Shown: positions 1 through 7,741 of the stretch, one piece after another
Position numbering within the stretch: position 1 is the stretch's first letter
How the letters are laid out: the number at the start of each line of letters is the position of its first letter
Virus record (IMG/VR): IMGVR_UViG_2711768010_000001
Length of the DNA: 7,741 bases
Direction: 5' to 3' (one strand)
From: a virus
Lineage: Duplodnaviria; Heunggongvirae; Uroviricota; Caudoviricetes
Notes under the pieces: model-generated
What the model saw: only the letters and a program-made list of their open reading frames with translations
Databases searched by the model: none
What the model was told of the DNA's origin: nothing
Translations under genes and position numbers: made by a program

Positions 1-86
1 CTCCAATGACTAGTCTAAAAACTAGTATTAAGACTATCACTTATTTAAGTGATACTGGTTGTCTGGAGATTCAGGGGGCCAGTCTA
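1..86 (-). mobile_element. IS2 left end (partial); the element continues beyond the window start and its transposase genes would be on the minus strand upstream
   Basis: Reverse complement of 1-86 reads tagactggccccctgaatctccagacaacc(a/g)tatcacttaaataagtgatagtcttaatactagtttttagactagtcattggag, which matches my recollection of the IS2 terminus and promoter region just upstream of insC. Includes the 8-bp palindrome tatcactt/aagtgata (35-54). CTAG-rich, atypical of enterobacterial coding DNA. Outer end of the element is at position 86. Confidence 0.8.
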
Positions 87-88
87 GT

Positions 89-109
89 AAGGCTGCGAGA
101 GGTGAATAA
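89..109 (+). pseudogene. 3' remnant of a class II (S21/EssD-like) pinholin gene, truncated by the IS2 insertion
   Basis: Codons aag gct gcg aga ggt gaa taa encode KAARGE-stop, the conserved C-terminus of S21-type pinholins as I recall it. The stop overlaps the endolysin ATG (taATG) as in phage 21. Upstream of 87 the sequence is IS2, and this frame has stops at 11, 23, 29 and 50. Confidence 0.55.
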
Positions 110-472
110 TGTCGCCATCATTACGCAAGGCTGTTGCAGTTGCTATTGGTGGCGGGGCTGTTGCTATAGCATCTGTGTTAATCACTGGCCCAGGTGGTAA
201 CGATGGTCTGGAAGGTGTCAGCTACATACTATACAAAGATATCATTGGTGTATGGACTGTATGTCACGGACACACCGGAAAAGACATCATGCCTGGTAAA
301 ACGTATACCGAAGCAGAATGCAAAGCTCTCCTGAATAAAGACCTTGCCACTGTCGCCAGACAAATTAACCCGTACATCAAAGTCGATATACCGGAAACAA
401 CGCGCGGCGCTCTTTACTCGTTCGTTTACAACGTGGGCGCTGGCAATTTCAGAACATCGACGCTTCTTCGCA
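109..472 (+). CDS. SAR endolysin, T4-lysozyme-like muramidase (phage 21 R21 / DLP12 RrrD family); 3' end lost in the N gap
   Basis: ATG at 109 overlaps the holin-remnant stop. N-terminal Gly/Ala-rich weakly hydrophobic signal-anchor-release segment ([20 protein letters not shown]). Catalytic Glu-Asp-Thr spacing present in [16 protein letters not shown]. Strong resemblance to R21/RrrD as recalled. 121 codons visible before the Ns. Confidence 0.9.
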
Positions 473-712
473 NNNNNNNNNNNNNNNNNNNNNNNNNNNN
501 NNNNNNNNNNNNNNNNNNNNNNNNNNNNNNNNNNNNNNNNNNNNNNNNNNNNNNNNNNNNNNNNNNNNNNNNNNNNNNNNNNNNNNNNNNNNNNNNNNNN
601 NNNNNNNNNNNNNNNNNNNNNNNNNNNNNNNNNNNNNNNNNNNNNNNNNNNNNNNNNNNNNNNNNNNNNNNNNNNNNNNNNNNNNNNNNNNNNNNNNNNN
701 NNNNNNNNNNNN
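473..712. other. Run of 240 N (assembly gap or masked sequence)
   Basis: Directly visible: n from 473 to 712. Hides the endolysin 3' end and the 5' ends of Rz and Rz1. Confidence 1.
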
Positions 713-895
713 AAATGCCCTGTGCCATCCTCAGCCGAAACCTCCAGCGCCTCCGGCATGGGCAATGATGCCACCGTCGAACTCTCTCCAGTTGCTGGAC
801 GAAACGTTCTCGGTATCCGGGACGGAATCATCAGCGACCAGACAGCATTGAGAATGCTTCAGGAGTACATCAGGATCCAATGCCTTGGGGGGTAG
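713..895 (+). CDS. Rz: Rz-like i-spanin, C-terminal part (5' end in gap)
   Basis: Frame 2 reads ...SGMGNDATVELSPVAGRNVLGIRDGIISDQTALRMLQEYIRIQCLGG-stop, which parallels the lambda Rz C-terminus (...TASGVDNAASPRLADTAERDYFTLRERLITMQKQLEGTQKYINEQCR). Position after the endolysin fits a lysis cassette. Stop TAG at 893-895. Confidence 0.8.
   Translation, partial: KCPVPSSAETSSASGMGNDATVELSPVAGRNVLGIRDGIISDQTALRMLQEYIRIQCLGG
714..851 (+). CDS. Rz1: Rz1-like o-spanin, C-terminal part, embedded in the +1 frame of Rz (5' end in gap)
   Basis: Frame 0 reads ...CHPQPKPPAPPAWAMMPPSNSLQLLDETFSVSGTESSATRQH-stop (TGA 849-851). The proline-rich PPAPPAWAMMPP stretch resembles lambda Rz1 (KPPPPPAWIMQPPP). Lies entirely inside Rz. 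Confidence 0.7.
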   Translation, partial: NALCHPQPKPPAPPAWAMMPPSNSLQLLDETFSVSGTESSATRQH

Positions 896-950
896 CGGTA
901 ATTTTACTCATTATCCTTCAAATCAGATTCTGTTGTCAGAGGAATGGGGG

Positions 951-975
951 AAGCTGGATTCGCAAGAGCTTTTTA
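951..975 (+). terminator. Weak candidate intrinsic terminator downstream of Rz
   Basis: aagct(951-955) / agctt(967-971) 5-bp stem with an 11-nt loop, followed by a T-run (tttt). Short and AU-rich, so marginal. Confidence 0.2.
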
Positions 976-983
976 TGGGCAGT

Positions 984-1493
984 TTAGCTAAAAAAAGGCA
1001 ACACGAAGCTAAAACTACCAACATAAAGTGCTGACCAGCTAGCAGCTGAAATCAGACTCACTGTATACACTTTCACTGGATGAAGTTGCAACATTCCTGC
1101 CACCAAAGGAGCAATATAACGCAGCACGGCGATAAAGCGCGAAGTGAAAAGTATTGACACAGAGTTATTTTGCAACTGAAGGCGAACCCGTTCTATTGTA
1201 TTGGAACGGCTTGATATTATACATGCAAGTTGAGGGATATGCCCAATTATTATACCAAGATGGTAATTAACGATAGTACCGCACCATGCGCCACTCATGA
1301 CCGTGATTCCAGCTTCCCATGGTGAAAGAGTCGTCTTGCTGACTGTAATTACAGTGGCCATCATAATTGATGCTGGTGGCAATATCGCCGAAATGAGTAA
1401 AGTGGATTTTGTGAACGCTATTATAAAAAGAAGCCCCCATAGGCGATATGGATGAAGTACAAAATAGTTCATCAAAGCATTTATCCACTCCAT
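984..1493 (-). CDS. DedA/YqaA-family (SNARE-associated-like) polytopic inner-membrane protein; a moron gene opposite to the late operon
   Basis: Minus-strand ORF of about 169 codons. ATG at 1493-1491 preceded by AAGGAAAG (the track's TTG at 1496 is one codon upstream). Several hydrophobic segments. Motif pattern LPP-S-(x)n-SPW ... G-x-x-NYHLG ... AG resembles E. coli YqaA as recalled. Sits in an AT-rich island (about 896-1560) between the lysis and packaging modules. Stop TAA. Confidence 0.75.
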   Translation of the reverse strand: MEWINALMNYFVLHPYRLWGLLFIIAFTKSTLLISAILPPASIMMATVITVSKTTLSPWEAGITVMSGAWCGTIVNYHLGIIIGHIPQLACIISSRSNTIERVRLQLQNNSVSILFTSRFIAVLRYIAPLVAGMLQLHPVKVYTVSLISAASWSALYVGSFSFVLPFFS

Positions 1494-1546
1494 CAATGTC
1501 TTTCCTTCTGTGAATTTTTCTTTGCTATTTAACCGTGATACGACTT

Positions 1547-1576
1547 AATTTAGGCTTAAACACCTTACATTTACAA
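1547..1576 (-). promoter_or_regulatory. Candidate sigma70 promoter for the DedA-like gene
   Basis: On the minus strand: TTGTAA (1576-1571), 18-nt spacer, TAAATT (1552-1547), about 45 nt upstream of the ATG at 1493. Each hexamer matches consensus at only 4 of 6 positions. Confidence 0.2.
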
Positions 1577-1690
1577 GGTACTCCTGTGGGGGGCCCTGCC
1601 ACGGAGCGTCGCAGGAGTGAGTGATGAGGAAGAATTAAAGCAACCTATTGTGACAGGCAGCGATAACAGTAAATCACAGGAAGCATAATC

Positions 1691-2455
1691 ATGGCAAAAC
1701 CGGACTGGGAGGCCATCGAATCGGCATACCGGGCCGGAGTCCTTAGCCTCCGTGATATAGGCGAGAAATACGGCGTTACAGAAGGGGCTATCAGGAAGAG
1801 GGCCAAAAAGCTTGGTTGGGCACGCAGTGGCGGTACGCAGGTTTGCAAAAATGGTACGCAAAAAAGGAAAGTGCGTACCAGCAGAAAGCCTGCCATTACT
1901 GGCCTTACACAAAAAAGTACGCAACTAAAAACAGAATCTACACCGGATACGAAACCGATACGCGGAATGCGTACCGATCCCCCGACTAACCCATTCCAAC
2001 CCGGTAACCAGCAGGCATTAAAACACGGTGGTTATGCCCGTCGCCTTCTGCTCAAAGATGAGGTGATAGAGGACGCTAAAGCGTTGACGCTCGAGGACGA
2101 ATTATTTCGCCTTCGTGCTAACAACCTTGTCGCTGCAGAGAATATTGGTCGGTGGTTGGTGTCGCTGGAAGATGCTAATGGGGACCAGGAAAGGAAGATG
2201 CTGATTGAAAATATCAGCGCCGCCGAGAAAGCAATGATGCGCAATACAGTTCGTATTGAGTCCATCGTTGGCACGCTTGCGACGGTAGGAAAAATATTTG
2301 CTGATACAGCCTACCGCAAGGCCGCCACTGATAAGGTGTCTCTGGAGGCTGATCGTCTTCGCCGTGATGCAGGTATTGATGATGGCAATGGAGAGCGTGA
2401 CCTCAATGACTTCTACTCTGACATCCAAACCGACGCTGAATCCGGCTTTACGTAG
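1691..2455 (+). CDS. terS: Terminase small subunit (TerS) with N-terminal helix-turn-helix
   Basis: ATG at 1691 preceded by AGGAAG with an 8-nt spacer. N-terminus LSLRDIGEKYGVTEGAIRKRAKKLGW is a typical TerS DNA-binding HTH. Basic low-complexity linker, then a helical C-terminal region. Immediately upstream of and overlapping the large terminase gene. Stop TAG 2453-2455. Confidence 0.88.
   Translation: MAKPDWEAIESAYRAGVLSLRDIGEKYGVTEGAIRKRAKKLGWARSGGTQVCKNGTQKRKVRTSRKPAITGLTQKSTQLKTESTPDTKPIRGMRTDPPTNPFQPGNQQALKHGGYARRLLLKDEVIEDAKALTLEDELFRLRANNLVAAENIGRWLVSLEDANGDQERKMLIENISAAEKAMMRNTVRIESIVGTLATVGKIFADTAYRKAATDKVSLEADRLRRDAGIDDGNGERDLNDFYSDIQTDAESGFT
1832..1975. repeat. Cluster of five GTACGCA / TGCGTAC repeats inside terS (candidate pac or TerS-binding array)
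   Basis: ggtacgca at 1832-1839 and 1853-1860; tgcgtacc at 1872-1879; gtacgca at 1917-1923; tgcgtacc at 1968-1975. Copies 2 and 3 form a perfect 8-bp inverted repeat with an 11-nt spacer. Found by direct reading. Confidence 0.35.
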
Positions 2456-3809
2456 TTTCTGGACTATGCGGGCACGTAACAAAGTGCTTTATGGTGGTCG
2501 GTCATCGTCAAAATCATGGGATGCCGCTGGCATTGCCATATTTCTGTCGAATAAATACACCCTGCGTTTTTGTTGTGCCCGTCAGATCCAGAATAAAATC
2601 GAAGAGTCGGTGTATACCCTGCTCAAAATTCAGATAGACAGGTTTGGTCTGCGGCACCGTTTCCGTATTCTGAACAACAAAATCATTAACCGGGTTACTG
2701 GCTCGGAATTTGTTTTTTATGGATTATGGCGCAACATCGAAGAAATTAAGTCACTGGAGGGGATCGATGTGTTGTGGCTGGAAGAAGCCCACGCACTGAC
2801 GGAATACCAGTGGAAAATTCTGGAGCCAACGATCCGTAAAGAGGGTTCGGAATGCTGGTTCATATTCAACCCCGGACTTGTTACTGATTTCGTCTGGCGC
2901 AACTTCGTTGTTGATCCGCCCGAAGGCACTCTCATCCGCAAAATTAACTATGACGAAAATCCGTTTCTGTCTGACACCATGCTTAAGGTTATCGACGCGG
3001 CGCGACGCCGTGATCCGGATGGTTTTAAACATGTGTATGAGGGCGTTCCGGAGTCTGATGATGATGCGGCAATCATCAAACTGTCTTGGATAGAAGCCGC
3101 AGTGGATGCGCACAAAACGTTAAATTTCGAACCCAGTGGAAGAAAGCGTATTGGCTTTGACGTGGCTGACAGTGGTACAGATAAGTGCGCTAACGTTTAC
3201 CGTCACGGATCCGTTGTTTTCTGGGCCGACGAATGGAAGGCCAAAGAAGATGAATTACTGAAGAGCTGCCAGCGTACTTATCAGGCGGCGCTGGAGCGTG
3301 AAGCAGATATTGTTTACGACTCTATCGGTGTTGGTGCGTCTGCCGGTGCTAAATTCTCTGAAATTAACGCTGACCGGAAGAGCGAGAACGCATACGCGCG
3401 ACGTGTGAATTACCAGAGGTTTAACGCCGGTGCTGGTGTGCATGAGCCAGATGACGAGTACAACGGCATCCCCAACAAAGACTTTTTCGCAAATCTTAAG
3501 GCTCAGGCATGGTGGCTGGTGGCTGACCGTTTCAGAAATACGTTTAACGCCATTAACAACGGAGAACAGTATCCTGTGGATGAGCTGATCAGCATAGATT
3601 CTCGTTGTCCGTTGCTTGAAAAGCTGAAACTGGAACTGACAACACCTCATCGTGATTTCGACCGTAACGGACGTGTGATGGTCGAAAGTAAAAAAGACCT
3701 CGCAAAACGCGAGATACCGTCACCAAACGTTGCTGATGCATTCATTATGGCCTTCGCGCCAATCGATACATCGCTGGATATCTGGGAACAGCTGGGGAGA
3801 CAGGCCTGA
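2406..3809 (+). CDS. terL: Terminase large subunit (TerL), PBSX/SPP1-type ATPase-nuclease
   Basis: Walker A-like VLYGGRSSSKSWDAAG and Walker B-like IDVLWLEEAH in the N-terminal half; acidic nuclease-type motifs (IGFDVADSGTDK, YDSIGVG) in the C-terminal half. The frame is open from 2298, but the first 36 codons overlap terS. Start is ambiguous among ATGs at 2382, 2388, 2406 and 2466; 2406 chosen (GGAGAG 12 nt upstream, N-terminus MTSTLTSKPTLNPALRSFW). Stop TGA 3807-3809. Confidence 0.9.
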   Translation: MTSTLTSKPTLNPALRSFWTMRARNKVLYGGRSSSKSWDAAGIAIFLSNKYTLRFCCARQIQNKIEESVYTLLKIQIDRFGLRHRFRILNNKIINRVTGSEFVFYGLWRNIEEIKSLEGIDVLWLEEAHALTEYQWKILEPTIRKEGSECWFIFNPGLVTDFVWRNFVVDPPEGTLIRKINYDENPFLSDTMLKVIDAARRRDPDGFKHVYEGVPESDDDAAIIKLSWIEAAVDAHKTLNFEPSGRKRIGFDVADSGTDKCANVYRHGSVVFWADEWKAKEDELLKSCQRTYQAALEREADIVYDSIGVGASAGAKFSEINADRKSENAYARRVNYQRFNAGAGVHEPDDEYNGIPNKDFFANLKAQAWWLVADRFRNTFNAINNGEQYPVDELISIDSRCPLLEKLKLELTTPHRDFDRNGRVMVESKKDLAKREIPSPNVADAFIMAFAPIDTSLDIWEQLGRQA

Positions 3810-5275
3810 TGGCACGAAACAAACAAGCCCTGCGGCGAACTGTGCAGGCCACAGCTGATGGTTATGAGAATTTTATTGCCCGCGTAGGGATGCAGACACC
3901 TAACCAGCACTCAGCATCCACCTACCGGGCTAATTTCACCAGTCGTAACCGCATGCTGGTGGAATGGTCCTATCGTTCATCCTAGATCATCGGCGAAGCA
4001 GTCGATGCTATCCCGGATGATATGACCCGCAAAGGCATTCGCATCACTTCGGAAATTGATGCAAAAGATCGTGGCATTCTCGAATCACAACTGGATGAGT
4101 TGCAAATCTGGGATGCGCTGAATGACGTGCTGAAATGGTCGCGCCTCTACGGCGGCGCGGTGGGTTTCATCATGATTGAGGGGTAGGCACCAATGACCCC
4201 GCTGCGACCCGAAACCATCGGTAAGGGCAAGTTTAAGGGGATTCTCCCGCTCGACCGCTGGATGGTCGACCCGGCACTGACCCGCCGCATTAAAGATATG
4301 GGGCCGGACCTGGGTAAACCTGAGTTTTACGATGTGGTGACCACAGCAACGGGAATTCCTGCCTGGCGCATTCATCACAGTCGCCTGATTCGCTTTGATG
4401 GCGTCACGTTGCCATTTCAGCAGAAGATGACCGAGAACGAATGGGGAATGTCGGTTGTAGAGCGTATCTGGGATCGTCTTACCGCGTTCGACAGCGCTAC
4501 TGTCGGCGCGGCGCAGCTGGTCTACAAGGCGCATTTGCGTACCTACAGCGTGGAGAAGCTACGCGAGCTTATCGCACTTGGTGGTCCTGCGTATGAAGCG
4601 TTGCTGAAGAATATCGACCTGATTCGACAGTTCCAGAGTAATGAAGGCATGACGCTCATGGACTCGCGGGATAAGTTTGAAACCCATCAGTACAGCTTCA
4701 GTGGTCTGGATGACATCCTTTCGCAGTTTGTAGAACAGATTAGTGGCGCTGTTGGTATCCCACTGGTGCGGTTGTTCGGACAGTCCCCGAAAGGATTTTC
4801 TACCGGTGATGCAGACCTTGCCAACTATTACGATCGCATCAGTTCGTTGCAGGAGAGGCGTTTACGTCTTCCGGTGCGGCGGATACTGGACATCATGCAT
4901 CGTTCGGAACTTGGCAAGCCGCTGCCGGACGATTTCACGTTTGAGTTTAACCCGCTCTGGCAAATGTCTGATGTCGATCGCTCAACGGTGGCGTTAAACA
5001 CCACCAACGCAATCAGTACGGCGCTGGGTGATGGTCTGATGACACTGAAAGCCGCTATGACTGATTTGCGAGAAAATTCTGACGTAACCGGCATCGGGGC
5101 ATCCATTACCGACGAGGACATCGAGAATGCCGAAGATGAAGCGCCGCCCGGCATCGGCGAACCTGATGACGAACCGCAGGAGCCGTCAGGCGGAAATCCG
5201 GTATCGAACCAGCCTACGCAGGATAGCGAGGGCGGTCGGAGACATCGTAAATGGTCGCTACGATGGTTCAAATGA
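3809..5275 (+). pseudogene. Portal protein gene: one continuous 489-codon frame (terminal TGA included) interrupted by two in-frame TAG codons (3983-3985 and 4184-4186)
   Basis: ATG at 3809 overlaps the terL stop (tgATG) and follows GGGGAG. Hand translation of frame 2: 58 codons (MARNKQALRR...VEWSYRSS), TAG, 66 codons (IIGEAVDAIPDDMTRKGI...LYGGAVGFIMIEG), TAG, then AP plus the 360-aa ORF 4193-5275. No frameshift. Size and position between terL and the Mu F-like gene fit a portal. Confidence 0.8.
4193..5275 (+). CDS. Largest intact ORF of the portal gene (C-terminal 360 codons); likely to be called as a separate CDS by gene finders
   Basis: ATG at 4193 with GAGGGG 9 nt upstream; same frame as 3809. 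Acidic C-terminal tail. Stop TGA 5273-5275. Whether it is translated on its own is unknown. Confidence 0.6.
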   Translation: MTPLRPETIGKGKFKGILPLDRWMVDPALTRRIKDMGPDLGKPEFYDVVTTATGIPAWRIHHSRLIRFDGVTLPFQQKMTENEWGMSVVERIWDRLTAFDSATVGAAQLVYKAHLRTYSVEKLRELIALGGPAYEALLKNIDLIRQFQSNEGMTLMDSRDKFETHQYSFSGLDDILSQFVEQISGAVGIPLVRLFGQSPKGFSTGDADLANYYDRISSLQERRLRLPVRRILDIMHRSELGKPLPDDFTFEFNPLWQMSDVDRSTVALNTTNAISTALGDGLMTLKAAMTDLRENSDVTGIGASITDEDIENAEDEAPPGIGEPDDEPQEPSGGNPVSNQPTQDSEGGRRHRKWSLRWFK

Positions 5276-5909
5276 CAGTATCACGGAAATTATTGCGGCG
5301 CTGGAGCGTTACAGTGAAATCATCACCCCCTGGGCGACAAAGGTCGCGGAAAACTTTACTGCGGACCTAACCCGGCAGAACGAGAAAGTTTGGCGGCAAC
5401 ACAGCAAGAACATCAGTCGCGAGCTCCGCAATCTTGTGGAAAGCGCTCCTGTGGGCCAGGTGATGCAATCCATCATCGCCGAACAGGTCAAGTACATCAA
5501 ATCTCTGCCTCTCGAGGCCGCAGACAGGGTGTACGACATCCAGAACAAAGCGATAGAGGCTGTTGTCACCGGTGGTCGGGCGGAGCAGTTTGCTAAAGAG
5601 ATTGCATCTACCGGCGATGTTGCTAAGTCTAGGGCCGATCTGATTGCCCGAACGGAACTGGGAAGAGCAACGGGCGCGCTGGATATGGCCCGAGCGATAG
5701 CTATTGGCTCGGATGGTTATATTTGGCGTACAGCCGATGATGGCGATGTCCGAGATTCCCACGATCACATGAAAGGTAAATTCGTCCGCTGGGATTCACC
5801 TCCAACTTTGGACGGCATGACCGGCCACGCGGGCGAGCTGCCAAACTGCCGCTGCTATAAAGAGATCGTGTTTGTTCGCGTTCCATTCGCAATGAAAAGG
5901 GCAGCATAA
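5127..5909 (+). CDS. Head morphogenesis protein, Mu F / SPP1 gp7 family
   Basis: C-terminal Mu F-like signature: ARTELGRA ... W ... DVRDSHDHMKGKFVRWD ... ELPNCRCY. ATG at 5127 with GAGG 9 nt upstream. No alternative start lies downstream of the portal stop, so it overlaps the portal 3' end by at least 110 nt. Stop TAA 5907-5909. Confidence 0.85.
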   Translation: MPKMKRRPASANLMTNRRSRQAEIRYRTSLRRIARAVGDIVNGRYDGSNDSITEIIAALERYSEIITPWATKVAENFTADLTRQNEKVWRQHSKNISRELRNLVESAPVGQVMQSIIAEQVKYIKSLPLEAADRVYDIQNKAIEAVVTGGRAEQFAKEIASTGDVAKSRADLIARTELGRATGALDMARAIAIGSDGYIWRTADDGDVRDSHDHMKGKFVRWDSPPTLDGMTGHAGELPNCRCYKEIVFVRVPFAMKRAA

Positions 5910-5912
5910 CCC

Positions 5913-7133
5913 ATGAAATACTTTTTTGAGACCAGGCTCGGGGAAACCCGATACCGCCTGGCTGACGGCTCGTTGCTGTGCAAAGACGTGCCGATAGGAC
6001 GAACAGGTAAGCAGCTCTATGGTGCTGATGACCTGCCAAAACTGAAACCCGATAAGTTCGGTGAAATAGTCGTCACGCGTTCTCCTGAGCAGGTATTCCA
6101 TCCGGCCACGCTTGCCTCATTCGAAGGGATGAGCATCACGATCCTGCATCCTGAAGATGAAAACGGGAATGTGCGGCTGGTAAATCCCGAGAACTGGAAA
6201 GAGCTTGCTGTCGGGCACCTCCAGAATGTCCGGCGCGGGACGGGTGAGCAGTCTGATTTGATGCTGGCTGACCTTATCGTCAAAGACGAAAGCGCCATTC
6301 AGCTTATCGAAGATGGCCTGCGCGAAGTGTCGTGCGGCTATGACGCGGAGTACGAGCAGACCGAGCCAGGTAAAGCCGAGCAGGTCGATATTACCGGAAA
6401 CCATGTGGCTCTTGTCCCTAAAGGCAGAGCCGGAAATCGTTGTGCAATTGGAGACAGAGACACAATGGCAAATCAAAAGAAAAACTGGTGGAACCGCATG
6501 CGTGCGGCCATCAAGACAGGAGATGCCGACACCATGAACGAACTGGTGGAGTCGGCTCCCGCATCGGTTACAGGAGATGAGGGGGATTTGCCGCAGGGCG
6601 TTAATCTCAACATCAACCTGTCCCCGCAGCAACCACTACCGGACAAAGCACCAGAGATGGGCGGAGATCCAACCGGCGACAGTGATGATGACCTCAAAAC
6701 ATTACTGAAAGCCCTGCTGGCTAAGCTGGAAAGAAATGCCACGGGCGATAACGATAATAAGCCTGACGATAATCCGACCGGTGACGGCGAGGACGATGAA
6801 GAGGAAACCACGATTACTGGTGACTCAGCCTGGCGTGCCGAAGTTATCGTTCCGGGTATCGATCTGAGCCGTAAGATGAAACCGACCGCGTTCAAACGCG
6901 AGGTTCTGGCTTCTGCTGACAAAACGCTGGTTCGCCAGATAGTCGGTGATGCGGATATCCGCAAATTACCGAAACAATCGGTCGACATGGCGTTTAATGC
7001 CGTGTCTGAGGTTGCCAAAGGGCGAAACACCCGCGCCACCACCGGCGATGCACAGCGCCTAAACATGGGCATGACCAGTATCGCTTCCCTGAACAAACAA
7101 AACGCTGAATTCTGGGCAAACCGTAAAGGGTAA
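5913..7133 (+). CDS. DUF2213-family phage protein (PBSX XkdF-like putative prohead protease or scaffold) with an acidic low-complexity middle region
   Basis: N-terminal 180 aa carry motifs I associate with DUF2213 (RTGKQLY, RSPEQVF, ITILHP, SCGYDAEYE, NHVALVPKGRAG). Middle region is Asp/Glu-rich with repeated TGD tripeptides. Helical C-terminus. Position between the Mu F gene and downstream capsid genes is typical. Stop TAA. Confidence 0.8.
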   Translation: MKYFFETRLGETRYRLADGSLLCKDVPIGRTGKQLYGADDLPKLKPDKFGEIVVTRSPEQVFHPATLASFEGMSITILHPEDENGNVRLVNPENWKELAVGHLQNVRRGTGEQSDLMLADLIVKDESAIQLIEDGLREVSCGYDAEYEQTEPGKAEQVDITGNHVALVPKGRAGNRCAIGDRDTMANQKKNWWNRMRAAIKTGDADTMNELVESAPASVTGDEGDLPQGVNLNINLSPQQPLPDKAPEMGGDPTGDSDDDLKTLLKALLAKLERNATGDNDNKPDDNPTGDGEDDEEETTITGDSAWRAEVIVPGIDLSRKMKPTAFKREVLASADKTLVRQIVGDADIRKLPKQSVDMAFNAVSEVAKGRNTRATTGDAQRLNMGMTSIASLNKQNAEFWANRKG

Positions 7134-7136
7134 AAA

Positions 7137-7643
7137 ATGAATAATGTATTTCTGTACCGGATGCCTGTTGGCATTGCCGGGGCTGTCTCTCGCCCGCAGG
7201 ACTTAACCGTCGAACCGGTGGTCCTTAAATCCGATAACGCCTTCGCTGCCTATGGCCTGGCTGGTAAATACGATGATGACGGTTTTTTCGTGCCGCTGGC
7301 AGATGGTGATACCGCAGACAAGGTGAAGGGGATCTACGTGCGCCCTTATCCGACCACGTCGCAGCCGGACATGGTTCGCCAGGTGGGAACAGGCAAGAAC
7401 TTCCCGGGCGACGCCATGAAGCGTGGCTACGTGACCGTTAATCTCGGTTCTGATTTTGATGCCAGCACTATCAAAAAAGGCGATCCGGTATACGTTGTCG
7501 TCTCCACTGATGAATCCATCAAAGTGCCGCTGGGTGGATTCATGTCCACGTCAGTCAGTGGCAAAAACGTGGTGCTGACCAACGCTGAATTCACAGGTGC
7601 CGGTGATGCTGACGGCAATGCAGAAATTTCCTGGAAGATTTAA
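7137..7643 (+). CDS. Small phage head-associated structural protein (function uncertain; possibly decoration or cement)
   Basis: 168-codon ORF with AAGGG 6 nt upstream of the ATG. Coding-like composition; Gly, Asp, Val and Thr-rich with no hydrophobic segment. Sits where head accessory or capsid genes follow the scaffold gene. Stop TAA 7641-7643. Confidence 0.7.
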   Translation: MNNVFLYRMPVGIAGAVSRPQDLTVEPVVLKSDNAFAAYGLAGKYDDDGFFVPLADGDTADKVKGIYVRPYPTTSQPDMVRQVGTGKNFPGDAMKRGYVTVNLGSDFDASTIKKGDPVYVVVSTDESIKVPLGGFMSTSVSGKNVVLTNAEFTGAGDADGNAEISWKI

Positions 7644-7658
7644 GGAACAGACGAATGA

Positions 7659-7741
7659 GGTGATGCTGCCAACTTACTGATTTAGTGTATGATGGTGTTT
7701 TTGAGGTGCTCCAGTGGCTTCTGTTTCTATCAGCTGTCCCT
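7659..7741 (+). mobile_element. IS1 left end (partial; continues beyond the window end)
   Basis: ggtgatgctgccaacttactgatttagtgtatgatggtgtttttgaggtgctccagtggcttctgtttctatcagctgtccct matches my recollection of the IS1 left terminal inverted repeat and the 5' region of insA (the same sequence that pACYC vectors carry via Tn9). Starts 16 nt after the stop of the preceding head gene. Confidence 0.85.
7714..7741 (+). CDS. insA: IS1 InsA, first 9 codons only (partial)
   Basis: GTG at 7714 (GAGG 7 nt upstream) followed by gct tct gtt tct atc agc tgt ccc, giving (M)ASVSISCP, the known InsA N-terminus. Truncated by the window end. Confidence 0.6.

Follow-up and report, generated by a model that had tools for sequence, protein, structure and literature searches.

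The lysis cassettes of phage 21 (S21, R21, Rz/Rz1) and DLP12 (essD-rrrD-rzpD/rzoD) have in common with the Shigella sonnei cassette described here their gene order, the overlapping stop and start codons of holin and endolysin, and an Rz gene in which Rz1 is embedded. Even when no holin is present, SAR endolysins undergo spontaneous release at a low rate, which can lead to lysis (PMC9239132). In the insertion sequence IS2, the left inverted repeat (IRL) is 42 bp long and is bordered on its inner side by the OrfA operator and by a weak promoter, P_IRL, that points inward (PMC3299598). Fusion promoters of the IS3 family, IS2 included, use an outward −35 in the right inverted repeat (IRR) (PMC9330008).

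Here, we analyzed a stretch of 7,741 nucleotides (IMG/VR virus record IMGVR_UViG_2711768010_000001, Caudoviricetes), referred to below as the window, in which an IS2 end directly precedes the last codons of a holin gene and the genes for a SAR endolysin and spanins. A preliminary description of the sequence had proposed that IS2 had deleted the holin gene; its claims are taken up below where results bear on them.

Results

Source of the window and state of the prophage

Ten chromosomal loci were gathered by means of a 360-amino-acid (aa) portal fragment specific to the window. Six of these (L004, L007, L008, L009, L010, and L012) were 100% identical to window positions 1 to 472 and 713 to 7741, and the other four were at least 99.9% identical to the window. 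The proteins of the locus are deposited under S. sonnei. HE616528.1 is named in a paper as S. sonnei 53G, of phylogenetic group II (its locus, L007, provides the coordinates given below outside the window), and CP019689 is likewise named as S. sonnei 75/02, of group IIIc. The 360-aa fragment is indexed in 2576 blocks of the genome collection, and the locus is therefore widespread in S. sonnei. The IS2/holin junction was found as one piece in no complete Escherichia coli genome in a similarity search, and the 44-nucleotide junction had no exact match in the collection of species-representative genomes, which appears to hold no S. sonnei genome. S. sonnei is a young clone, and neither intact open reading frames (ORFs) nor identity across its genomes says anything about selection.

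The portal gene (DUF1073) carries two amber codons relative to E. coli VL40, W59* (TGG to TAG, window 3983 to 3985) and Q126* (CAG to TAG, window 4184 to 4186), which split it into ORFs of 58, 54, and 360 aa and account for two of only nine differences from VL40 across 6946 bp. At the right end of the window, an IS1 end (7659 to 7741; 100% identical to IS1A in E. coli VL40 and FDAARGOS_943) cuts the DUF2184 major capsid gene four bases after its start (ATG at 7655). Beyond IS1, the S. sonnei loci continue with chromosomal genes (lactonase, LysR regulator, aconitase-like, and pectinesterase genes) instead of tail genes; the prophage has thus lost its tail half. The locus is a defective lambdoid prophage fixed in S. 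sonnei; because of the two portal ambers and the IS1-cut capsid gene, it is dead, and no virion can be made.

A gene for a 170-aa DedA-family (VTT domain) membrane protein (window 984 to 1496, minus strand) lies between the spanin genes and the small terminase gene; it looks like moron-type cargo and is also present in intact E. coli relatives. The closest E. coli sibling prophage, that of FDAARGOS_943 (L003), is decaying independently and has an intact holin gene. There, IS1 lies between Q and the tRNA genes (5056 to 5753), IS2 lies inside the large terminase gene (10048 to 11378), and the head-morphogenesis gene has an internal stop.

IS2 splits the holin gene, and nothing is deleted

Window positions 1 to 86 are the left (IRL) end of IS2, on the minus strand. 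They are the reverse complement of the 86 bp before the transposase start in an IS2 copy of E. coli FDAARGOS_943 (annotated as "IS3-like element IS2 family"), with identity at 86 of 86 positions, and such a match ending at the IS terminus is not due to chance. According to the published layout (PMC3299598), the 42-bp IRL occupies window positions 45 to 86, and about positions 1 to 44 contain the OrfA operator, P_IRL, and the 5′ leader; the window reaches the outer tip of IRL, and the orfA start codon lies 6 bp past its left edge. In S. sonnei 53G, the same stretch forms the terminal 86 bp of a complete IS2 of 1331 bp (L007 4386 to 5716), which is 99.3% identical to the E. coli copy (9 of 1331 positions differ). 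Its terminal inverted repeats, when compared, are imperfect, and its called genes encode proteins of 121 aa (HTH_Tnp_1) and 301 aa (rve) or a fused 409-aa form. The transposase genes are antisense to the lysis genes and point away from them, and P_IRL and the OrfA operator, placed by the same layout, are read leftwards, also away from the lysis genes. The preliminary description, which had taken this stretch for an inverted IS2 terminus with its genes pointing away, was right on this point.

From window position 87 onward, and not before, the sequence is homologous to intact class II holin/rrrD cassettes, and positions 87 to 472 are 99.7% identical to E. coli CFSAN029787, VL40, and others. By alignment to the intact holins of CFSAN029787 and VL40, window positions 87 to 109 (plus strand) are the 3′ remnant of a class II (phage-21-type) holin gene, consisting of the last two bases of an Arg codon, the codons for KAARGE (89 to 106), and the stop codon TAA (107 to 109), which overlaps the endolysin ATG (109 to 111) as TAATG. 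This 3′ end and its overlap, read directly at 89 to 111, are as had been described.

Since the window itself shows only the last six holin codons, IS2 had been thought to have deleted all the others and to have left a truly holin-less SAR endolysin/spanin cassette. The check proposed with this claim was to look beyond IS2 for the 5′ part of the holin gene and a 5-bp target duplication, and both were found. Each of the 10 S. sonnei loci has holin codons 1 to 66 immediately to the left of IS2, with the GTAAG duplication. The left flank of IS2 in 53G ends ...GAAGATAAGCGTAAG, and the right flank starts GTAAGGCTGCGAG...; as both flanks carry GTAAG, this is the 5-bp target-site duplication, with its left copy at L007 4381 to 4385, directly before the IRR end, and its right-hand copy at window positions 87 to 91 (plus strand). 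Both junctions were exact in 9 to 10 of the 10 loci. Excision in silico of IS2 together with one GTAAG copy gave an uninterrupted holin ORF of 71 codons with dual starts at Met1 and Met4, which differed from the FDAARGOS_943 holin by 1 residue and from the VL40 holin by 8. IS2 is a simple insertion between holin codons 66 and 67 of 71, and nothing has been deleted. With 66 of the 71 codons surviving beyond IS2, the proposal of a holin lost by deletion has next to no probability. An assembly artefact was rejected, the junctions being identical in independent complete assemblies.

The disrupted gene is annotated as a holin

After its 66 native codons, the holin reading frame continues for 28 codons within the IRR end of IS2 (WICPYISRHLLSLNPLQARCRRYSRGER) before it reaches a stop, which gives a holin::IS2 hybrid of 94 aa, or of 91 aa from the second Met. 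The native last five residues (AARGE) are absent from the hybrid, and 28 IS2-derived residues stand in their place. The hybrid ORF matches Pfam PF04971 ("Bacteriophage P21 holin S") at positions 1 to 62 of 64 (E value, 1.7e-34); it thus has the family profile match of a class II holin and lacks an intact ORF with the native C-terminal tail. The statement that the cassette has no holin is wrong; the gene is split, and the fragment upstream of IS2 still matches the holin family. Database entries for the hybrid, on 234 contigs, bear the names "lysis protein S" or "class II holin family protein [Shigella sonnei]". What is listed there as a 91/94-aa "holin" of S. sonnei results from reading through from a disrupted gene into IS2, and it ought to be labeled a pseudogene.

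The hybrid keeps nearly all of the Pfam holin domain, and its IS2-derived tail of 28 aa is rich in Arg and His, like the basic native tail. These features would suit a cassette that still works, in which the hybrid holin would form pinholes, Q-antiterminated transcription would read through IS911 and IS2 in genomes of the 53G type, and induction would result in lysis.

Endolysin and spanin genes are intact in S. sonnei

The endolysin gene keeps its native ribosome-binding region (GAGAGGTG, window 97 to 104). Codons 1 to 121 of this SAR endolysin (R21/RrrD type) are found at window positions 109 to 472 (plus strand), and the rest is hidden in a run of 240 N (473 to 712) that replaces 418 bp in identical S. 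sonnei genomes. Because positions 473 to 712 are N, the endolysin C terminus and the starts of Rz and Rz1 are unreadable in the window. The flanks of the run map to L007 6102 and 6521, and the 418 bp behind it contain endolysin codons 122 to 165 and the starts of Rz and Rz1; being 178 bp too short, the run shifts apparent reading frames across it. The full 165-aa endolysin, from an identical S. sonnei locus, matched PDB entries 4ZPU (RrrD; 2.9e-104) and 3HDE (phage 21 R; 2.1e-103) over residues 1 to 165. The endolysin also matched Pfam Phage_lysozyme (1.1e-43) and is approximately 93% identical to R21/RrrD. The triad E35/D44/T50 (E-X8-D-X5-T) is present in the window sequence, and the N-terminal SAR segment is rich in Gly and Ala, with residues 1 to 30 nearly identical to those of RrrD (4ZPU). 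Given its approximately 93% identity to R21, the protein would be expected to undergo Sec-dependent export and release on depolarization.

Compared with its closest E. coli relatives, the endolysin differs only by P41L (window 229 to 231), which lies between the catalytic residues E35 and D44, and by D127Y and R136C (L007 6117 to 6119 and 6144 to 6146, respectively). All three changes are non-synonymous, which, in these small numbers, is consistent with relaxed selection.

The 3′ part of the spanin genes lies at window positions 713 to 895 (plus strand), with Rz ending at 895 and Rz1 at about 851. The full 156-aa Rz ORF of L007 matches Pfam Phage_lysis (9.9e-30). Rz1 is embedded in Rz in the +1 frame, and its translation is that of a lipoprotein, with a VVGC lipobox and a region rich in Pro. 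Rz shows four amino acid differences from that of VL40. The earlier assignment of a SAR endolysin and spanins downstream of IS2 is borne out by the 4ZPU/3HDE and Phage_lysis matches. The ORFs of endolysin, Rz, and Rz1 are intact in the S. sonnei locus, which speaks for a cassette that still works; the three endolysin changes, with P41L between E35 and D44, may speak against it.

Late transcription is probably obstructed upstream of the endolysin gene

In 53G, a Q-type antiterminator gene (DUF1133/Phage_antitermQ match) lies upstream in the orientation of the lysis genes. It is followed by a rightward promoter-like site found by consensus scan, a candidate late promoter (L007 2281 to 2310); one tRNA gene; an IS911 copy between Q and holin (about L007 2391 to 3637); a terminator-like hairpin with a 10-bp stem (L007 4117 to 4143), just upstream of holin; and the holin fragment. 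The IS911 copy stands in place of most of the tRNA cluster that relatives have. In four other loci (L004, L005, L010, and L012), homology to 53G ends at the IS911 edge, so that Q is no longer linked, and an IS110-family element (about 2729 to 4177) lies 10 bp upstream of the holin ATG. The group IIIc strain 75/02 is among these four genomes.

For a cassette that still works, the Q gene and the promoter-like site upstream in 53G, in the same orientation, are in favor, as is the scan of IS2, which found no intrinsic terminator-like site on the plus strand within the element. Against it are the loss of Q linkage and the extra IS 10 bp before the holin ATG in the four loci mentioned above, as well as the decay of the remaining prophage, and we regard it as unlikely. 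We also consider unlikely the proposal that the 94-aa hybrid would be a functional pinholin with altered timing and that, with endolysin and spanins, it would constitute an inducible suicide or release module in the Q-keeping (53G-type) genomes. If this were true, the module would act in a prophage no longer able to make virions.

Transcription could also start at the IS2 end, where an outward or hybrid promoter would drive low constitutive expression of endolysin and spanins, as a domesticated function or as a hazard. Fusion promoters are known for IS2, e.g., at ampC (PMC9330008), and SAR endolysins show slow spontaneous release independent of holin (PMC9239132). The outward −35 of such promoters is in IRR, yet in this locus the end turned toward the endolysin is IRL, with IRR toward the holin fragment. 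A consensus scan of L007 2100 to 6800, of a kind that misses weak or non-sigma-70 promoters, gave no rightward promoter-like site at its threshold either within IS2 or beside it. With relaxed criteria, the 440 bp preceding the endolysin ATG yielded one 9/12 match about 350 bp upstream, inside IS2, in which the second base of the −10 hexamer is not A; two weak 8/12 matches, which may be counted in favor of such a promoter, were found in the window (28 to 56 and 59 to 88), and there was no extended −10. Overall, activation of the endolysin and spanin genes from the IS2 end is very unlikely. The concern that the locus is a latent autolysis hazard, raised in the preliminary description, is sound in principle in its reasoning on SAR endolysins, but such a hazard would require transcription, for which the analysis gave no indication, and no outward promoter was found at IRL. 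The same description had an IS, with its genes pointing away, separating the cassette from late transcription coming from upstream, and this agrees with the arrangement found here.

The explanation that we consider highly probable is that IS2 split the holin gene, with duplication of GTAAG, and that endolysin and spanins are little expressed or not expressed, as one step of prophage decay. A complete IS2 transposed into the gene between codons 66 and 67, with a 5-bp duplication and with its transposase genes antisense to the lysis genes. The hybrid keeps the whole membrane part of the pinholin and loses only the tail residues AARGE. Between holin and endolysin, the insertion places 1.3 kb of untranslated antisense IS2, and the TAATG overlap is broken. 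The hybrid ORF stops 87 bp into IS2, and about 1.25 kb is untranslated after it; long untranslated RNA is a classic setting for Rho-dependent polarity. A late transcript would have to pass through IS911, in some genomes also through the IS110-family element, as well as through the strong terminator-like hairpin and this long untranslated stretch, probably prone to Rho termination, and in several genomes the gene for the Q antiterminator is no longer linked. Because there is no convincing outward promoter at IRL, and because of the upstream ISs, the hairpin, and the long untranslated stretch, the endolysin and spanin genes are most likely silent, or transcriptionally insulated, and we infer that they would now be expressed little or not at all. 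Against silencing, the Q gene and the candidate late promoter remain upstream in 53G in the same orientation, and RNA polymerase modified by Q might, in principle, be able to transcribe across the ISs. By this account, the locus would be a step in IS-driven decay of the prophage and not a working holin-less lysis system.

IS2 copies near other lysis cassettes

The top "full-coverage" E. coli matches to the window were two-piece matches, made up of separate IS2 copies upstream of intact essD-rrrD cassettes. In E. coli AR24.2b (L014; 042-like), ET490 (L015), and EC21Z-048 (L016), IS2 or an IS2-like element lies approximately 60 to 600 bp upstream, with the same IS2 end facing an intact essD-rrrD cassette. 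A recurrent, orientation-specific preference of IS2 for lysis cassettes was considered, but none can be inferred, because the query itself selects that orientation.

Discussion

Prophage genes are routinely disrupted by ISs in Shigella, and published reference genomes contain the locus. A literature search on IS2, holin, prophage, and Shigella found nothing relevant, and the lysis genes go unmentioned in a TraDIS paper on strain 53G. The importance of the locus is small beyond annotation; it is a clean example of the dismantling of a Shigella prophage by IS2, IS1, IS911, and an IS110-family element. Expression of the cassette, if it occurred, could bear on autolysis of S. sonnei or on release of cell contents, and nothing here suggests expression.

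In comparison with phage 21 and DLP12, the S. sonnei holin starts with MYQMEK instead of MKSMDK, its gene is cut by IS2 at codon 66/67, and the endolysin carries P41L, D127Y, and R136C. The IS2 copy is in no way unusual among those of E. coli and Shigella, as it has the length of 1331 bp, the imperfect terminal repeats, the orfA/orfB genes, and the 5-bp duplication that IS2 insertions in these bacteria share. The locus is the same in kind as other instances of IS-driven prophage decay in Shigella, with IS2, IS1, IS911, an IS110-family element, and nonsense mutations together in one remnant.

What the first reader, a model, noticed from the sequence alone, without database searches (positions are those of the whole stretch)
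896..1690. AT-rich moron with a divergently transcribed DedA/YqaA-like membrane protein between the lysis and packaging modules
The only minus-strand gene in the window sits in a lower-GC island between Rz and terS, the classic moron position in lambdoid phages (where bor-type genes sit). It has its own RBS and a candidate promoter in the 197-bp divergent intergenic region. DedA-family proteins affect membrane homeostasis and proton-motive-force-dependent processes. A prophage-borne copy could be a lysogenic-conversion or superinfection-exclusion factor, or could modulate SAR-endolysin triggering, which depends on membrane energisation. This function is speculative.
Basis: partly seen in the sequence, partly recalled or inferred. 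Interest (0 to 1): 0.5.

Follow-up and report, generated by a model that had tools for sequence, protein, structure and literature searches.

The report
Prophage cargo gene encoding atypical DedA
A decaying Shigella/E. coli prophage carries, between its lysis and DNA-packaging genes, a host-derived inner-membrane DedA-family gene with its own inherited promoter; the protein belongs to a small enterobacterial subfamily that has lost both conserved membrane-embedded acidic residues, so the "moron" is real and moderately novel, but its function is untested.

Summary
Window 896-1690 is a 795-bp, 42% GC cassette that replaces a ~60-bp Rz-terS spacer found in related prophages. It holds one minus-strand gene (984-1493, 169 aa) that matches Pfam VTT/DedA (PF09335, 52.4 bits, cutoff 33.9). 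"YqaA-like" is wrong: the nearest K-12 paralogs are YabI, DedA and YqjA.

The gene and 75 bp of promoter (window 974-1568) are 82% identical to an independent Citrobacter youngae prophage moron and 77-79% identical to chromosomal Citrobacter/Kosakonia genes. It is therefore a host gene captured with its promoter. It is under purifying selection (dN/dS 0.15-0.25). It stays intact in a prophage whose portal gene has two stop codons.

The protein defines a small Enterobacterales-only subfamily in which both near-universal core carboxylates are replaced (YqjA-E39 position to Lys, 35/35; "GD" Asp to Ser/Thr, 30/31). Both arginines are kept.

Chromosomal members sit beside M-box-mgtE, corA or pagP. 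A conserved PhoP-box-like repeat lies 13 nt upstream of a -10 element.

The best reading is a lysogen-expressed envelope/Mg2+-stress lipid-handling factor. Substrate, regulation and phenotype are inferred, not shown.

The parts
896..1690 (.). Inserted moron cassette between the Rz stop and the terS start (795 bp, 42.1% GC)
   Evidence: Alignment with the DedA-less prophage L002, which has ~60 bp at this position. GC values. Present in only 6 of 5,426 complete E. coli genomes.
984..1493 (-). dedA-subfamily CDS: 169 aa plus stop from the ATG at 1493; PGAP uses the TTG at 1496 (170 aa)
   Evidence: PF09335 at 52.4 bits against a cutoff of 33.9. PGAP protein WP_011069285.1, 'DedA family protein'. 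dN/dS 0.15-0.25. AF2 model pLDDT 78, pTM 0.74, showing the minimal DedA core.
1503..1507 (-). Shine-Dalgarno AAGGA, 9 nt upstream of the ATG
   Evidence: Read directly from the sequence. GGAG/AGGA is conserved in homolog upstream regions.
1526..1531 (-). Conserved -10-like hexamer TAAATA with no -35 at 17 nt. The predicted TSS near 1519 is inferred.
   Evidence: Conserved as TTAAAT(A/T)G in the Shigella prophage, the C. youngae prophage, chromosomal Citrobacter and Enterobacter.
1546..1562 (-). PhoP-box-like direct repeat TGTTTA-AGCCT-AAATTA (9/12). It has a 1-nt insertion relative to the Citrobacter copies.
   Evidence: The same element lies 13 nt upstream of the -10 in 6-8 lineages, scoring 9-10/12. 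GTTGA half-sites occur in EMSA-verified Shigella PhoP sites (PMC5775216).
974..1568 (-). Unit shared with the independent C. youngae prophage moron and with the chromosomal copies: promoter plus gene plus 10 bp
   Evidence: blastn gives 82% identity over 595 bp to L005/L027 and 77-79% to L028/L029/L030/L032.
1569..1690 (.). Right-hand part of the cassette, of unknown origin. It contains a GC-rich inverted repeat (~1579-1618) and the terS RBS.
   Evidence: Found only in the 5 moron-bearing genomes and in no phage record. The hairpin fold is not significant (z = -0.7).
713..895 (+). 3' end of the Rz spanin gene (left flank; the 5' part is masked by N at 474-712)
   Evidence: PF03245 and phrog_13.
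1691..2455 (+). Terminase small subunit (right flank)
   Evidence: phrog_370, E = 7.5e-95. The same start sequence is present in L002.

Best explanation
The cassette is a bor-type moron. An enterobacterial chromosomal gene for a small inner-membrane DedA-superfamily protein was captured together with ~75 bp of its own promoter. It was placed antisense to the phage late operon at the lysis/packaging junction.

The gene is expressed on its own in the lysogen, not as part of lysis or packaging. It is kept by selection while the prophage decays.

The protein has the minimal DedA core: TM1, reentrant loop 1, TM2, two amphipathic helices, reentrant loop 2 and TM3. It keeps the two reentrant-loop arginines that bind the phosphate head group of undecaprenyl phosphate in UptA. 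It has replaced both membrane-embedded carboxylates (Glu to Lys, Asp to Ser/Thr).

I infer that it binds or translocates an anionic lipid head group (undecaprenyl phosphate or an anionic phospholipid) without the canonical proton-coupling site. I also infer that it serves envelope homeostasis under Mg2+ limitation or cationic-peptide stress, probably under a PhoP-like response regulator in its ancestral setting.

Shown: family membership, insertion, capture with promoter, purifying selection, the residue changes, and the neighbourhood of homologs.

Inferred: expression in the lysogen, regulator, substrate, and benefit to the host.
For: Family and fold:
- PF09335 above cutoff.
- The AF2 model shows the expected DedA helices.

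Insertion:
- The related prophage lacks the cassette.
- Rare in E. coli (6/5,426), but the exact protein is on >=1000 contigs, mostly S. flexneri.

Capture with promoter:
- 595-bp unit shared with a second, unrelated prophage (GH19 endolysin, GpA terminase) at the same lysis/terminase junction and in the same antisense orientation.
- The same unit is shared with chromosomal Citrobacter and Kosakonia genes.

Selection:
- dN/dS 0.15-0.25, including the phage branches.
- The gene is intact although the portal has two stop codons and sister prophages carry IS insertions.
- Orthologs are retained in 0.85-0.93 Mb Arsenophonus genomes.

Residues:
- K replaces E in 35/35 subfamily members, against E/D in 132/132 other hits.
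- S/T replaces the 'GD' Asp in 30/31, against D in 119/132.
- R119, R125 and W153 are kept.
- Literature: YqjA E39/D51/R130/R136 are functional and central (bioRxiv 10.64898/2026.09.20.752871). UptA R112/R118 bind C55-P, and E32 pairs with R118 (PMC11474028).
- The nearest relatives outside the subfamily are DedA-PAP2 fusions.

Mg2+ link:
- M-box riboswitch plus mgtE beside the gene in Enterobacter, a metagenomic genome and Arsenophonus.
- corA beside it in all 8 Morganella loci.
- pagP beside it in Phytobacter ursingii.
- Perfect or 11/12 PhoP boxes in the Enterobacter intergenic region.
- A conserved PhoP-like repeat lies 13 nt from the -10.
- Published DedA-Mg2+ phenotypes: PMC10470534 and PMC10846249.
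Against: - No expression or phenotype data exist for this gene. No paper in the library mentions it.
- The Shigella copy's box is only 9/12 with a 1-nt insertion, and 26-37% of shuffles score as well.
- No SF06xx/SF07xx, phage or DedA gene appears among the 117 PhoPQ-dependent genes of S. flexneri 301 (PMC5775216). The gene's Sf301 locus tag is unknown to me.
- The perfect Enterobacter boxes may serve mgtE rather than dedA.
- The promoter pattern was derived post hoc.
- Neighbourhood links are correlative. They are absent in Kosakonia, Citrobacter and many Arsenophonus loci.
- NCBIfam UptA equivalog scores are far below cutoff (19.9 against 250), so substrate identity is not established.
- Loss of the carboxylates could equally mean a non-transport role.
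Confidence: 0.5

Rival explanations
1. Superinfection-exclusion or anti-phage factor: a lysogen-expressed inner-membrane protein that blocks DNA entry or otherwise protects against incoming phages.
For: The gene sits in a moron slot and is antisense to the late genes, as many exclusion or conversion genes do. It is an integral membrane protein. It has been taken up independently by two unrelated prophages at the same junction.
Against: There is no PADLOC match. Orthologs are ordinary chromosomal genes under purifying selection in Citrobacter, Kosakonia, Enterobacter and Morganella, and are retained in tiny endosymbiont genomes. That pattern fits a cellular housekeeping role rather than defence. 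No tailed-phage homolog exists in 50,697 phage records or in BFVD.
Confidence: 0.12
2. Lysis-timing modulator: the protein alters the proton-motive force or membrane state and so tunes holin or SAR-endolysin triggering.
For: The gene is directly adjacent to the holin/SAR-type lysozyme/Rz cassette in two phage types. DedA mutants in other species show altered membrane polarisation (PMC10846249).
Against: The gene is antisense to the late transcript and has its own promoter inherited from non-phage genes. Both carboxylates thought to underlie proton dependence are absent. Chromosomal orthologs have no lysis genes nearby. The gene persists in prophages that can no longer lyse or package.
Confidence: 0.05
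3. Neutral passenger: a host gene picked up by illegitimate recombination or imprecise excision that hitch-hikes in a clonal, IS-ridden Shigella lineage without contributing any function.
For: The Shigella copies are ~100% identical, so they give no power to detect selection within the lineage. The PhoP-like box of the Shigella copy is degraded by a 1-nt insertion. An IS911 separates the box from the -10 in one strain. A route for capture is visible where a prophage lysis cassette abuts the chromosomal gene (L033).
Against: dN/dS is 0.16-0.23 on comparisons that include both phage copies. The ORF is intact on >=1000 contigs in a lineage that readily makes pseudogenes, while the neighbouring portal, terL and MuF genes are broken. 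Two prophage types acquired it independently at the same site.
Confidence: 0.2
4. Regulatory or dominant-negative partner: because DedA proteins dimerise through their reentrant loops, the acid-less variant forms heterodimers with host YqjA/YghB/YabI and modulates their activity rather than transporting anything itself.
For: [quoted passage not shown] The subfamily shows a charge reversal (E to K) at exactly that position.
Against: The subfamily is retained in strongly reduced endosymbiont genomes, which fits an autonomous function better. No co-occurrence analysis with other paralogs could be run. There is no direct evidence for heterodimers in any DedA.
Confidence: 0.08

Closest known systems
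E. coli DedA-family paralogs YabI, DedA and YqjA (COG0586-type, Pfam PF09335 VTT domain)
   Same: Same domain, above the Pfam cutoff. The layout is the same: two reentrant loops with the LP(G/P)x(S) and (G/S)RF...R motifs. Both arginines, W153 and the TM2 glycines are conserved.
   Different: Only 17-23% identity. The core Glu (YqjA E39) is Lys and the TM2 'GD' Asp is Ser/Thr. It lacks the C-terminal TM helix (~45 aa) and an N-terminal insertion. It scores far below the NCBIfam equivalog cutoffs.
UptA / DedA-type undecaprenyl-phosphate (C55-P) flippases (B. subtilis UptA, P. aeruginosa PA4029)
   Same: It is in the same superfamily. The arginine pair shown to mediate C55-P binding in UptA is conserved (PMC11474028). 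The nearest outgroup proteins are fused to PAP2 lipid-phosphate phosphatase domains.
   Different: The UptA NCBIfam models score 16-20 bits against cutoffs of 250-300. The UptA E32 that pairs with R118 is replaced by Lys, so the proposed H+-dependent step cannot work in the same way.
Lambda bor and similar morons at the Rz/cos-terminase junction
   Same: It occupies the same slot directly after Rz and is transcribed against the late operon. It has its own expression signals and a deviating GC content. The comparison with bor rests on established knowledge of lambda.
   Different: It is unrelated in sequence and fold. Bor is an outer-membrane lipoprotein, whereas this is a polytopic inner-membrane protein. 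No intrinsic terminator was found. Here the donor gene family and its promoter can be traced to enterobacterial chromosomes.
XdfA of Xanthomonas campestris (a DedA protein needed at low Mg2+)
   Same: It is a DedA-family protein linked to Mg2+ homeostasis (PMC10470534). In this subfamily the link is genomic: M-box-mgtE, corA and pagP are neighbours.
   Different: No sequence comparison with XdfA was run. The Mg2+ link for this subfamily comes from gene neighbourhood only and is not experimental.

Membership tests
DedA / VTT-domain superfamily (Pfam PF09335) | Profile match above the Pfam gathering score | tested here: met
   52.4 bits against a cutoff of 33.9, covering profile positions 3-121 of 123. 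All subfamily members tested also pass.
DedA / VTT-domain superfamily (Pfam PF09335) | Core topology: TM helices flanking two reentrant loops | tested here: inconclusive
   The AF2 model (pLDDT 78, pTM 0.74) has broken helices at 32-35/41-52 and 111-118/122-134 between long helices 15-29, 58-84 and 139-168. No solved DedA structure exists for comparison, and the model coordinates could not be inspected.
DedA / VTT-domain superfamily (Pfam PF09335) | Conserved arginine pair in reentrant loop 2 (YqjA R130/R136; UptA R112/R118) | tested here: met
   R119 and R125 are present. R occurs at these positions in 26/28 and 28/28 aligned subfamily members and in 128-130 of 132 other hits.
Canonical proton-dependent DedA (YqjA/YghB type) | Membrane-embedded Glu at the end of TM1 (YqjA E39, UptA E32) | tested here: not met
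   Lys in 35/35 subfamily sequences, against Glu/Asp in 132/132 other hits.
Canonical proton-dependent DedA (YqjA/YghB type) | Second acidic residue: YqjA D51 position, and the TM2 'GD' Asp | tested here: not met
   The D51 position is Ala in 35/35, and it is variable across the wider family. The 'GD' Asp is Ser/Thr in 30/31, against Asp in 119/132. YqjA D51A is non-functional.
   phmmer gives YqaA 6.2 bits (E = 0.11), against YabI 39.9, DedA 32.1 and YqjA 27.7.
UptA undecaprenyl-phosphate transporter (NCBIfam NF052604/NF052605 equivalogs) | Score above the equivalog cutoff | tested here: not met
   19.9 and 16.3 bits against cutoffs of 250 and 300. C55-P transport itself cannot be tested here.
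Phage moron | Extra gene absent from closely related phages, inserted between conserved modules | tested here: met
   L002 and many other prophages run from Rz to terS through ~60 bp. The window has 795 bp there.
Phage moron | Own promoter, independent of the phage operon | tested here: inconclusive
   The sigma-70 consensus scan is negative. A conserved -10 and an upstream direct repeat are inherited from chromosomal homologs. No transcript data are available.
Phage moron | Own transcription terminator | tested here: not met
   No intrinsic terminator lies downstream of the stop codon. The fold of 880-1000 is no better than shuffles.
Phage moron | Base composition deviating from the flanking phage genes | tested here: met
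   42.1% GC against 52.2% downstream and 46.4% upstream.
PhoP regulon member | PhoP box (T/G)GTTTA-N5-(T/G)GTTTA with at most 2 mismatches at an activating position | tested here: inconclusive
   Window: 9/12 with a 1-nt insertion. C. youngae 10/12; E. asburiae proximal 10/12 and distal 12/12; Enterobacter MAG distal 11/12. The proximal box lies 13 nt upstream of the -10. The gene is not among the reported Sf301 PhoPQ-dependent genes.
Known anti-phage defence systems (PADLOC-DB) | Match to any defence-protein model | tested here: not met
   0 families at E <= 1.

The most novel reading that the evidence does not exclude
The 'acid-less' DedA subfamily (Glu to Lys, Asp to Ser/Thr, arginines kept) is a proton-independent translocator or scramblase for an anionic lipid carrier such as undecaprenyl phosphate. 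It is switched on by low Mg2+ through PhoP and works alongside MgtE, CorA and PagP to remodel the envelope. Temperate phages have captured it, promoter included, as a lysogenic-conversion gene that raises the lysogen's resistance to cationic peptides or Mg2+ starvation in the host. This would be the first phage-borne DedA with a defined role. It would also be a natural counter-example to the view that the conserved Glu/Asp are indispensable for DedA function.
Probability: 0.15. Interest if true: 0.7.

Novelty: new variant of a known kind. Interest (0 to 1): 0.48.

Why it matters
**DedA mechanism.** The mechanism of DedA proteins is unresolved. No structure is solved, and proton coupling is inferred largely from the conserved Glu/Asp. 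This subfamily replaces both carboxylates yet is kept under purifying selection, even in genomes under 1 Mb. It is a ready-made test of what those residues do: K29E and S/T73D back-mutations, and complementation of DedA-null strains.

**Phage and pathogen biology.** The gene is carried on at least 1,000 sequenced contigs, mostly Shigella flexneri. It is therefore a widespread, uncharacterised candidate lysogenic-conversion factor affecting the envelope. The traceable capture (gene plus 75-bp promoter, at the same junction in two unrelated prophages) is a clean example of how morons arise.

**Mg2+ link.** The association with an M-box riboswitch, mgtE, corA, pagP and PhoP-like boxes gives a concrete condition, low Mg2+, under which to look for a phenotype.

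Tried and rejected
- **Sigma-70 promoter and terminator scan of 713-1800.** No promoter on the minus strand in the intergenic region and no terminator after the gene.
- **RNA folding.** Folds of the intergenic region, of the region after the stop codon and of the GC-rich inverted repeat at ~1579-1618 are no better than shuffles. The repeat search found nothing notable.
- **Rfam on 713-2000.** Only a chance snoRNA match.
- **PADLOC.** No hit.
- **Phage records.** tblastn against 50,697 records found no close homolog. The weak hits look like host-derived or mis-binned contigs.
- **Solved and viral structures.** PDB by sequence and by fold: no DedA structure. BFVD: only weak giant-virus 'SNARE-associated' matches.
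- **Origin of 1565-1690.** Found only in the moron-bearing genomes.
- **L078 (73% identity, IMG/VR).** Considered as a third phage context and rejected. The gene lies outside the end of a Mu-like prophage, in the DinI-dedA chromosomal arrangement.
- **Literature on this gene.** None found. The Sf301 phoPQ transcriptome paper and its supplements do not list it.
- **Alignment A3.** Too diverse for locus scanning, so it was replaced by A4.
- **MgtE as an obligate partner.** Rejected. MgtE is adjacent in only ~8 of 37 loci and is fragmented in some Arsenophonus genomes where dedA is intact.
Full report
**1. Observation**

The window is part of a lambdoid-regulated myovirus-type prophage. Its genes, in order, are:
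- a SAR-type lysozyme (109-473, then masked N to 712);
- the Rz 3' end (713-895);
- terS (1691-2455);
- a PBSX-type terL;
- a portal gene;
- a MuF-like protein;
- DUF2213;
- a cement protein.

Between Rz and terS lies a single credible minus-strand ORF, 984-1493 (ATG, 169 aa). PGAP uses the TTG at 1496. The ATG is conserved among homologs and the TTG is not.

The cassette 896-1690 is 42.1% GC. The packaging and head genes are 52.2% GC and the lysis genes 46.4%. An AAGGA Shine-Dalgarno sequence lies 9 nt before the ATG.

In a related prophage without the gene (L002), the Rz stop is followed after ~60 bp by the same terS start sequence. The finding's coordinates are therefore exactly the inserted segment.

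**2. Identity**

- The protein matches Pfam VTT_dom (PF09335) at 52.4 bits against a gathering score of 33.9. RefSeq calls it 'DedA family protein', WP_011069285.1.
- NCBIfam equivalogs are far below cutoff: PRK10847 scores 31 against 236, and UptA 19.9 against 250.
- Among the eight K-12 paralogs the best matches are YabI (39.9 bits), DedA (32.1) and YqjA (27.7). YqaA scores 6.2 bits (E = 0.11), so 'YqaA-like' is wrong.
- An AlphaFold model (pLDDT 78, pTM 0.74) shows TM1 (15-29), a broken-helix reentrant segment (32-52), TM2 (58-84), two short helices (87-109), a second broken-helix segment (111-134) and TM3 (139-168). This is the minimal DedA core without the C-terminal helix of the E. coli proteins.
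- No DedA structure is solved.

**3. A distinct, small subfamily without the core carboxylates**

An exhaustive search of 1.84 billion representatives gave only 15 hits at E <= 1e-10 and none at 1e-30.

I compared residues in a query-anchored alignment of all hits and in a MAFFT alignment with the K-12 paralogs:

| Position in the window protein | Subfamily | Other hits |
|---|---|---|
| 29 (YqjA E39, UptA E32) | Lys, 35/35 | Glu/Asp, 132/132 |
| 73 (Asp of the TM2 'GD' motif) | Ser/Thr, 30/31 | Asp, 119/132 |
| 41 (YqjA D51) | Ala, 35/35 | variable |
| 42 (YqjA S52) | Ser, retained | variable |
| 119, 125 (the two arginines) | retained | retained |
| 153 (Trp), 72 and 80 (Gly) | retained | retained |
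| 126 | Tyr, 28/28 | Pro/Ala |

The literature bears on these positions as follows:
- YqjA E39/D51 and R130/R136 sit at the centre of the modelled dimer. D51A, S52C and R136A fail to complement (bioRxiv 10.64898/2026.09.20.752871).
- In UptA, R112/R118 mediate C55-P binding and E32 is modelled hydrogen-bonded to R118 (PMC11474028).

The subfamily therefore keeps the phosphate-binding arginines but lacks the candidate protonation sites.

**4. Distribution and selection**

One genome per species across GTDB yields 37 loci, all in Enterobacterales:
- the Shigella/E. coli prophage;
- Citrobacter, Kosakonia, Phytobacter, Enterobacter and Morganella;
- Arsenophonus, including complete symbiont genomes of 0.85 and 0.93 Mb.

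The exact protein occurs on at least 1,000 contigs (the counter's cap), mostly S. flexneri. It is in only 6 of 5,426 complete E. coli genomes and in no isolated phage record.

Pairwise dN/dS is 0.15-0.25, including comparisons with both phage copies.

The prophage in the window is defective, because its portal has two in-frame stops. Sister copies carry IS2 in terL, an internal stop in the MuF gene, and IS911/IS600/IS1 insertions. The dedA ORF remains intact throughout.

**5. Origin of the moron**

Nucleotide homology to the C. youngae prophage copy runs from window 1568 to 974 (595 bp, 82%). It starts 75 bp upstream of the ATG and ends 10 bp after the stop. Chromosomal Citrobacter and Kosakonia genes share 77-79% identity over the same span or slightly less.

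The C. youngae prophage is unrelated in its flanks (holins, GH19 endolysin, Nu1-like/GpA terminase). Even so, it carries the gene at the same lysis/terminase junction and antisense to the late genes.

Within E. coli the cassette travels with the lysis genes:
- In L003 the homology continues 45 bp into terS and then switches to another terminase module.
- In L033 a prophage end (tail fibre, holin, lysozyme, Rz) directly abuts the chromosomal gene. This shows a plausible capture route.

The outer parts of the cassette (896-973 and 1569-1690) have no detectable relatives outside the moron-bearing genomes.

**6. Expression signals**

The consensus sigma-70 scan is negative in the intergenic region, and no terminator follows the gene.

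Aligning the upstream regions shows two conserved blocks:
- a -10-like TTAAAT(A/T)G;
- 13 nt upstream of it, a direct repeat [T/C/G]GTT[T/G]A-N5-[G/T/A/C]ATT[G/T/A]A.

No -35 is present. The blocks occur in the Shigella prophage, the C. youngae prophage, two chromosomal Citrobacter, two Enterobacter, and, by eye, Phytobacter diazotrophicus and a metagenomic genome.

The repeat matches the PhoP box (T/G)GTTTA-N5-(T/G)GTTTA in 9-10 of 12 positions. 'GTTGA' half-sites occur in EMSA-verified Shigella PhoP sites: icsA, slyB, shf and hdeA (PMC5775216).

Several caveats apply:
- The pattern was defined post hoc.
- The window copy scores 9/12 and has a 1-nt insertion between the half-sites, and 26-37% of shuffles score as well.
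- The gene is not visible among the 117 PhoPQ-dependent genes of Sf301.

**7. Neighbourhood of the chromosomal homologs**

| Lineage | Neighbour |
|---|---|
| Enterobacter and a metagenomic genome | mgtE, divergent, preceded by an M-box Mg2+ riboswitch (RF00380, 107-117 bits, gathering score 44); a perfect (12/12) or 11/12 PhoP box lies in the shared intergenic region |
| Arsenophonus | M-box-mgtE downstream in tandem; mgtE is fragmented in some genomes |
| All 8 Morganella loci | between rarD and corA |
| Phytobacter ursingii | next to pagP |
| Kosakonia | next to an L,D-transpeptidase |

Three different Mg2+/PhoPQ-related neighbours in separate arrangements are unlikely to be coincidence. 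They remain correlative, however. Published work links other DedA proteins to Mg2+ homeostasis (PMC10470534; PMC10846249). The nearest relatives outside the subfamily are DedA-PAP2-LssY_C fusion proteins.

**8. Interpretation**

The best-supported reading is a bor-type moron. A functional host membrane-homeostasis gene was captured with its promoter, is expressed independently of the late operon, and is retained by selection in a decaying prophage.

I commit to this mechanism: it handles an anionic lipid head group (C55-P or an anionic phospholipid) through the retained arginines, without canonical proton coupling, and it is useful under Mg2+ limitation or cationic-peptide stress. My confidence is about 0.5 for the general statement. 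It is lower for the regulator (~0.35) and the substrate (~0.3).

The rival readings and my confidence in each are:
- neutral passenger, 0.2;
- superinfection exclusion, 0.12;
- heterodimeric modulator of host DedA proteins, 0.08;
- lysis-timing modulator, 0.05.

The lysis-timing idea is weakened by three things: the antisense orientation, the inherited promoter, and the missing carboxylates together with the non-phage orthologs.

**9. Novelty**

The family assignment is already in public annotation. Three things appear not to be described in the searchable literature:
- a tailed-phage-borne DedA gene;
- the acid-less subfamily;
- its Mg2+-related genomic context.

I rate it a new variant of a known kind, of moderate interest.

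Noticed in passing
window 3809-5275: The portal (DUF1073/Phage_portal_3) reading frame has two in-frame stop codons (3983-3985 and 4184-4186), so this prophage copy is defective. The same gene is intact in FDAARGOS_943 (L001).
   Followed up: partly
window 474-712: A run of N (masked sequence) hides the 3' end of the lysozyme gene, the 5' part of Rz and any embedded Rz1.
   Followed up: no
L036 5653-5823 (-), L035 5674-5843 (-), L023 7574-7743 (-), L037 6792-6961 (+): An M-box Mg2+ riboswitch (RF00380, 107-117 bits) lies upstream of an MgtE-family gene directly beside the chromosomal dedA-subfamily gene. This occurs in Enterobacter, a metagenomic Enterobacterales genome and Arsenophonus. The gene order differs between the lineages (divergent versus tandem).
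   Followed up: partly
L036 5879-5895; L035 ~5899-5915: A perfect PhoP box (TGTTTAGAAAAGGTTTA, 12/12) and an 11/12 box lie in the mgtE-dedA divergent intergenic region of Enterobacter. It is unclear which of the two genes they serve.
   Followed up: partly
L049-L052, L055, L057-L059 (~4950-7490): In all eight Morganella loci the subfamily gene sits between rarD and corA (CorA Mg2+ channel, PF01544, E = 1.7e-55).
   Followed up: partly
L034 4664-5275: In Phytobacter ursingii a PagP lipid A palmitoyltransferase gene (PF07017) lies just upstream of the subfamily gene.
   Followed up: no
L033 878-5205: In Phytobacter diazotrophicus a prophage end (tail fibre, holin, lysozyme, Rz) directly abuts the chromosomal subfamily gene. 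This is a possible model for how a lysis-adjacent moron could be picked up.
   Followed up: partly
L004 ~4830 (window ~1541); L062 5458-6626; L001 22238-23466: IS elements litter the sister prophages. IS911 is inserted between the PhoP-like box and the -10 of dedA in strain VL7S7. IS911 interrupts terS in the O121 strain. IS2 interrupts terL in FDAARGOS_943.
   Followed up: no
L003 5016-8332: In strain RMDEC465 the lysis-dedA block is joined, 45 bp into terS, to a different terminase module. That module is followed by a gene annotated 'anti-CBASS protein Acb1 family protein'.
   Followed up: no
L001 18014-18324; L003 2012-2322; L004 2405-2711: A cluster of four tRNA genes (Ile, Arg, Thr and Gly or Val) lies upstream of the holin in these prophages.
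   Followed up: no
L078 3145-14316: The end of a Mu-like prophage (MuB, MuA, repressor) lies next to DinI-dedA. It is followed by SRAP, SMEK, Macro-domain and DarT genes, which may form a DarTG-type island.
   Followed up: partly
P0035, P0038, P0040, P0056 (proteins): The closest relatives outside the subfamily are 500-690 aa fusions of an N-terminal DedA domain with PAP2 lipid-phosphate phosphatase and LssY_C domains. One 1,223-aa protein fuses DedA with ankyrin repeats and a Ser/Thr kinase.
   Followed up: partly
window 1579-1618: A GC-rich inverted repeat (ACTCCTG...CAGGAGT) lies between the dedA promoter and terS, in the part of the cassette with no relatives elsewhere. Its folding energy is not better than shuffles, and it has no T-run.
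   Followed up: yes

What the first reader, a model, noticed from the sequence alone, without database searches (positions are those of the whole stretch)
1832..1975. Array of GTACGCA / TGCGTAC repeats inside terS, a candidate pac or TerS-binding site
Five copies of a 7-8-mer in mixed orientation within 145 bp, including a perfect 8-bp inverted repeat separated by 11 nt. In headful-packaging phages with this terminase type (SPP1, P22) the pac site lies within or next to terS and consists of short repeated TerS-binding sequences. The repeats also encode the repetitive basic linker of TerS (GTQ, GTQ, VRT, STQ, MRT), so DNA and protein repetition coincide.
Basis: seen in the sequence. Interest (0 to 1): 0.45.

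Follow-up and report, generated by a model that had tools for sequence, protein, structure and literature searches.

The report
Packaging-recognition repeats inside terminase small-subunit gene
A cluster of short DNA repeats inside a prophage's small-terminase gene is very probably the site that this protein's own DNA-binding domain recognises to start genome packaging, because in hundreds of related phages the repeat sequence changes in step with the protein's DNA-reading helix.

Summary
GTACGCA/TGCGTAC occurs five times in 1832-1975 and only once elsewhere in the 7.7-kb window. Three decayed copies lie in the same array.

The array sits in terS of an E. coli prophage. It starts right after the part coding for an N-terminal helix-turn-helix (HTH), in the part coding for a predicted disordered linker.

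- About 450 distinct related terS genes each carry 3-9 copies of an 8-bp site, (G)GT-NNN-C-R, at this position. The site is 24-98 times denser there than in the flanks.
- The copies lie in all three reading frames and on both strands, and they are conserved at synonymous positions.
- The central NNN tracks the HTH recognition helix (EGAIRK with GTACGCA, DTAIRK with GTTCGCA, HGAINK with GTATCCA, HQAISK with GTTGCCA, HATILK with GTAACCA, and others). This held in an independent set of 78 prophages.
- One natural recombinant swapped helix and sites together.

Best reading: a TerS-binding array that serves as the pac recognition site. Binding and packaging ends remain untested, and I found no published description. 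I rate it a new variant of a known kind, of moderate to high interest.

The parts
1691..2455 (+). terS, terminase small subunit ORF (254 aa)
   Evidence: PHROG 370 'terminase small subunit', E = 7.5e-95, full length. No Pfam or NCBIfam TerS family matches it. It lies directly upstream of terL and overlaps it. RefSeq annotates it as 'hypothetical protein'.
1706..1813 (+). Coding region of the three-helix HTH domain: H1 aa 6-15, H2 aa 20-27, H3 (recognition helix) aa 31-41. The specificity string TEGAIRKRAK is aa 30-39, nt 1778-1807.
   Evidence: The AlphaFold2 model has pLDDT 81-90 over residues 1-40, with helices 6-15, 20-27 and 31-41. Weak Pfam HTH hits cover residues 17-41. Residues 30-37 are the ones that co-vary with the DNA motif.
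1819..1826 (+). Decayed site copy GGCACGCA (one mismatch). Close relatives have GGTACGCA here, in the W-V-R frame.
   Evidence: position 130 of terS in L010-L022, GZ7 and others
1832..1839 (+). Site copy GGTACGCA (frame G-T-Q)
1840..1847 (+). Decayed site copy GGTTTGCA (two mismatches). Relatives have GGTACGCA here, in the V-R-K frame.
   Evidence: position 151 of terS in relatives
1853..1860 (+). Site copy GGTACGCA (frame G-T-Q); left arm of the inverted pair
1872..1879 (-). Site copy in reverse orientation (TGCGTACC on the + strand; frame V-R-T); right arm of the inverted pair, 11 nt from the left arm
   Evidence: I7
1904..1911 (+). Decayed site copy CTTACACA. Some relatives have a perfect copy at this aligned position.
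   Evidence: position 215 in L024, L028, L051, L077
1916..1923 (+). Site copy aGTACGCA (frame S-T-Q)
1968..1975 (-). Site copy in reverse orientation (TGCGTACC on the + strand; frame M-R-T)
1832..1984 (+). Coding region of the predicted disordered linker of TerS (aa 48-98), which holds the array
   Evidence: pLDDT below 50 for residues 48-98
2030..2287 (+). Coding region of the long helical hairpin (aa 114-199), the presumed oligomerisation core of TerS
   Evidence: AF2 helices 114-161 and 165-199, pLDDT 77-92. The oligomerisation role is inferred from known TerS architecture.
2367..3809 (+). terL, terminase large subunit (probable ATG at 2367; overlaps terS by 89 nt)
   Evidence: Pfam Terminase_3 E = 4.5e-38, TIGR01547 PBSX family E = 3.1e-41. 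The start is placed by homology with the GZ7 annotation.

Best explanation
The repeats are an array of binding sites for the helix-turn-helix domain of the small terminase (TerS) encoded by the same gene. The array is the recognition part of the phage's packaging-initiation (pac) site.

Proposed mechanism: TerS forms an oligomer through its C-terminal helical hairpin, which displays several N-terminal HTH domains. Each HTH reads one 8-bp site, (G)GT-ACG-C-A, by direct contacts from the start of helix 3 (T30-E-G-A-I-R35). The sites are spaced 8-21 bp apart, in both orientations, over about 160 bp. Several weak contacts therefore add up to one specific nucleoprotein complex on concatemeric phage DNA. 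TerL (PBSX/Terminase_3 type) is recruited, cuts nearby, and headful packaging proceeds.

The sites are written into the codons of the disordered TerS linker, directly 3' of the HTH codons. Reader and site therefore form one compact cassette of about 300 bp that is inherited and exchanged together.

Shown here: the array exists; selection acts at the DNA level; the site co-varies with the recognition helix; helix and sites were exchanged together in one recombinant.

Inferred: physical binding by TerS, oligomer geometry, the packaging role, and the position of the cut.
For: 1. Identity and place. The ORF is a TerS (PHROG 370, E = 7.5e-95). It lies next to a PBSX/Terminase_3 TerL and portal, MuF and scaffold genes.

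2. Enrichment.
- Window-type terS: 532 copies in 63 kb of terS against 59 in 585 kb of flanks, in 83 loci.
- HK639-type terS: 256 in 43 kb against 17 in 478 kb.
- Whole genomes: GZ7 has 7 of 10 copies, and HK639 4 of 10, inside terS.

3. Selection on DNA, not protein.
- The same word is read as W-V-R, G-T-Q or V-R-K, and in reverse as V-R-T or E-R-V.
- At aligned motif positions in 64 distinct HK639-type genes, Val is GTA in 247 of 256 cases against 136 of 669 elsewhere in the gene. Arg is CGC in 252 of 253 against 269 of 990.
- Third-position entropy is 0.13 against 0.51 bits, p = 0.003. In window-type genes it is 0.21 against 0.60 bits, p = 0.004.

4. Co-variation.
- In 369 distinct regions, the most frequent 7-mer found de novo is GTNNNC(A) in 367. 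NNN follows the helix class.
- The class-by-motif matrix is diagonal, with 24-98-fold enrichment over flanks.
- In an independent set of 78 prophages from different species, 77 have a GTNNNC[AG] word as their commonest 7-mer, and its central triplet follows the same helix-to-motif mapping.
- GTACGCA goes with the EGAIRK helix in three unrelated TerS body types, and with TerL of at least two Pfam families.

5. Cassette exchange. L163 is 93-100% identical to HK639-type DNA from nt 300 of terS onward (83% in nt 239-298). It nevertheless carries helix SHQAISKRAK and three GTTGCCA sites.

6. Relocated array. L615 has a TerS with the SEGAIRKKAK helix but no sites in terS. Four GTACGCA copies lie 3.6 kb upstream.

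7. Structure. The HTH is predicted with confidence, the co-varying residues open helix 3, and the array codes for a low-confidence linker.
Against: - There is no experimental binding or end-mapping for any member. The SEN34 authors could not identify packaging sequences.
- Helix and array are adjacent, so linkage alone would produce some association. The argument rests on all copies changing in concert, not on association alone.
- Sequences are phylogenetically related, so the number of independent specificity switches is about 9-12, not hundreds.
- Site spacings of 12, 13 and 15 bp are not in helical phase, so the geometry of an oligomer on the array is unclear.
- For SPP1/SF6 TerS, the isolated HTH binds pac DNA without sequence preference (PMC4737164). 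Sequence-specific reading is therefore not the rule for TerS.
- The inverted pair can also fold as an mRNA hairpin (z = -2.6).
- Headful packaging is inferred from the TerL family only. Some members could be cos phages, in which the array would act as cosB does in lambda.
- The window's own prophage has two amber codons in its portal gene and three decayed sites, so this particular copy may no longer package.
Confidence: 0.75

Rival explanations
1. The repeats are a by-product of a repetitive, low-complexity basic linker in the protein (GTQ/VRK units). They would be generated by replication slippage and kept, if at all, for protein reasons.
For: Copy number varies through 12-nt indels that add or remove one G-T-Q-x unit. 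The region codes for a disordered, basic linker. Unrelated GTQ-repeat and AQVRT-repeat proteins also give GTACGCA arrays (L541, L573, L515, L575).
Against: - The same DNA word is used in three frames and in reverse orientation within single genes, giving unrelated peptides.
- Synonymous positions inside the word are far less variable than elsewhere.
- Between classes the encoded residue changes non-conservatively (R, S, A, T, N) in all copies at once, while the DNA frame GGT...CA is kept.
- L615 carries the array outside terS.
Confidence: 0.03
2. TerS does bind the array, but the array's function is autoregulation. It would act as a roadblock or operator inside terS that limits terS-terL expression, rather than as the packaging signal.
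For: The sites lie inside the transcribed and translated terS region, upstream of terL. The co-variation shows only that the HTH and the sites are matched. It does not show what binding is for.
Against: - TerS proteins are known to use their DNA-binding domains to recognise pac or cos (PMC13595956).
- In P22, and partly in SPP1, the recognition region lies within terS.
- The relocated array in L615 lies 3.6 kb upstream of terS, where it could not block terS translation.
- No separate candidate pac was seen.

The two functions are not mutually exclusive.
Confidence: 0.1
3. The inverted copies form an mRNA hairpin that regulates translation or stability, and the apparent co-variation is RNA stem covariation. 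Alternatively, the sites are bound by another phage or host protein.
For: A 9-bp stem at 1852-1880 is predicted, and the 161-nt segment folds better than shuffles do (z = -2.58). The layout of three forward copies and one reverse copy keeps complementarity when the motif changes.
Against: - A hairpin needs only two arms, but 3-9 copies are conserved and most are direct repeats.
- In window-type genes, forward copies occur upstream of any reverse partner.
- No Rfam family matches.
- The factor whose sequence changes with the motif is the adjacent TerS helix. No other co-varying protein was looked for, so a second binder is not excluded.
Confidence: 0.05
4. The array is a cosB-like element of a cos-type (unit-length) packaging system, not a headful pac site.
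For: Lambda cosB is likewise a set of repeated elements read by the TerS N-terminal HTH and lies next to the TerS gene (my knowledge of lambda; PMC13595956). The HTH-plus-site cassette is combined with several TerL families, some without a Pfam assignment. The packaging mode of those members is unknown.
Against: - The window's TerL is PBSX/Terminase_3, a family usually linked with headful packaging (my knowledge).
- The complete records of relatives carry no cos annotation. They are either circular or opened arbitrarily at terS or terL.
- In the window no candidate nicking site was examined.
Confidence: 0.07

Closest known systems
Phage lambda cosB (R3, R2, R1 elements read by the gpNu1 winged HTH)
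   Same: Several copies of a short element are recognised by the N-terminal HTH of the small terminase, placed next to the terminase genes. Multivalent binding positions TerL for the first cut.
   Different: Lambda's R elements are about 16 bp, lie in non-coding DNA between cosN and Nu1, need IHF bending, and belong to a cos system. Here the sites are 8 bp, number 3-9, lie inside the terS reading frame, and are paired with a PBSX-type TerL. No sequence or detectable profile similarity of the protein was found.
Phage P22 pac (22-bp GAAGATTTATCTGAAGTCGTTA inside gene 3)
   Same: The packaging signal is embedded in the coding sequence of the small terminase gene of an enterobacterial temperate phage. 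It can be attenuated at wobble positions (PMC11260489).
   Different: P22 pac is a single asymmetric 22-bp sequence, not an array of short repeats. P22 TerS is thought to bind DNA through other parts of the protein (PMC4737164). The sequences are unrelated.
Bacillus phage SPP1/SF6 pac (pacL, pacC, pacR with boxA/B/C direct repeats)
   Same: An HTH-bearing TerS ring, a pac region with sets of direct repeats, and partial overlap with the start of the terS gene.
   Different: In SF6 the isolated HTH showed no preference for the repeats, and recognition was attributed to DNA shape and wrapping. Here the repeat sequence tracks the recognition helix, which implies base-specific reading.
Phage P1 pac (seven TGATCA/G hexamers flanking the cut, inside pacA)
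   Same: A cluster of very short repeated elements inside the small-terminase gene serves as the packaging signal (my knowledge of P1).
   Different: P1's hexamers contain GATC and are controlled by Dam methylation. The GTACGCA site has no GATC (sequence). The proteins are unrelated.

Membership tests
Terminase small subunit (TerS) | Sequence membership in a curated or clustered TerS family | tested here: met
   PHROG 370 'terminase small subunit', E = 7.5e-95 over residues 1-252. No Pfam-A or NCBIfam TerS model matches, so membership rests on PHROG clustering plus synteny.
Terminase small subunit (TerS) | Gene directly upstream of terL in the head-morphogenesis operon | tested here: met
   terS 1691-2455 overlaps terL (2367-3809; Terminase_3/TIGR01547). 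Portal, MuF and DUF2213 genes follow.
Terminase small subunit (TerS) | N-terminal DNA-binding domain plus helical oligomerisation core | tested here: met
   The AF2 model has a three-helix HTH (6-41, pLDDT 81-90), a disordered linker (48-98) and a long helical hairpin (114-199). The oligomeric state was not predicted. Foldseek against the PDB gave no significant match.
pac site of a headful-packaging phage | Located in or next to the terS gene | tested here: met
   The array at 1819-1975 lies inside terS.
pac site of a headful-packaging phage | Specifically bound by the cognate TerS | not testable with these tools
   Indirect support only: the site sequence co-varies with the TerS recognition helix across about 450 distinct genes and 9-12 specificity classes.
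pac site of a headful-packaging phage | The first cut of the packaging series maps at or near the site, and virion DNA is circularly permuted and terminally redundant | not testable with these tools
   No read-level or restriction data are available. Related records are circular or opened at terS or terL by convention. The RCIP0034 record start coincides with the terL ATG, not with a packaging end.
pac site of a headful-packaging phage | TerL of a headful-type lineage | tested here: inconclusive
   The TerL is Terminase_3/PBSX family. Linking that family to a packaging mode rests on general knowledge, not on a test made here.
Lambda-type cosB | Adjacent cosN nicking site and cohesive ends | not tested
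   No cos annotation appears in related complete genomes. No search for a nicking site was made.
P1-type pac (Dam-regulated hexamers) | Repeats contain GATC and are subject to Dam methylation | tested here: not met
   The site (G)GTACGCA and its class variants contain no GATC.
Structured RNA element | Match to a described RNA family | tested here: not met
   No Rfam match at E <= 1 in 1400-2600.

The most novel reading that the evidence does not exclude
This TerS lineage carries a portable packaging-specificity cassette about 300 bp long. It comprises a 47-residue HTH followed at once by its own 8-bp sites, which are written into the codons of a disordered linker.

A simple residue-to-base relation at the start of helix 3 sets the central three bases of the site. 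Examples: position 3 Gly goes with GTA..., while Thr, Val or Gln go with GTT...; position 6 Arg goes with ..CGC, while Asn, Ser, Leu or His go with ..NCC or ..AAC.

If so, phages would change packaging identity by swapping or co-mutating the cassette. The linker's amino-acid sequence would be a passenger of the DNA signal. That would give sequence-specific, multivalent pac recognition by single HTH-to-site contacts. It contrasts with the shape-based model derived from SF6 and could be reprogrammed.
Probability: 0.5. Interest if true: 0.75.

Novelty: new variant of a known kind. Interest (0 to 1): 0.62.

Why it matters
Pac sites are known for only a handful of phages. For ES18 the pac site is still unknown and for SEN34 the packaging sequences were not identified. 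How a ring of TerS HTH domains picks out viral DNA is also unsettled, because the best-studied HTH (SF6) shows no sequence preference.

This lineage is widespread in prophages of Enterobacterales, Pseudomonas and Betaproteobacteria. It is present in 209 of 5426 complete E. coli genomes and is usually annotated as 'hypothetical protein'. It offers a directly testable case of base-specific recognition, with about ten natural specificity variants and one natural swap.

If confirmed it would:
- allow pac sites and packaging direction to be predicted from sequence for hundreds of prophages, which bears on lateral and generalised transduction of resistance genes in Klebsiella and E. coli;
- explain an overlapping code in which a DNA signal fixes protein residues;
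- provide parts for engineering packaging specificity in phage-based delivery.

Tried and rejected
- Record ends as packaging ends. RCIP0034 and RCIP0098 break inside the terS match. The break coincides with the terL start codon (window 2367), and the paper mentions no terminus analysis. I rejected this as evidence.
- Fold comparison. Foldseek of the full-length AF2 model against the PDB gave only coiled-coil noise (best E = 0.58).
- Sequence and profile searches of the PDB gave nothing significant. The best hit was the TyrR C-terminal HTH at E = 0.58.
- Rfam: no match.
- Literature. Searches on the motif, on pac sites and repeats, and on the names of related phages found no description of this array. 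The supplement of the Chi-site paper, which might list packaging types, is not held.
- The Pseudomonas AH14a/AH14b helper-satellite pair was considered as a test for a pac mimic. Its putative TerS is not of this family.
- A codon-usage count in window-type genes that defined 'in motif' by the exact word is circular. I do not use it, and replaced it with the aligned-column test.
- I looked at whether metagenomic contigs end near the array. Contig ends cluster a few hundred bp upstream of terS, which is more likely to reflect prophage-boundary or assembly breaks (tables). I did not pursue this.
- The scan for three GTACGCA copies in viral contigs showed that about 22% of arrays are not next to this HTH. 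Most of those are generic tandem repeats in unrelated genes. The word alone is therefore not diagnostic.

Full report
**1. The observation**

The window holds GTACGCA six times, counting both strands, against 0.76 expected. None of 200 dinucleotide shuffles reached six. Five copies lie in 1832-1975:
- GGTACGCA at 1832-1839 and 1853-1860
- TGCGTACC at 1872-1879 and 1968-1975
- aGTACGCA at 1916-1923

The second and third copies form a perfect 9-bp inverted repeat with 11 nt between the arms. I also ran a null that did not fix the word in advance: the largest cluster of any 7-mer within 150 bp. It reached five in 2 of 1000 Markov simulations.

**2. Context**

The array lies in ORF 1691-2455. This ORF matches PHROG 370 'terminase small subunit' over its full length (E = 7.5e-95). 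It matches no Pfam or NCBIfam TerS model, and RefSeq calls it 'hypothetical protein'.

It overlaps a PBSX/Terminase_3 TerL (2367-3809). Portal, MuF-like, DUF2213 and cement-protein genes follow. The window is an E. coli prophage: 209 of 5426 complete genomes have a match. It is about 88% identical to Klebsiella phages such as GZ7.

The AlphaFold2 model has four parts:
- A confident three-helix HTH: helices 6-15, 20-27 and 31-41, pLDDT 81-90.
- A low-confidence segment at residues 48-98.
- A second, shorter low-confidence stretch at residues 109-124.
- A long helical hairpin at residues 114-199.

The array (nt 1819-1975, residues 44-95) therefore codes for the predicted disordered linker directly after the HTH.

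**3. The repeats are conserved as DNA**

In 83 IMG/VR loci with 70-100% identical TerS, the 7-mer occurs 532 times in 63 kb of terS and 59 times in 585 kb of flanks. All the terS copies lie at nt 130-300 of the gene.

Within single genes the word is read in frame 0 (W-V-R, V-R-K), in frame 1 (G-T-Q), occasionally in frame 2, and on the opposite strand (V-R-T).

Alignment with these relatives shows three further positions in the window that are decayed copies: 1819-1826, 1840-1847 and 1904-1911.

Phages HK639 and SEN34 have a TerS that is only about 31-33% identical and belongs to another PHROG. They share the N-terminal 45 residues and carry GGTACGCA four times, all read as V-R.

At those aligned codons, in 64 distinct HK639-type genes that are as little as 73% identical in DNA:
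- Val is GTA in 247 of 256 cases, against 136 of 669 elsewhere in the gene.
- Arg is CGC in 252 of 253 cases, against 269 of 990 elsewhere.
- Third-position entropy is 0.13 against 0.51 bits (p = 0.003).

An aligned-column test in window-type genes gives 0.21 against 0.60 bits (p = 0.004). That test is mildly circular, because the columns were chosen by motif presence.

In the complete genomes of GZ7 and HK639, the copies outside terS are at the chance level.

**4. The site co-varies with the recognition helix**

A tblastn search with the first 46 residues found 56 phage records from Klebsiella, Edwardsiella, Erwinia, Enterobacter, Providencia, Pseudomonas, Aeromonas, Acidovorax and others. 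In the 15 of 18 fetched loci whose HTH could be located, the stretch after the HTH codons carries repeated copies (two to seven) of a 7-mer of the form GT-NNN-CA. NNN differs between phages whose helix 3 differs.

I enlarged the set to 503 loci (369 distinct regions) and searched de novo for the commonest strand-collapsed 7-mer in the 250 nt after the HTH. It was GTNNNC(A) in 367 cases.

| Helix 3 | Site | Distinct regions |
|---|---|---|
| x[ED]G[AG]IRK | GTACGCA | 144 |
| xDTA[IV]RK | GTTCGCA | 78 |
| xHATILK | GTAACCA | 59 |
| AHNTILK | GTGACCA | 1 |
| xHG[AS][IV]NK | GTATCCA | 47 |
| xHQAISK | GTTGCCA | 23 |
| SHVxI[SH]K | GTTAACA | 9 |
| SHTAINK | GTTTCCA | 2 |

The class-by-motif matrix is diagonal, and each cognate core is 24-98 times denser in the region than in the rest of its loci.

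The common site is (G)GT-NNN-C-R. The outer flanks are not conserved. Neighbouring forward copies are mostly 12, 13 or 15 bp apart.

An independent test set came from one genome per species: 78 prophages of Gamma- and Betaproteobacteria with a recognisable HTH. In 77 of them the commonest 7-mer had the same GTNNNC[AG] form, present 3-5 times in all but one, and its central triplet followed the same mapping. The set also added new helix variants: SHTAIQK with GTTGCCA, xHTAI[NG]K with GTTTCCA, and SHVAIxK with GTTACCA.

**5. Why linkage alone does not explain this**

Helix and array are adjacent and would be co-inherited in any case. The argument rests on four other points:
- All copies within an array are identical to each other, yet they differ between classes, while the outer GGT...CA and the layout are kept (three forward copies and one reverse; spacings 15 and 12, or 12 and 13).
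- The encoded residues change non-conservatively in concert. Examples are LVRK.EVRK.VR, LVSK.EVSK.VS, LVAK.EVA..VA, LVTK..VT..VT and LVN...VN..VN. The reverse copy changes ERVL to ERIL to ERQL.
- GTACGCA goes with the EGAIRK helix in three unrelated TerS bodies (window type, HK639 type, EhrS_59 type). It also goes with TerL of Terminase_3, of Terminase_6, and of unassigned families.
- L163 is 93-100% identical to HK639-type DNA from nt 300 of terS through terL (83% in nt 239-298). Its first 240 nt, however, carry helix SHQAISKRAK and three GTTGCCA sites.

One phage, L615, has a TerS with the SEGAIRKKAK helix and no sites in terS. It has four GTACGCA copies at 11, 11 and 9 bp spacing, 3.6 kb upstream.

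Conversely, of 113 distinct triple-GTACGCA arrays sampled from viral contigs, 88 lie directly after an EGAIRK-type HTH. Most of the remainder are generic tandem repeats.

**6. Mechanism**

The simplest account is that each HTH of an oligomeric TerS reads one site with the first residues of helix 3, and that the array nucleates the terminase on concatemeric DNA for the first cut. In other words, the array is the recognition part of pac.

The trend that Arg at helix position 6 goes with the CGC core, while Asn, Ser, Leu or His go with NCC or AAC, is what direct base contacts would predict. This is inference.

Binding, stoichiometry, the position of the cut and headful packaging are all inferred. 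The TerL family suggests headful packaging, and related complete records show no cos annotation.

**7. Rival explanations**

- Protein-level repetition is contradicted by the frames, strands, synonymous constraint and concerted residue changes described above.
- An autoregulatory operator cannot be excluded and could coexist with the packaging role.
- An mRNA hairpin is predicted (z = -2.58). It does not explain three or more direct copies, and no Rfam family matches.
- A cosB-like role would apply if some members turn out to be cos phages.

**8. Comparison with what is known**

The closest analogues are lambda cosB, P22 pac, SPP1/SF6 pac and P1 pac. The differences are set out in the closest-known section of this report.

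I found no description of this array or of the co-variation in the searchable literature. The SEN34 paper states that packaging sequences were not identified, and the ES18 pac site is still unknown. For SF6, the isolated HTH showed no sequence preference. A TerS lineage with evident base-specific reading is therefore of interest for that open question.

**9. Verdict**

I rate it a new variant of a known kind, with interest 0.62.

The window's own copy may be inactive. Its portal gene has two amber codons relative to a near-identical relative, and three of its eight array positions have decayed.

Noticed in passing
window 3809-5275 (stops at 3983-3985 and 4184-4186): The portal gene (Phage_portal_3) is interrupted by two in-frame amber codons: TAG where the near-identical locus L008 has TGG (Trp), and TAG where L008 has CAG (Gln). 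L006 is identical to the window over the compared portal region (3741-5289) and so shares both stops. The prophage is probably defective, unless its host suppresses amber codons.
   Followed up: yes
window 473-712: A run of 240 N masks the middle of the lysozyme-like ORF 109-768, so that gene cannot be assessed.
   Followed up: partly
window 984-1496 (- strand): A 170-aa membrane protein with a VTT/DedA-type domain (PF09335, E = 9e-14) is encoded on the opposite strand, between the lysis genes and terS. This is the usual place for a cargo ('moron') gene. GZ7 has a different small ORF there.
   Followed up: no
L163 (IMG/VR 3300045988_044613), terS at 4001-4651: A natural mosaic. It is HK639-type terS and terL from about nt 240 onward. 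Its HTH has helix SHQAISKRAK and it carries three GTTGCCA sites, as in Providencia phage PSTCR7lys. The recombination junction lies just after the array.
   Followed up: yes
L615, reverse strand: array at 5466-5503, terS at about 9124-9675: A GC-rich phage whose TerS has the SEGAIRKKAK helix but no GTACGCA in terS. Four copies (spacing 11, 11 and 9 bp) sit at the 3' end of a 146-aa ORF that I did not annotate, 3.6 kb upstream. This is a possible relocated recognition array. It is a single case.
   Followed up: partly
L508 at 6793 and L549 at 3521; also L505, L571, L620: These are other GTACGCA arrays not linked to this TerS. One example is four GGTACGCAGCC units plus an inverted copy, just upstream of a large ORF in GC-rich contigs. 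Another is palindromic CCTGTACGCA...TGCGTACAGG sets in short-ORF regions. Their function is unknown; they may be operators or iterons of unrelated proteins.
   Followed up: no
L522, reverse strand, around 5184: An array with the window-type layout (four forward GTACGCA copies and one reverse) lies in an 85-aa ORF. No EGAIRK-type HTH was found anywhere in the 12.7-kb locus. It could be a remnant, a frameshifted terS, or a pac mimic in a satellite.
   Followed up: partly
window 4536-4542 (- strand): The sixth GTACGCA copy lies in the portal gene. It recurs at the same offset (+2846 from the terS start) in L008, L011, L015, L017 and L020. A single copy at chance density is probably not functional.
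   Followed up: partly
window 1944-1963: A short direct repeat, GGATACGAAACCGATACGCGG (GATACG twice, 11 bp apart), lies between the last two sites. It encodes the conserved peptide DTKPIRG. The second unit is GATTCG in several relatives, so the DNA repeat is not conserved.
   Followed up: partly
window 2367-2455: terS and terL overlap by 89 nt in different frames. The same arrangement is annotated in GZ7.
   Followed up: partly

Follow-up and report, generated by a model that had tools for sequence, protein, structure and literature searches.

The portal gene in this DNA is almost certainly a fixed pseudogene, made by two spontaneous transitions to TAG in a Shigella sonnei prophage remnant that insertion sequences have eroded. 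The stretch analysed (the window, 7,741 nt; Table 1) is 100% identical to the S. sonnei 53G chromosome (HE616528.1), as it is to further complete assemblies of this species, and is collinear with Escherichia coli FDAARGOS_944 over 87-472 and 713-7658. Translation of 3809-5275 gave 489 codons in which the only internal stops are codons 59 and 126, both TAG, with TGA at the end, exactly as the preliminary description of this DNA had stated. Its further statements of a good ribosome-binding site, of start-stop coupling to terL and of an unshifted frame also stand: the terL stop and the portal start overlap as TGATG (3807-3811), GGGGAGA lies 9 nt upstream, and the portal has zero indels against intact relatives. 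The portal identity is clear from the intact relative, which matches profile PF06381 at 355.4 bits (the threshold being the Pfam gathering score of 33.8 bits; E 3.3e-106, profile positions 7-355) and phrog_146 (portal protein) at E 1.4e-174, and the nearest solved structure is the Pam3 portal (PDB 8hds, E 2.2e-37). Fragments from the window score 40 and 274.5 bits on the same profile, fragment 2 covering positions 24-76 and fragment 3 positions 84-355, and the three portal ORF fragments are collinear and in order on this single profile. Moreover, the position is typical of a head module, directly 3' of terL and followed by the MuF, DUF2213 and cement genes. The S. sonnei gene thus shares with functional PF06381 portals the profile match, the place after terL and a length of ~488 aa if read through, but a portal is expected as a single uninterrupted ORF of ~480-500 aa (relatives have 482-501 aa and no stops), and unlike them its frame is interrupted twice, which leaves it a member by descent only.

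Both stops stand at sense codons of the relatives. Eight outgroups carry TGG at codon 59 and CAG at codon 126, which makes the TAG states derived, and 72 of 76 related prophage copies in IMG/VR are likewise TGG/CAG; the other four, all of S. sonnei type, are TAG/TAG, and apart from these the 76 copies contain no internal stop. TAG/TAG is present in every S. sonnei copy examined. Among 30 diverse full-length portals (482-501 aa, 57-99% identity), Q126 is invariant and W59 occurs in 28. W59* and Q126* are each reached by a single G:C>A:T transition from what the closest intact relative carries, so the homologues carry residues of the kind that had been predicted for them, W and Q, one substitution from TAG, and the polarity follows from the outgroups and the IMG/VR relatives together. 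The reading preferred at the outset, a pseudogene created recently by nonsense mutation within a decaying prophage, held in every test run, both in these one-step changes and in the prophage itself, which IS2 and IS1 interrupt and which has no genes from the major capsid on.

Table 1. Features of the window, with the evidence for each
Feature	Position	Strand	Basis or remark
IS2 end (IS3 family), in 3' end of holin gene	1..86	-	window starts inside element
Class II holin gene, last 23 nt	87..109	+	alignment to L001 2101-2123; relative's RefSeq annotation
SAR-type endolysin gene (rrrD-like)	109..473	+	Pfam Phage_lysozyme on 165-aa product; 3' end under N run
N run	474..712	.	stands for 418 real bases: endolysin end, Rz/Rz1 start
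Rz spanin gene, 3' part	713..895	+	Pfam Phage_lysis on 156-aa product; TAG at 893-895
DedA-family membrane protein gene, cargo, intact	984..1496	-	RefSeq annotation of relative; Pfam VTT_dom
Small terminase subunit gene (terS), intact, TAG end	1691..2455	+	phrog_370, E 7.5e-95
Large terminase subunit gene (terL; PBSX/Terminase_3 type), intact	2406..3809	+	RefSeq annotation; Pfam PF04466; PHROGs
Portal pseudogene	3809..5275	+	PF06381 (Phage_portal_3 / DUF1073); 488 aa if read through
Amber codon 59	3983..3985	+	TGG (Trp) ancestor, G>A at 3984
Amber codon 126	4184..4186	+	CAG (Gln) ancestor, C>T at 4184
Third derived portal change, A308V	4730..4732	+	GCA>GTA, C>T at 4731
Head morphogenesis (Mu F-like) gene, intact	5166..5909	+	RefSeq annotation; Pfam PF04233
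DUF2213 / Pa193_gp24 gene (head maturation protease or scaffold-like), intact	5913..7133	+	RefSeq annotation of relative; Pfam; PHROGs
Capsid cement (Gp24-like) gene, intact	7137..7643	+	RefSeq annotation of relative; Pfam; PHROGs
Major capsid gene (DUF2184), first 4 nt (ATGA), remainder missing	7655..7658	+	L001 match stops at 9850, 4 nt into CDS 9847-10788
IS1 copy, left end	7659..7741	+	window ends inside element

The N run is a masking or assembly feature rather than biology. The offsets to L006 and to L001 change by 178 nt from one side of it to the other, and adding 178 to the window length gives 7,919 nt, which is how long S. sonnei contig CWWD01000176.1 is; coordinates right of the run are hence 178 nt off those of the genome. 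The start of the MuF gene is disputed among gene callers, at 5166 or 5451.

The window is bounded by insertion sequences at its two ends. In 53G the first is an IS2 of 1,331 bp that entered as a simple insertion with a 5-bp duplication, GTAAG, and encodes HTH_Tnp_1 and rve products, as expected of an IS2 (~1.3 kb, OrfAB-type transposase, 5-bp target duplication); its end in the window matches a multi-copy element found in 4,687 of 5,426 E. coli genomes and adjoins a CDS annotated 'IS3-like element IS2 family transposase'. The holin stretch in the window opens with the duplicated GTAAG (87-91) and closes with the stop TAA (107-109). The second element is 768 bp long in 53G and carries the Pfam domains Zn_ribbon_InsA, HTH_Tnp_IS1 and DDE_Tnp_IS1 that identify the InsA/InsB of IS1; it lies between nucleotide 4 of the major-capsid gene and a truncated invertase remnant, after which comes pgl. 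Relative to FDAARGOS_944, 19,075 bp are deleted at this junction, comprising capsid, tail, fibres and ipaH, and the IS1 copy has no target duplication because one of its flanks is the deletion junction. The element cannot make virions, since IS2 splits the holin gene and every gene from the major capsid on is missing, and these lesions are independent of the portal stops. Whether it could still package DNA, a question that the preliminary description had tied to the portal, is therefore settled without reference to the portal, since capsid and tail genes are absent. We also considered that the window ends might be cloning vector (pACYC184 also contains the last 83 nt, and the first 86 nt resembled a synthetic operator) and the TAGs engineered. 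This was rejected, because the two ends proved to be termini of IS1 and IS2, elements present in multiple copies in Shigella and E. coli genomes, and the window is chromosomal in S. sonnei.

We propose that two spontaneous G:C>A:T transitions turned TGG (Trp59) and CAG (Gln126) into TAG, with A308V as the third portal change. The ribosome would halt at codon 59 and no functional portal would result; the most that translation might yield is short fragments, or a 360-aa product begun anew at Met129. IS2 interrupts the holin gene, and an IS1-associated deletion of ~19 kb has taken everything from the major capsid through tail, fibres and ipaH. From the state of the locus we infer the order of events and the neutrality of the mutations, which would have gone unopposed because the remnant had no virion-forming capacity left to protect.

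Eight substitutions are derived on the sonnei branch, seven protein-changing and one synonymous, and six of the eight are G:C>A:T transitions. Read from the sequences, the high share of protein changes fits relaxed selection, in a set of only eight events that are unevenly spread. Three fall in the endolysin, all missense (P41L, window position 230; D127Y and R136C, beneath the N run), and three in the portal (two nonsense, one missense), while terS and terL carry zero sonnei-derived changes and the 4.5 kb formed by terS-terL and the head accessory genes has 0; the DedA-family gene shows a single synonymous difference, at 1212. This unevenness has P ~0.004 by simulation, a value that rests on a gene grouping chosen post hoc and on tiny numbers, and two nonsense changes among eight derived substitutions have P = 0.03-0.08. 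The uneven spread and the nonsense excess are not what pure neutral decay would predict. An alternative is that the mutations were selected, since leaky late-gene products would be harmful: a SAR endolysin would act without holin control and the portal would be toxic or defence-triggering. Knock-outs of endolysin and portal would then be favoured and the terminase and head accessory genes left intact, which suits three endolysin changes that are all missense, a portal with mostly nonsense changes, and unchanged terS-terL and MuF-to-cement genes. We nevertheless consider selection improbable. Just eight events were grouped afterwards, and a second stop in an already dead gene cannot be selected. 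We sought a sigma-70-like promoter reading from the IS2 end into the operon and found none, and transcription of the operon is unsupported; IS2 as a driver of the late genes was rejected on the same ground, its end having no promoter-like site reading outward. Moreover, the window was selected for its stops, and therefore nothing beyond neutral decay is needed as an explanation. The fuller proposal, that selection silenced endolysin and portal as harmful and kept the terminase and head accessory genes, possibly for the host or for another mobile element, is in our judgement a remote one. Selection would keep the portal as a pseudogene, and the cause alone would differ.

The two TAGs are ordinary gene decay rather than stop-codon read-through, and the result is a known kind of pseudogene. 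Amber suppression, in which a host or phage suppressor tRNA would give a full-length, working portal, had been named beforehand as an alternative, and it would make sense of a frame that is otherwise intact, of two stops that are both TAG, and of two TAG-terminated neighbours with a back-up stop at most 8 codons away. We hold it to be highly improbable. Given the portal codons and transition mutations, both stops would be TAG about one time in three (~0.33), and 57% of the portal G:C>A:T nonsense paths lead to TAG (17 CAG and 11 TGG codons). The window contains no tRNA gene, the 21-kb flanks of three S. sonnei assemblies only one, with a CAT anticodon, and the phage tRNA cluster of a relative has CAT, TCT, TGT and TCC, so that a CTA anticodon is absent from all three places. 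Both stops arose recently at conserved W and Q codons, and with its capsid and tail genes gone the element would have no use for a working portal. The arrangement of tandem stops that had been offered as support is real (Rz has TAG and then TAA 2 codons on; terS has TAG and then TAA 8 codons on), but it was rejected as a sign of read-through tolerance because Rz and terS end in TAG in intact relatives too, with identical back-up stops; TAG is a working terminator there. The TAA-terminated cement gene likewise shows a further stop 5 codons later.

Some gut phages reassign TAG to a sense codon, and the S. sonnei portal resembles them in having in-frame TAG codons within a structural gene. It differs from them in that recoding would put many in-frame TAGs across the late genes, and here there are two, both in the portal and both recent changes from conserved sense codons, while terS, terL, MuF, DUF2213 and cement are uninterrupted. 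Moreover, an element-borne tRNA with a CUA anticodon was found neither in the window nor in the flanks nor in the relative's cluster, and TAG does serve as a terminator, for Rz and terS, here and in intact relatives. Classical amber portal mutants (lambda B, P22 gene 1, T4 gene 20) block head assembly unless a suppressor tRNA is supplied. The S. sonnei changes, CAG>TAG and TGG>TAG, are like theirs in being typical of transition mutagenesis. Those mutants are laboratory isolates in otherwise viable phages, grown on suppressor hosts; the S. sonnei stops, unlike them, are natural, fixed in the host lineage, and belong to a remnant whose capsid and tail genes are missing.

A sequencing or assembly error, with sense codons at both sites in the real genome, had been put forward as another alternative and is scarcely conceivable: the identical sequence occurs in many independent S. 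sonnei assemblies of several projects and in the four IMG/VR proviruses, and the exact portal fragments are indexed in 2,576-2,758 blocks, which excludes error as the source of the stops. Some long-read-only assemblies of the region do show extra 1-nt indels, so errors occur in such data, and nothing else speaks in favour. The portal fragments carry a Shigella sonnei label in NCBI and UniRef, each on >1,000 contigs. That this phage group naturally encodes its portal in three separate genes, as callers that annotate ORFs of 58, 54 and 360 aa and a PHROGs 54-aa family matching residues 72-125 might suggest, has a negligible chance and is already refuted: 338 E. coli genomes carry a single CDS of ~1,467 nt, the isolated phages vB_EcoM-606R2 and SEN34 each have one 488-aa gene, and an internal stop occurs in 0 of the 72 intact IMG/VR relatives.

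The consequence is mainly one of annotation: the locus should be annotated as the single portal pseudogene of a defective prophage rather than as three hypothetical proteins. Databases call the portal fragments 'putative bacteriophage protein', and the 54-aa piece even 'Alpha/beta hydrolase'; the fragments also appear to match small PHROG families. The locus is besides a clean small example of one prophage family whose S. sonnei, S. dysenteriae-type and S. flexneri copies decay through different lesions. In the S. dysenteriae type an IS1 end interrupts the portal at nt ~307 and CAG126 is intact, and in S. flexneri SFBU1023 the portal is intact and terL has an IS2 and a 7-bp deletion. The contig scan of genomes returned S. 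flexneri-type copies and no S. sonnei or S. dysenteriae genome. A 360-aa ORF of S. dysenteriae Sd197 with the same Met129 start had raised the idea that Q126* is common to both species; this was rejected because a provirus with exactly that 360-aa protein has CAG126 and the IS1 cut at nt ~307. A 125-aa ORF on three Logan contigs matches a state with Q126* only.

Shigella genomes decay through IS expansion, pseudogenisation and rearrangement and carry defective prophages, as described, for example, in PMC8072062. Set beside that process, the present locus agrees in being a remnant bounded by IS2 and IS1 with an IS-associated 19-kb deletion, in having point-mutation pseudogenes fixed in a young clonal pathogen, and in the independent lesions of the S. 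flexneri and S. dysenteriae-type copies. Nothing of substance sets it apart from the process outlined there; the S. sonnei portal was hit by point mutations, and by an IS only later, in one strain (CP022672.1), which has acquired an IS630-family element within the TAG of codon 59. The decay of the locus thus continues.

On translation the portal frame runs for 489 codons to a terminal TGA, with two internal stops and no more: codon 59 (3983-3985) and codon 126 (4184-4186) are both TAG. Its start overlaps the terL stop in the sequence TGATG and has GGGGAGA 9 nt before it; the coordinates and features given in the preliminary description are correct. In the closest intact relative, a prophage in E. 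coli FDAARGOS_944 with 99.8% identity over the portal, codon 59 is TGG and codon 126 is CAG, and the window differs by G>A at 3984 and C>T at 4184. Codons 59, 126 and 308 were TGG, CAG and GCA in all eight outgroups (five E. coli prophages and phages vB_EcoM-606R2, SEN34 and Omnitron). In IMG/VR, a search pattern drawn from the window found 80 related copies, 76 of which span codons 59 and 126; 72 of the 76 had TGG/CAG, and the remaining four, with TAG/TAG, were of the sonnei type and also had GTA at codon 308. None of the 76 showed one TAG only, and no other internal stop was found in the portal among intact IMG/VR copies. When full-length portals (482-501 aa, 57-99% identity) were aligned, Q126 was invariant (30/30) and W59 was present in 28 of 30, bearing out the expectation that relatives would carry at each site a sense codon one substitution away from TAG. 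The three ORF fragments of the window lie in order along a single Pfam portal profile, contrary to the non-collinear arrangement that had been considered. This collinearity and the sense codons in relatives show that the three pieces are one portal gene with two recent nonsense mutations, which is PF06381 by descent and not a working gene. Among solved structures, the Pam3 portal (8hds) comes closest. A 125-aa ORF (P0165), identical to the portal N-terminus but with W59 intact and ending at codon 125, was seen on three Logan contigs, as would be expected for an intermediate with Q126* only.

Over its full length the window matches the chromosome of Shigella sonnei 53G (HE616528.1) at 100% identity, and other S. 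sonnei assemblies likewise; several papers use HE616528 as their S. sonnei reference. The three portal fragments are named S. sonnei proteins by NCBI and UniRef, and the exact protein of the 360-aa ORF at 4193-5275 occurs in 2,576 index blocks, mostly on 5-10 kb contigs. The leftmost ~96 nt match an element that occurs in many copies, in 4,687 of 5,426 E. coli genomes and thousands of plasmids, and adjoin a CDS annotated as IS2 transposase; at the right end begins an element of 768 bp with products that match the IS1 InsA/InsB Pfam families. Thus, given these multi-copy ends and the identity to the chromosome, the window is a short-read contig broken in repeats at both ends. A cloned fragment had been considered, since pACYC184 also has the last 83 nt and operator-like palindromes occur in the first 86 nt; it was ruled out because the ends are IS2 and IS1 and the window is in the chromosome. 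The 239 Ns at 474-712 take the place of 418 real bases, where the endolysin gene ends and Rz/Rz1 starts; to their right, coordinates are offset from the genome by 178 nt, and ORFs called across the run have no meaning. With the missing 178 the window comes to 7,919 nt, matching S. sonnei contig CWWD01000176.1.

Compared with the relative, 53G carries an IS2 of 1,331 bp with a 5-bp GTAAG duplication 23 nt before the holin gene end, and its upstream phage tRNA cluster is mostly replaced by an IS3-family element. In addition, an IS1 lies at a junction that has nucleotide 4 of the major capsid gene on one side and, on the other, a point 16 nt before the truncated invertase remnant adjoining pgl. 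The 19,075 bp between these junction points in the relative, encoding capsid, head-tail connectors, sheath, tube, baseplate, tail fibres and the T3SS effector gene ipaHb, are missing from 53G, and the window is left with the SAR-type endolysin, Rz, a DedA-family gene, terS, terL, portal, MuF, DUF2213 and cement protein. The DedA-family gene is confined to the few closest relatives and is probably prophage cargo. The IS2 and IS1 lesions and the TGG/CAG codons in relatives uphold the reading preferred at the outset, a nonsense-inactivated pseudogene in a decaying prophage. In the relative, ipaHb is at 16861-18687 of the locus (L017), flanked by the tail-fibre genes on one side and by the pgl-adjacent invertase remnant on the other; S. 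sonnei lost its copy through the 19-kb IS1-associated deletion. A second IS1 in the 53G locus (L006 16827-17599 versus L017 21767-24579) replaces the chromosomal genes ybhH and ybhI, between ybhD and ybhJ.

Between S. sonnei and E. coli FDAARGOS_944 there were 16 differences and no indel over 7,750 aligned bases, and eight substitutions were derived on the sonnei branch after polarising. Seven of these eight are protein-altering, which is what relaxed selection gives, and six are G:C>A:T transitions, in the direction that bacterial mutation usually takes. Because this portal has 17 CAG and 11 TGG codons, TAG is the outcome of 57% of the G:C>A:T changes that give a stop, and therefore the probability that both stops are TAG is about 0.33; that of two nonsense mutations among eight changes is P = 0.03-0.08. 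Selection for silencing, rather than neutral decay, is a minor rival: endolysin and portal were struck and the 4.5 kb covering terS-terL and MuF-to-cement were spared, an uneven spread (P about 0.004). This unevenness rests on eight events and on a grouping picked once the data were known; reading out of the IS2 end, no promoter-like site was found.

Genes with changes derived on the sonnei branch (window coordinates unless L006, the S. sonnei 53G locus, is named)
Gene	Position	Strand	Derived changes	Remarks
Endolysin	109-473 and masked stretch; L006 5739-6236		P41L, D127Y, R136C	3 missense in 498 nt
Rz			C18R	
DedA-family membrane protein (dedA)	984-1496	minus	1 synonymous	intact; between Rz and terS; promoter-like site 1245-1216
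Portal	3809-5275		W59*, Q126*, A308V	

Amber suppression would yield a portal by read-through, and the back-up stops of Rz and terS had been offered as weak support for it. This support is void, because in the intact relative, too, both genes have TAG stops followed by the same further stops, and a second stop also lies five codons behind a gene that ends in TAA. The window holds no tRNA gene, the flanks scanned hold only one with a CAT anticodon, and the anticodons in the phage tRNA cluster of the relative are CAT, TCT, TGT and TCC; hence a suppressor with a CTA anticodon is absent from all three. A restored portal would in any case find no capsid to join. Sequencing error, also raised in the preliminary description, is excluded because many independent assemblies and four IMG/VR proviruses are identical, and a portal naturally split into separate genes is refuted by the single gene in 338 E. 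coli genomes and isolated phages.

P0122, the portal protein of S. dysenteriae Sd197 and 1617, likewise has 360 aa, with Met129 as its start, suggesting that Q126* might be common to S. dysenteriae; this was ruled out, since codon 126 is CAG in the provirus that encodes exactly P0122. An IS1 end (L160 1-29, reverse complement) cuts the portal of this provirus at nt ~307, and the copy bears four missense changes not shared with S. sonnei; the inactivation is independent. In S. flexneri SFBU1023 the portal is intact and terL is broken by IS2 (duplication GCAAT) and a 7-bp deletion (L032 5553-6883 and 7329); E. coli FDAARGOS_943 has IS2 in terL too. The prophage family is the same throughout, and each lineage shows its independent decay through different lesions. 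An IS630-family element of 1,153 nt (L096 2809-3961) in S. sonnei CP022672.1 has inserted precisely at TA of the TAG at codon 59 (window 3983-3984), with TA duplicated. The TGG>TAG change made a CTAG here, the preferred IS630 target. Extra 1-nt indels and split ORFs (terS, terL, DUF2213, cement) were seen in S. sonnei assemblies JBEAA*, JBDZZZ* and JBQRUS*; because other assemblies are without them, they are probably long-read consensus errors and not further decay.

Likeness to classical amber portal-gene mutants is limited to the codon involved, and the window portal fails every defining feature tested of stop-codon-recoded phages. Shigella genomes are IS-rich and decaying (PMC8072062). The portal is textbook pseudogene formation in such a genome, and the finding is already-known biology. 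Pseudogene fragments of the portal (window 4022-4186 and 3809-3985) stand in databases as separate proteins: a 54-aa piece is named 'Alpha/beta hydrolase' in UniRef, the 54-aa PHROGs family phrog_28295 matches portal residues 72-125, and phrog_12751 and phrog_15615 are other fragment-length families.
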